NCBI RefSeq assembly: GCF_006345805.1
Contig: NW_021832432.1
Span: 682,001 to 746,000 of the forward strand
DNA from: Octopus sinensis
Lineage: Eukaryota
DNA length: 64,000 bases
Direction of reading: 5' to 3'
Part shown: piece after piece, positions 1 to 64,000 of the stretch
Layout of the letters: each line of letters opens with the position of its first letter
Numbering within the stretch: the first letter of the stretch is position 1
Position numbers and translations under genes: made by a program
Notes under the pieces: generated by a model
The model's database searches: none
What the model was told of the DNA's origin: nothing
What the model saw: only the letters and a program-made list of their open reading frames with translations

Positions 1-359
1 GTCTGAAAATGTTGCAAATATGACAAAGTAGGTGTTGAATAGGGTTGGAACCAAAATGGAAGGGGTAAGGAAAAGAGAAAGTCGCGAATGGAACATTTAG
101 GTTTGGATTTGAAATACTGGACAAAAATGTGATTAATTCGATTATTAATAAAACGGTTAGTTCGGAGTGAATTAGATAATGATATACGGTTTGATAAAAC
201 GGCTCCGTTCTTAAAATATTAACGTATGGCAATTTAAAAAAATAAAAAATTGTATTCAAGGGGAGTTAACTCTCATTGACAAATTTGAATCGTGTTGTGA
301 CAACGATATATATTTGTGTGTCGTAATGAAATACGTAGATTGTGAAAAGAAGAATTTAA

Positions 360-775
360 GGCGATCTTTCGTCTCTAGTAGACCTTTCCGTCGATTTCCG
401 TAAATTTTTTTTTTTTTTACATATGGGTTTGCAGGAACTTTTGAAGTAATATACATACATATACACATACACCGAGTAAAAAATTTCAGTGATCTCTTTC
501 TTTCACACATTACTCTGTCTCTTCACACACACTAACAGAAGCACTTCACTTACACAACATACTGTCTGTCTCCCACACCCCATCAAACACACACACACAC
601 GTCCATCAATGCTCCCATGCACGGTAACTTCAAAAGAACTTCCCTCGTCATACAATCGCTTTCTCTTAGTCTCTTTCGCTCTCATTACTTCAAAAGTTCC
701 CGCAAGCCCATATGTAAAAAAAAAAAAAATTTTACGGAAATCGACGGAAAGGTCTACTAGAGACGAAAGATTGCC
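360..775. mobile_element. Merlin-like MITE (416 bp)
   Basis: TIRs of ~90 bp (360-450, 684-775) starting GGCGA/GGCAA; perfect 8-bp TSD GAATTTAA at 352-359 and 776-783. GG termini plus an 8-bp TSD fit Merlin/IS1016. Confidence 0.85.
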
Positions 776-844
776 GAATTTAAATATGATGAAGGAATTT
801 AATTAACTGAAGAATGAGTTGATTTAAAAGTTTAGAGAGTTGCT

Positions 845-1000
845 AGGTATGGCTGTGTGGTTAAGAAGCTCGTTTGTAACCATGCGGTTCAGTCCCACTG
901 CGCGGCAATTTGAACAAATGTCTTCTACTATAGTTCCTGAGCCGATCAATGCCCTGTAAGTGAATTTGGTGGACGGAAACTGTGGAAACCCGTCGTGGTG

Positions 1001-1031
<31 letters not shown>

Positions 1032-1270
1032 TGTGTGTGTGTGTGCGTGAGTGTGCGTGCGTGCGTGTGTGTGTGTGTTTCCCCACTCCTCTGCTTGGCT
1101 ACAGGTTTTGATTTGTTTATGTCCCGTAACCTAATAGTTCGGCAAATCCACGTACAACGTCTTGATCGACCCGAAGATAGAATAGAAGGTACTTATCCAA
1201 GGTGCCACTCAGTGGGACTGAACCCCGAACCATGCAGTTGAGAAGTAAGCCTCTACACAAAGCCACGCCG
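845..1270. mobile_element. Two opposed SINE-B pieces around a (GT)n tract
   Basis: Plus-strand tRNA-like head TGGCTGTGTGGTTAAG...GGTTCAGTCCCACTG at ~850-990; minus-strand head at ~1180-1270; both match the full copies at 28797 and 59068. Confidence 0.75.
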
Positions 1271-2709
1271 GTGCCTTTAAGTACCAGACATTTTTCTTTT
1301 CTCTCTTTTTTTTTTATAGTAACAGACTTTTTAAGAAAAAGTACTGGAGTCGGTGCCCCAGCATAGCTGCAGTTCAATTACCGAAATAAGTAAAAATGTG
1401 AATATATTTAGAAGAAACATTTGTTTTTGTTTTTTACAATTTGCTTTTGTTTTGGTTTTTTTTTTTCATCTTTTTTTGCTAATAAATTCTACGAACAGCT
1501 ATAATTTTGATGCGGTAATCATCTTGTGTGTTTAGCGATTAAGGTAAAGTCAATGAGTGTGAGAGGCGAAAGGACAAGTCAGCTGGAAAATACCTGGATG
1601 CCGAAGATGCAAGACCAGGCAGCTCTGAGAAACAGATTTGATTGTAACAGAGAAGAAGGTGAAAAAACCGAAAGTAGAAGCAGCATATCTGTGAGTTCAA
1701 ATTTAGAGTATGTTGATCGCAGAGTTAACTAGTAGGGGAGTAAGAGTAACGACCTTGGATCTTTTCTTTTTGACAGCCAGGATTTCAAAATGTTTGAAGA
1801 ACGTCCGTGCGAAAGGAGAAGTGACGAATGAATGACTCCTTTAAACACCACACAGTCGCCTTACAATAAAAGCCAAAATATGGATAAATGAATATGAGTG
1901 CCAGCAAGGAATAAGGAAGACGACACAACCGTAAAATGTTAAGTGAAAAGTTTTATTTATGTAGTAGCAGAGTGTGTGTCTGTGTGTTCGACATAAGTAC
2001 ATATATAATAAGAACGATAATAATTGACAGGCCGTCATGCGTACAATAAGTGTATGTGTGTACAAACAAGGGTGTATGAGTGTGAGATAAAATAGAGAGC
2101 TTAGAAAGAGTCAACAATCGGACGCTAGATGAATGTTCAGACACAAGTTGAAGATAAATACCAGTTCATAGTAAGGCACGCAATAGTAGACGTTCTGTAA
2201 CAAAGAAGTTGAGTCAAAATGGCAGAGCTGGCTACTATAGTGTCGTGTAGAGGTTGTGGCTTCTATGCTGTGCTGGGTTATTTGGTACAGAAGGTTCCCG
2301 CAGGTTGAGCTAACTGTTAACCATGGTGAAGTATTCACAAACAGAGAGAAGTTAAACCTAAGCGAAGTTGCTGTTGGCGTCGTTAAGATGAAGGCGATGG
2401 TGGTGGAGGTCCGGAAATGCTGCTAGTGTTGGAACATGGCTGAGTGCTCTGTGGTCAGTGGTGAGAACCAAAGACATTCGATTCGATAAATCGCTGTGTT
2501 TTATAGCAAATTATAGGCTCAAACAGAGCATTTAGAAGACTGTGTCACGGGACCCTATCAGATGGTTGCGATTGGTTGGGTTGCATATTGGCGCGTATAC
2601 AGAAAGAGACAAACTGCGCCAAAACCAACCAGTCAGAGTAGTGGACACAACAGGGCCCAAGCGGCCGAAGGTTAGCTGTTATCTGCCACGTCCGTATTTA
2701 TATTATATA

Positions 2710-2712
<3 letters not shown>

Positions 2713-2791
<79 letters not shown>
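2713..2791. repeat. (GA)n microsatellite
   Basis: Direct reading. Confidence 0.95.
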
Positions 2792-2795
<4 letters not shown>

Positions 2796-2809
2796 TCACA
2801 AGCGTCCGC

Positions 2810-3925
2810 TACATGTTTATCGAAAATTTTAAAATTTGGCACATTAATGTCGTTTTCTATGCTGAATTGCTGGAGTTATTTCATTTTTTTCCGGAAAATA
2901 TGTTTGAAAAAAGTTATAGCGGTTTAAAGTTTGATTATTTTCACCCAGTCAGGAAACAGGATTTGGAAGCTGTCATTTGTGCGTAACTGCACATTTTGTC
3001 GTCGACATCCTGAAAATAACACGTGTTGTCAATATTTGTATCCTACATGCGGTAAACGAGTAACAACGCATTTTTTGTAGTTTGAAGCATTCAATATGCA
3101 TTTAATGTGATAGCACGAACTTAAAAGATTTATAAAAAAAACCCTTATTTAACTGTTATTTTTTGCATACCTCACAACCACCTCAATAACAATAACAATA
3201 ACAAAAAAAAAAGCGACTAAACAAGTAGTTTTAAGCATTTTGTTGATCGGTTCATAAATTCACATGTTCAATTGTCAACAGATTGGTAAAACAAGTGGTT
3301 TCAATATACTTGTCAACATGTGCTTTCTCGTAGACAAAATAAGTCTCATGTTCCACTTGTTACTATGGAAACAGGCATGGATGTGTCTGTGGCTTGTGAT
3401 TGGCTAAAATTACCAAAATTTTCAAACTTTAATTGCTAATAACTCTTTATTTATTGATTTATAGCTAAAATGATTTTCATGTCATTCATTAGCCTATAAA
3501 AGTGTACCATTACACTGAATATGAAATAAATTCGAACAGAATTAATGCTGGCAATCAAACCGACTAAATCCGGCATTTTAGGGGGTTAACGTAATCCACA
3601 GGTTTATTTAAGGAGAGGACACAGCTCTCAAATGAAACAAAGATAATAATTACAATTTTTACATTATTGTGTATCAAAATGTGATGCGGACAGAACAGAT
3701 AGGTAAAACAAGTGGTTGTGGTTTCAATATATTTGTCAATACGTGGTTTCTCGCAGACAAAAGATTTCTCATGTTCCGCTTGTTACTCTGGAAACAGGCT
3801 TGAGTGTGTCTGTGGCTTACGATTGGCTAAAATTACAAAAATTTTCAAACTTTAGTTGCTAATAACTCTTTATTAATTGATTTATAGCTAAAATGAGTTT
3901 CACGTCATTCATTAGCCTATAAAAA
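2810..3925. mobile_element. Unclassified non-autonomous DNA-transposon-like repeat with a ~220-bp direct duplication
   Basis: 3281-3501 and 3698-3924 are diverged copies; related segments occur at ~25715-25850 (+) and ~27480-27595 (-). Confidence 0.6.
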
Positions 3926-3989
3926 TGGTGATTAGCGTGTGTGTCACGGCTAATAATGAGAAATAAGGTAATGATTCGTTCTATGTGAG

Positions 3990-4697
3990 TATACAAGAAA
4001 AATATCAGCATGTCGCTACACTTGACTAACGACCACTGGGACAGCGTGATAAAGACATGCTGACTTGTCGGCTTCAAAGCAGCAACTACCTTTGCTCTCT
4101 TAATTTTTCGCTCCAGTCACGGCTGGGTGGAAGTTGCTGTGTGTATCCTTCCGCCGCCAGCTCCGAGTGGGGCGGAGTACAGCTATCGACTGAGTCAATA
4201 GTAAAAACTGACCCACCGGATTTCCTATCGAAAGAAGGTAAGAATTGCTTTCTCATCGTAGTAGCAATTGCGAGAGAGGTGATTTAGAAGACACGAATGA
4301 AAGGGTTAGTAACAGGTTATTTTATCTCTGGCCCTGGGCTGGTGAATTTTTTCACCTTTTATCTAAGAAGGAAAATAGGGCTAGAGAGAAAACGCCTGTC
4401 CGCGAAAATGTTTCAAGATCGATGGAAGAATGTCGCACGAATGTTGCGTATGGATGGGACCGCATGAATACAACTCAGGATGTGCCTAAAACATCAGTGG
4501 TGAGGCGGAGCTCGTGATGTCCGAGCATATCTCGCCTCCCCACTCCATTTTGTAATGTTGTCTTGCTATCATTCGAACTCTTGATATTTATATAAAATTT
4601 TTAAATTCATCTTTATGTCAATTCATACGTTAAATCTGACCCCATATCAGATTGTACTGTTCCCTCTGTGTTGTACCCTTGAGGGAAATAAAAAAAT
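3990..4697 (+). mobile_element. 3' fragment of a Tx1/L1-like LINE (ORF2 C-terminus and 3' UTR), degenerate
   Basis: Translates ...KTRMKGLVTGYFISGPGLVNFFTFYLRRKIGLERKRLSAKMFQDRWKNVARMLRMDG*, homologous to ORF 30726-31037; ends CCCTCTGTGTTGTACCCTTGAGGGAAATAAAAAAAT. The 5' boundary is uncertain. Confidence 0.7.
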
Positions 4698-4882
4698 GCG
4701 AAATGCTTAGCGGTATTTCGTCTGTCTTTATGTTCTGAGTTCAAATTCCGCCGAGGTCGACTTCGCCTTTCAGCCTTTCGGAGTCGATAAATTAAATATC
4801 AGTTACGTACTTGGGGTCGATCTAATCGACTGGCCCCCTCCCTCAAAATTTCAGGCCTTGCGCCTAGAGTAGAAAAGAATAA
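4698..4882 (+). mobile_element. SINE-A, tail-2 type, 5'-truncated
   Basis: B-box-like GAGTTCAAATTCC; central GCCTTTCA.CCTTTCGG.GTCGATAAA core resembling the Deu/Nin domain; tail ...GGCCTTGCGCCTAGAGTAGAAAAG. Confidence 0.85.
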
Positions 4883-5465
4883 TACATATATATATTTGTA
4901 TATTAGGCGTGGTTTTCTTGAAAGGACGAAGCTCTTGAAAGACAGAAACCTGCAGTACATGCTTTATCACCACAGTCCGTACCATTCGAGACAGACAATC
5001 CTTAAAGATAAATAAAAAGGATAAAATCTATTGTCTTCTTGAAACACTTCATTTTCTTCTTCAATCAATCATTTTGTGTTTATCATTATCAACTAAACAA
5101 ACGTCTGCATCAATATCGCCATTTTCTAACTTTCTCTCACTCCTTCTTTCTCTCTCCTCTTCTAATCGGAAGCGGCTGTCATATGCAGACTTAAACAGCA
5201 CCCGGCAAAAATGCATATACTGTAAAGATAATGTCTTCTAAATGCAACGAAAACCTGACAGCATAGCAATATATACTAAACAACACTAAATGCTAAATAT
5301 TGTTAATCTCCTAGTAACGAAAAATCTCCATCTACAAAGTGACAAGCAACACGGGCGTTGACAGAATCGTTTAAGTATCAGATGAAGTTCTGAGTTCCAA
5401 TCCAGTCGAATTCCTTTTCGTTTTTCTCCATTCAAGCACTGTGGTCTGTTTGTATCACTCTAGTG

Positions 5466-5690
5466 CAGTGGTTCTCAACAATTTTTTGCCAATGGACCTC
5501 TTTGATTTCTATTTTACTCACATGGACCCACATAGCTATTCGATGTATATAAACAAAATCCTGTTGTATTTTTGTAATTAAATATTATTAGGAATTGTAT
5601 TAAAAAATTGTTAAAATATTTTGTGTATTGTACAAGTATAAATAACTTTATTGTACATAAATTTTAACAACAAAATCTTGTATGGATGAT
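5466..5690 (+). mobile_element. Left end of a hAT (Charlie-like) non-autonomous element
   Basis: Begins CAGTGGTTCTCAAC, a typical hAT-Charlie terminus; right TIR not found. Confidence 0.5.
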
Positions 5691-5917
5691 TATTTTATTT
5701 CTTACCAGTTTCAGAAAAAAAATGGTAGGCATCGGCCATTCTTCTTTTAATCACAAAAAGACAACGAAGCTGTATTGTGGTTTAAGTTACATTTCTTTAC
5801 GTTTTGAGCCAAAATCCAGCAGAGGCTGACTCTGATTTTCATCATTCTAGGTTCGATAAAATAACAATTAATGAAGTATTGGGTTGTAATAATCGATTAT
5901 ATCTTCCACTCTGAAAA

Positions 5918-6660
5918 TGATCCTGGTGGTGGTCACAGCAGAGACAGACAGTGTGGACTTGATTAATGAACAATAATTGTATAACCTGTCACATGGTCGG
6001 GTTGTGGGCTGCTAAGCCGGTGACCTCACCAAGCTTGCTTGGTGAGGAGGGTGGTTATTGGACACCCTACGGGATGAAAAAACAAGTCTCTCATGAGAGT
6101 CAACGGCCATCCAATTGATGTCTGCTTTTCATTAGTTTCGTGGCATACTTGCACCAGCTGTTGCTATCAGCAATACAAGAATGTGTGAATGGTCCCACAC
6201 AAGCCATTAATGCTTTGTATTTATCATTAAAGACATGCATCATAGAATAGTGTTTGGTGTTACTGAAACTACTGATATGGTTGCTACTTTTTGGTTGAAC
6301 GTGTTTCGTTGTTTGTTTTGGCTAAGTGAGAGAGTTAGTGATTTTACAATGGCTTTGTAGCTGTGTACTGCGGTTGCTCTATGTGTTTCTATTTTTTTTG
6401 GTGGAGGTTATTGTGCATGTAGTTGAAAGGACCAAAAGGGATTGAGCTTGTTATGACAGCAGGTAGTATTTCTAGTGTGTCGAGGTAAACTTAATTTGTA
6501 ATATTTTTGTTTTATTGCAACATCATTTGCATGTGAAGCTTGCAGGCAACATGTGACGACTTGATGCATGTTGTTATGACTTATTTCAATTTTATTAAAG
6601 GTAAAAAAGAAGAGATAGTTACCATGGATTTTGTAGGACCTCTCAAACTGGTGAGATTGA
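5918..6660. repeat. Unclassified interspersed repeat, interrupted at ~5985-6210
   Basis: Colinear diverged homolog at ~16470-16982 (shared TAGAATAGTGTTTGG and ATAGTTACCATG.ATTTTGTAGG). Confidence 0.6.
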
Positions 6661-6843
6661 TAGGATCGTCTCTAAACCAATTTCTCCCAAACGGTGCACT
6701 TCAAAGTGTATCTAGTTGTGTTTGGGGACTTTAGAAAATCCACAATAATGACTGAAAAACAAGCTCTTCATAATTTTATAACACACAATTATAATTAATA
6801 AAACAAGGAAACAATAGTTAATTTATTATTTTTTTTTATTTAT

Positions 6844-7092
6844 GCGCCCTTTTCATACCTAGCCAGGCTCATGGGCCCGGTTTCCCGGTTTCTGTGGCGT
6901 ATGCGTTCCCCCAGCTAAACGGGACGCCGGTCCATCGCAGCGTTACTCAAGAAACAGTGAGAGAAAGTTGGGGCAAAAGAGTACAACAGGGGTCGCCACC
7001 ACCCACTGCCGGACCCTCGTGGAGCTTTAGATGTTTTCGCTCAGTAAACACACACAACACCCGGTCTGGGAATCGGAACCGCGAATCCTACG
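6844..7092 (-). mobile_element. SINE-C, tail variant 1, head truncated
   Basis: Shares GGTTCCGATTCCCAGA...TGAGCGAAAACA...TGTACTCTTT with 11818 and 13250; has its own tail ending in an A-rich tract. Confidence 0.8.
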
Positions 7093-7292
7093 AGATCAAA
7101 CCCTGCCGTCGACTATTTATTTTATCCTTTCGGGTCGATTAAATAAACACCAGTCAAGTGCTAGGGTTAATGTAATCGACTTACCCCTTTCCCTGAAAAC
7201 TGCTGACCTCATACCAAAATTTGAAGCAATTCTATTATCGGAATCATTTATATGTATACCGTGTAGTTTAGTTGTAGGTAAGTGTTTATATA

Positions 7293-8803
7293 CGAGGATC
7301 AGCTGAAAAGTTCATAGCCCAACTAAGATACTCTCATGGAAGTTTATTTTTCAACATAGTTCCTCTTGCGGTCCACACGCTTCTGCCATACGTGTTGCAG
7401 TGTTTGGATCTCATTGGCGAAGATCATTTCATCTTATTGATAAAAAAAAAGTCACCAGCAGCAGATATGACGTTACTATCACTGTAATACTGGTTCCCAG
7501 CCAAGTGTTTGTTCATGTTGGGGGACAGATGATAGTCAGATGAGGCCAAATCAGGAGAATAGGGACAGTGATCAAATATTTCAAAGCCACAGTCATGCGC
7601 ATCAGTCACTGAAATCAAGAACTTATGTACTGGAGCATTGTTCTGATGAAACAAAACACCTTTCGTCAGTCTTCTGGGGCGTTTGGTCGTGATAGCTTTT
7701 CGTAACTGCCTCAGCAAGTCAGCATAGTTCTCTCTATTGATGATGCGGCTCTTTTGAAATAGTCAATAAACACATTGACTTTTGCATCCACAAAACAGAG
7801 GCCATCACCTTCCCTGCAGGAGAAACGACCCTGGCCTTCATTGAAGCAGTTGAGTGGAGTGATTCCACTGCATAGATTGTCTCTTTGTCTCTGGCTCAAA
7901 GTGATGAAGCCAACACTCATCCCGGTTTAGGAAATGTTCACGGTAACTAGATGGATCTGCCTCAAACAATATCAAAATTTTCCGTGATGTGATTAGCCTG
8001 GTGCGCTTTTGATCAGGTGTCAGAAGACGTGGAGACCACCAAGCCGAAACCTTCGTTATGCTAAGTTCATTGTGTAGAATATTTTCAACTCTCTCATGGG
8101 ATGTACTAATAGCATTGGCTATTTGATTTTATAGCCAATCGCCAGTCATCCATCACCATGTGGTGAACGCAAACGAGGTTTTCCTCGGTATGGCAGTAGC
8201 AGAACTTCTAGACCTTGGGTCATCTTTAAGACTCTCCATTCCCCTTCTAAATTCAGCTGCCCAGTTTTGCACTGTTGATAAAGCTGAAATGTTATCCTCT
8301 GATGTAGCAACAATGTCAGCATGGATGCCATTAGGGGCTAAACCCTGTTTCTTATTTCTTTACTGCGCACAAATGGCTACACATAGAGGGGACAAACAAG
8401 GACAGACAAACGGATTAAGTTGATTATATCGACCCCAGTGTGTAACTGGTGCTTAATTTATCGACCCCGAAAGGATGAAAGGCAAAGTCGACCTCGGCAG
8501 AATTTGAACTCAGAACGTAACGGCAGACGAAATACGGCTACGCATTTCGCCCGGCGTGCTAACGTTTCTACCAGCTCGCCGTTTAAACCCTGTTTCTGTA
8601 GGTACTTGACAACACCACGATGCCAAATTTTGTCCATTTTCAAGAGAAATCGCTCCTATTTACCTTTGAAGTCAGATGTCAGTTCACCTGAAAAGAAACA
8701 ATGCAATTATCAATAAGAAGTGTTGAAATTAATGCCTGCAAGTTTTTACAGCTCTGGCATCACTCCTTCCTTGTCAGCCCATGCACTTTTCAGCCCACCC
8801 TCG
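7293..8803 (-). mobile_element. Full-length degenerate mariner (irritans-like), interrupted by a SINE
   Basis: TIRs CGAGGATCAGCTGAAAAGTTCAT and CGAGGGTGGGCTGAAAAGTGCAT, TA on the left; transposase pieces MDKIWHRGVVKYLQKQGL, GVLFHQNNAPVH, HCPYSPDLASSDYHL; frameshifted. Confidence 0.92.
8353..8583 (-). mobile_element. SINE-A, tail-1 type, inserted in the mariner
   Basis: Full head to tail; 14-bp TSD TAAACCCTGTTTCT at 8339-8352 and 8584-8597. Confidence 0.92.
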
Positions 8804-9677
8804 CAGAAAAAAGTTTTCTGTTAAATTACACTGCTAGGAGGTTTTGTATATGTAAACTCATGGTATATCACTGCTGACACGCACATCATAGATTCGCTAT
8901 CCCTAATTAGGATAAACACGAGTTTTTGAGATGTTTCTGTTCGTGGGTGGACAAGAGACTGAAACATGCAAGATGGAAATTATAAGCTGGAGTGAAATAT
9001 AGTAATGTAGGCTATATAGGGATATCACACAACATAATATACGTTGTACAGGTTAAGTAGCTCTGTTATAGGTTACACAGGTGCGATATATTTATTTGCT
9101 GATATATTATGTAGATTATGCAACTATAATACGTCACAGGTATTATTTTTATATGTGTTCATCCTCTTGATGCTTGATGTTAAGATCTTAGATGAGCGTT
9201 CTCAAGTACTTCACCACCAGCATGTTGTTATAATAAATATTTTTGTATCTTCTGTTTAATGATAGAGAGTGCATTTCAAGTTACTATGTAATCGAATGAT
9301 TTTATTAGTTTATTACCTAAGGAAAAGTTATATAGGTATAATATAACGTGATGGAAAATACGCAATATCTTAATAGAGACTATGTAGATATGTTTGTGCT
9401 GTAAGCTGCTGCCGAATGATAGCGATCGGCGGTTTATTAAAATTCATATTACAGAATGAAAGATGGAAGGTAAAAAATTTAATCGTATCTGAATTTGAAT
9501 TTAGATCGCAGGCATTTGATAAGCCGGGGTCTTTCCTGTTTCTGCCCGCTCATAGCCCCAGAACAAAATTGTGAGGTGTGTAGAAACCGCATAGAGGATT
9601 GCGGTTATAGTAATTTAACGCTAATATCTAGGTATCAATTTGATACGATTTGGATCACAACATTAAGATTAGAAGGT

Positions 9678-10075
9678 AAGGCGGCGAGCTGGCAGAAACG
9701 TTAGCACGCCGGGCGAAAAGCTATGCAGTATTTCGTCTGCCGCTACGTTCTGAGTTCAATTTCCGCCGAGGTCGACTTTGCCTTTCATCCTTTCGGGGTC
9801 GATTAAATAAGTACCAGTTACGCACTGGGGTCGATATAATCGACTTAATCCATTTGTCTGTCCTTGTTTGTCCTGCCTGTGTTTAGCCCCTTGTGGGTAG
9901 TAAAGAAATTGGTATTTCGCCTGTCTTTATGTTCTGAGTTCAAATTCCGCCGAGGGCGACTTTGCTTTTCATCCTTTCGGGGTTGATAAATTAAGTACCA
10001 GTTGTGTACTGAGGTCGATCTAATCGACTGGCCCACCTCCCCCAAAATTTCGGGCCTTGTGCCTAGAGTAGAAAA
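9678..10075 (+). mobile_element. Composite (dimeric) SINE-A: head-body-tail1-body-tail2
   Basis: One 17-bp TSD CATTAAG(A/T)TTAGAAGGT at 9661-9677 and 10076-10092 flanks the whole dimer. Confidence 0.9.
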
Positions 10076-10679
10076 CATTAAGTTTAGAAGGTGTGTATAA
10101 TCATGAAGGCTTTTTGTTGTTATTTTTAAGTGTAAGATGGCGATCAGGTAGAATCGTTAGTGCGTGGAGAAAATGCTAAGCAACATATCATCTAGTTGTT
10201 TCTGTTATGAGTTCAAACGCAGTCGACTTTATCTTTCGTTTTTTCGAGGTCGATGAAATAAGTAGCAGGTGAAGACAAAGACAGGGGACAATGGGATCGA
10301 CTTACTTTCCTCTCTTAAAATTCCTTGAAATTGCTGGCCTTGGGCCAAAATTTGAAACCATTATCATTTTAAAGCGTTGCTAACTATTACGAATTACTAA
10401 CGATACTCTGTCGACGAACCAAAACTCTTTCTCCATGGCACAGTGAAGAACAGATCCAGATAGCTGTGAGCTTGGGTTCGAGCAGTAGTCGACCAAAATA
10501 TACTGGGGATTCCGCGTTAACATTCACCTTTGGTGTTGCTCTGTGGTAGGATTCCTAGTTTTCTGATTGTGTTTTATCTCGAGACACTTGGCTCTAACTT
10601 GAGCATATACAATAAAACCGAGGTTTACCATTCTAAATACATAATAATAATATATTAAAATATATGTGGTACAATGCTG

Positions 10680-10904
10680 GAGCTGGCAGAATTGTTAGCA
10701 CGCCGGGCGAAATGCGTAGCCGTATTTCGTCTGCCGTTACGTTCTGAGTTCAAATTCCGCCGAGGTCGACTTTGCTTTTCATCCTTTCGGGGTCGATAAA
10801 TTAAGTACCAGTTATGCACTGGGGTCAGTGTAATTGACTTGATCCTTTTGTCTGTCCTTGTTTGTCCCCTCTGTGTTTAGCCCCTTGTGGGTAGTAAAGA
10901 AATA
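10680..10904 (+). mobile_element. SINE-A, tail-1 monomer
   Basis: 12-bp TSD GGTACAATGCTG at 10668-10679 and 10905-10916. Confidence 0.92.
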
Positions 10905-10953
10905 GGTACAATGCTGTCAGTGTAATCAAATAATACAATTATCTAGGTATAAT

Positions 10954-11536
10954 CCTTTTTACTATAGGTACAAAGCCTGAAATTTGTGGGGAGGAGGCCA
11001 GTCAATTAGATCGACCCCAGTACGCAACTGATGCTTAATTTATCGATTAACTGGTGCTTAATTTATCGAAAGGATGAAAGGAGAAGTCGACCTCGGCGGA
11101 ATTTGAACTCACAACGTAAAGACAGATGAAATACCTATTTCTTTACTACCTATAAGGGGCTGAACACAGAGAGGACAAACAAGGACAGACAGATGGATTA
11201 AGTCGATTATATCGACCCCAGTGCGTAACTGGTACTTATTTAATCGACCCCGAAAGGATGAAAGGCAAAGTCGACCTCGGCGGAATTTGAACTCAGAACG
11301 TAGCGGCAGACGAAATACCTATTTCTTTACTACCAACAAGGGGCTAAACACAGAGGACAAACAAGGACAGACAAACGGATTAAGTCGATTATATCGACCT
11401 CAGTGCGTAACTGGTACTTATTTAATCGACCCCGAAAGTCGACCTCGGCGGAAATTGAACTCAGAACGTAGCGGCAGACGAAATATTGCTAAGCATTTCG
11501 CCCGGCGTGCTAACGATTCTGCCAGCTCGCCGCCTT
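10954..11536 (-). mobile_element. Composite (trimeric) SINE-A: head-(body-tail1)x2-body-tail2
   Basis: One 16-bp TSD ATTATCTA(G/C)GTATAAT at 10938-10953 and 11537-11552. Confidence 0.9.
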
Positions 11537-11817
11537 ATTATCTACGTATAATAACACCTATGACCAGCTGGTACACATTTCATCGACTCCGAAAGGATGA
11601 AAGGCAAAGTTGACCTCGGTAAAATTTGAACCCGGAACGGACAAAATGTCGCTAAACATTTTGCCTGGCGCGCTAACGATTCTGTCAGTTCGCCGCATTT
11701 CCTTGCCCGAAATATTAGTTCTTTTTTCTCTTTTTATATCTTCACCACATCTCTCGAAAGTTTTCTGGTGTAACATTTCTTTATTTCAAATAAAGTGATT
11801 CAATCTACTACACTACA

Positions 11818-12173
11818 GTGGAGGCGCAATGGTCCAGTGGTTAGGGCAGCGGACTCGCGGTCGTAGGATCGCGGTTTCGATTCCCAGAGTAAGTGTTTAT
11901 TGAGCGAAAACACCACGAGGCTCCGGCAGGGGGTGGTGGCGAGACCTGCTGTACTCTTTCACCACAACGTTCTCTCTTTCTTCCTGTTTCTGTTGTACCT
12001 GTATTTCAAAGGATCAGCCTTGTCACACTCTGTGTCACGCTGAATCTCCCCGAGAACTACGTTAAGAGCACACGTGTCTGTGGAATGCTCAGCCACTTTA
12101 TGTTAATTTCACGAGCAGGCTGCTCCGTTGATTAAATCATCTGGAAACCTCGTCGTCGTAACCGACGGAGTGC
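11818..12173 (+). mobile_element. SINE-C, tail variant 2, full length
   Basis: tRNA-like head with A-box TGGTCCAGTGG and B-box GTTTCGATTCC. Confidence 0.85.
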
Positions 12174-12744
12174 TGTAGTATAGGAGGTGTACGATGGAAT
12201 CCAGCCTTTTGAATTTGATGCTACGCAGATGTCTATAGATATTGATTGCATTAATCTTTCTCCCGATTTGTTTTCCTGTAGATAATGAATAATAATGTTG
12301 CAATAATTCTTAAACAGGCATGGCAGTGTGGTTAAGAAGTTCACTGTGTAACCACGTCGTTTCGAGTTCAGTCCCACTACACGGCATTTTGGATAACTAT
12401 CTTCTACTATAATCCCAGGCCCACTACATAAGTCAATTTGGTAGGCGGAATCTGTTTAGAAGCCCATCATGTATGTGTGTGCGCATATATGTGTATATAT
12501 GTATGTGTATTGTCATGCAGTGGTGAGGAACAAGTACAAAGACAAACTCCCTTCTTTCCTGAGCGTCAATAATACTTTAATTGTTCCACGTTCTCACGTT
12601 GCTGTGTTTTTTTCCCTTTTTTTCTCTCTTTTTTTTCTGTGTTTTCTTGTTTGGATTAACTATATATATATAATATATATAATATATATATATATATATA
12701 TAATATATGAGAGAGAGAGAGTTGTCGCTGTTGGATAAGCTGCT

Positions 12745-13200
12745 GCTGCTATTATTCTGGTTAGGCTCGGATACCACCGCAGCCTCATATACGATCTCCT
12801 TGGCCTCGCATTGGCCTCCCACTGGGCAGTCATTGCACTCCCGGTCTCTACTCGCGTTTTAGGAGTGTTCACTGAAATATTTTTAATGTTGGGCGCACAA
12901 CTAAAGGAGACCCTTAGGTTGTGCCTATTGAACAAACGTCAGTACCAGTGTGATTGCGTGAAGTGCTTGTCCACTAAACTAAGGACTATCCTTCCCACAC
13001 AAGTTTTAACGTTGAGAGAGAAGGGTGGTGCAAACTAAACGACCTTCCAGTGGCGCTTCCTTTTAGGGCCCGGTATATAGGAGATGCTGGCCTTAAACAC
13101 ACTGTGCTGCACTTTGGTAAAATGCCTTCTACATTACTCCCGGGATGACGAAAGACTTGTACATTTGGTAGACGAAAACTGAAAAAGCCCATCATATATG
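12745..13200 (-). mobile_element. Penelope-like element fragment (RT C-terminus/linker to start of the GIY-YIG endonuclease)
   Basis: FAPPFSLNVKTCVGRIVLSLVDKHF...LFNRHNLRVSFSCAPNIKNI...CPVGGQCEAKEIVYEAAV. Confidence 0.8.
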
Positions 13201-13249
13201 GTAGACGGGAATTGTGTGGAAGCCCGTCATACGTGTATATATATATATT

Positions 13250-13514
13250 TTCTCTTTCCGACCAGTCCATCAGATGTAGTTACACATCGCTGGTCACAAT
13301 GCGTTCGCATTGTTTTAGCCTTCGAATGACGCCACCCCGCTGGTTAAGCGAGCAGGCCAACAGGAGAAAGAGTGGTGAAAGAGTACAGCAGGGATCACCA
13401 CCCCCGGAGCCTCGTGGAGCTTTTAGGTGTTTTCGCTCAATAAACACTCACAACGCCTGGGAATCGAAACCGCGATCCTACAACTGCGAGTCCGCTGGGC
13501 CATTGCGCCACCAC
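13250..13514 (-). mobile_element. SINE-C, tail variant 3
   Basis: Same head and core as 11818; unrelated tail. Confidence 0.85.
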
Positions 13515-13517
13515 GTG

Positions 13518-13519
<2 letters not shown>

Positions 13520-13571
<52 letters not shown>

Positions 13572-13620
13572 GTATGACGTGCTTCCACATATACATATAT
13601 ATATGTATATATGATGATGA

Positions 13621-13680
<60 letters not shown>

Positions 13681-13740
13681 GTATGACGTGCTTCCACATA
13701 TACATATATGTATATATGATGATGATAGATATATATATAT

Positions 13741-13775
<35 letters not shown>

Positions 13776-13823
13776 GTATGACGTGCTTCCACATATACAT
13801 ATATATATATGTATATATGATGA

Positions 13824-13870
<47 letters not shown>
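13520..13870. repeat. Compound tandem repeat, 3 units of ~105-110 bp
   Basis: ACACGTATGACGTGCTTCCACATATACAT...GATGATGAT occurs three times, separated by (AT)n(AC)n. Confidence 0.9.
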
Positions 13871-13901
<31 letters not shown>

Positions 13902-14417
13902 TGAAGGTATAAGTCTCAGAGACAACCTTAGACTTTTACGATCCAAAGGGGTTTTCAACCCAATATTTACATGCTGTTATTTATTGTTTTATATGCTTCG
14001 AGATCAACTGCTCAACCCTGCCCCACCAAAAAAAAAAAAAAAAAAAAAAAAACCAACAAAAAACCGAAAACAAAGATCTGTGTGCGCATGTGTGTGTTTG
14101 TCTCGCCCTTTCGTTTGACCAACTGGTGCTGGTGCTGGTTTGTTTGAGACTTAGTCGATTGAAATTCAATAAGTATATCACTGGATTGAAATAGGAAAAA
14201 AAAATTCAATTCCGTAGGAATTTCTAACTCGGATTTAATTCGTATATGGCTTCTGTTTTATAGCATTGTACAATACATTTGTTGCTTAGATACGGTGCCA
14301 TAAATTTTGGGCGAGGTGTAATAGTCGAATTATGTCAACCTCAATTCTTTACTGGTAATTTTTTTTTTATTAGAAATATCTCAGTAAGGGATGAAAGTAG
14401 TAACTATACTAAGAAGT

Positions 14418-14574
14418 AATGTTTATCGCCACATCGATATGGCCGTTCGACATTACTACCGTTTTAACCCCAGGCAGATCCTCGTTGCACCGGTAACCAG
14501 ATGGCGGAGGATCAGCCTGGAGTTAAAACCGTAGTATTAAGTTCGATAGCCATATTGATGTGACGATAAATATT
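14418..14574. mobile_element. Palindromic fold-back MITE-like element (~157 bp)
   Basis: Arms AATGTTTATCGCCACATCGATATGGC...CCAGGCAGATCCTC and GAGGATCAGCCTGG...GCCATATTGATGTGACGATAAATATT. Confidence 0.75.
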
Positions 14575-14632
14575 TTAAAAAATTAATCTAAAAAAAAAAA
14601 TAATAAATGGGAGTCAACTAAAGAGAGATTTG

Positions 14633-15047
14633 GGATCTTTTCGGTTTGAACGGCAGTTTTTTCTAGCGGTGTCATATGAAATTGTCACCCATAATTATGA
14701 CCCTAGAATCGATCTATTGCATTTCAATCTCTTTTAGGGTTAGGGGTGGGGGAAGGGTATCTTTTTTTCTTCACAAATGTAAATAAACCCAATCTGTTTC
14801 TTAAACGAGGGACATATTCATACGGCACAGGATGTTTTTTTTTACCTCAATAGACGTCAGTGATTGGTTGAAATTGCAGAAATTGAAGAAAAAACAACAA
14901 CAAATATCTTACAAACTATAGAATTTTCTCAATAAAGCCAAGAGAAAAAGATGTTTTAGAAACATATTCTACCAGTATACGAAGTTTAAAAGTGTTTAGT
15001 TACGTGGAAATTATTTTAAAAAACTGCCGTTCAAACCGAAAAGATCC
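14633..15047. mobile_element. Merlin-like MITE (415 bp)
   Basis: TIR GGATCTTTTCGGTTTGAACGGCAGTTTTT at both ends; perfect 8-bp TSD GAGATTTG at 14625-14632 and 15048-15055; inserted in a decayed SINE-A. Confidence 0.9.
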
Positions 15048-15864
15048 GAGATTTGAACTCAGAACGTAGCTAAATGCTGTTAGGTACTTTGTTTTACCAG
15101 TGCACTAAAATAATCCCCCCCCCCTCCGCTCTCCTATTCTTTTATTGTTGGCTTTCTTCTCTGCCAGTTTCTGTTTTCGAACTGATAAGCTATTTCTCTT
15201 CTACTTCATTACATCGTAACAAACATATATATATTTTGAAATCTGAATTCGTTTAGAAAATATCAGACAGTATTACTATTTCTCCTCCACAATGAGAAAA
15301 CCTAGGATATCCATAACAACTTATTGTATTGCGAAAACAAAGAAAGTCAAAGTTTGATACGTTTATTTTCCGCTATGGTAATTCATCTCAATTTAGCTTT
15401 TCTTCAAAACTGAATAACAAATTACGAAGACATACAAGGCATGACGATTTTGAAAAATTACCTTTCGATACCATGTTAAAACTTACACCAACTTACACCG
15501 TACCGGTATTTCGTTTTCAGAAAACGTGCATCGATTTTGGAAAATAAAATAAAATAAACCTTAAAAATAAATGGGAGCTATTCGTTCAATTTGACAGCAC
15601 AACGTTTTCGTTAAGTAATCTGAACTGTGGAAGCAAAATAGCAGTAAAAAGATAAATTATGAGTTTGAGGCAAGAGGATTCTACAGAACTTTTGTTAATT
15701 TAATTGTCAGGGATACAACGAATTATTTGAAAATGTTACTCGTTGGAGACATGCCGACTATCCAGGGAGCTATACATCTCTTCCATTTAGCGTTTCTGAA
15801 TTTAGAGCAAAACATTAGCTTTTGTATTTTAGTAAATTGTGGAGACATTGATCCTTATCGATTT

Positions 15865-16160
15865 CTTTTGACTTTTACTTGGTTCAGTCATTTGACTGCG
15901 GCCATGCTGAGGCACCGCCTTGAAGGGTTTAGTCGAACAAATCAACCCCAGTATTGATTATCAAGTCTGGTACTTATTCTATCGTTCCCTTTTGCTGAAC
16001 ATAGCCAACAAGTTGTCGAGCGCTGGACACACACACACAACACAGGCTTCCACACAGTTTTCCGCCTACTAAATTCACTCACAAAGTATTAATCAGCTTG
16101 GGGGTATAGTAGAAGATACTTTCCCAAGGTGCCACGCACTGGGACCGAATCTGAAACCAC
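15865..16160 (-). mobile_element. SINE-B, diverged
   Basis: Matches the copy at 28797-29165. Confidence 0.8.
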
Positions 16161-16469
16161 ACAGGCAATCAATCGAATGACTAAGCAGTAGCGTAGTGAG
16201 GGCTCTAGTTGTTCCGTATGATGGCCAAATTGGCCGCAATCCTTCCTAAAACCTAATATAACTTTAACGCGTATTTGCCACCCAACCCTACAAAGTGATC
16301 ACTGTGCAGTCTACACAGCACGTGCTATGCCACTATGATATGTGGGATTCGCTTCGTTGAGGAGTAGACTACACAATGAGATACACAGTGCTTAATCATT
16401 TATGCCATAATGTAGAAGTCTGGATATGTTTCACTATTTCTATTGTCCAGTCCGTTTCTGTTGGTCTGT

Positions 16470-16982
16470 AGATTCCGGTGGTGGTGGACAGTGGAGACGA
16501 GCAGGGTGAACTTGGTGAGAAACCGACTATTGCTGTTTCTTAGCATTTATCATAAAGGTTGTACATCTTAGAATAGTGTTTGGCGCTATTGAAGCCACTG
16601 ATAAGGTTGTTACTCTTTTGGGTGTACCTATTCGTTTTTATGTTTGTTTGGGTTAAGTAGGTTTAGAATGGTGTTGTAAAAATGATGTGAGGTATTCCAG
16701 ATGTTTCTTGTTGTTTGTAGGGTGACTGTGCGTGTGGTTTAGGAGACTGTAAGGTCTGGAGCTTGTTACTACAGTAGATAATATCTCTAGTATGCTTAGG
16801 TAATTACCATTTATAATATTTTTGTTTCATTGCGACGTCGTTTGTATGATTGGCTTGTAAGCAACATATGATAGCCTGATGTGTATTGTTTTTTTTTATT
16901 GTTGCTAGTTTATTGTAAAAAAGAATGTAGGAGAAATAGTTACCATGAATTTTGTAGGCCTTTCCAGACTGGTGACATTGAT
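16470..16982. repeat. Second copy of the unclassified repeat at 5918-6660
   Basis: Colinear similarity seen by eye. Confidence 0.6.
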
Positions 16983-17947
16983 ATTTATTTTCGGATCTTT
17001 ACTTTCTAAGTTTAAATCACACCATGGCTCAATTGGGTGGCAAATTTAATCCTTCAACCACTTTTTAACATCACAATCTGATATTTTGGGTATCTTTAGC
17101 AGAGTCAATTCTGTTGCAAGCATTGGGTCTTCAGTTTGAAGATCTCTTCCTTTCCCCTCCCATCCGTTTTGGAGGTCTTGTAAAGGGTCACGGGCACTGC
17201 TTTGCCTCTTGTTTTAAAATAATAATAATAAAAAAAAAATGAATAAATAGGTTTTCTTTCAGGTCAGACATCACAAATATATAAAACATAACCAGTTTTA
17301 ATTTTATTTATTTGACAGTAAGCAATATAAACACCTACAACTAGAGAGGCAGGAAAAGAAAATGCAATATTTTCAATACCAATTTATTTCTTAAAAAAAA
17401 GAAGCTACTTCTATTTCATCATGTCTCATGATATATGCAACACTAAGAAAACTCGCCCCACATTCTTTGGTGTCTTACACACGTATTCATATTGTGCAAG
17501 GGTTAATCCTGGCCCGTGTGAGTATATCGTCATAGTAATGTTAACAAGTTGCAAGAAATAGACGGTTCGAAGTAAATGGCTAAAGCCATCTTTCTTTCAG
17601 GGAAGAGTGGTTGATGGTAGAAACGATAGACCGTCAGAAAAAATATCTTGCAAAGTAATAGATGATGTTACTTTGCGTATGAAGCTTGAATCCTGCCAAG
17701 TTCAACTTTTTTCATTCTCCTAAGGTCGATATAAGTATCAATTAAGTACTGGTGCAGATTTAAATCGGTTATTTCCTGCCTCCCCAAAAGAAATCTGTGC
17801 CGTCCTGTCAATACTAGAAATCGAAAATATCAATGTTGTGTATTTGACAACAAGCATTAGAGAAAATTAATGGCAATGCATTTATCTTCAGTCACTGAAT
17901 TTTTCTAAGAGACGATAAACAGAGTGACAGTAGCTTGCATTATATCT

Positions 17948-18172
17948 GTTTCTTTTTATTACCCACAAGGGTCTAAACATAGAAGGGACAAACAAGGACA
18001 GACAAACGGATTAAGTCGATTACATCGACCCCAGTGCATAACTGATACTTAATTTATCGACCCCGAAAGGATGAAAGGCAAACCCGACCTCGGCGGAAAT
18101 TGAACTCAGAACGTAACGGCAGACGAAATACGGCTACGCATTTCGCCCGGCGTGCTAACGGTTCTGCCAGCG
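17948..18172 (-). mobile_element. SINE-A, tail-1 monomer
   Basis: Nearly identical to 8353-8583. Confidence 0.9.
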
Positions 18173-18885
18173 GCACAGTATTTTTTAAAAGCAGCAATAC
18201 TTTTAAAGTAACAAAACTGAATTAGTTTATTTCGTCTAAGATAGGGTAGAAAGGCTTAGTGTTGTAAGTAACGACAGCACAATAGACTCAATGATGAACC
18301 GTCATATGAACCAATAAGGAATGCTCTATGTAGTTGCCGTCCTTACAAAAATTTGCAGCTAAGTCTCGTACCATACCGTCTTACAATAACAGAAATGTCA
18401 TGTTTGTTAATGTAGTTTTCGATATACTAAATTTGTATGCAAAAAGGTTCATAGTGTGAATCTCTTTTTTGATAGATTTGCCTGACGAGTGGGTTAAACA
18501 ACTACAACGGTAGCACTGTAGCAGGTCTCTCACTTGTCGTTTTCAATCAGAAAATTCTTTGTAAATGGTGACATTTGGAATTTTGACGAAGTGAGTAATG
18601 ACGTCCACAAAAATCTGGTCAATAAAATCATACGTAAACATCTATAGTATTTTTCAGAGGTTATATCACCACAGATCTTTCCAATCACATTTGTTCTGAA
18701 GTATATTGAAAGAGACTAGATTTATCAAGGCGGACAGACAGCGGCGAACGGAAGATAGAGGGAATAGAGAACAGAATGAAGTCATGCGTCCACACCAGGC
18801 TCTATTCATTATCAGCTGTTGAGGAACGTCAAGTACGAAGAGTCTTCAACACTAAGTGCCCAAGGTCATACTAGCAGAGGAACCT

Positions 18886-20568
18886 GCTTCTTTATTGCCC
18901 ACAAGGGGCCAACACAGAGGGGACAACACAAAGATATGTGGGTACACATAACAAATAATTGAAAAATGGGAAAACGTATGATATAATGAATGATAAAAAA
19001 TGAAAATGAGAAATGGAATGAAGTTTCCTCTGCCCCACCTCTGAGTTACTTCATTTTGCGTCTGTTCTTTTTTCCTTTTAAACCCGGAGCCTTCCAAAAT
19101 GTCCACTCCGTACTCCTTCAGTAAGAACGTGTAATCCATATTCTCTGGCAGTTTTTGAATGTATAGATCGACTTGCCATATTTTATATGCTTTTTTAAAT
19201 TTTACAATTTTCTCTCTTTGGTTTTCGTCCAACAACTGGCAGCAATGCCACCCTTGCACGTTGTCGAACTTGTGAGTGTCCACCGCTCTAATGTTCTTCC
19301 ACTTTTTTTTTTTATTTCTTCATACAATTTTTTATTTGTGTTATCATACTTCATTACATAGTTTACTTGCTTTTTTTTCCGGGGGAGGGGAGATTGAAAT
19401 GCTTGTGTCTGACTGTGTTTGTTTTCGTGTTGGAGGGGGCGGGGCGGGTAGGTTCAGTGTCTGTAGGGAGCGGGTGGGTTTCGGTATTTATTTTACTGGT
19501 TTCTTACTTTTTCTCTTTTTCTTTCCTGGTGTCACCCATTCGTCTTCCGTTCCACCTGCTTCTTCTGTTACTACTGGTAGTGGTATTGTTTCCTCCTTTT
19601 CTTTTACTGGTTCTTCCATTTTTCTTTGTAGAGGACAGTTTGCTCTAATGTGACCTTTCTGGCCATACTTATAGCACCTGGGTATCCTGCCCTCTACTCT
19701 GACTACCATCGTTGTATCTCTAAACACTTTTGTTTCCGGTAGTTCTTCTATTATATCGTTTGGTCCCCATATCCCCATATTTAATGGGGGATATGGGGAC
19801 CTTTTCAATTCCTTGTTTCCGTTTTGGTGGCCTGGAGAACCTCCATCTCTTCCTCGTTACCAGGCAGAGTTGACATCCGGGGCGACTACTATTACGTTGA
19901 ACTTTATACCACTCTTACTACTATATATTGGCAACAAAGTTACTTCCTCGTTCTTCAATATTATTGACGAGTTTAAACTTGCACTGCCTACATCATTTTA
20001 TTGGACTTTAATTGTACCAAATTTATTGCCTCTTGTTACATACTCTATATCCTGCCATACGTGCCTTAGAACCTTCTCCACTTGGGTCGTGTCATCTCTT
20101 TGATTCTTCCTTCTGCCATTGAGTGTGTTTTATACGCTACCGTACATCTTGTTATTTTGTCAATCATCTCCATTGACGCGGTTACTTCTACCTTTGTTCC
20201 GTCTCTTTTCATCATTTTGGAGTACTTCTTCCGTTCTCTCAAATCTACTCTACTTACTGACACCTTAGACACTCTTGCGTAGCTTCTTTCATTCCTGTTA
20301 GCCCACGAAGTGACCGACTGCTCAGAATCGGACACTTCAGTGTAGCTAATATCTGACGAGCTGAATTCTTCCATTTTTACCTGGCTTACCTTCTTCTATG
20401 AGGAGGTAAGGCACAACTAGGCTGCCACAGGGCAGCAAAAAGCCCAAGTGTTCAAAGAACACTACAATTAACAACGATAATCTCAACAGTAACTTTACTT
20501 TAACAATATCTACGTGAACACTCGATCAGCAACAAAAACTACTACAAGTGAGAAAATTCAAACCTGCG
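18886..20568 (-). mobile_element. ORF1-only non-autonomous non-LTR retroelement (HAL1-like, Tx1/L1-related)
   Basis: 22-bp TSD GGTCATACTA(G/A)CAGAGGAACCT at 18864-18885 and 20569-20590; ORF1 only; 3' end GTCCCCTCTGTGTTGGCCCCTTGTGGGCAATAAAGAA. Confidence 0.8.
19030..20374 (-). pseudogene. Disrupted ORF1 (gag-like nucleic-acid-binding protein with a zinc knuckle)
   Basis: Pieces 20066-20374, 19488-19808 and 18852-19283; VRVEGRIPRCYKYGQKGHIRANC is a degenerate CX2CX4HX4C, followed by EWVTPGKKKRK. Contains stops and frameshifts; no RT or EN motifs seen. Confidence 0.75.
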
Positions 20569-22262
20569 GGTCATACTAACAGAGGAACCTATGTTACGGA
20601 AGCTGACATTCATATTTATTCATTCTCTCTATCTCCCCCTTACGCACTCAGAACCACAGAAATTGTCCAACCACTACTTTTATTCATTCAACTAACTTCC
20701 CAACATTCCTATTTCTTATTGTTAAAGTATATAGCTTTGACAATCGTTTCGTTAGCTTGGAAGGCTAAGTTCGTGTCCTGTAGTGTCTGGCTTCGTCAAA
20801 AGCCCTAACAATGCATACAGTTCTTTCAATTCTGCTATCGACTACTTTACCTGCATGGGCTCCGATATAAACAAAACACCGACGTTGGTTCTCTGACATT
20901 TAAGACTAGGTTAATGCCGGATTAAGTCTTTCCTCACCACAATTATCTCGTTTGAATATTTTCTTCTAGCCTTTGTCCGTATATCACACTCCAGTATTAA
21001 GCTTCAACAATATATTTTCATGTTACAAACAATTGACAGAATTAGCCGAGTTACGCCTATTTATAACTTCTATTCAGATCTCGTCGGTAACAACGATCAG
21101 CATTTCCTCCTTCCGGAATCAATAAAATAAGAACCATTCAAGAACGGAACCTGTTTAGATATGCTGTTCCCTATCCCCCCCCCCCGCTACCAAAGTTATT
21201 TACTGACAACAATAATAGTAACCTAGGGTCATTGTTGGAATAGACTTTTAGGGACCCCATAACTATTGCTTTAGAAATTACCAAATTGAAATAAAAACAA
21301 AGGAAGCGATAGAAACATTTTCAACTGAGAAATGTTGGAACCGTCTTTGTTATTGTTTATCTCCAAGCTCATTTTGATCGAGTAGTTTTGTATGATCAAA
21401 GACATTTCAGCTTTAACTCTAACACCTTTTTAAGGGTATCTTCGACTGTATTATTTAATACAATGATGGTAAGGTTATGATACGCACCAATAGTGACACA
21501 CTTTGAAAACAATATCCCAGTGGTATCCTGTTATACATTTAAAAAAAAAGTTACAATAAAGAAAAAAAACTCAGCCATTTACCTAAGGTGAAACGCTCTT
21601 GGAAGACACATATTAACTAGTCAAAAGCACAAAGACTATTAACGTCACGTGCAGTTGGTGCGACGAAACTTTTGACACCAAATAAATGTTTAAATAAAAT
21701 TTACAGTTACTGTGTTTATGAGTGGTTAATATATTATGTCTTCCATGCTGTCATTGTTTTACTTTCAACACGAATGAAATCACTTGTCAGGTAAGAACAT
21801 CTCTGAGATTCGTGTGACATTCCAATAATCGGATTATTACAGAAATTAAAATTTCGACTCCGGGTAAAAAAAAATCATTTCATTTGTTTATAAAATAAAT
21901 ATTATAAAATATTTTTCAGCTTCTCAGCCCTAAATACAACAGTAGAGATAAATTACTTCAGAGTTCCCAACGTTTATTGATTTAGTTTTAACAATGTTGG
22001 TGGTTACTGGTTGAATGCTTTTCTTTTGTGATTCTTAAGGACGGTCATCAAAAAAAATTAAAACAAAAATAAACGGAAGCTTAAGTTTATATTTATATAC
22101 GTCTGTTTACATTTAGGGTACTTCATAGGAATATTTAAGAATGGAAGAGAATAACCGATTACACCATCTCAGTACTTTGCTAGTTGTTAGTTTATCGACT
22201 TTGGAGAAGAAAAAGTTAAGTGAAACCTCGATTTCAACTTTGAACGTAAAAAGTTGTAGCCA

Positions 22263-22452
22263 CCATATTTGATGGCATACAAGACGCTCTTTTTCCCCTC
22301 AACAAAATGTCTCGAAACATCACCCCGGGTCCTATATGTGAAATTGGGCTTTCCATAAGCGTTAAAGCACAAAACTTTTTCTCCTAAATATGCGCTGCTA
22401 AAATTAGGGTGCATCTAATATATTCGTACGTTTTTTATGCTATCAAATACGG
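22263..22452. mobile_element. pogo/Tigger-like MITE
   Basis: TIRs CCATATTTGATGGCATA and CCGTATTTGATAGCATA (15/17 match). Confidence 0.65.
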
Positions 22453-23414
22453 CAATTACTATAGGACATGGGTTAGATATTAAAAGCAGTATCCATTAGA
22501 GGTGTTTCAAGGATTCCCAGCGCCCTGAGGTAGAGATCCCTTTGATGCACATCCACTCACCATAACAGGCATGGCGGGCCAGAAGAAATTCTGAGCACTT
22601 TTACAACTGCGCTTGGAGCAACATCCCACCACCCTCACCGCCTCATGCTACGCCTACGATCGGGTGCTGTTTGAATGAGAGTTGGCTGTTATGTCTTTGC
22701 AAATCGAGTGACCAAGAAGAAACCTCTTTGTTGGCTGGTGTTAACAAATACTGGAAGTCTAACTAGTAACGGCATTAAGGTGCATGATATGTGAATTCCA
22801 GCCCCGACTAACTATTTTCATCATTATCTAATTCTGTTTAGGTCACAATTTAATCTATACAACCAGCATTCCATTGATACACATGTACATTCGGTAATCA
22901 AATTCGTAAATTACACAGCATCAGAAACTGGAATTCATTAGTGCAACAGTTATTAAGAATTGAATGGAGAGTGGGCTAAAACTCTTCCTTGGAAAACGAT
23001 ATCTACCAGATAACTTTTCTACAATGCTTTTGTTGAATGAAATACAAGGATGAAACGAAGACTTAATAGCTATTGACAGGAAGTTAGAACGTGACCGGAA
23101 ATCAACCAATGAATTAAGCACAAATGAGGAAATAAAACTTTATTAGCTTTCAGTATAGAATACTTTGCTTCTATGAATTAGACCTTTATAATTTATTAAA
23201 ATGTCGCTCTCCCGTCGATAGAGGAAAAGATGGCGGAGGGGTTAGTTTTCAGGCAAAAGCCAAATATTGAATGTCGTTTTCAGAACGAATATTAATTAAT
23301 TAATACAAATACATATAAATAAACAAAATGACTCAAGAGATATCATAATTGATTATTTAATACTTATTATCTCTAGGCGTTTGAATAGATCTCATGATAT
23401 CTATCTCTATTTTA

Positions 23415-23830
23415 TTCTTGTGTCAGCCATTGGACTGCGGTCATGCTGGAGCACTGCCTTGAAGGATCTAGTCAACACAAATAGGCATCAGGACTTATTT
23501 TTTTCAAGTTAGGTATTCATTATATCGATTCACTCTTGACGAACGGCTGCTAAGTTACGGAGACGTGAACGAGCCAGCACCAGTTCTCAAACGGTGATAG
23601 GGACAAACACAACATCCCTACACCTCCACACATCTTTTATGTTCCATTCTTTGCTGGTTTTAGTCATTGGACTGCAGCCATACTGGGTACCGTCTTGAAG
23701 TATTTAGTTGACACAGATCAACCCCAGTATTTTTCTTTTAAAGCCTGGTACTTATTCTTGCCAAACTGCTAAGTTACGGGGACGTAAGCAAACCAACATT
23801 AGTTGCCAGGCGGTGCTAGGGAATAAACGC
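23415..23830 (-). mobile_element. Two tandem 3' fragments of SINE-B
   Basis: CATTGGACTGC.G.CAT.CTGG...GCTAAGTTACGG.GACGT occurs twice. Confidence 0.75.
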
Positions 23831-24404
23831 AAATGCAGGCGCACGCGCACACAGAGACACAGGCAGACAGACAGACACAGACACACACACACACAAGCCA
23901 TATACAACAACTTCACCAAAGCCGGTCCCAAGATCGGTTGAAAAAAGGAGGAAGACGTGCGGGTGGTGGCGATGGTGGTTCAGCAATACCACCTCGTATA
24001 AACATTCACCTGCTACAGAAACAATGAATATGAACCAAGCTATTCCTGATGGACGTGAAAGATGTCTTGATGGACGTAGAAGTGAATGTATGAAATCTTA
24101 GGATAGATGTATGACGGATGCGAGTTGAAGTCGAAAGGAAGCCCAGATCCCGAAGAACCAGATCTTCCAAACCTACTAAAAATAGCTGCCAAATCTTCTT
24201 AGAATCACAACCAACCGTTTTTAAAAAGGAAGTACTGTATATATTTTGCATTATTGAATTATGTGATCACATGTCTAGAATGAAGATCGATGATCTTGGT
24301 TGAAATGTCTTTTATCATTGGCCTACTAAATTAGGGTTGATTTGGGATCTAAACAACGTATAGTGTAATACAAACTTCTATGTACGAGCAAGTCATGGGA
24401 ATCT

Positions 24405-24644
24405 TTATGTGGTCGCTTGACCTGCTAGGAGCAACCTCACATTATCACCTTCTTTTTTGAATAGTCCTTGGAATTTCTTTAAATCTTCCTTGTTTATTAC
24501 TATGTTTTCACTGGGGTGAGTTGCTGCACTCGCAAAATTAATTTTTGATTTTTCCTCTTGTTTAGCCTCGCTAGACATTTTGTCGTCTGCGTTTGAAACG
24601 AGCGCGTGAGATGCCTCTATACTTTTACCTTTCTCCTCCCTCAT
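24405..24644 (-). other. Short ORF of unknown origin (possible LINE ORF1 N-terminus or orphan exon)
   Basis: Non-repetitive protein-like sequence MREEKGK...SKINFASAATHP...; no family recognised with certainty. Confidence 0.3.
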
Positions 24645-24677
24645 TTTCGTCTCTATGCCTTCACACAAAATTCAAAG

Positions 24678-24863
24678 TCGGACTAGAGTGCTTAAGTGGA
24701 GGTAACAAGAAATAAACCAACACAAATAAACCAACACACACACACACACACACACACGTAATGTGAATGTGTGTGTGTGTGTGTGTATGTGTCTTTGTTC
24801 TCTCCCCACCGCTTTGCGACTGATGTCTAGAGAATAAGATGGACAATATGGTTTACTGAAGGA

Positions 24864-24899
<36 letters not shown>

Positions 24900-25046
24900 G
24901 AGTCAATCGGACTAGAGTGCTTAAGTGAAGGTAACAAGAAATAAACCAACACAAAAAAAGAGTAGTGAACACTGTGGCAACGGTAGTAAAAAGCAGAGAG
25001 AAAGAGATACACAGAAAGAGAGATAGAGGGAGAGAGAGAGGTAAAC

Positions 25047-25121
<75 letters not shown>

Positions 25122-25267
25122 GAGTCATCGGACTAGAGTGCTTAAGTGAAGGTAACAAGAAATAAACCAACACAAAAAAAGAGTAGTGAACACTGTGGCA
25201 ACGGTAGTAAAAAGCAGAGAGAAAGAGATACACAGAAAGAGAGATAGAGGGAGAGAGAGAGGTAAAC

Positions 25268-25340
<73 letters not shown>
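24678..25340. repeat. Tandem duplication of a ~220-bp (GA)n-containing unit, plus a third partial copy
   Basis: TCGGACTAGAGTGCTTAAGTG.AGGTAACAAGAAATAAACCAACACAAA at ~24678, ~24907 and ~25128. Confidence 0.9.
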
Positions 25341-25343
<3 letters not shown>

Positions 25344-25489
25344 TCTGTGAGCCAGAGCTGTGATGTTTTGGTGAAGTCTATTCATATTACTCGGTCAAGT
25401 GACTTTTGGATGCGATCTAGAATGTCTGTATCTGTCGCCATTCGGCTAATGCTGTCTGTTTTTTTTCTTTTTTTTTTCTTCATCTCATC

Positions 25490-26017
25490 GGATCTTTTCT
25501 GTTTGGCTTTCACTTATTGAAATTTTAAAATGAAGGGAAAATCTTCAAATTTGCTATATGGATGTAATTTTAAACTTTGAAATTACAATTCCGTTTTCAT
25601 TCTGGTTTACAATTACGTTTTCTTTTGACACATTCTACAAGTATACGAAGTTTCAAATTGTTTGGTTAAGTAGGAAAAATCTGAAAAAACAGGCCTTGGA
25701 AATGAACAGATCCGTAATTTTTCACACTGAATATGATGTTGTTATTCAGTTGTTCCAGAAAAATGTTAGAAATGTGTTACGGAGGTTTAAAGTTTGATTG
25801 TTTTTACTCAGTCAGAAAACAGGATTTGGAAGCCGGCATTTTCTGCGTGATGACTTTTATTAAACAAAATGAAAGCAATATATTACGACGACGAAAGTGG
25901 TAAGAAGTTTTGAAATTTCAATAAGTTTAAATGAATAAAGTCACGCGAAACGTTGGAACAAGCAATATAATAAAGAAAAATCCCCAAAGAAAAGTTAATG
26001 CCAAATAGAAAAGATCC
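25490..26017. mobile_element. Older Merlin-like MITE related to 14633-15047
   Basis: TIRs GGATCTTTTCTGTTTGGCTTTCACTT and GGATCTTTTCTATTTGGCATTAACTT; internal ATTCTAC.AGTATACGAAGTTT shared with 14633; no TSD retained. Confidence 0.65.
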
Positions 26018-28159
26018 ATGCCGGATACCTCCTATGTTTTATTTCTGATTGACTGCGTATACTTTACTGGGTGTGCAAACTGTAGCTCACTAGCTTAACT
26101 ATTGATTTTTATGCGGATCACGTCCCTGAGCTCAGCGATTTTATTTTAGTTCCTTAATTCAAATTCATTGTTTATATATATACATACATACATACGTACA
26201 TACAAACGTACGTATCTATGTATGAATGTATGTATGTATATTATACATATATTATACATACATACGCACACATATATATGTATATATATATATGTGTGTG
26301 TGTGTGTATGTATGTATATATTATATATGTACAAACACATACATACACATATATATGTATGTGTGCGTTTGTGTATGAGAATAAGAGATTCATCCTTACA
26401 CACATACGCGTGGATGTATGTGTCGAGTGTGTATATAAGCATACACACCCATACACACACACAGACACGCACACACACACACACACACATACACACACAC
26501 GCACACACAATCATCACAACACAGCATCATAATTTCTAAATGGCACCGAAGGCGATAGCGTAATATATATGCATTAGAAAATCTCTGTTTATAAACTGCA
26601 TTGGGTACTTAAAGCTCTTGTTGAAAGGAGAGCAACAAGATGAATGCTTTTGTTTATTATTCATTGTTTATCAACACTTTGTACTAGATGAGTAGGTAAA
26701 ACGTAACGATTTTTATAACAAGCTAGTTGATCAATAAATTATATCCAACGAATTGTCTTGTCTTTACGAGGATTTGTGTGTGTATATCACACTTTCGTCG
26801 AATCGTCTATAAAATGTTTTATTTTTTTTTTGTTTTCGTTTTGTCATATTTATCTTTTCAAATCAAGAGTCAGTTATTACTTCACTCTGCTTTATTCTAA
26901 ATCGCTGATAACCACCAATGTTGACGAGACAACAAAGACCAGACAGTGTTGTTTAGCTCTAGGGTAACAGCGCTGATCAAGCAGACAGATCTATGGTGAA
27001 ATGCCGTTCTACCTGTGGCTATCCCGTCTTTATAAGAGTATGTCAGATAGATTATATGAAGTCATGGCTGTTTGTTTAAGAAGCTTGTTTGGCGGCTATA
27101 TAGTTCTGGCTTCGTTCCCACTGAGCGGCACCTAGAGCAAGTGTCTTCTATTATATCCTCTCACGGAATTTGATAGACGGATCTTTTCGGGCGCTGCAAC
27201 AGATTTCGTATATTTTCAATTTTCTTCCAATTGTTTTCCAATTTGGTATACCGGTCATGCACTTCGCTAAAGGTGTGTACTGGACGACATTTCTCCTGAC
27301 TATTCAATAGTGCATCCTCAAGTTTAGAAAATTCAGTTTACAAAATTCTTCCCACGGTACAAATTAGTGCCCACCTACAATATTTTAAAGTACCCCCAGG
27401 CACCAAAATCTGGTGACAGGCCTGATATCGATTTAGTTTTGTATGCTAATAGGAAAAATGAAAATAATTTTTGCCATAAATTAATAAACAAAAATTGCTT
27501 TTAAAGTTTGTAATTTTAGCCAATTGAAAGTCATCATGAGAGATTTACATGAGTGTAAGTCTCTCATTCGTGTCTGTTTCCATAGTAACAAGCAAAGCCG
27601 TAGTCTGCTTTGCTTTCTATGTTATAGGGATGCTGTACTTGTCCGACTGTGATACTTTCACCACCGCAACCATCACCTCAAGTTTTGATGAGAATCATTT
27701 CGTGACAAACAGTTAACACGCAAACAATGTCGACTTCCGATTGCCGTTATTGGATTGGACTAAAACTTATCATGTTTCTAATTTTTTTTTTCTGGCAATA
27801 AATGAATACCTCTATTCGGATTCAGCATGAGAAATTACATCAATATCCCAAATATGAAAATATTCACTTAATTTTAAAATCTGAGACGGCAACCGAGTGC
27901 TTCACAGTTCCATGCTTAAAACTCATTTTGGTTCTCCTACAGATCAGCCTTTCCACATACAGTCACGCTGATTCTATCCGAGATTTACGTGAATTGTATA
28001 CGTTTCAGTAGAAAGCTGAGTAACACTTTAATTCAAAAGCAGCTAATTCAGTTGACCGAACAACCGAATCCTCGTCGTTGATCGATGAAAATCCACCATC
28101 ACCACCATCATCATTAATCTAAATATAAAATTGTAGAGAAGTAATGTTTTTTTTTTTAT

Positions 28160-28423
28160 CTTTTACTTGTTTCAGCCATTAGACTGCAGCCATACTGGGG
28201 CAATGATTGGAAGGGTTAGTGGGACTGAACCTGAAATCACGTGGTTGCAAAGCAACGCAGTCATGCTTGCGCCCGTGAAGAAGGAACTTCGAAGATGGCT
28301 ATATGACTTTCTAAGTAAATGGAGGCAACCAGTTTTCAACTCGTTGCAATATTACGTATATAAGAACCAATCGAATACACACATACACACACACACAAAC
28401 ACACACACGCACACACACACACA

Positions 28424-28479
<56 letters not shown>

Positions 28480-28570
28480 TAGGCTTCCACACAGTTTCCG
28501 CTTACCAAATTCATTCGCAAGGCATTGATCAGCCCGGGACTTAAGTAGAAGACACCTGTCCAAGGTGCCG
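28160..28570 (-). mobile_element. SINE-B pieces with a (CA)n tract
   Basis: Similarity to 28797-29165. Confidence 0.65.
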
Positions 28571-28796
28571 CATTCTTTAAGGTTTCAAAATCGACTTTAC
28601 ACTCAACTTCTGCGTAGAGGCAAACAGATTTTTGGTGGAAAACATCTTCAACACAACAACAAACTGATGTGACTTTATTATTTCTCTCAAATAAAGGAAC
28701 TTTTTTAGCCAACGAATACCATCACTATATTATATTTCACTTTGGAGTTTTCAAAATTTGATTTAACTTATGTGCTGTTCGATCCCTTAATTTTTT

Positions 28797-29165
28797 ACTC
28801 TTTTACTTGTTTCAGTAATTTGACTGTGGCCATGCTGGAGCACCGCCTTTAGTCGAGCAAATCGACCCTATTCTTTGGAAGCCTGGTACTTATTCTATCG
28901 GTCTCTTTTGCCGAACTGCTAAGTTACGGGGACGTAAACACACCAGCGTCGGTTGTCAAGCGATGTTGGGGTACAAACACAGACACACACAGACACACAC
29001 ACATACGACGGGCTTCTTTCAGTTTCCGTCTACCAAATCCACTCACAAGGCTTTGGTCGGCCCGAGGCTATAGTAGAAGACACTTTCCGAAGGTGCCACG
29101 CAGTGGGACTGAACCCAGAACCATGTGGCTGGTAAGCAAGCTACTTACCACGCAGCCACTCCTGT
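28797..29165 (-). mobile_element. SINE-B, full length (tRNA head and CORE-like segment)
   Basis: Sense head AGGAGTGGCTGCGTGGTAAG...GGGTTCAGTCCCAC, internal (GT)n, tail GACTGAAACAAGTAAAAGAG-like. Confidence 0.9.
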
Positions 29166-29189
29166 GCCTATATAATGTTTACAAAGAAA

Positions 29190-29870
29190 ATAATTTTTCA
29201 ACTAATTTCTTTACATCGTTAAATTAGAAATATTTACAGTATTTGAAACAGCAACCGAAACTGCTTCATTATGGCTCATGATTCAAATCGAACCAACTAC
29301 TACTGATTTGACTTTAAAAATAAATCTTCGCGTGTGGTAGTCCAACGAATCGATTTTAAAACTAGATCTTGTATCGTAAATTTTGCTATTTATTCCACAT
29401 GCAGCTATAGCCAATTGCACTGTGTTTAGTAAATCTGTTTTCTCATCTACAGCTATCAAATAAATCAGACATTTTTTGCAGCTTGTTTGAAGGATACTTG
29501 AATATCGTTAATCATGTCTTTTATACGATCAGAAACCGTGATAAACTAATATTCTCAAGAAATCTGACATTTTATCGTCCAGCAGTAACAATGCATTCTT
29601 AATAAACTCTCCTTCAATAAATAGCTTCACTCTATTTTGTAATTAGCTCATACTCTTCATAACTGGTTTGTGTTACAAAAGTATTATATTTAATAATTAA
29701 TCTGAAAATATGTTGCTATTTCCATAAAGATTCTTTTGAAGATACTAGTTTGACTGAACATTGAGTTCTTTTTAGTATTTCGTATTCCACATGCTTATTC
29801 AAGATAATACAAGATGTAACTGGATCCTTACAAATAAGACAAACATGGTTTCCATTACGTGGGAAATTTG
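29190..29870 (-). pseudogene. Highly decayed hAT (Charlie/SPIN-like) transposase remnant
   Basis: Fragments NHVCLICKDPV, LFIEGEFIKNA, ENISLSR, IAVDEKTDLLNTVQLAI, compared with the family motifs VCLIC, GEFIKEC and ALDESTD...AQLAI. Confidence 0.65.
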
Positions 29871-29969
29871 ACTGGGGAATGCTAGAGTAAGAGAGGGAAA
29901 GGCAGAGTTTATTCAGAAGAGAGGGTGAAGATTCCCTTTAAAGAGAGAGAACCGCTTCAGAGTTTATTA

Positions 29970-30207
29970 CTATTATCGACTCCAGTATTCAACTGGTACT
30001 TATTTCATCGACCCCGAAAGCATGACAGGCAAAGTCGATCTCGGCGGAATTTGAACCCTATACGTTCTGAGTTCAAATTCCACCGAAGTCGACTTTGCAT
30101 TTCATTCTCTCGAGGTTGATAAATTAAGTACCAGTTGAGTACTGGGGACTATGCAATCGACTGTCCCTCTCCCCCAAGTTTCAGGCCTTGTGCCTATATT
30201 AGAAAGG

Positions 30208-30210
<3 letters not shown>
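29970..30210. mobile_element. Head-to-head pair of headless SINE-A copies
   Basis: Minus copy ends ...GAATTTGAACC and abuts plus copy TACGTTCTGAGTTCAAATTC..., which ends in (ATT)n. Confidence 0.8.
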
Positions 30211-30250
<40 letters not shown>

Positions 30251-30261
30251 TATTATTATTA

Positions 30262-31360
30262 TGAATGGTGAGCGTGTGTGAGCTCCGTTTGTGAGGTTCG
30301 TCTTTCCGCAGCTCGTCTCCTTGGGTGAAAAAAAGACCGAGAGTGGGCCCTGGCACCTAGAATATCGTCAGTCACTCACAGCACTCTACTAGTCGGGCAA
30401 TGGGATCGGTGGATGTTCCGCTTTAAAAATTTATAGAGGGTTAGTGGCCGAGAAGTGCGACGACGTTCTCGGGGAGACTCTGGGCACCGATTAGACCGAA
30501 CAGGCTAGTCTGTTCCGGAGGACTTTCCGGTCGGGAACTACCATGGATAATTTCCAGATGTCATTGGCCTGGCAGTGCTAACGGGGGTGGGGGACTACCC
30601 ATTCGCGATAAACTCTACAGGCACGGATGTACTGTCAGACAGGCTTGTCTGAGGTATGCGCAGGGTGACGAAACAGTTCTGCATCCCCTCGTTCAGTGTC
30701 CTGGCATTGCTGACTTGTCGAACAGTTGCTATCACGTGTGGGACGGATCCATCTGTCGGCCGAGTCTGTAGTGATAATCGCACCCTCAATCGGGCAGGCA
30801 AGGCAGTTTTCCTTTGCCCGGTGGCTGTGGCGAAAGAGGTTTTTTTGGTGGACAAGGCTGAAAGGCATGAGGACAGATACATTCCTCTTTGGTAGAGCTT
30901 TCATTGATTTCTTCAAGTTACACTTGAAAGGGAAATTGAGAGTGGAGAGGGAAGTGCTGTTCTCGAGTGAGTTTATTGAAAGGTGGGTGAAAGTTGCAAA
31001 AATGGCAAGAGTGGATGGTACCTCTCTCTCAGTGTAGACCTGTAAGTTGGAGAAAAGGAACTGGAGAGGGCACTTGCTCTTGGTGTTTAGGGAAACCTCA
31101 GACAGTGAGGCTCCTCGATTATCCCTAGAAGTCTTCCTGTACCAGGAGGGCCTTTCTCTATCATTCTCCCCGCTACCTTTTTTCCTTTCCTTTGTATGCT
31201 ATGCATTTGTCCCTTCCATTTTAGTGTATACCGTGTATACTTTCTTCCTTTCTTTCCTTTTAAATTTGTAAAAAATCATTTCATTATATGTAAACCCCCA
31301 TACTTTATATGTCTTTGTATTGACCTCCCCATCTTCACCCTTGTGGCAAATAAATGAAAT
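30262..31360 (+). mobile_element. 5'-truncated Tx1/L1-like LINE (ORF2 C-terminus and 3' UTR) inserted in (ATT)n
   Basis: ORF 30726-31037 (...LKGKLRVEREVLFSSEFIERWVKVAKMARV); upstream zf-RVT-like remnants; 3' end CACCCTTGTGGCAAATAAATGAAAT. Confidence 0.75.
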
Positions 31361-31389
31361 TATTATTATTATTGTTGTTGTTGTTATTA

Positions 31390-32474
31390 TATGTTTGGCT
31401 TTTGCTTTGTATTTGTGCAAATTGACTCCAAGTCTCACCCAGAGACCTCAAGAGACAACAAGTTAGAAGTTCAAGTTGGTGTTATGACTAGGGTGCCATA
31501 TATTTGGTTTCGCACCGATTATTTTTAGAGAATATGTCAAAACATAAGTAAATTAGAAGTTTGTTTTAAAAGTAATTTAATTATAAAATGATAGTCTGAT
31601 GTTAAAGGTGACAGCAAAAGGTGTTTGCTATCAAGTACATTTAAATGTATTTTGATACTGCTTACGGTTTAAAATATTTTGGGGATTACTTAAACAATAT
31701 TTTAAGTAGGATATGGGCATTTTTGGATTTCCTGGTATTTGAGCTAGGTAGCAATCAGCCCCTTTTGCTATCATTCCTAGGGCACCTTTGCCAACAGGTA
31801 TTGTTTTAGTCTTGAAGATCCACAATTTGCCAATTTCTGTTTCAAAATCTCTATACTTGTTCAGTTTTTGATAGGTCTTGACAAATTCATTTATGTCGAT
31901 TGGGACAGTCATATCAATGGGGAGGCATGATTTTTGTCTGAAGTCCTTCGATATAATGTTTGGCCTATTTGCATCTATTTTTCAATCAGTTTGAACGGCG
32001 AAGTTCCAAAGGAGTGAGATGCAGTCATTTTCAAGCACTGGCGGTGATTTGCGTTCCCACCAGTTTTTATCATGGGGCAAGTCAGTCTTTGTAAATTACC
32101 CAATGAATATACTGTGTTGCTCTATTATGCCTGTTAAGATACTCTGTAGGCGCAAGAAGACTGCACATGGAGACAACATGAATACTATATGTTGGGTAAC
32201 TTTAAGATGTTCTTTAAGATGTTATCCTGGTAGCTTCTTGTAGGTTGGTATTGATCTTGGGTTGCTATGATAAATACTTTTGTCTCTGATTTTAAGTCAG
32301 AAGTCACTAACCATTGATGGATAAGGGCTTTGTCAACATTGGCATTATTAACTCCCTTTGCATATTTGCCACTGAGAGGTTTTTCTTGCCATTTATCAGT
32401 AAAAATATCTAAGGCAGCCGTTTGAGCACGGGTTTTCATACGCTTACCTTTTTCTGTGCTTGTTTCCAGTACGT
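31390..32474 (-). mobile_element. R4/Dong-like RLE LINE, 5'-truncated
   Basis: LKSETKVFIIATQDQ, DMTVPID...KLNKYRDFE, IPVGKGALG; 3' UTR shared with the 59660 copy. Confidence 0.85.
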
Positions 32475-32486
32475 ATAATAATAATG

Positions 32487-32541
<55 letters not shown>

Positions 32542-32605
32542 TGATAATAGTATTTATTATTATTATTATAATTAATAATAATAATAATAAATAATAATAA
32601 TAATA

Positions 32606-32636
<31 letters not shown>

Positions 32637-32696
32637 AGTATTTATTATTATTATTATAATTAATATAATAATAATAATATAATAATAATAATGATG

Positions 32697-32740
<44 letters not shown>

Positions 32741-32755
32741 TATTATTATTATTAT
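32475..32755. repeat. (TAA)n microsatellite complex
   Basis: Direct reading. Confidence 0.95.
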
Positions 32756-33984
32756 ATGTAATTTTCGTATGAGTGAGAGAACATATGAAATAATATTTCC
32801 ATATAACCTATTTTATTTTTATTTTTAAGGGTCCTAGTGGTTGTAGATATCACCATTTCGCCCTTCTTACGAGATCCTCAGTACAACATAAAATTAGTTG
32901 GTCTATGTTCATTTAAATCCTTTAAGAATCATATACGATCGATTTTCTTTTCTTTCTTTTTTCTTACTCTCCTAACAGCAGAGAAAAGGAGTGAAGAGAC
33001 AGAGGAAGGGAAATGAAAGCCTCAGAGTCATTTAGAATTAAAATTAACATTATACTTAAGTTTTCATCATCATCTATGTAAAAATAATTATCTATCCATG
33101 CTTAAACAGACAGAAATCTATAGACGGTATTCGTTTTATTTTAATATTAGACTCTGCAAAAGAGGGTCTTTTATGGAGATTCTTAATTAGCTGGGTTTGC
33201 AAGGAGTGGCATAGCCCATGGTGTTTTTAGTTAACCGGTGAGACTGATGCTATTAATGTTGCTCTCGAACTTTTGTAATTAGTGATTATAAAGATCAAAA
33301 AGTTTTCTACCAAATTATTGTTCGCATTCTCTCTTGTAAAATAATCTGACACAAGCCACAAAGTTTACAATGACGCTCTGCATTCAAATAAATGCTTAAT
33401 TCCTGAGTCAAACAATACATTTTCCATGGCGGTGTCAAAACCACATCAATTTGATAAAACTATATCTATTGTCAAAACTTAATGGCAAACCAAACTTGGC
33501 AAAATATCGAATTTTACATTATGATTATATGGCTCGTGCTTGACAATTCTAATGACAGAGCACTTCTAATGTGTAATTAAAACAATGTCATCATGTTTAG
33601 AATACATCTGCTCAATGATTAAGACAAATCTATTAGTGTGACAGTTCAACTCTACAGTTGTGAAAGTTCTTGTTATAACAAATTTACATTATGTTCAAAC
33701 AACGTAAGGCATGTAACTCCACATCTCATCAATAGCTTGGACAGCTCGATACTTGGAACAATTCCACTCTAAGCTAAAACTTGTCAGTGAACTGAGAATC
33801 GCAAGCCGACAGAGCGGATGAGGGAATGTGTTCACAACTTTAAAAATGGAAATGTACTTTCTTATGATGCTAGCCCGCAGTTAAATTCTGGAGACCAAAA
33901 AGTAAAGTATTTGGGTCATAGATTCACAGCAATACCAGTGTCTCACTACAATACCAGTGTGTGTATATATATATATACATACAT

Positions 33985-34082
<98 letters not shown>

Positions 34083-34089
34083 GTGTGTG

Positions 34090-34292
34090 TATATGTTTCT
34101 GTGTCTGTGTTTGTACCCCCAACATAGCTTGACAACCGATGCTGGTGTGTTTACGTCCCTGTAACTTAGCGATTCGGCAAAAGAGACCGATAGAATAAGT
34201 ACTAGGCTTACAAAGAATAAGTCCTGGGGTCGATTTGCCCGACTAAAGGCGGTGCGCCATGCTGAAACAAGTAAAAGAGAAAAAGAGTAAAA
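34090..34292 (+). mobile_element. SINE-B 3' half between (AT)n tracts
   Basis: Matches ~58500-58710. Confidence 0.85.
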
Positions 34293-34304
34293 GATATATG
34301 TATG

Positions 34305-34388
<84 letters not shown>

Positions 34389-34399
34389 TATATAAAACA

Positions 34400-34887
34400 A
34401 ATTTTATTGAAAAACAAATTTTATCCTACATTAGTTATAAATTTAATAGTGTTCACTTCTGGATTCTCTCACTCTGTGAAAGTTTCTAGATCGAATCACG
34501 CGTGTCTCGAGATGTGCTGAAGATTTTCTATTTTGGATATATTTTGGGTACTTAGGTCTGCTCAGGACTTAGTGCTTGCTTTTTCCATTTATGTCTTAAG
34601 TATTTATCGCTGACGAGGGGAAAATTCTTATGAATTAACCCCGAAATTGGGACCAATACGGTAATAACGGAATTTTAAAGAAATTTCTATCGGCATGATT
34701 CGAGACGCATAAATTATAATGGTTATTGACAATTTTGTCTTTTTTTCGGCATATTTGGCATTAGAATTTTTCTTTTGCCCTTATTCTATAAGTTGTTTAT
34801 AAATTTAACCTTTAAAGGTATTTTTTGATATGCTGGCCATTGATTAAATTTTTTTTCGAAAAAAAATTTTATTCTACATTAGTTATA
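34400..34887 (+). mobile_element. Non-coding hammerhead-bearing element (Penelope pLTR or retrozyme-like) in (AT)n
   Basis: Direct terminal repeats of ~40 bp ending CTACATTAGTTATA (~34400-34439, ~34848-34887); internal hammerhead. Confidence 0.65.
34604..34664 (+). ncRNA. Type I hammerhead ribozyme with intact core
   Basis: TTATCG-CTGACGA-GGGG[AAAATTCTTATGAATTAA]CCCC-GAAA-TTG[GGAC]CAA-TA-CGGTAA; stems I, II and III pair and the cleavage triplet is AUA. Confidence 0.85.
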
Positions 34888-35139
34888 TATATATATATAT
34901 ATTATATATATTACCAGCAATTCAGTTCATTATCAAAGATAACATCAATTCAACCGGTAACATCGCTCTCAATGAGAAACGGGTCATGACATTAAACAAT
35001 AGAGCTTCTTGCTCTTGTTTGATGAAGCTGCGGTCATCCCAGCTTAGTCGTTCCAGAGACGTCATTATGCATAGAGTCGACCAGATCCACTGGTGCTCTA
35101 CATCACTAGCGGTCCCGTGGCAGCTCTTCTGCATCTAGA

Positions 35140-35430
35140 CCCTCTTGGGTCTGGCCTTGTCGTGGCGAGGGGGCCTTGTCATTACCGTCTGGAGCTTTGT
35201 TTCAGGTAAGGTCACCCTAGGCAGGTCGGTCTCCCGGTGAGTTCCAGACTGACGTTGACCCACGGTGCATCGGCACGTCGCTGAAATGGCAGCCCCGTCA
35301 TCCAACTATTCTGTGGAAGACCAACGAGCCAACTCAGAAGAACTCTGAGCCTGTTCCGACACCGACCAGAAGAAATCAGACTGCTCAACATCGGGATCGG
35401 AACCCTGCATGCCCCGATCAACGAGAACCA
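35140..35430 (+). mobile_element. 5' fragment of an RTE-clade LINE
   Basis: CCTTGTCGTGGCGAGGGGG...GGTCACCCTAGGCAGG-type 5' UTR, followed by LLNIG resembling an APE start. Confidence 0.5.
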
Positions 35431-36199
35431 ATACAGATATATTGGATTATACCAAACTACAGATCAAATGTTCTCGGTAGAGATTATTGGGCTGTTTGAG
35501 GTAGCCCAGTTAGATAATAGACATTTTCCTCTTTACCTTTTAATACCAGGACAACTTACACAATTTTTTCGCAGTTTGGTAGAATTTACAATATTTATTT
35601 AAATTCTCATAAAAGGAAATGTAATAAAACTGTGGCTATTATGTCTTCTATTCCTATGTATTCCAACTCCCGAGGACAAATATTGGGGTTGAAAGAAAGA
35701 TGTTTATGCTCACGGAGTGTTGAGAACTTATATAAACCTAGTTTTGGTCTTAAGACTTAACTATCTTTCATGCAAGTAATAACATTAAGCAAAATTAATT
35801 AAAACATTGTCATTCTTTAAATACGAAAGCTGCCTCAGAATATAATGCTTTAAATATAACGGAATTTCTTAACTAGCATCTCAATGATCTGCTTTATTTG
35901 GAGAGCTAAAGGATGGGATTACTGGTGCGGTTGATGCAGTGATTCTTAATTGGCAAGCATGATTATTATCTGAGGGCCTAGCATGCAAGAGGTTCCTGGT
36001 TAAATTTAATATAGGAAAGAAAACTGTTCACGCAAGTGGTAGAAAACAGTGATGTAATTTTCAATTCGTGATTCCCCAAAAGTAAATATTTTCAATATCT
36101 ACATAAGATTTATACATTCCAAAATAGATAAAATATTATATTTGGATATCCAAAGATTTGTTCGATTGTAAATGAATCAAACCAAGTTACAAAGTATCG

Positions 36200-37100
36200 G
36201 GATCTTAATCTGGCATTACATCAAAAGAAGTTTCGCACATTGGTAGTTTGAGCTCGTAATTTTGAAAATACCGAAGCCTCTTTTGAAATTGATCCAATAA
36301 GTTAAAACACACTCCACTATCGATTCTGATTTCTGTTCTTTCCTATAGAATTATATATATGATTTTGTCAGAATATGGAATTTTTATAATAGATCTAAAA
36401 TATGTTTTTGACTCCGTTGATGTAGCCAGAGAAATCGAGGTATACAGTACGCTGCCATTTTTCAGGTTTCGGGAAACGTTTTTATTCAACTTTGTCTTTA
36501 ATTGCCTTACTCAGAAAAGTTAAGTGGAATTCTGTTAGAAGACTTAAATGAATGCTCGTGCTGTTTTGCATCTGTTCTTAAGTGCGTTTCTCCTAAGTAC
36601 CATGTAATAACATTGAGATGCAGTATTCTTCTTTCTGTCACTGGTTTGGAGTTCATGTGGGGAATTCTGGTTAAATTCTGTAGTTGTCAGCTGGCGATTG
36701 GTGTGTGGGTTTTTGGTTGGGTATCTTATGTTGCGATATGAGGCCTGGGAAGCGATACTAACCAGGTAACGGTAGCTAACCTTAGCTTTGTTCTTATTTA
36801 TTACTTTGAAGAGCGGCTTCAACCAAAATTGATTTTCTTTTAAGTAGAGATGTTTCTTATATATATTATATTATCCCCAAATCTATTTGTCTGTGTGACG
36901 AATATGAAGCTGCATGACTAAAGATACTTCTGTCAGATTACAAATTCTAATTATGCTGTCAATAAGGTTCTTAATGATGGCTGAGTGAGGGCTACAAGTG
37001 TTGTGTATGTATTTAGTTTTCTCGTTTAGATTTATGTAAGCGTAGTGATTACCTGTATTCTGATTTAGTGTGATATTTAAAAGTTAAACATATTTAGATT
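36200..37100 (-). mobile_element. Decayed Penelope-like fragment
   Basis: KVINKNKAKVSYRY and neighbouring motifs resemble 12745-13200 and 47100-48000. Confidence 0.5.
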
Positions 37101-37706
37101 CGCACTAATGATGATATTGATTTCAAATTTTGGCATATGGCTAGCAAGTTCGGGGAACGGGCTGAGTCGATTACATCGACCCCAATACTCAATTGGTACT
37201 TATTTTATCGACCCCGAAAGAATGAGAAGCAAAATGGACCACGGCGGAGCTTGAACTCAGAGCATTAAGACGGGCAAAATGCTGTTAACGGGTCTGCCAG
37301 CTCGCCGCCTTCGAGTTAACGATAATATTCTATTCCTTCCATGTATTAATTAATTGAATTATTTTCTAAATTTATTTGGCAGTGCTCATAAAACTGTAAA
37401 AATCGCCATCCCTATAATTTATTGCTTTTGGGATAATTCGTTTGATGAGGGGGTCTCAAGTAACACTGGAATTTAAGGCGTTCCAGCTATTCAAGTCTCA
37501 CCATTTTTATATCAAGGACTACACTATCCAATGCTTCATTATTTTAAGACTGTAGAACATGAGTTGAGGGAAATCAGCTGCTATTTCTAGCAGATAACGT
37601 GATTTTTTGGCCATCCTGCATTGATATGGTTACATAAATGGTAGTGCAGGCGACTGAATTGTGTTAAGGGACGATGTGTTGGAAGTATTTTGCTTTGTCA
37701 TCGACA

Positions 37707-37984
37707 TCTCTATATATATAAAACTGAGAATGTCTGTCTGTCTGTCTGTGTGTTTCCCTAAAACTTGAGAACTACACAACCAATTTCATTCAAATTTTAC
37801 ACATGCCTTACTTAGGGTCCGGGGAATGTTATCGGCAAAAAAATGTTCAGCTTCTTGCCTAGGGCGAGCCCATAGCAATATCATATCTTCTCCACTATTT
37901 CAGTATTACGTGTTAAAAGTGAAGCAAAAACATTTCTCTATTTTATGTCAGATGCTTTCACTTTAACAATAAAAATTAGAGATA
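37707..37984 (+). mobile_element. 5' part of a non-autonomous Helitron
   Basis: A|TCTCTATATATATAAAA start followed by (CTGT)n, typical of non-autonomous Helitron 5' ends. Confidence 0.7.
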
Positions 37985-37985
37985 A

Positions 37986-38990
37986 CTAGCAGAGATAGCC
38001 GGCGTTGCCCGGTTACATTCAATTGAAGAATTAGACTTTTCTGTTATATTTTCTGAATGAACTGGAATAGCTATGTTTCAAATTTCATCAAAATTGCAGA
38101 TGGGGTTTATTTCCCTCTTTACACACCCTAAAAAAATTGTAATCGTGCCACATGGAAACCAAAAGACGAATGATCACAATAAGCAGTCAGTTACCCTACC
38201 CTAGTCGTTACCACTCCCAATGTAGGATTCCTCACCATCCAGGTGACAGGCACAGCCGTAAGATGCATTACGATTCTATAGCAATTGAAAGGGCGTGACC
38301 CAACTGAAATCAACATTAACAACTGTGTGACGTGAGGGCTTAGGAGAAATTAAAGTGTCACCTCTGGAGTTTGCAAATGACCAGTATACTGATACGTAAC
38401 TGGACAGAATGAATTTAAAATCTATAAATGTCTTTGAATAACCAGTCACTCATCTGGGAAGGCCTTGTAATCAATGTTACCATCTGGGGACTATGTGTGA
38501 CCGAGTGATAATAAAAAGACTGAAAGGAGGTCTGCAATCAAGTAACTTTACTCAACACTTTGAAACTGAATCAGTGGAGACAAAGATGCCTCTCAATTTA
38601 TGCACCACATTGCAGAAATCACAATGTAAGTGTATGTCAAAGCAAACTGTTACACTGTTGTACCATTGAATTAGAAATAATGCCCAACTTTTATGCTCGG
38701 GTAACCCTACAGCTTCCAAGAGCACAGCTGTATTCGCTTTTGCTTAGATAAAATGACAAAATTGTGGGTGTTAAGTCCCCATGGAGGGGTCTTTCTAACT
38801 TTGTAAGAAGATGAAATTTTATAAATATCACTTCATTTTTGTCTAATATCTATGGTTAAAATTTCATCAACAGCAAAAATATATGAATTGTCATGGGGGT
38901 TATGGCCCTTATGCATAGAATATAATTTCCAAATTTCATAAAGATCCATTCAGTACTTTTGATCTAGTTTTGGATCATAAAAGAATTACT
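37986..38990 (-). mobile_element. Non-autonomous Helitron with intact 3' end
   Basis: Sense 3' end CCGGGCAACGCCGG hairpin followed by ...CTAG|T; 5' end lost in (TA)n. Confidence 0.75.
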
Positions 38991-38991
38991 A

Positions 38992-39022
<31 letters not shown>

Positions 39023-39023
39023 A

Positions 39024-39062
<39 letters not shown>

Positions 39063-39105
39063 TATATATATATATAGATAGATATAGATATAGATATAGA
39101 TATAG

Positions 39106-39139
<34 letters not shown>

Positions 39140-39142
<3 letters not shown>

Positions 39143-40975
39143 TGTAGCCTGACCCATGATGTTGGTCTTCTTGAGGCTGATAAATAAGCCAAAGTTGCGA
39201 CATGCTTGCTCAAAACAGATGATGAGCCTTTGTAGGGCTTCTTCTGTGTGTGATACCAGAGCGGCACCATCAGCAAATAGCATCTCCTTGATCAGGACGC
39301 TTCTGATTTTGGTCTTGGCACGCAGACGCGAGAGATTGAACAGTTTCCCATCACTTCTACTGTGCAGAAACACTCCATCATCTGATGTCACAAAGGCATG
39401 TGACAGCAGCAGCGAGAAGAAGATGCCAAATAATGTAGGAGCAAGGACACAACCTTGCTTTACCCCATTTTTTATTTGGAAGGCGGCTGATGTTGAACCA
39501 TTGTGCTGTATGGTGCCTTGCATATCATCATGGAAAGATGTGATGATCCTCAGCAGCTTTGGTGGACATCCGATATTTTGGATCAGGATGAAGAGGTCTT
39601 TTCTACTTACCAAGTCAAAGGCCTTTGTCAGATCAATGAAGGCCATATATAATGGCATTTTCTGCTCTCTGGACTTCTCCTGAAGTTGGCGTATGGAGAA
39701 TATCATGTCAATAGTTGATCTGCTTCTTCTAAAGCCACACTGCGATTCTGGATAAATTCGAGAAGCAAGCAGTTGCAGCTTGGACAGGATAATGCGAGCA
39801 GAGGCCTTTCCAACAGTGCTTAGAAGAGATATTCCACGGTAATTGTTACAATCACCATAGTCACCTTTGTTTTTTTAAAGCGTAATGATGTTAGCATCCC
39901 GCATATCCCTATTCCCAGCACTGACACAGAAGCTCAGAAATTTGCCGAAGCAGGATGGTGTTTTTGCCGGTTTTGATGATCTCTAAGGGGATGCCGTCTT
40001 TTCCCGGAGCCTTGTTACTTGCTAGGGAGTCAATAGCCTTGGTGAGCTCTGCTATAGATGGCAGACTGTCAAGTTCACACATGACTGGCAAGATCTTGAC
40101 ACCCTCGATTGCAGCCTCAGCTACCGTGGACTCTCGTGAGTAGAGATCCTGGTAGTACTCCACCCATCTATCCATTTGCTTGCTTTGGTCCTTGATGAGA
40201 TCTCCAGTAGTTGATTTCAGAGGGTCTGACTTGGTTGCGGATGGACCGAGGGCCTTCTTAAAACCGGCATACATCCCACGGGTGTCCCCACTGTCAGCAG
40301 CTGACTGGATACTCTGACAGTTTCCTGCCAATACTTATTTGCACAGCGTCTGACAGTCAGTTGGGTTTTATTTCTTGCCTTTCTGAGTTCTTCGAGTGAC
40401 TTTATAGAAGAATCACTCTAGTATTACATCAGAGCTGCACGCTTTGTTTCGATAACTGTTTCCAGCTCTGAGAGCCCAGCACTGAAAAAAATCTGGGTTT
40501 TGCCTTTCTCTCATGCCGAAAGTATCTATTGATGTGGTATACAAAGCTTCCCTGATATAATTCCACCAACTTTCAGCAGAGGTGGTTGGGCAGCTACTGA
40601 GGGCAACTTTGATAGTAACAGCAAAACATTGTCGCAGTGTAGGGTCGGAGGTTCTGGCAGTGTTAATGCGTGGTTGGCCCATTTTCTTGGATTGATGGAC
40701 TTTTTAGGCAGAATCCTCACCCTGCTTCTTATTAGTGAATGATCTGTGTCACAATCCGCGCTGTGGTAACTACGAGTCAGTTGAATAGAATTCAGAAAGG
40801 GTCTTCGTGTAATGATGAGATCCAGCTGATGCCAGTGGTGAGATCTTGGATATCTCCAAGATGCCTTGTGGGATGTCTTGTTGGCAAAGAATGTGTTAGT
40901 GATGCACAGGTTATGGTATGTGCAAAATTCAAGTAGTCTCTGGCCATTGTCATTTATGTTGTCAATACCAAAACA
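39140..40975 (-). mobile_element. RTE-BovB-like LINE internal fragment (APE and RT), degenerate
   Basis: NDNGQRLLEFC...HWHQLDLIITRR...SADCDTDHSL (APE); KAPGKDGIP; FIDLTKAFD, GVKQGCVLAPTLF, LFADG (RT; catalytic DD mutated). Confidence 0.93.
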
Positions 40976-41074
40976 CATACACTTACATATATACATACAT
41001 ATATATATACGATCGATTTGTTTCAGTTCCTGTCTGCGAAATCCATATATATATATATATATCCATATATATAT

Positions 41075-41142
<68 letters not shown>

Positions 41143-41747
41143 TATATATATATACATACATACATATATGCATACACACACATACATACATATATATTTG
41201 GAATTTACAAAAGAAACGAACAAAAGACGAAGACGGGTGTGTAAACAGCAAACAGGTTTATTAGTTTAACGCTCCGGACTTAGGAAAATTTATATAGAGA
41301 GTACTACTAATTTTAAAGTTAGATATAGGGGACACAAGAATTCATTTATTCACCCCTATATAAAAAATTACAGACATTTTAGTATGTTGTAAGCATAAAT
41401 ATTTAGCGTCTTATCATTTTCTTAAACTTTAAAATATAATTTTTTAGAATATAAGAGCTTTTTGAAAATACGGTCCAATTAGATCATTAGATCCAATGAA
41501 CACTTATGCACAAACCTGTAATCTTAAATTATTTTTTTATAGTAGAGAGTGGAATATTCCCATTAGCTATTATTTGCATGATTAACTAAAGTTAACCTTT
41601 CAATGAATTTCATTTCTTATTTAAACGTGGTAATCCTCTTGAAAATCTGTCACTTATTCATCGATACTCAAAAACCGAACTGTCACCAACTGAATACTCA
41701 CCATGTAGTGCCTTAATGCTCTTTGCTGGATTTTACCTTGAGAAAGG

Positions 41748-41815
41748 AACCCTGAGGAAGGAGGGCTGAATTTCGAATACTTCGTACAACCACTTTTCTG
41801 AAACGGCTGCAGGTT
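41748..41815 (+). ncRNA. Degenerate hammerhead ribozyme in a probable Penelope-like 3' UTR
   Basis: AACC-CTGAGGA-stem II-TGAAAC-GGCT-GC-A-GGTT; U16.1 replaced by C. Confidence 0.55.
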
Positions 41816-41896
41816 AGGAAAAAAATTTTAATCGCCTCTTTCAATTTAGGTTTTTATTTTTCATGTTTATATTCGTATTTCACTGTTATGTTTATA

Positions 41897-42479
41897 TTGG
41901 GTTGTCCGGAAAGTTCGTTCCGATTTTTAAAGGAAAGTAATGGTCACTAAATACTTGCCATTACATTTTTAATGAACCAAATCTGAACCATTTCGTTGCA
42001 CAATACGTCTCCATCTTTCCTTTACCTTGAAAATACCCTCTTCCCAGAATTGGGGTGGTTTCAAGGCAAAGAATTCGTCAAGGTATCTTTTTACATAATA
42101 TTATCTTTTTACATATCTAAGGAATTGAAATTTTTACCATTATGACTTTTCTACAGAGACCTGAATAAGTGGATATCCGAAGGAGCAATATCTGGGGAAT
42201 AGGGAGGGTGGGGGTAACACATCCCAGCCGAGCTGCAGCAATTTTTGTCTGGTTCTCAAAACATCAAGTGCCGAAAATTAACTTTCTCATCTTTTATTTT
42301 AAAGGGTTACAGAATTAACACAGGTTATAGGAATATAAACCTTATTCCACGAAAAGATAGCTTAAACTGTGCTCTAAATGGAGGTGTAGTCAAATCCTAT
42401 TTTATAGACTCAAACATGTTCTAAAATAAGTCGAAAGATAAGCTACTATAAATCGGCATGAACTTTCCGGACAACCCAA
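41897..42479 (-). mobile_element. Internally deleted mariner (cecropia/mellifera-like)
   Basis: TIR TTGGGTTGTCCGGAAAGTTC at both ends; retains a WDVLPHPPYSPDIAPSD-like C-terminal segment. Confidence 0.88.
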
Positions 42480-42726
42480 TTATTCTATATTTTTATCATG
42501 AAACTCTTAACATAAATATGTGTATATTCGTATGGAATAATACCTCATGTGCTACATCTGAATTTTCTTGTCTGAATGTTTTAAGACAAATATCCGAAAT
42601 TTTTATTGTATATCACATTTTATTAATACTTAGCTCATATACGGAGACAAAAATGTTGTACTATATACTGCAGGTTATCTCCATTAAAATTCTCGTATAA
42701 TATACATTATATATATATAATATACA

Positions 42727-43453
42727 TACTGGCGAAAATAAATTTAAGACCGATGATAAGAGTTCTATTTCTTACAAAATATTCTGTTACTAGTCCTTTG
42801 CCGATCTTTATATTGACCAGTCTCCGAGTATAACTTCCACGCTCGCACGTAAGCTGGTTTACTGCACTTTAGTTGCTTGCTGATGTTCGAAAAGGAAACT
42901 TTTTGCTGTAATATACTATTTTTGCTCTCGTGACTGGACTAAGGCTACGTTGTTTTCCCATTATTAATAAATTGTATAATAACATTAAATTATAACTTTA
43001 TATGGTGCATTTAGGCTCGTTGTGTGACCACCCATTTTGGCCAAAAAAATTGCATACATATTACATGGTCTTAAACTAATTTTGCCGGTAAATTTGAAAC
43101 GTTTATATTACGTTCTGAGTTCAAATTCCGCCGAGGTCGACTTTGCCTTTCATCCTTTCGGGGTCGATAAATTAAGTACCAGTGACGCACTGGGGTCGAT
43201 GTAATCGACTTAATCCGTTTGTCTGTCCTTGTTTGTCCCTTCTATGTTTAGCCCCTTGTGGGCAGTAAAGAAATATATATTAATTTAGCATTAGAATTCT
43301 TCAAGTTGTATAAAAATTGTTTGCATCATTCGAAAGAGAAATAAATTTTGCATAAGGTGTAAAAGATATAGATAATGTGTATGGTGTTAGTAACAAAATA
43401 TTTTGTAAGAAATAGAACTTTTATCGTCGGTCTTAAATATATTTTCGCCGGTG
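42727..43453. mobile_element. Tc1/mariner-type MITE with ~65-bp TIRs, containing a SINE-A at 43110-43273
   Basis: TACTGGCGAAAATAAATTTAAGACCGATGATAAGAGTTCTATTTCTTACAAAATA and its reverse complement at ~43390-43453; TA on the right. Confidence 0.82.
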
Positions 43454-43461
43454 TATATATC

Positions 43462-44619
43462 TCAGGTCATCCCATAAGTTCTGTCCGAATTTTGGATAAA
43501 GAATCCAAGTAATCAAATGTTATATGTAATTGAAAGTTAATCATCAATGTACTTTCCCTGATTATCTATGACTTTCTTCCATCTATTTACAAGCTTTTTA
43601 ATCCCATCAATGTTAAACTCTTTTGCTTTCAAAGCGAAGAACTCTGAAACGTCAGTTTCGACTTCCTCCTGGCTTGCGAAAGTTATGCTTCCCAAATGAT
43701 TCTGTAAATTACAAAACAAATGGTAGTCTAAAGGAGCAAGGTTGGGAGAATTATGTGGATGAGGAATTTTTTCCCAACCAAGCCCTTCTATCTTCTGTGA
43801 TGTGATCTTTGCAGTGTGGGGTCGCGCATTGTCCTGATGAAACATCACTTCTTTTCGATTCACTAAAGCGGGTCTTTTTTCTTCAAAGCTTGGTTCAAAC
43901 GCGCTAATCGCTGACAGTAGACATAAGCAATGATTGTGGCATTAGGTGGTAACAATTCAAAGTGAATTACTCCTTTACAATCCTACCAGATAGAGAAAAG
44001 AACCTTTTTTCCATGAAGTTCCCTGCTCGGTTGTGGTTGAGCTTTTTCCCTTTTACCAAGCCACTGTTTACGACGTTTAACATTTTGATAAAAGATCCAA
44101 GTTTCGTCACCAGTCACAAGTTGTTGAAGATAACGATGAAAAGTTGTATGGTTTGAACTAAGCTTTATTGCCAATTCTTCAACTGATAATGCAGGATTTT
44201 CTTCAAGTAATGCCCCAAGGAGCTTATTATCAAACTCGACTGGACGTCCTGTTCGATCTTCATCTTCGAGTCTGAAATCTCCACTTCTGAAATTTGCAAA
44301 CCATCTGCAAGTTCTTTCATTCAAGCATTCTTTCCTATAAACTGAGTATATGTTTCGAGTCGCTTCGGCAACAGAGTTCCTTTTTTTGTACTCATAAAGC
44401 ATTATGAGCCTCAAATTCTCTGTGGATACTTCTATGTTAGAAAGGGTTTTAATCAAAGAAATTTTAATTCTATTATTCTGTAAAATGATATTTAATTAGT
44501 TTAAATGTACACAAATGCATAAAAATAATTTTAAATTCCATTAGATATTCTAAAATACTATTAAATTTCATTCAGTTTCAAAAAAGGTAAAATCGGGCAG
44601 AACTTATGGGATGACCTGA
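43462..44619 (-). mobile_element. Mariner (DD34D), degenerate, with an in-frame internal deletion
   Basis: TIR TCAGGTCATCCCATAAGTTCTG at both ends; ORFs 43983-44456 (VTGDETW; WVPHEL region missing) and 43537-43863 (HQDNARPH, SPNLAPLDYHLF). Confidence 0.93.
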
Positions 44620-44962
44620 TATTTATATATTATATTATATTATATCATAAAATAAGCAAGATATTTTAAACTTTTAAAAATAAACATACGTTATATATTT
44701 ATACATCTATCTATTAATATGATTTTATTAATATAATATAATATTATATAATAATATATTATATTAATATAATATAATATTATTTTCGACGTATATCTTC
44801 AGTGATGATTTTTTGATCCAATTTTCCCGCTCTTATTTTATGATATAATATACATTCGCTCATATTAAATGTCTAAATACCTTTAATGTTTTAGACATTC
44901 CCTACCAAGAACACTTACAAGAAATTCAGTATATTGTATTCTCATAGAATATATTTGATTAA

Positions 44963-44996
<34 letters not shown>

Positions 44997-45127
44997 GTGG
45001 CTAATTCGCAATTTTACAACCTAAAGTCAGAAATATGTACGTCACTAAAGTGAACAAGGGCACAAATTAGCTCCAGTATTTCTAGCAATACTGGTGCTGA
45101 TTAGCGTCTTTGTTCACTTTAGTGACG

Positions 45128-45190
<63 letters not shown>

Positions 45191-45218
45191 TTTATATGTA
45201 TGCATGTATGTATTTATG

Positions 45219-45269
<51 letters not shown>

Positions 45270-45273
<4 letters not shown>

Positions 45274-45470
45274 TTCAGCTATGTAACAGCTGTTGCCATG
45301 CTGTTGACGATTTCGTTTCCTTTTTGGGACTTTCCCCTTTCTCCCTTCCGACGAAGAGCTATGCTCGAAACATCAAAAAGTCTCTATTTTTACTTAGCGT
45401 CAAACATTCCTTGTGAACATCCTCTTGTCTGTTTTGTTAATTTTATTGTTCATTTCTTTGATTGGACATG
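45270..45470 (+). mobile_element. Penelope-like terminal repeat fragment with a degenerate minimal hammerhead
   Basis: CCGACGA-A-GAGC[TAT]GCTC-GAAAC-ATC at 45348-45374; related termini at ~12545-12660 and ~41200-41280. Confidence 0.55.
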
Positions 45471-45474
45471 AATA

Positions 45475-46290
45475 TATGGTTCACTAAAGAACATCCCGAC
45501 AGCACTGGATTCCTATCGCTGCTCGGCTTCCAATTGAAAAGAACGGAAAACGAGAGATCCGTACCGAGTTCTACAGGAAAGCAGCTAGTAGAGATATGCT
45601 TGTTCATTTCAATTCAGCCCTTCCACTCGGTGCCAAAATAGGATGTGCCATAAATGAAGTTACACGCATCCAGAGCAAGTGCGTGCAGCAGGACAGTGTA
45701 CAGAGCACACCACACGCTTCCTAGAGGTATTGAAAAATCAACGGGTATCCTAAATCCACTGTGAATAGGCTTAAGTACCCGAGACGACAAACACGCCAAA
45801 TACACAGAAAACCCAGCAGCACATGCTTCCTTGAAATATCCCTTTTTAGCGAGAGGATAACTACAGCCATCTGAAGAGCCATAAAAAGAAAAGGATTAGA
45901 CATACAACTAGCTCACTCTGGCCCCACTCTGAGAAGACACCTAGAAAAGAAACGATCAAGGGATAGCAATCAGTGCAGACTAGCTAACTGCCCCGTCCAT
46001 GCAACAGATTTATACCAACTGGTACATGTTGAATATCGAATCCAATGTAACAGATGTAACAATTTCTACATGGGTAGCACAAGACCATAACACATTCGCA
46101 TCAAACAGCATCTAAACACACGAGCCTCCTCCTTCAGAAAACACTTGGACAGATGCTGGAACACGGACAAAAACAAAGCCATTACAATTCAGGCCAATTA
46201 CAGAAAATTAGGGAATTTATGAATTAAAGAGGCTATCCTCATAGGCAGACTAGGGCTCCAGATTAACAACAGCTTGGAAATTAGCATTCA
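45475..46290 (+). mobile_element. Penelope-like element: RT thumb and GIY-YIG endonuclease, degenerate
   Basis: TEFYRKAASRDMLVHFNSALP; VEYRIQCNRCNNFYMGST...HIRIKQH...IKEAILI. Confidence 0.82.
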
Positions 46291-47099
46291 CTATCTTATT
46301 TAGCAACATCGTCACTCTGCACGCACGATGGTAACATGCTCTTATAAGAATACATTACTATAGTCCACTCTGCATTGCTGTACCATTCCAGACACGTTAT
46401 ATTTCATATATATATATGTATGTGTGTGTGTGTAGAGAGAGAGAGAGAGGGAGAGGGAGAGGGAGAGGAAGAGGGAGAGAGAGAGAGAGTCATGCACAAG
46501 CTCTGACTCATGTGTATACTATATGAAAACTGAAAAGCCAATCGTACTTCTAATAACGGCGTCACCTCTACAAATCTACAACCTTCTTTATTAGCAACTA
46601 AAAATGAGGCTTCTGTGTCACTATGACGCAAATCTTTCCCTCCTTAAACGCAGTATTTCTGAAATTTCCTCTTTGCATATGTCTTTTCTGCAGACTAGCT
46701 TTGAAATGTTTAACAGAAACGTTAACCTTATCAATCTCACAGTTCATGGAGAGTTTGCAAAGACAATGGCCACTGTACGTTCTTGTAGACTATATCAATG
46801 AAAAAATTATAAAATAGGTCGCAACATTTGGAAAATATTTTTCATTTAGCAATTAAATAATTCGAATACATATAAAATTTTTGTTTTTAATATGAAACTC
46901 TTCTCGTGAAAACGCTAAGCTGTAACAATTTGTTCTATTTTTGTATGTTCGTATCTCACGGGGATATTTTAGTTAATAATCCAAATGTAGTGTCATGTTC
47001 TTTCAAACTCTAGATATATTTGGATAGTTTTGTTATTATTTTTTCCTTTATATCTCAAAAAGAAAAGTATGTTTGAAACAGCGTAGTTAAATTTATCTT

Positions 47100-48000
47100 T
47101 CAAGTATCTTTGTAATGTTTGCACTTGATATTAAGTTTTAGTTTGATGGAGATCTTTTGTGCTTTATGTATAATCATTTCAGCATTACATGAGTGATTAA
47201 GGGGGCGTCAATTTGTATTTCTGAACAGTTAACTTACATTAATTTATCTGGTTTACATGCTATAAATTTTTTTGTTAGAAGTACAACCGTAACCCTCTTT
47301 GAAATTTTTTCTATTAAATAGTTTTCTATATCGGTAGTTGGCAGGTAAATAGTTACTTATTAAATCTAAGAAGCTTTCAGCTAGATGTGACTTAACGAAA
47401 AACAAGATGTAAATCAGCTGATATTGTGGCATCTTTCTTAGTTTGGGAATGTGGGGTTTAGGAATATATATATCATCGTTGAATCCAGTATCTTCTAGCA
47501 TTTTATTGTAATACGAAGCCACCATATCAAATATTTCTTTATTGGCTGATAGGTTGGAGATCATTCTGATAATATCAATAGGTTTTTGAAACCTGTAGGT
47601 GGATGGCAGGTGTGTATATTTATATATAAACTTGTCATTAAATTGCCTGTGGTTCAGGCTAACAACTAAAAAAAACATATGATACTTAATGCTTTAAATC
47701 CGCGAGTACGCTTTAGCGGGAGCGATTTCGTTTCGCTATACTCCTGGAAGACTCACAAGCGGGCGGCCTCATAGATTTATGTTAAAGGCTCTGTAATTGA
47801 CAGAAACATCGTTATTTTCAGGTGTAGTCAAACAAAATCGCGCTCGTTAAAGTATACTTACGAGTTCAAAGGGTTAAGATATTGGTGAGAGTTATTTTCA
47901 CGCCAAACTTTTTGCTGGAGTCAACAGTAAAATGTTTCTAAAAATATCTCGTGTATGTCTATTCGCGTATAAGCCAATGTTTGTTTTGGTTGATTTCTTA
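47100..48000 (-). mobile_element. Penelope-like fragment interrupted by a MITE
   Basis: ORF 47253-47678: RMISNLSANKEIF...YNKMLEDTGF...FLDLISNYLP...KLFNRKN. Confidence 0.8.
47690..47873. mobile_element. piggyBac-type palindromic MITE
   Basis: TTAA on both sides (47686-47689, 47874-47877); right end AAAGGG|TTAA; imperfect arms of ~60 bp. Confidence 0.7.
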
Positions 48001-48399
48001 CTAAGTACATCTATAGTATATATCTATATATCTAGATATTGTAGATATATATCTATATCTATATACTCTGTATATATATATATATATATACATGTATGCT
48101 AATAAGATGGTACATCTCATCACTATCGAAAGATTCAACGCTGATATTGAATTAGCCCTGGAGCTTGATATTGTAGTTCTAGAATAAATTATCTGAGAAT
48201 AGTTTCATATCAGATGTAATGATGTTTATATCATTATCATCTATATGCTTATACGTTCTACAGCATTCTAGAGCGTCAGTAAGTAGAGATTTAAAATTAA
48301 AGCTGAATTTGGTAATTTAGAGCAGTTGATACTAATGTTATCAAACAAGTTAATGACTGTACTGCAGTTATTCTGCTCTTCGAAATTAGTTGATTTTCT

Positions 48400-48830
48400 A
48401 ATATTAATTTCAAATCTTAGCACGAGGCCAGCAATTTAAATGAAGTGGATAAGTCGAATATATCGACTCCAGTGCTTGATTGGTACTTACTTTATCGACT
48501 CCGAAAGAATGAAAGGCAAAATGGATCTCAGTAGAATTTGAATTCTAAACACTTTGGCCGTTGTACTAACGATTCTGCCTACTCATCGTCTTAGGTGATC
48601 TTCTAACATTATTGTTATTGCTAAGGTGGCGAGCTGGTAGAATCGTTAACATGCCTAGCGAAATGCTTAGCGGCAGCTTACTGTCTTTACGTTCTGAGTT
48701 CAAATTCTGCCGGAGTCTACTTAGCTTTCAAACTTTCGGGGTAGATAAAATAAGTACCAGTCAAGCACTGAGGTCTATGTTATCGACTTACTCCCTTCCT
48801 TGCTGGCCTTGCGCCAAAATTTGAAACCAA
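48400..48830. mobile_element. Head-to-head pair of diverged SINE-A copies
   Basis: Minus copy ~48400-48595, plus copy ~48623-48830. Confidence 0.75.
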
Positions 48831-49599
48831 TATTATTGTTAATGTTTCCTAAGCTTTCTTTATTAATTAATCTGATCTTAATCTTTCTGAGATTTATTAC
48901 TGTAAACCGAACTAGTATTATGGAACTTATGTGTGACATACACTTTACTTTTAACTAAAAATTTTGATTATTGTAATTTAGGTTTATGATCTATAATTTT
49001 TGCCTGAGCATTCATATGTTGTAAGTTAGTTTACTATTTAGTCTGTTTGTTGTATTATTTAGTTTATTATAGGTACGACATTCCACTTCATAAACGTTTT
49101 TAGTTTTTATCAAAGAATATAATTTAAAATTTCTTAATGTTCCTAATATCAGGGTTCAGTTTGTTATGAAAAGCGTTGATGAACTCCTTGTTGACAGGTG
49201 ACTAGTATATCATTGTAACTTTTCATTTTCATTCTATTAATTTAGGAGCGGTGGAAAGATTCAGGTCGAACCGTTGAAGAAAAGTGAGGCGATAATAGGG
49301 TGGAAAAATTATGCAGTTTATACCATTTATTTCCTACGTACGTTTCGTAGGAAAGATGCAGTTTATACCATTTATTTCCTACGTACGTTTCGTTAGTGTG
49401 GTTACTTGCATACTATGCAGTGCGCACCACTTGGCAGCTGGCGTGGTTGCTCAGAGAAGCATTCTGATGGAGGGACGACGTGAACGTACTCATTTAATAA
49501 AACGTTTTCTTCGAATCAGAATAGTTAACATAAACCTACGATGAACAGCAGAATCCAGTGAACAAACAAAACATACAAGGAGTATGTGCCATCAATAAC

Positions 49600-49632
<33 letters not shown>

Positions 49633-49698
49633 GACACGCACATATGTATGTATGCATCCATGTATGTATGTATGTATGTATGCATGTATGTATGCATG

Positions 49699-49758
<60 letters not shown>

Positions 49759-49807
49759 ACTATAATATAATATAACATAACATAATATATATATATATAT
49801 AATATAT

Positions 49808-49852
<45 letters not shown>

Positions 49853-50687
49853 ATATAGCAAATTTAAGATTCAATTGAATTAGGTACTTAAACTGAGGCA
49901 CCTCGTTAGATCGGAATAACACCTGTACTTCTACTGTTACTCATTCATATGTGTTTGTGTGTATGTGTGTGTGTGCGCGTGTGCGTGTGTATATGTGTTT
50001 GTATATATATGTATGCATATATATATGTGTATACGTACATATATATATATATTATATATATATATATGTACATACACATACATGTATGTATGTATATATA
50101 TATATATATGTACATACACATACATGTATGTATATATATATATATATACGTACATACATATTAATATCTCCGTGGATAGGTGATTAATATGTCACTGTAG
50201 ATATTCAATTCTGCTAATTTAGTCAGTTAATAATGGCAATGTCACTAAAGTGTATTGGTTAGTACAGTGACATGCTTTACAGCAGATGCAGCATTCATAT
50301 CGAACAGACGATATTGCAGACTTTTTTTTCTATATGTAATATCTAACAAGCCAAATTTTTAAATAGTTCTAGTTGATTAATTTTTACGAGGAATTTGCGT
50401 GTCTTTATGAAAGAGAGATTCCGCAACAAAGACAGTTGCAGAAGAAAGCGTTCCTGTGCAAACTTTTACCTTCATCTATTTTCTCTAGTTATCATTCCCC
50501 CCATAGTGCTTACAAAAGTTAGCAGAGATATTGTTCGTAGAGTAGCTTCAATTATATAGATCCATAATTAGTCATGAAAAGTTTTCGACTATCTATTATT
50601 CTGCGATATATCATAATTTCAGACGTCATTAACTATGTCTGTGTGATGTCTCGATACAAAACTTAGGCGCGTTAGCAATGTAACATC

Positions 50688-50733
<46 letters not shown>

Positions 50734-50745
50734 CACACCAATATA

Positions 50746-51122
50746 CAGGGTGATTCAAAAGTCGCCATTATATATGAATAATGTATCTTTTTATATGAAA
50801 CAGTGTATAAGAACAGTTTTTTTTTTTTTTTTTAACAGACTCTGTATGGTTACCATTGTTTTGAATACACATTGCAATACGTTTACCCCACTCATTGTAA
50901 ACTCCTGATAGCACATCTGGTGATACATATGCAAATGAGTTGGTGATGCGTTCATTCAAATGATTTATGTCTTTTGTCTTATCCGCGATACACCATGCCT
51001 TTCAAATGCCCCTAAAGATAGAAATCAAGAAGGGTCAGATCAGGGGATTTATGGAATCTTATAAACTGTTTCTTATTAAAAAATAAAATTTTCCTATGTA
51101 TGAAGACATTTGAATCACCCTG
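50746..51122 (-). mobile_element. Deletion derivative of a Tc1/mariner (CAGGGTG-TIR, Tc3/maT-like) transposon
   Basis: TA|CAGGGTGATTCAAA...TTTGAATCACCCTG|TA; retains PDLTLLDFY...RIAMCIQNNGNH. Confidence 0.88.
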
Positions 51123-51179
51123 TATATATGCTTACATATTTATGAAGACACACAAACACACAACACACACACACCTCTA

Positions 51180-51470
51180 TATCTTCTTCTTAATACTTTT
51201 TGCCCCTTGTGGAGCATAGGGCCTCAACAGTTGTTTTCCAATTTTTCGGTCATTGGCGTGTTCCTTGACTGGTGGTCCTGAGCTCATCCAAAATGCTCCA
51301 CTTCCATGTCTGCTTCGGGTGTCCTCGCTTCCTTTTCCCCTGCGGGTTCCAGTCAAGTGTTTGTCGTGTCACATTTGAGGGTTCTTTACGCAGTGTGTGA
51401 ACGATCCATCTCCATTTCCTTCGTCTAATCTGAACATGTATGGACTCCTGGTTGGCCCTTTCCCACAGGA
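51180..51470 (-). mobile_element. 3' end of an RTE-clade LINE
   Basis: LDWNPQGKRKRGHPKQTW; tail CCCTATGCTCCACAAGGGG followed by (GAA)n. Confidence 0.8.
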
Positions 51471-51677
51471 CATATAAACGTATACATATATATATATTAC
51501 ATGTTTCGATAAATATGCATATATATATATATATATATATATATGTAAGTTCAGCAAAATTTAGATTCAGATGAATATGGTACTTAGGTTAAGGCACCAG
51601 AATTTGGTATGGTATTATCCATATAAATAAATGGGGATGATTATAATCAAAATAAGCAACAAAGATATCCAAGGTAG

Positions 51678-51765
51678 TGTAGTACAATCGTTTCAATGCT
51701 ACTTCATTTTATTAAACAATGTAAGTATTACATCAGTTTAAAATGTAAAGCACTCTTCAGCCACA
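51678..51765 (-). ncRNA. Hammerhead ribozyme with long stem II in a Penelope-like terminal repeat
   Basis: Sense TGTGG-CTGAAGA-GTGCT...AGCAT-T-GAAAC-GATT-GT-A-CTACA; cleavage triplet GUA. Confidence 0.7.
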
Positions 51766-52063
51766 TATGGAATTATTTTATTAAATGGAATGTACTTTTT
51801 TATACTTATTTCATTTGCCAACATACAAAGAGGGTAGATATATAGACAGAGAGGTTAATTTTATCATTAAGAACATGGTAGAAGAAGGTCCTTCTCCAAA
51901 TCTACGGATGGAGAAGGATATTCTACAACCATGTTCTTAATGATAAAATTAACCTCTCTGTCTATATATCTATCCTCTTTGTAATGTTGGCCAATGAAAT
52001 AAGTATAAAAATGTACATTGTCCCTTTAATTTAAAAAATTCTATATGTAGCTGAAGAGTCCTT
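51748..52063. repeat. Long imperfect inverted repeat (~150-bp arms, ~10-nt loop)
   Basis: 51748-51898 pairs with 51909-52063. Confidence 0.92.
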
Positions 52064-52920
52064 CAATATAGGTAAATATTTCCTAGCACTGATAGATAGA
52101 TTTTCCATTAACCATTCTTATAGGAACATCTTCAATAGACACATTTAAAAATTAGTTTTAGTTCAACTACCAATTTTAAAAACATAATCAATCATACATA
52201 CAAAAACAGCTGTTCATGCAGGAATAAAGAATTGTGGCCCGCTAAATGGAGCTTGCATGTCCAAGACCATCATATATGATAACTACCGTAAACTCTTACC
52301 ACTAAAGACACCGTTTTCGACGAAGAAATACGTGGGCCTGACAGAGGTAATTTCAAGCCAGGTTCAATAACCACACTTTGAGCTTTAGGCACTGGAACAA
52401 AAGAAAAGCGACACATTATCCAATCATATTTGGTCTTAAGAGATAAAGGTTCGATTATAACATACAATGGAGATTTTGGCCAGATGTAAGCCCTATACTA
52501 ACGGCAGCGGAAGGTGCGGTTTATGCGACATGGAGAGATGGCTTATCTGGAAAAGCAGCTTAGACCCTACCACATGTCTAAATACAAGACAGAGCTTTTC
52601 GGATCATGCCCACATGTGACTAAATTTCTGTTACGTTTTTGGTCCCCTAAAGAAACGGATAGAACATGCATTCTGTGTTATGTCCCAAGAAGATTTTATA
52701 TATTTTTATATATTTTTATATATTTTTTTATGTATTTTTATATATATTTTGATGACGAAAAATGCGAGCGATGTATAAGTACGCAGGAAAGCAGAGTTAT
52801 AACAAGTAATTTCCCTTCATTTTTAACGGTATTTTTCATAACGTTTTCAAATAGCCAGATACCGAAGAGATGGTGTTGTGGATTTCCACTTCGTCTGAAA
52901 CTCAGAGTTTTATCTTGACT
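52064..52920 (+). mobile_element. Penelope-like 3' fragment: GIY-YIG endonuclease and 3' UTR with two decayed hammerheads
   Basis: NIGKYFLALID, CSCRNKE, PLNGACMSKTIIY, YVGLTE, ARCKPYTNGSGRCGLC; hammerhead-like motifs at ~52750-52800 and ~52858-52915. Confidence 0.78.
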
Positions 52921-53075
52921 ACCGAGTAATGTAACATATTGTATAGATAAATTTCCTCTATTACATAATATTGAGGTCTCTTTCTTTCTTTTGTTATCTT
53001 ACCGTTTTATATCATATATATATATATATATCTTACAGAATCCAATACACATACCCCACACACACACCACACACA

Positions 53076-53120
<45 letters not shown>

Positions 53121-53264
53121 ACACACAACACACACACACACACACACACATATAAATATTTATAAACATGTAATATATATATGTATATATGTATACTTAT
53201 GTATTTGTATAAATATATAGTATATATATATATGTGTGTACATATGAAAATTCATATACATATA

Positions 53265-54506
53265 CAGGGTGTTCCAGTTTAATTTGACAATTTGCATAAA
53301 AGAAAACATAATATTCTATCCCAAAATGTATTTTTAAAAAATCCCAAAATATCAACTAGATTATGGCTGGGTAATAATTTACTCAAAGTAGCCATGCTCA
53401 GCTTTCACCATGGCACTAAAAACGGCCCTGGAACTTAACGTCTAAGTCCCTCTTCTGCGTCATTGGGAAGATCTTGGAACACCTCTTTGATCTTGGGTAC
53501 CAGCTCAGCCTTGGGATTGGAGGCAGAACGTTCAGTTCTATATTCAAGATATGAGGAGTTTTGTACATTATTTACATTTGACGGATATTTGTCCTCATCT
53601 TGTTTGCTGTTAACACAACGTTTCGGCTGATATATCCTCCAGCTTTCATCAGGTGTCTTGATGGAAATTTCGAACTCATTCCTAAGGTATTTTTCGATCT
53701 TCTTCTTCTTCTTCTTCTTCTTCTTCTTCTTCTTCTTCTCCTCCTCCTTCTCCTCCTCCTCCTCCTCCTCCTCCTCCTCCTCCTCCTCCATCCCCCATCC
53801 TATTATTATTATTATTATTATTATTCAGGTCACTGCTTGGAATCGGACTCGGAATCTTGGAGTTGGTAGCCCGCGCTCTTAACCACTACGCCATATGCCC
53901 GCAGCTGGTGTTTTTTTCTCAACCGAGCACTACATAGAGTAATGCTTGGGGGCTGGTGAAGTCGAAGAAATTCTCTGACAACCCCACTTCTGACTCTTTC
54001 TTTCCAGAGGTATGGCAAGGAACAGAATCCTGCTGCCACACATATGGCTTTCCAGCAGCAACCCTCTCCACCCAGAGTTTGACCAGTCTCCAGCAGCTTC
54101 ACATAGCTGTCTGAATTGAGCTTAAGGCCCTGTTCTTGCAGCTGTTAGATGAATTCCGGTATGCCAACGCCATCAGAACGCTTGTCGCGTACCTTCTTGC
54201 TGGCCTCGGCTTCGTAGTCTCTGTTGCAGCTGTCCATATCACGTCTTACAAGCCGCTGCAGTGTTCACAGAGCATTGAACAGCAGTCATGATGTCAGCAT
54301 TTTGATATTCGTGGCAAATAAACATGATACAGTAACTATTTTGCAATATTTAAATGGTTTCCAGTCCTCCATGTCAGCTAACTTTTTCCCAACTACAACT
54401 TTAATCATTATGGTCTCCAGCACCGTTGACTGTTCATTAATGCTTGAATGTTTTTGTGAAGAAAGGAGAAGCACAAAAAATGTCAAATTTTAGTTCGAAC
54501 ACTGTG
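53265..54506 (-). mobile_element. Degenerate maT/DD37D-like Tc1/mariner transposon, interrupted by a SINE
   Basis: TIRs CAGGGTGTTCCAGTTTAATTTGACA and CACAGTGTTCGAACTAAAATTTGACA; pieces EQGLKLNSDSYVKLLE, WVERVAAGKPYVWQQDSVPCHTS, KAELVPKIKEVFQDLP. Confidence 0.8.
53533..53900 (-). mobile_element. tRNA-headed SINE carrying a hammerhead-containing tail
   Basis: A-box TGGCGTAGTGG and B-box-like GAGTCCGATTCC, then a simple-repeat linker and a tail with a minimal hammerhead at 53612-53657. Confidence 0.75.
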
Positions 54507-54681
54507 TGTGTGTGTGTATGTGTGCGTGTGCGTGCGTTTTGTGTATGCATGTATATATATACATATAAGTATATATATATATATATATAATATATATATA
54601 TACACACACATATAAGTATATATGTATGTTTGTATGTGTATATGTACGTATCTCTCTCTCTCTTGCTCTCTCTTCTCTCTT

Positions 54682-54728
<47 letters not shown>

Positions 54729-55129
54729 TCAAAAACCTGTGTGTATATGTGGTTATCACCATCCTTCAATACAGAGATAAGCATTGGTTTAAAAGCGGCG
54801 TTCTTGTCAATCTTACCACCAGAAATGCAGTAACACTGTGATTGGCCCGTTGGAAACCTATAAGCAATAATGTTATCTACCAAACTGTTGATATATGAAT
54901 AATAGAGATATATCACTGCGTCAGATCCCTATGTGGTCGTTAGACGTGCCAGAAATAGCTGTTAGATGCTACCAGATTTAAAAAGATTGGTACAGAAGAA
55001 TATGTTGAATTTGTCATTATTTATGGTTAGATGCCTTTGATCGTGGGTCTGTTAAATCTGGGATATGCTGGTGTTAAACAACAACGACTCAACACATGTT
55101 TTTTTTTTTACCATCGATTTTAAAGCTGA

Positions 55130-56520
55130 ATAAATCTTATCGAAATTATAACTATGGATCTTTGACAACAAGAAACAAGTCTATTTTGGTAGCATAGAAT
55201 TCTGGACTCCTGGAACAGATGAATTATTCAAAAGCATTTTGTGTTGCTGCTTGGTTGATGAAAATCTTTTAGAGGAAATTACGGGAATATTTGTTGATCG
55301 GTGATGAATCTGTTGGAATAAACTGAATAAAGTACAGTCTAATAATCAAGCCTTTCAAGTTCTGTAATCATTTACCGGCATATAAGTAGACATGGTAAAA
55401 CATCTTCATTATCGTTCCAAATCCTGTTGCATTTCAATTGGAGGTTTTGGTCCTTCAAAGTCATCTTGGTGTACTAATCGACCTATCTTTTCTGGCTGTA
55501 AATTGAGGTCTGAAAAATTTGAAATGCCAAAAAATATGGTATAAAATATGGTGTTGTCATAGAGGAAAATTGTTCCTTTTCGATTAGACGTATAAGTTGC
55601 AATTCTTGGTGCATTTTATCGACTTTCTGTCAATGCTTTTCTATTGTGATAATTTCGATTGCCATCCAGCAAACAATGACCATAACTTTCTATTGATACA
55701 ATTTCGGTTTAGAAAAGTGTTTTGGTGCTTCATTTCGCTGTAGTACTGCGCGCAGAACTCCCTTGGTTGTCTCCTAGAATCCAGTTGTCGTCATTTATTA
55801 CAATACAATCAGAAAAATAGGACGTTTTGTTTTTTTATTGAGCAAAAGAAGAGACCGGCGAACGGAAGAAAGAAGAAGAAAGAAGACATGCACCCAACAC
55901 CAGAGCTGAAGACACCTCCGAAAGTGTGTGTGTGTGTGGGGGGGGGGGCGCCATATCAAAACGGTAGAGGAGTAGGGGCCGAAACCGGACGTGGTTCCTC
56001 TGATGATGTCTTGAGCTAACTGGATCCTATAAAGGAGCTGTTGTGGTAGCAGACAACGAAACACGGTTGAAATTCCTCCAATACGATCAGCGAAATAGGA
56101 TGTTTTGTTTTTTATTGAGCAAAAGAAGTGCAGAACAAAATTCCTAATGGCGATTCATTTCAATTGGAGGTTTATTTCTTTCAGCTCATGCGGTATCTAT
56201 TTGTCAAACAATTTTACTTCGCAGTGTGGTGCAAATGGCAGAAAAAGTTTGAATGACCAAAGTTAAGTTATATTCCGTGGGTTTGCTTCAGTAATGTAAA
56301 TCATTGTAAATCAGGCATTATAAATCACAGAAGGTCATTTGTGTCCTTTCTCATCTTCAAGGATTCGAAAAATTTTGAACCCAAGTTGAGCCGCACATTC
56401 GTTTGGTTATCAATGTGAACGGTTTCTCTTGTCTTGCTCTACATTTTGAACTCATACAATACAAGATTTTTTCCGAACTTTATTTTGACAGCCTACAATA
56501 CACAAGAATAAATGGTAAAA
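55130..56520 (-). pseudogene. Very old mariner transposase remnant
   Basis: IPHELKE (WVPHEL-like), NRKGTIFLYDN and EDVLP, in the expected order. Confidence 0.6.
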
Positions 56521-56589
56521 GCAAAACCATTAGCATAAATCAATATACCGAAATCTCTGCATCAAAATGGTATTATCATCTATGAGCGC

Positions 56590-56811
56590 GATATCTTGTA
56601 TGGGTTAAATAAAAGACATGAACATGTACCTTACATCAGTTAAACAAAAGACAGGAGCATGGTATCTTCGTTAAATAAACACTATGAACATGCTATATCA
56701 GTAAAAGTAAAGAAAAGGCAAGAGAATGGTTATCTTATATCAGTTAACTAAAAGGTAGGAACGTGGCATCTTATACAGGTTAAATGTTATCTTGCATCAG
56801 TTAAATAAAAC
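56590..56811. repeat. Degenerate minisatellite, ~35-bp unit, 6-7 copies
   Basis: Consensus approximately GGTATCTTACATCAGTTAAATAAAAGACAGGAACAT. Confidence 0.75.
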
Positions 56812-57434
56812 TTTATTCTGAAATAGGCTTCAAAGCTTAGGTTTAATTAAAAAAAAACCAAAAGCCATGTTAATTTTTGCCTGTGCCTGCACACATTTGC
56901 ACACATGCATACGTACCCGCGAACATACATGCAGACACACACATAATTGTATGTGTACAGATATGTATGTGTATGTACTTAGATATATATGTGCGTGTAT
57001 GAATGTATGTGTGTGTGAGTGTATGTGTGTGCGTGAGTGTATTTGTGTGTGCGAGTGTATTTGTGTGTGTGTATACGCAAAGGTATATGTGTGTCCGTGT
57101 ATGTGTATACGCGAAGATATACGAATGTGTGTGTAATTGTGTGTGTGTATGTGTGTGTGTGTGTGTGCGCATGTGTGTGTACAAGTTAAGATATACGCAT
57201 ATGTACGTGTATACACTAAGACATGTATGAGTTTGTGTATATGCAAATATATATATATATATATACGCGCAGATTTATGTTTGCGGGTATACGGAGAAAT
57301 ACATCTGTATATGTGTGGCTATATACACATACGAACATAAATGTATAAACAAATTATAGGTATGGGAGTGTGTATACAGCTATGTATGTATGTATGTATG
57401 TATGTATGTATGTATGTATGTATGTATGTATATT

Positions 57435-57534
<100 letters not shown>

Positions 57535-57747
57535 AACGACTATTGAAAAGGTTGGAAGACACAACGAAAATTTTTGGAAAAATAAATAAGTAAATGAGTG
57601 GAAACTTTACCGGTGAGTGTGTTAAATAATAAGGTACTAAAAGAGAATGACTGTCCACAGACAACAAAATATGCTTCAACACACGAACTCACATAAAGAA
57701 TCTTGCAAACCAAATCCCAAAACGAAGTATATATATATATGTGTGTG

Positions 57748-57779
<32 letters not shown>

Positions 57780-57821
57780 TGTATGTATGTATGTATGTAT
57801 GTATGTATGTATGTATGTATG

Positions 57822-57894
<73 letters not shown>

Positions 57895-58161
57895 ATATAT
57901 ATATGTAGCAGAAGTAGCAGGGTGACTCAATGTTTTGTGCATAGGCTCTTGATAAGTGCCAAAGCACGAAACTCTCAGGTCTTGAGTCACTCTGTTCCTT
58001 CTGCTCAATATTAAAAAAAATATACATATACTTTATTTTGAATTCTATTTTTCCTTTTTGCTCCAACATACCGATATTATATACATACATATATATATAT
58101 ATATGCACACACATACATACGTACACACACACACACACACACACACACCACACACACACAC

Positions 58162-58205
<44 letters not shown>

Positions 58206-58230
58206 GATAGATAGATAGATAGATAATAGA

Positions 58231-58297
<67 letters not shown>

Positions 58298-58371
58298 GTT
58301 CTATACACCTAATACAATTCTAGAAAACATTTTGTCATTTGTCCATATAAAAGAAATTACTTTATATGATT

Positions 58372-58710
58372 ACTGCGTGGCATCTTGGGCAAGTGTCTTC
58401 TGCTATAGCCCCGGGCCGACCAATGCCTTGTGAGTGGATTTGGTAGACGGAAACTGAAAGAAGCCTGTCGTATATATGTATACATATATAAGTGTGTGTG
58501 TATATGTTTGTGTGTCTGTGTTTGTCCCCCTAGCATTGCTTGACAACCGATGCTGGTGTGTTTACATCCCCGTCACTTAGCGGTTTGGCAAAAGAGACCG
58601 ATAGAATAAGTACTGGGCTTACAAAGAATAAGTCCCGGGGTCGATTTGCTCGACTAAAGGCGGTGCTCCAGCATGGCCGCAGTCAAATGACTGAAACAAG
58701 TAAAAGAGTA
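58372..58710 (+). mobile_element. SINE-B, slightly 5'-truncated
   Basis: CTTGGGCAAGTGTCTT CORE-like segment through the tail GAAACAAGTAAAAGAG. Confidence 0.9.
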
Positions 58711-59067
58711 ATATTCATTAAGTTCAAATCCCACCTGTAGTGAACTTCATACTTAATCTTTCCACGCTTTTGTAAAGGAAATGCCTACGGAATCCTTTAA
58801 CTCTCACTCCAAAAGTTTGAAGTCTTCTGCCTATGTAAGAAACCAGTCAGTTGGCAAATTGATAGGAAGAAACTACAGAATGAGTTTCAAAACGCTTTGC
58901 TCTATTCTGCTGTGTCCTTTCCGTTCAAATTCCGCAGTGGTCAACGTCAATCTTCATTTTTATAGGGGGCGATAAAATAATGAAATAATCCACCAGTTAA
59001 GTTAGTAGGATCGATAATATCGTCACCCAAGATCTGTGGCTTTGGGATTATGATAGAAATTTTTTTT

Positions 59068-59460
59068 TTTTTTTACTTGTTTCAGTCATTTGACTGCGGC
59101 CATGCTGGAGCACCGCCTTTAGTCGAGCAAATCGACCCCGGGACTTATTCTTTGTAAGCCCAGTACTTATTCTATCGGTCTCCTTTTGCCGAACCGTTAA
59201 GTGACGGGGACGTAAACACACCAGCATCGGTTAACAAGTGATGTTGGGGGGAGAAACACAGACACACACGCATACATATATATATATACATATATACGAC
59301 AGGCTTCTTTCAGTTTCCGTCTACCAAATCCACTCACAAAGCATTGGTCGGCCCGGGGCTATAGCAGAAGACACTTGCCCAAGATGCCACGCAGTGGGAC
59401 TGAACCCAGAACCATGTGGTTGGTTAGCAAGCTACTTTACCACACAGCCACTCCTGCGCC
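59068..59460 (-). mobile_element. SINE-B, full length
   Basis: Close reverse complement of 58372-58710, plus the head. Confidence 0.9.
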
Positions 59461-59659
59461 TATATATATGAATTAATAATACATGGAGTAAATCGCCATC
59501 TATAACACGTAGTTAATCTCCACCCCGAAAGGAAGATTAAAATTAAGATTAAAGTATATTATAGTACATGATATTTAGTTGCAAATTTTACTTCCAACCA
59601 TTTTTTCTTAAGTGGGATAAAAAAAAACACTATTTTAGATTATTATTATTATTATTATT

Positions 59660-60362
59660 CTATGTTTGACTTTTGCTTTATATTTGTACAAGTTGGCTCC
59701 AAGTCTCACCCAGAGACTTCAAGAGACAACAGGTTGGAAGTTCATGTTGTTGTTATGCCTAGTGTGCCATATATTTGGTTTTGTATTTAGTGTTGTACTA
59801 GTGAATGTCTAAAAAAAAACATAAGAAAATTATGTTTGTTTTAAAACTTGAGATTACATAGAAAGTATTTTGCGTAGGATATGAGCAGTTCCCATGATCA
59901 CTATCTTTTGAATTTCTGCCATTTTTCGGTTTCCTGGTATCTGAGTTAGGTAGCAATCAGCCCCTTTTGTTATCATTCCCAGGGCACCTATGACAACAGG
60001 TATTGTTTTAGTCTCCAGGTTCCACATTTTGCTGATTTCTATTTCAAGATCTTTATATTTGCTCAGTTTTTGGTAGGCCTTGACAGATACGTTTATATCG
60101 ATTGGGACAGTCATATCAATGAGGAGGCATGTTCTTTGTCTGAAGTCTTTCAATATGATGTCTGGCCTATTTGCATCTATCTTTCTGTTAATTTGAATGG
60201 TGAAGTTCCAGAGGAGTGAGATGTGGTCATTTTCAAGGTGGTTTGTGTTCCCACCAGTTTTTTTCATGGGGCAAATCCAGGTTTTTGCAAATTACCCAGT
60301 GAATATATTGTGCAGCTCTATCATGCCTGTTGAGATACTCTTTAGGCGCTAGAAGACTGCAC
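59660..60362 (-). mobile_element. R4/Dong-like LINE 3' fragment (RLE domain), inserted in (TAA)n
   Basis: ORF 59854-60267: NRPDIILKD...LLIDMTVP...KLSKYKDL (PD..D and KxxKY motifs); (ATT)n on both flanks. Confidence 0.92.
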
Positions 60363-60427
<65 letters not shown>

Positions 60428-60975
60428 TTCCTTCTTTCTCCAAATTTACTTCCATTTCTCGCCGAGTGTTTTCCGTACACCTAGGGCAGAGAAGCTCATT
60501 GTATGCATTCCCAGATTACACACGCAAATTAACAAATAAAATATGTATTTAAAAAAAAAATAATAAATAAATTCATGAATGTATGTTGTTTTCACAGCGA
60601 TAATGCTCTTCTCGGTACATGAGTCGTTCCAGTTAACACGATTTTTTGCACTTCCTGTAGGGATAGTAAGCCTGGTATCATTTTCAAATAGGTTTCAGTA
60701 CCTTTTTTTATCATTCCTAGAGATCCTACAATCACTGGTACTATAGTCGCTTTGAGATGCCACATTTTTTCAATTTCTATTAGCAAGTCTTTATATTTAC
60801 TGATCTTGTCAAATTCTTTCACCGCTATATTGTGATCGCAAGGAATACTCATGTCAATTAATAAACACACCTTTTTTGTCTGATCTTTTATAATAATATC
60901 CGGTTATTATAATAATATCCGGTTTTTATAATAATATCCGGTTTTTATAATAATATCCGGTTTATAGTTTTGTCG

Positions 60976-60976
<1 letters not shown>
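60428..60976 (-). mobile_element. Second RLE LINE family, 3' fragment
   Basis: ORF 60592-60870: CLLIDMSIP...KISKYKDL...VPVIVGSLG; different 3' UTR; (ATT)n on both flanks. Confidence 0.88.
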
Positions 60977-61034
<58 letters not shown>

Positions 61035-61036
<2 letters not shown>

Positions 61037-61245
61037 GGCGACGAGCTAGCAGAAGCGTTAGTGCGCTGGACGAAATACTTAGCGGTATTTCGCCCGTTGC
61101 TCCGTTCTGGGTTCGAATTCCGCCGAGATCGACAGTACCTTTCATCCTTTCGGGGCCGATAAAATACCAGTTGAACACTGGAGTCGATGTAATCGACTCA
61201 TCTCCTCTTCCGAAAAAGCTGCCCTTGTGGCAGAATTTGAAGCCA
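61035..61245 (+). mobile_element. SINE-A (tail-2-like) within (ATT)n
   Basis: Head GGCGACGAGCTAGCAGAA plus core. Confidence 0.8.
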
Positions 61246-61279
61246 TTATTATTATTATCATCATTATTATTATTATTAT

Positions 61280-61480
61280 CTGTTTGACTCGGGTTTGGTC
61301 TTATTCCTGGTAGGATTTATGCGGCTAGCGGGTTACTCCCTTAGGTATCCACGAGTTTTCAGTAGTCCTTCAAGTGTTTAAAACCCTCCTGATAATTCTT
61401 GCTGTTCCTAAGAGACAAACTTTTTGTAAGAGCTCTACAGGGCATTCTATTCCAATCTCCTTCAGCCATTTGTCATTAGA
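61280..61480 (-). mobile_element. Third RLE LINE family, extreme 3' fragment
   Basis: WLKEIGIECPVELLQKVCLLGTARIIRRVL. Confidence 0.75.
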
Positions 61481-61789
61481 ATCCCAAACTTTTGGAAATA
61501 CGTTTTCCCTCTAAGAATTGGTAGCTGTAAGGACATTGCATCCTTCAAAAATTCCATGCTTCTCACAATACGCCTTCACCAGAATAAAGTGGCCGTACAC
61601 CCTTACTTCTTTATGTCTGTTTTACTACTTTTCTGTTTTTATTCCTGTTTTATTCTGTGTACTATACATGTACTTTTAGCCTCCATTACTGCCTCACTTT
61701 ACTTGACTTACTGTTAAATTCTGCACCTTCTTTTACTTTTTTCCGACATGTTGCTTTTTACCTGAGCACTCTATACGATAACCACAAGA

Positions 61790-63070
61790 ACTGTTAGAGC
61801 GTCGAACAATATGCTTAGCGGCGTTTCTTCTGGCTTTTTACTTTCTGAATTCAAATCCTACCGAGGTCAGTTTTACCTTTCATCCTTTCAGGGTCGATAA
61901 ATAAAGTATTAGTCGAATTATTGGCTCAATTTAATTGATCAACTCCCTCCAACTGAAATTGATGGCATCGTGGTAAAATTTGAAACCATTATTATTTGGG
62001 TGGCAAGCTGGCAGAATCGTTAGCATACCGTGCAAAATGCTAAGCGACATTTCTTCCTGATTTTTATGTTCTGTGTTCAAATGCTGCCCAGGTCGACTTT
62101 ACCGTTCATCCTTTTGTGGGTGATAAAATAAGTACCAGTCACGTACTGAGGTCAATGTAATCGACTATCCTTTTCCCACCAAATTTCAGGCCATATGCCT
62201 ATAACAGAAAGAATTACTCTTTTACTCTTTTACTTGTTTCAGTCATTTGACTGCAGCCATGCTGGAGCACCACCTTTAGTCGAGCAAATCGACCCCAGGA
62301 CTTATTCTTTGTAAGCCTAGTACTTATTCTATCGGTCTCTTTTGCCGAACCGCTAAGCTACGGGGACGTAAGCTCATCAGCATCGGTTGTCAAGTGATGT
62401 TGGGGGTGGGGGGGGACGAACACAAACACACACACACACACACACATCTACATATACATATATTCGACGGGCTTATTTCAGTTTCCATCTACCAAATCCA
62501 CTCACAAGGCTTTGGTCGCCCTGAGGCTATAGTAGAAGTGGGACTGAACCCGGCGCCATGTGGTTGGTAAGTAAGTTACCACACAGCCACTCTTTTTTTT
62601 TTTTGGCGAGCTGGCAAAATCGTAAACGTCGGACAAAATGCTTAGCATAATTTTTTCCTGCTTTTTATGTTTTGAGTTCAAATGCCACCAAGGTAGACTT
62701 TGTTTTTCATCCTTTCGGGATCAATAAAATGAACATTGGGGTTAATGTAATAGACTATTCCCTACTCTAAAACTGCTGGTCTTGTGCCGAAATTTGAAAC
62801 CACATACCACCGCCCACCTAGGTCTTGTGTCTATAGTGAAAAGAATTATCATGGCGACGAGTTGGCAGTGTCGTTAGGACACCGAAAACAGGCTTAGAGT
62901 TTTTTTCCGGCTTATCGTTCGGAATTGAAATGTCACCGAGGTCGTCTTTGTCGTTCATTATTTCCGGTTCGATAAAATAAATACCACTTGAGCACTGAAG
63001 TCAATCTGATCGACTAAGCCCCAACCCGCAAATTTCAGACTTTGCGTCTGTAGCAGAAAGGATTATTATT
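61790..63070. mobile_element. SINE cluster: four diverged SINE-A copies (+) and one SINE-B (-, ~62215-62592)
   Basis: Repeated head and core motifs. Confidence 0.8.
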
Positions 63071-63074
63071 ATTA

Positions 63075-63233
63075 TTAGCTGTACCCGTGGAAAATCCGAG
63101 GTTATTTTGAAAATTGTATGAGGAAATTGTATATTTTTTCCGAAGCATTTGATTCTTGAGAAGAGGTGAAAATCCGTATAGTCAGTATTGAAGGATGACT
63201 GAATGAATGAATGACTCTATCTATCTATCTATC

Positions 63234-63315
<82 letters not shown>

Positions 63316-63340
63316 ACCACTTCTCTAATGATAAAGATCC
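63075..63340 (-). mobile_element. Probable short non-autonomous Helitron with (GATA)n
   Basis: Sense 3' end CCTCGGATTTTCCACGGGTACAGCTAA (decayed hairpin and CTAR). Confidence 0.45.
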
Positions 63341-63433
63341 CCTCTCTCTTTCGTGTTTTCTCTTTCTATTTCTTCATTGACTCCACTATTTCCGTTCTTT
63401 TCTTTGTTTCCTTTTCTCCCCTACCTCTCTTCC

Positions 63434-63505
<72 letters not shown>

Positions 63506-64000
63506 CAATATATATATTTGTTCATTCGAGTTATAATTTTCCTTAATGACGTAAATGTAACACACGGAAAATACAGACAAGAACAAGCAGAATAATATAA
63601 TTATTTTATATATAATGAAATATCCAATCTAATATATTAGATTATAACAGATTATTTAGCCTCGTATTATTTGTATAACACTATTGTATCCAAGATTATT
63701 AAATTTTTAGGGCAATTAGATCCCCACCGCCAACCAAAACACGCACTATGCATTGACTTTTATAGGGTAAAAATTTTCAGAAAATTATACTTGTTTCGAG
63801 AGGTGTTATGTAATGTGAGAAAGCAAGAATTTCATGAAGAATTGTTTGTTGTTGTTGTTGTTGTTGTTTACCCTCAGGTTGTGCCTGAAAACATGACATG
63901 GTCACGGCTGGAATATCGCTTACCAAAAATATTTCTGCTGTGACAAAGTGCATCTAAAGCTGTATTAAGCAGAGTGAGTGATCCCAGATTTGAGGACATA

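Follow-up and report, generated by a model that had tools for sequence, protein, structure and literature searches.

The Octopus sinensis genome contains, within a stretch of 64,000 nucleotides (contig NW_021832432.1, positions 682,001 to 746,000; hereafter the window), two short interspersed elements (SINEs) in which more than one body follows a single head inside a single target-site duplication (TSD), and the question raised by this locus is how such chains were built. Direct reading, together with mapping by profile HMMs for four modules (head, body, tail 1 and tail 2), showed that the first, a dimer on the forward strand at 9679-10075, has the order head-body-tail1-body'-tail2. Its head (9679..9727, HMM positions 1-50) carries A-box-like letters and ends within a hairpin loop, and is followed by a 184-nt unit (9728..9911, also the repeat period) composed of a body (9728-9845, HMM positions 1-118), in which B-box-like letters (GAGTTCAATTTCC) occur, and of tail 1 (9846-9911, HMM positions 1-64). 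The last unit (9912..10075) consists of body' (9912-10029), which is of the T13/T15 type described below, and tail 2 (10030-10075). The 17-nt TSD (CATTAAG[A/T]TTAGAAGGT) is present as a left copy at 9661..9677 (CATTAAGATTAGAAGGT) and a right copy at 10076..10092, with one mismatch between them.

The second, a trimer on the reverse strand at 10954-11536, has a dimer-like order with two tail-1 units. From its single head (11488..11536 by HMM), it runs through a first tail-1 unit (11321..11485; body 11383-11485, shorter than the 118-nt body model, and tail 1 11321-11382; joint 11312-11328) and a second (11137..11318; body 11201-11318, tail 1 11137-11200; joint 11128-11144) to a last unit (10954..11134) with tail 2 at 10954-10999 and a body at 11000-11134 that contains a 21-nt inner repeat (family D11) and is matched by HMM body positions 72-118 and 1-93. 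The 16-nt TSD (ATTATCTA[G/C]GTATAAT, one mismatch) lies outside, with one copy next to tail 2 (10938..10953, reverse strand, ATTATCTAGGTATAAT) and the other, by direct reading, next to the head (11537..11552, reverse strand, ATTATCTACGTATAAT). An earlier note on this DNA had described one TSD round each element, of 17 and 16 bp, and a single position for all three internal junctions; direct reading confirmed the former, and all three inner joints (in the dimer at 9902..9918, forward strand, between tail 1 and GGTATTTC) indeed read AAAGAAAT(A/T)|GGTATTTC. The joint AAAGAAATNGGTATTTC occurs three times in the window (9902, 11128, and 11312) against a chance expectation of 0.17, and three or more occurrences were found in 0/100 shuffles.

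The window also holds single copies of the family. HMM mapping found all four of the tail-1 monomers that had been listed previously (at 8353, 10680, 17948, and 43110), placing them at 8354-8582 (reverse strand), 10680-10908 (forward strand, 5'-shortened by about 8 nt, with the TSD GGTACAATGCTG on both sides, 10668..10920 inclusive), 17950-18171 (reverse strand) and 43108-43274. Both of the tail-2-only copies listed with them (4698 and 30060) are likewise present, at 4713-4876 and 30057-30205 by HMM, but the first is not a free copy. It is a tail-2 SINE whose head is missing its initial 36 nt (4698..4876, forward strand, HMM), and position 37 of that head directly adjoins a LINE-type tail (4658..4697, forward strand) whose letters are those of the 3' ends of the partner LINE family discussed below, of which it represents a 5'-truncated copy.

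The family to which these copies belong is abundant, with 60,162 genomic occurrences of a tail-1 22-mer and 9,432 of a tail-2 21-mer for a monomer of about 230 nt; these k-mer counts exceed the 100 or more copies by which a short interspersed repeat is recognized as a SINE. TSDs, a further mark of SINEs, were found for 11/18 tail-1 monomers and 5/11 tail-2 monomers, while only 1/290 mismatched flanks, used as a control, reached a score of 10 or more. About a tenth of octopus genomes consists of SINEs, the share stated for Octopus vulgaris being 11.6% (PMC13282606). A tRNA origin of the head received no support, as ARAGORN found 0 tRNA genes and a search of Rfam (E up to 1) gave 0 matches; inspection by eye showed letters that resemble the consensus motifs of the A box and the B box (GAGTTCAAATTCC). 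In a larger sample, bodies preceding tail 1 carry C13/G15 and bodies preceding tail 2 carry T13/T15, so that the diagnostic body letters proposed for each tail in the earlier note are real, but 7/26 last bodies preceding tail 2 are of the tail-1 type at position 13.

The joint of the dimer and trimer is not peculiar to this window. Its exact 24-mer occurs 26,569 times in the genome, and a second joint, tail-1b|AGAAACG inside the head, which is mixed with the first type, occurs 1,670 times; controls gave 0. In 864 kb of unselected DNA 12/33 tail-1 ends were internal, with a sister SINE next. Among loci that were not picked by their joint, the module after an internal tail 1 starts at body position 1-3 in 45/55 cases and at head position 17-18 in 8/55, that is, at one of two spots in 53/55, and the joints are fixed in position. 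Chains range from 2 up to 10 or more units, with two unit types mixed, and end in tail 1 (14 chains) or tail 2 (22 chains). The formula head-(body-tail1)n-body-tail2 previously given for these elements is consequently too narrow, as tail-1-ended chains and a second joint type exist, and a LINE for tail 2 was not found. A single outer TSD (score of 10 or more) encloses 20/29 complete chains (8/11 tail-1-ended and 12/18 tail-2-ended), and combinations of unit haplotypes are nearly unique to each chain. There are also minisatellites, some of 65-67 nt, made up of the head and the start of the body, and others of about 26-32 nt. Contigs from public runs with three or four organism labels extend from unique flanks into the dimer head, out of the dimer tail 2 and into the monomer at 10680. 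The contigs of four such runs break inside repeats and none bridges a chain, which says nothing for or against the inner structure, and no empty orthologous site was seen in them among the joints listed.

We conclude, with moderate confidence, that the chains were most likely built by nested retrotransposition aimed at a fixed spot in sister SINEs, with loss of the incoming head. A tail-1 SINE would be reverse-transcribed at a nick placed at the fixed spot of an older sister copy, mainly A|GGTATTTCG, where head and body meet in the hairpin loop, and less often A|AGAAACG in the head. The incoming copy would usually lose its head: because the target letters that become duplicated also begin the body of the incoming copy, the new cDNA could be paired there by the upstream end of the DNA. 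Alternatively, the head may be lost in later recombination between the two heads. Each event would then add one headless unit, of 184 nt at the first spot or of 217 nt at the second. Once finished, a chain still has a head and a terminal tail and could also be copied whole, which likely adds to nesting.

Several observations argue for this self-targeted nesting. In two sampled loci we found three full-length, head-bearing insertions at the spot, with TSDs of GGTAT (twice) and about 19 nt. Genome-wide, exact matches were obtained to a head end followed by GGTAT, 0-16 nt and a new head (76 matches), to tail 1 followed by GGTAT, 0-16 nt and a new head (146), and, for the second spot, to a head followed by AGAAA, 0-16 nt and a new head (38), with 0 for all controls. 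In most of the matches listed the letters before the new head are the next letters of the interrupted body or head and vary in length, as expected if the first nick is fixed and the second varies in position. A point against nesting is that head-bearing joints amount to <1% of the headless ones (76+146 vs 26,569), and this rarity means either that nearly all events lose the head or that most joints were copied with whole chains. In its favor, host-type letters (T13/T15) occur in the first unit of 3/22 tail-2-ended chains vs 0/43 monomers and tail-1-ended chains (p=0.035); such chimeras are expected if joining occurs inside the TSD.

The tail variant is tied to the spot, and likewise at ordinary targets. 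Internal tail-1a ends (..GGGTAGT..) are followed by GGTA in 51/62 cases, and internal tail-1b ends (..GGGCAAT..) by AGAA in 8/10. At the termini of copies, the flank starts with AGAA or AATA in 2/21 tail-1a vs 11/18 tail-1b copies (p=0.0016), and with GGTA in 4/21 vs 0/18 (p=0.11). Against nesting, the flank motif of free copies is only 4-5 nt long, which cannot by itself explain the aim, given that 12/33 tail-1 ends are internal.

A candidate partner is a young LINE. It encodes ORF1 followed by an ORF2 of 1,132 residues with Exo_endo_phos (endonuclease), RVT_1 (reverse transcriptase) and zf-RVT domains, in at least 115 ORF2 copies that are 89-100% alike, and the 3' ends of copies with an intact ORF2 match tail-1 model positions 3-62, so that tail 1 is shared between SINE and LINE. 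In one lineage of this LINE, a single 3' flank, ACATGGAGGAAAGCACC.., is shared by 4/4 full-length copies (on three contigs), by a 5'-truncated copy and by an ORF1-only copy, and the lineage is thus site-specific, although the sequence at which it aims is other than the SINE spot. Many Tx1-type elements insert site-specifically. A protein search with the LINE returned relatives without clade names, the best named being annotated as hypothetical, from Argonauta hians, with 58% identity, and of the best 30 loci for the endonuclease family PF14529 none holds a relative of ORF1. L1-Tx1 families have been reported as recently active in O. vulgaris (PMC13282606).

The LINE family is accompanied by ORF1-only elements of about 1.7 kb that have the LINE tail without ORF2; these elements too form chains, and ORF1 relatives carry a CCHC knuckle. 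All of the intact ORF1 copies fetched (8/8) belong to such elements, and a full LINE sits beside one of them. The window contains one zinc-knuckle relative of this kind (18888..20400, reverse strand; 5' limit not fixed) with a tail-1b-like tail at 18888-18933 and at least 48 matches in the genome. The tail variant CCCCT[AG]GTGGGTAAT.. precedes GGTATTTC at 12 loci, two of which are not SINE units, one being an ORF1-only element and the other a non-SINE 3' region, and in each the tail adjoins CGGTATTTC of a SINE chain. No autonomous LINE copy was seen at the SINE spot among the loci examined (12 with the tail variant), and among the LINE loci fetched there was no lineage with a tail exactly equal to 1a or 1b and aimed at the SINE. 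Nor did tail-2 letters occur beside any of these loci; the search suggested by the earlier note for a LINE with a tail-2-like 3' end hence returned none among them. In our reading, the aim would come from an endonuclease encoded by a lineage that is sister to the LINE found. We tentatively go one step further and suggest, as a conceivable rather than a probable state of affairs, that the SINE carries its own landing site, in that one lineage of a diversified, site-specific LINE family now aims at the hairpin loop of its own parasite SINE. With the SINE as its own target, each insertion would plant a fresh target together with a promoter-less unit, and chains would be self-extending. Pairing at the target by read-through tags has been described for other site-specific LINEs, and by analogy the strong aim may come from such tags (GGUAUUUCG after tail 1 in chain transcripts) that pair with the nicked sister copy.

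The earlier note had offered two readings, namely a master RNA with two tails that is copied by two LINE machineries, and site-specific insertion of tail-1 SINEs into their sister SINE. The second is supported by the LINE-like tail 1, the variable TSDs starting with GGTA at the spot, and the ORF1-only relative that adjoins the spot. The first is unneeded to explain the joints, but copying of a two-tailed RNA by two machineries may be a route by which finished chains spread.

A stronger role for such copying is the rival that survives best, although we regard it as rather unlikely as the main source of chains: the joints would have arisen once or a few times, by whatever route, and chains would have multiplied through complete RNA polymerase III transcripts, with priming at their terminal tail (1 or 2). 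Unit number and order would have changed when the reverse transcriptase switched templates at homologous stretches, or when source genes recombined unequally. The single TSD round whole chains agrees with this, as does the divergence of units, which is as great inside chains as between them. Chains also have variants of their own, as C16 occurs in 27/63 chain units vs 2/28 monomers (p=0.0006) and the body haplotype CGCTAACA in 13/67 bodies in chains vs 0/29 outside (p=0.008), from which it follows that chain units are no random sample of monomer-producing RNAs. Head divergence from the consensus is 0.093 in tail-2-ended chains and 0.149 in tail-2 monomers (p=0.0013), with 0.077 in tail-1 monomers; the heads of tail-2-ended chains are accordingly younger than those of tail-2 monomers, which is a misfit with the existing pool of tail-2 monomers as the hosts of insertion. 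The chimeric bodies among the last units (those of tail-1 type at position 13) are not predicted by simple nesting, and the strict link of each joint type to one tail variant is also in keeping with a few masters. First and last units share variants to a marginal degree (118/2,000 permutations reach it), and their ages are not correlated (rho -0.01, n=22). However, few masters would not give near-unique combinations of haplotypes with mixed unit types in each chain, and they offer no account of both joints matching the motifs preferred at ordinary tail-1 targets, of insertions at both spots that bear a head and have TSDs of varying length, or of an ORF1-only element at the same spot.

A further possibility, which we consider unlikely, is that, all within one integration, the reverse transcriptase runs to a discrete 5' end on the SINE RNA and from there jumps onto a further tail-1 RNA at its 3' end. 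A cut or block in the RNA would create the 5' end, in the hairpin loop at GGUAUUUCG or the loop at AGAAACG, and in a predicted fold of the trimer's head the joint does coincide with the loop's 3' edge in the strongest hairpin. Among stand-alone 5'-truncated copies, 10/33 start at body position 1-3, one of them (L033) with its own TSD, which points to an RNA 5' end or a reverse transcriptase stop at that position, though some of the ten may be chains cut by the edge of the locus. Inner joints have no TSD, and in one chain (C5) that includes a 1.55-kb ORF1-only element a single outer TSD surrounds the whole; the missing inner TSD of this element counts against nesting. Template jumps, however, predict no head-bearing, TSD-bearing insertions at the spot, yet all three classes of exact match described above are such insertions, and the RNA cut or modified base at the spot is itself presumed.

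Tandem duplication after insertion (by unequal crossing-over or replication slippage), or collapse or expansion of the assembly, is very improbable: although minisatellites exist, the short-read contigs do not bridge the window chains and units are 0.94 alike, some of them identical, in one chain of 10 or more, units inside each of 19 short chains are on average 0.84-0.96 alike compared with 0.878 between different chains, a resemblance by which local duplication is not the source and is ruled out as a general cause, tail variants and unit types are mixed in chains that TSDs flank, public-run contigs reach from unique flanks into the element ends, and the genome-wide scatter of the 26,569 exact joints is unlike an artefact.

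If about a third of the insertions of a major SINE family hit sister copies, damage to host genes would be self-limited. Repeat annotation would be inflated, and automated pipelines would split the chains into many "families." Such nesting would also be a natural system in which to ask how, during target-primed reverse transcription, the target and the 5' joint are determined by an endonuclease that is borrowed and by RNA-DNA homology, and a concrete route by which interspersed repeats are linked with tandem repeats.

The closest known system is SINEU-3 of crocodilians, of which 313/347 copies lie in Mariner-N4_AMi and which takes over the target preference of the Tx1-Mar LINE (Kojima, 2015, PMC4494074). 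That source regards a family as target-specific when more than 20% of its flanks are one sequence, and the octopus SINE exceeds this share with 12/33 tail-1 ends. Tandem copies of SINEU-3 are attributed there to sequential insertion at one site with the TSD sandwiched between copies (PMC4494074), which resembles our three events at two loci and the genomic matches of the same form, whereas the great majority of octopus joints are seamless and without a sandwiched TSD. The octopus SINE differs further in that its target lies within its own family, so that each insertion supplies a new target, in that the incoming copy is nearly always headless, which leaves a seamless chain behind one head, and in that its head is not derived from an snRNA. 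Its partner LINE, with the domain order Exo_endo_phos, RVT_1, zf-RVT, may be of the Tx1 clade or otherwise L1-like.

Complex (dimeric or trimeric) SINEs, as described in SINEBase (PMC3531059), likewise comprise SINE-derived units with one promoter-bearing head and one TSD, and chain-only variants are hinted at. Their units are whole SINEs, while those of the octopus chains are headless parts, and the octopus chains have no fixed architecture; a fixed family of dimers or trimers fails on unit numbers of 2 to 10 or more, two closing tails and mixed unit types. SINE-derived tandem arrays and satellites of bivalves (PMC11481361) and squamates (PMC10702118) share the head-to-tail arrangement of SINE-derived units, and the origins these sources name are unequal recombination (PMC11481361, PMC10702118) and also same-locus insertion (PMC10702118). 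In contrast, the octopus chains have one joint position genome-wide, and short chains are not homogenized; their units are not more alike within arrays, so that only the chain of 10 or more units would qualify as a SINE-derived satellite. The TSD-bearing intermediates and the matching site-specific LINE argue for insertion, not recombination. The ORF1-only elements, with a LINE tail and no ORF2, resemble Half-L1 (HAL1) derivatives, with the difference that those of octopus form chains and one adjoins the SINE spot. Self-targeting SINE chains in cephalopods were not described in the literature searched, which did not include the 1994 paper by Ohshima and Okada about SINEs of octopus, a reference of both PMC4758252 and PMC3531059. 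The proposed self-nesting of the octopus SINE would be a variant of the behavior of target-specific SINEs such as SINEU-3 with Tx1-Mar.

Mapping of profile HMMs built on genomic copies of four modules cut from the dimer resolved two composite copies of a single SINE family in the window region. The modules are a head (H, 50 nt), a body (B, 118 nt, starting GTATTTCG), tail 1 (T1, 64 nt plus A, ending GGGTAGTAAAGAAATA) and tail 2 (T2, 46 nt, ending CTAGAGTAGAAAA). The dimer, H-B-T1-B'-T2 (9679-10075, + strand), is flanked by a 17-nt TSD and the trimer, H-B-T1-B-T1-B'-T2 (10954-11536, - strand), by a 16-nt TSD, and their three inner joints are all identical (3 matches, 0.17 expected by chance). 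The module mapping, TSDs and joint count confirm the claim of the earlier note that each composite lies within one TSD and shares the same inner joint. Its formula, head-(body-tail1)n-body-tail2, describes both of these copies and proved too narrow for the family, which also has tail-1-ended chains, a second joint and chains of 10 or more units. Public-run contigs, which came under several organism labels and were used as independent reads, reach the dimer head from unique flank (9300 to 9701-9753, three runs), exit its tail 2 into flank (10051 to 10349-10353, two runs) and enter the 10680 monomer (10335-10339 to 10702-10709, four runs). Because none of them bridges a chain at the window locus, unit numbers there rest on the assembly. 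Older relatives with the same head and body, and with neither tail 1 nor tail 2, lie at 10139-10340 and 11553-11699.

The composites belong to an abundant and regular population. In the 2.72 Gb of genome searched, the first joint, at which tail 1 meets the body start (GGTAGTAAAGAAATNGGTATTTCG), had 26,569 exact matches, a tail-1 22-mer 60,162 and a tail-2 21-mer 9,432, with all reversed-pattern controls at 0. The parsed set comprised 244 elements or chains, drawn from 90 targeted 3-kb loci and from 864 kb of DNA sampled without selection (eight 100-kb blocks plus the window). In the unselected DNA, SINE tail-1 ends were internal in 12 cases and terminal in 21, and 19 tail-1-ended one-body copies were found versus 10 composite loci; in the parsed set, 14 chains end in tail 1 and 22 in tail 2, and chains reach 10 or more units. 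The second joint (1,670 exact matches) runs from the tail-1 variant GGGCAATAAAGAAATA into AGAAACGTTAGC at head position 17, and units of both joint types occur within the same chains. When 30 tail-2-centred loci were read, the last body was preceded by the first joint in 11, the second joint in three and its own head in nine, the remaining seven being truncated or other. At loci not chosen for a joint, the module that comes next after an internal tail 1 begins at B1-3 in 45/55 cases, at H17-18 in 8/55 and elsewhere in 2/55; joint positions are thus fixed, not random (53/55). The unselected 864 kb also held 76 loci of the older type with neither of the two tails, parsed as 'B' or 'H B'; further tail families of the SINE superfamily must exist.

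Several observations point to the joints as insertion sites. The GGTA spot of the first joint is occupied by three full-length SINEs with TSDs in two sampled loci. Genome-wide, a new head follows within 0-16 nt of a head end GGTAT in 76 matches (about 56 separate loci by row count, with each of five minisatellite clusters taken once), of a tail 1 GGTAT in 146 and of a head AGAAA in 38 (controls 0). In most of the matches listed, the stretch before the new head continues the sequence of the sister copy and varies in length, and by reading it was body-like in roughly two thirds among 100 matches listed of the 146 for tail 1; judging from sequence, this is the product expected if the first nick is fixed and the second varies. 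The tail variant predicts the landing spot: internal ends of tail-1a (..GGGTAGT..) are followed by GGTA in 51/62, and those of tail-1b (..GGGCAAT..) by AGAA in 8/10. It likewise predicts the start of ordinary flanks, which begin with AGAA or AATA in 2/21 tail-1a versus 11/18 tail-1b copies (p=0.0016) and with GGTA in 4/21 versus 0/18 (p=0.11). Non-SINE sequences with the same tail variant, one ORF1-only element and one 3' region, abut CGGTATTTC of SINE chains (2/12 loci inspected among 62 matches to the pattern), and one of the two is flanked by tail 1 on one side and by the last unit on the other, in a chain with a single outer TSD. In the window, the 3' end of a 5'-truncated LINE of the partner family (4658-4697) directly precedes position 37 in the head of a tail-2 SINE (4658-4876 overall); this position is a possible third landing spot within the head.

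Chains carry TSDs about as often as monomers. At a score of 10 or more, TSDs were called in 8/11 tail-1-ended chains, 12/18 tail-2-ended chains, 11/18 tail-1 monomers and 5/11 tail-2 monomers, versus 1/290 mismatched flanks. Unit identity averages 0.84-0.96 within 19 short chains and 0.878 between chains (4,013 pairs); units are no more alike inside short chains than across them, which argues against local duplication, and the TSDs fit one event or host per chain. The only chain that looks amplified in place is at L028 (G000:C1:8970109-8971967), with at least 10 tail-1 units that are 0.90-1.00 alike (average 0.94), where local amplification seems to have followed chain formation. Minisatellites of 65-67 nt period, composed of the SINE head and first body letters, occur at G000:C3430:1369-2207, C7:15322785-15323088 and C1:195358956-195359254, and repeats of about 26-32 nt built from head starts at C10381 and C9071.

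Tail-1-like ends without a preceding SINE body led to the relatives of tail 1. ORF1-only elements span about 1.7-2 kb; several copies have a CCHC knuckle, and relatives carry Pfam zf-CCHC. The copy in the window (18888 to about 20400, - strand; frames 19488-19856 and 20066-20395) ends in a tail-1b-like tail and has at least 48 genomic matches; a zinc-knuckle-like CX2CX4HX4C stretch was spotted by eye in its frame 19488-19856. Beside an ORF1-only element we found a LINE of the partner family, which encodes ORF1 and an intact 1,132-aa ORF2 (Exo_endo_phos, RVT_1, zf-RVT) with at least 115 copies, 89-100% alike. Its final 70 nt correspond to positions 3-62 of the tail-1 model, and the relatives retrieved by protein search carried no clade names. 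In the main lineage all four full-length copies (on three contigs) share the 3' flank ACATGGAGGAAAGCACC.. with a single 5'-truncated copy and a single ORF1-only copy, which makes this lineage site-specific; the constant flanks of other lineages are different. The main-lineage target itself belongs to a repeat. Remains of Mariner-type transposases occur close to LINE-type tails at L216 (693-1601, -) and BLK3 (15076-15500; G000:C1:60015076-60015500). Recent activity of L1-Tx1 families in Octopus vulgaris is described in PMC13282606. A LINE with a 3' end matching tail 2, envisaged in the earlier note, was not found at the LINE loci examined.

Head-to-tail arrangement extends to the LINEs and ORF1-only elements. 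At L218 (G000:C9:487000-496000) five ORF1-only elements are spaced about 1.7 kb apart, with ..ATGTAGAGAAAAAAGG after 3/5, ahead of the next element's 5' end, an arrangement suggestive of recurrent insertion into a single regenerated target, or else of TSDs exchanging unequally. At L264-L265 (G000:C9:76606000-76626000), 5'-truncated LINE copies recur in tandem about every 3.57 kb, and all have AGATTATTTGATGAAG.. as their 3' flank.

How units lose their heads may be explained in two ways. Insertion at A|GGTATTTCG.. would make the TSD the first letters of the body, and because of this the upstream target end could pair perfectly with the new cDNA once the body is copied; alternatively, two adjacent heads might recombine later. 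Either route would produce H-[B-T1]-B-tail. Host-type T13/T15, usual in bodies before tail 2, occurs in the first unit of 3/22 tail-2-ended chains versus 0/43 others (p=0.035), and these chimeras fit this account.

A number of observations are at odds with simple nesting. Head-bearing forms make up <1% of joints; tail-2-ended chains have younger heads (0.093) than tail-2 monomers do (0.149, p=0.0013); the C16 variant is found in 27/63 chain units versus 2/28 monomers and the CGCTAACA variant in 13/67 versus 0/29; position 13 marks 7/26 last bodies as chimeric; 10/33 stand-alone truncated copies start at B1-3; no inner TSD flanks the ORF1-only element inside the C5 chain; the ages of first and last units show no correlation (rho -0.01, n=22); and the two halves of a chain are marginally linked (118/2,000 permutations). 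We therefore favour a combined reading, in which nesting most likely created the joints and added units, chains once complete were probably copied in their entirety too, and template switching had a part.

The octopus chains resemble both SINE families of fixed dimeric build (PMC3531059) and satellites derived from SINEs (PMC10702118, PMC11481361), but they test as members of neither class. Our literature search found no published account of self-targeting SINE chains in cephalopods. The closest described case is SINEU-3 with Tx1-Mar LINEs (PMC4494074), a target-specific SINE whose tandem copies arise by sequential insertion. What is new in the octopus, compared with SINEU-3, is that the SINE has its target within its own family and that the resulting chains are seamless and built of headless units.

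Follow-up and report, generated by a model that had tools for sequence, protein, structure and literature searches.

The 64,000-nucleotide stretch of Octopus sinensis DNA analysed here (the window) contains, on its minus strand, a decayed retroelement of 1,683 bp (18886..20568) that we regard with considerable confidence as a dead copy of an old lineage of LINE derivatives. Members of this lineage encode ORF1 only and likely borrow the ORF2 protein of Tx1-like LINEs through a terminal tail of about 45 nt. A preliminary description had already read the unit as an ORF1-only element retroposed with the help of a Tx1-like ORF2, and overall that reading is supported. Beyond it, the lineage is old and diverse, possesses a domain and an untranslated region (UTR) of its own, and appears to have switched partners.

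The window copy and its family

The unit is bounded by 22-bp direct repeats that are 21/22 identical, exactly as described: the 5′ copy of the target-site duplication (TSD) at 20569..20590 (minus strand, like all features of the unit given below unless noted) and the 3′ copy, with 1 mismatch, at 18864..18885. The repeat scores 19.5 compared with 9–10 for the second-best or a shifted-window match, and thus exceeds chance. A 5′ UTR of 194 nt (20375..20568; estimated before at ~195 nt), the initial ~70–100 nt of which vary from copy to copy, leads to an ATG at 20374 and an ORF1 remnant of ~440 codons that ends approximately at 19060 (19060..20374). Several frameshifts and in-frame stops break this frame, which had been described as one disrupted ORF of ~450 codons, and the window copy itself is dead. 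Its N-terminal module, found by profile match at 19632..20227, comprises two RRM-like domains and a CCHC zinc knuckle; the fold evidence for this module is the structure of an intact relative, not of the window copy. The reported knuckle motif, RCYKYGQKGHIRANC, is present at 19635..19676, but its second Cys is replaced by Tyr and the Pfam zf-CCHC match reaches E=0.049 only. A lineage-specific C-terminal domain with a predicted ferredoxin-like fold follows at 19092..19354. The 3′ UTR of ~170 nt opens with a predicted hairpin common to ORF1-only subfamilies (19017..19055), closes with the ~45-nt tail that also occurs in ORF2-bearing LINEs and a SINE (18886..18930), and terminates in AATAAAGAAGC without poly(A). 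There is no reverse transcriptase (RT) or endonuclease frame inside the unit and ORF2 queries give no match to it, which agrees with the earlier account. We also note a 15-bp perfect palindrome within ORF1 (19762..19801, no strand assigned) that occurs in the window copy alone.

An Rfam search of window positions 17000–22500 returned 0 matches at E<=1, so the TSD site is not a known small-RNA gene. The 3′ flank gave four other matches of ~55 nt each and no real repeat, and therefore no empty site was found for this copy. Elsewhere the window carries a broken LINE with an RT (39011–41257, minus; Pfam RVT_1, E=6e-30), which we take to be RTE-like, a broken Mariner transposase (43537–44495, minus; HTH_48, Transposase_1), and two minus-strand fragments, at 59854–60291 and 47253–47693, that presumably resemble retroelement C-termini and in which Pfam found no significant match.

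A DNA search of the 2.72-Gb genome gave 52 matches (40 of 812 candidates scored). At least 11 of the 51 non-self matches are colinear over at least 1,250 nt at 69–84% identity, and several have TSDs of their own, such as the distinct 19–20-bp repeats that flank L002, L003 and L005; the window unit is therefore not a one-off deletion, and the single-copy case that the preliminary description had named as a way to fail does not apply. Among 111 3′ ends found by a UTR profile, a few of them from autonomous LINEs, 46 have a flanking repeat scoring at least 11, compared with 6 in a control in which the right-hand window was shifted by 300 bp. Where the flank sufficed, the repeat measured 11–25 nt in 31/41 cases and the unit 1.37–1.83 kb in 37/41. 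Copies are dispersed within chromosomes, their flanking repeats differ copy by copy, and 5′-truncated copies that keep intact 3′ ends are common. Nor do copies run on into an ORF2: of the 150 matches scored for the C-terminal segment, the 30 best loci include none (0/30) that is followed by ORF2, and most of these loci show the same UTR and tail. ORF2 similarity within 600 nt downstream was seen for one of 97 clusters of the C-terminal domain, L005, a copy that sits inside the ORF2 of a LINE. The family has ORF1 alone across copies, copy-specific TSDs, a selected ORF1 homologous to those of LINEs and a partner-like 3′ end, all features of ORF1-only non-autonomous LINE derivatives of the HAL1, HeT-A and Ag-Sponge type.

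Subfamily B has many full-length copies (75–95% identity) and unbroken frames of 412–444 codons. This intact young subfamily lacks the C-terminal domain, and we found no subfamily that combines the domain with an unbroken ORF1. Contigs from three runs, whose RNA origin is a guess, cover most of subfamily B and were not counted as evidence. Several loci are unusual in structure. L136/L137 (C29 at 1.29, 1.35 and 1.41 Mb; C8315) are four identical, internally deleted copies with the C-terminal domain only; lying 51–63 kb apart, they are probably a large tandem repeat. L111 and L112 have a C-terminal segment and UTR unlike those of their ORF1 neighbours; by eye, both parts look like the terminal portion of O. 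bimaculoides P0001, and the two copies may be 3′ recombinants. At L014 an unbroken 182-codon frame, which we take to be similar to the N-terminal part of poly(A)-binding proteins, lies on the opposite strand ~1 kb from an ORF1-only copy.

One ORF1 lineage under selection

Relatives were gathered by searching with the N-terminal module (13,326 candidates, 150 scored), and the autonomous sample consists of the families reached by this similarity. In 11 of the 20 stretches fetched first, an ORF1 with 36–41% identity is followed by an ORF2 of ~1,130 aa with APE, RT and zf-RVT domains; the best solved-structure match of this ORF2 is human L1 ORF2p (E=1.9e-64; R2, 1.6e-20). ORF1 types with RRM and CCHC domains occur in the Tx1 group, according to the available text of PMC5203782. 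With their RRM/CCHC ORF1, APE/RT/zinc ORF2 and target preference, the partner LINEs would fit this group as the accessible parts of PMC4494074 and PMC5203782 present it; the preference for ‘Tx1’ over ‘L1’ is feature-based rather than taken from an RT tree with named references.

We compared ORF1 sequences in two unrooted trees, a quick one of 129 rows and a careful one of an author-chosen 49-row subset. In the quick tree, one branch (SH-aLRT 99) gathers 80 ORF1-only and 15 unclassified rows and 0 of 20 autonomous ones. Two rows labelled ORF1-only fell outside and both were rejected as such: L161 is two elements merged into one row, and L163 is an autonomous copy with an internal deletion. In the careful tree, a branch supported at 100/98 and present in 200/200 bootstrap trees separates 36 rows (35 ORF1-only plus L160, unclassified) from the rest, and four unclassified rows on the opposite side proved to bear ORF2. 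When 7 rows were added, mostly LINEs related to the likely partner of the window copy, the branch kept 96/98 and six of them fell outside. The seventh, L211, fell inside as an apparent exception, but proved to be an ORF1-only unit that has a UTR of its own and merely precedes another LINE. On the ORF1 alignments, a single branch (100/98) thus divides the ORF1-only copies from all the sampled LINEs that carry ORF2. A second ORF1-only-like group, lineage D (L064:3691-, L065 oriented 3314-, L119:6921-, L129:3233- and L175:3002-), sits on its own long branch; it has a different C-terminal segment and UTR yet agrees with subfamily B in tail and SINE target, and is possibly of independent origin.

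The N-terminal module is common to ORF1-only elements and autonomous ORF1s. From an alignment of 20 unbroken modules it is predicted to fold into two RRM-like domains (pLDDT 87), with the RRM1-2 of IMP3 as best Foldseek match (E=2e-5), and the CCHC knuckle comes after them. The extra C-terminal segment of the preliminary description turned out to be a 90-residue domain that was not detected in the autonomous ORF1s sampled (6 autonomous-side frames; best E 0.079). Aligned over 33 stop-free copies, it is predicted to adopt a beta-alpha-beta-beta-alpha-beta topology plus a helix (pLDDT 93). Structural matches are generic ferredoxin-like folds only, with Z up to 5.1 (VIA); the 33 members matched no convincing Pfam family, and searches for the domain gave no atlas match and no Foldseek match at E<=0.001. 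Homology with the C-terminus of lineage D is unsupported (probability 0.3%). RNA binding by this domain is a guess. Octopus species are the source of the homologues of the ORF that have names, and profile matches of the C-terminal domain include gene models of O. vulgaris and O. bimaculoides. The octopus gene models P0002, P0005, P0006 and P0007 are, or contain pieces of, an ORF1-only element, and P0005 apparently joins one to a helicase-like frame.

The suggested dN/dS comparison among subfamilies gave ratios of ~0.1–0.26, which are like those of autonomous LINEs and indicate purifying selection on ORF1. Pairwise dN/dS of the N-terminal module is 0.10–0.26 among young subfamily-B branches and 0.12–0.24 between most older subfamilies, compared with 0.16–0.23 among autonomous copies. 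It rises to 0.26–0.48 between the subfamily of the window copy and its sister, and to 0.52–0.92 within that subfamily, as expected because decay follows insertion. The C-terminal domain gives 0.17–0.47 between subfamilies (pairs with unsaturated dS) and 0.39–0.67 for close pairs, with one very close pair at 2.9. The window copy and its nearest sister differ by a dS of 0.28; at the rate quoted in the part of PMC13282606 open to us, this would crudely correspond to tens of millions of years.

Tails, targets and partners

ORF1-only copies have a common 3′ UTR body of ~150 nt, whereas autonomous LINEs match them only over the last ~45 nt. A hairpin in the initial 40 nt of the UTR is predicted in 22/27 copies (mean z −2.2); consensus folding on a MAFFT alignment did not recover this hairpin and gave it no covariation support, and neither the final 145 nt nor the final 50 nt of the window copy is more stably folded than shuffled sequence (z −0.39 and −1.02, respectively). 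A Tx1-like partner with a common 3′ tail, as the preliminary description had led us to expect, was found: the last 45 nt of the window copy match a 5′-truncated ORF2-bearing LINE (L177/L186) at 97.8%. The UTR of this LINE upstream of the tail is unrelated to that of the window copy, and the ORF1 of its family lies outside the ORF1-only branch. The family of L177/L196/L198/L200 is the likely partner of the window copy. An abundant SINE of the window also matches the tail at its 3′ end, at 78–88% (copies include 17942–18171, 10682–10914, 43108–43280, 4640–4831 and 9688–9907); one such copy, in L024, has a 15-bp TSD, and the SINE is likely mobilized by Tx1-like LINEs as well.

Insertion sites are fixed in the autonomous families and differ between them. 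They comprise (TC)n, two sites within abundant SINEs (presumably the SINEs labelled ‘OK’ and ‘OR’) and the 5′ part of a Mariner element, the transposase start of which can be read downstream. Different ORF1-only subfamilies have tails, targets (the two SINEs and Mariner promoters) and head-to-tail arrays in common with different autonomous families, and mixed tandem arrays at one target occur at L063, L065, L164, L169, L016/L191, L028/L192 and L211. The link between tail and target is clearest at the first SINE, where 20/20 ends find their best match in the tail of the autonomous LINE that inserts there, compared with 1/76 ends elsewhere; outside this class the tails are too alike for partners to be assigned. 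Ends at the first SINE belong to two separate ORF1 sub-branches and one lineage D row. AU tests rejected the grouping of subfamily B with its same-target autonomous partner (p=2.8e-8), which suggests partner switching, and, for groups named after seeing the tree, that of the two SINE-targeting sub-branches (9e-9) and of the Mariner-targeting rows (2e-47). On this sequence evidence, repeated exchange of tails, and hence of partner and target, would be the simplest reading.

For the subfamily of the window copy itself we found no clear common target. The flank of the window copy is not repeated; sites of its subfamily include unique DNA, LINE coding regions, a Gypsy-like 5′ end and the 5′ end of a relative; the TSDs of L001, L002, L003, L005 and L006 have no sequence in common, and the window does not contain the target motif seen in Mariner. 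At L009, L012, L016, L017, L094, L098, L108, L192 and L211 the Mariner 5′ region is a fixed landing site, and such sites receive both autonomous and ORF1-only elements. We looked for a perfect TATA box 21–41 nt upstream of the TSD and found one at 4/5 Mariner sites (control, 4/25 windows), at 4/13 sites that are neither SINE, Mariner nor tandem (control, 2/65), at 0/5 second-SINE sites and at 3/12 first-SINE sites, a count confounded by (TA)n repeats. The window copy has AATAAATA at −30 and no perfect TATA box. Borrowing of a promoter from the target repeat is a weaker lead.

Mode of spread and known counterparts

These observations suggest mobilization in trans by the ORF2p of a partner. A master copy would be transcribed, probably often from the promoter of a host repeat, and its ORF1p, with two RRMs, a knuckle and the extra domain, would coat its own RNA and help to recruit the partner ORF2p, which we propose as the reason that ORF1 has been kept. 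The ORF2p would then cut its preferred site, and target-primed reverse transcription of the RNA would leave TSDs of 11–25 bp. Over time, subfamilies may acquire tails from further autonomous families; the probable route is template switching within head-to-tail arrays of mixed composition, and partner and target would change as a consequence. The fullest version of this model, a protein-coding parasite of LINEs that predates the split of the Octopus species, has a private third domain, swaps ~45 nt and lands at the promoters of mobile elements to be transcribed, is one that we find evenly poised between true and false.

We consider it very unlikely that the ORF1-only subfamilies are instead separate internal deletions, each of the autonomous element that is now its partner, as happened several times with HAL1 in mammals. 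Tails and targets do match specific partners, one-off deleted autonomous copies exist (L163, L195 and the downstream element of L211), and lineage D on its long branch leaves room for at least one further origin. For the main lineage, however, separate deletion is largely refuted by the single branch of ORF1-only rows, by the AU rejection of subfamily B with its partner, and by a C-terminal domain and UTR body that are common across targets, the domain being absent from the 6 autonomous-side ORF1 frames. Slightly less improbable, yet still a poor prospect, is that the units are carried along in read-through transcripts, or by template jumping within tandem arrays that include autonomous LINEs, without recruitment of ORF2p by their own RNA. 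Many copies indeed adjoin a relative or an autonomous LINE head-to-tail at a single target, and 5′ ends often resemble the downstream sequence of the target; but many solo copies, that of the window included, have TSDs tight on a 1.4–1.8-kb unit (37/41 units), and a passenger of this kind fits poorly with purifying selection on ORF1.

A reading in which the 22-bp repeats are part of the element, as a short-terminal-repeat or gag-only LTR derivative or as duplications at the DNA level, has next to no chance of being right. The CCHC knuckle is gag-like and a few copies are identical and in tandem (L025, L136), but the ORF is homologous to LINE ORF1s and 5′-truncated copies with intact 3′ ends are common. 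An LTR or TRIM derivative is refuted by the flanking repeats, which are different in every copy and not part of the element. Trans-mobilization of an old ORF1-only lineage remains our preferred account.

Non-autonomous LINEs that retain ORF1 were listed in 2018 as HeT-A, HAL1 and Ag-Sponge, which represent no clades other than Jockey, L1 and CR1, in the text available of PMC5786205. Our search of the literature found no ORF1-only Tx1 element and none of any kind in cephalopods; a repeat study of O. vulgaris counts 80 L1-Tx1 families and, in the portion accessible, describes no ORF1-only structure (PMC13282606). HAL1 is similar in being non-autonomous, in encoding ORF1p alone and in having long kept its coding capacity, as far as the accessible text of PMC5753468 and PMC3627910 goes. 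HAL1 is derived from mammalian L1 with several origins, whereas the octopus lineage has one deep origin, an RRM-RRM-CCHC ORF1, a partner-like sequence tail instead of poly(A), an added domain and several target specificities; HAL1 proper, with a Transposase_22 ORF1 and a poly(A) end, is ruled out by that ORF1 and the lack of poly(A). HeT-A belongs to the Jockey clade and is telomeric, with a long 3′ UTR. Like the octopus elements it is ORF1-only, needs the RT of a partner and forms head-to-tail arrays with autonomous elements (PMC5786205 and PMC13534243, as available), but the octopus copies are dispersed, ~1.4–1.8 kb long and flanked by TSDs, and identity with HeT-A is ruled out by an L1-group partner and by copies inside chromosomes. 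Ag-Sponge of mosquitoes, in the same part of PMC5786205, is a bipartite non-autonomous LINE with ORF1, of the CR1 clade. In crocodilians, Tx1-Mar LINEs and their non-autonomous SINEU passengers both prefer a Mariner element, and different Tx1 families use different sites (PMC4494074, in the text available). SINEU is non-coding with snRNA heads, whereas the octopus passenger encodes a conserved protein; a further difference is the TATA box found immediately upstream of the octopus Mariner site. By analogy, the octopus lineage would resemble HAL1, HeT-A and Ag-Sponge in its working and Tx1 in its source.

The octopus lineage would thereby add a Tx1-type case to the ORF1-only LINE derivatives. 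For annotation, it matters that fragments of the family already sit within octopus gene models. The lineage also offers two natural tests: of why non-autonomous elements keep ORF1, given selection as strong as in autonomous LINEs, and of how the choice of partner is encoded, given one ORF1 lineage with different 45-nt tails that track targets. Intact young pairs of an ORF1-only element of subfamily B and an autonomous LINE stand side by side at L063/L164, so tail-swap assays are directly possible.
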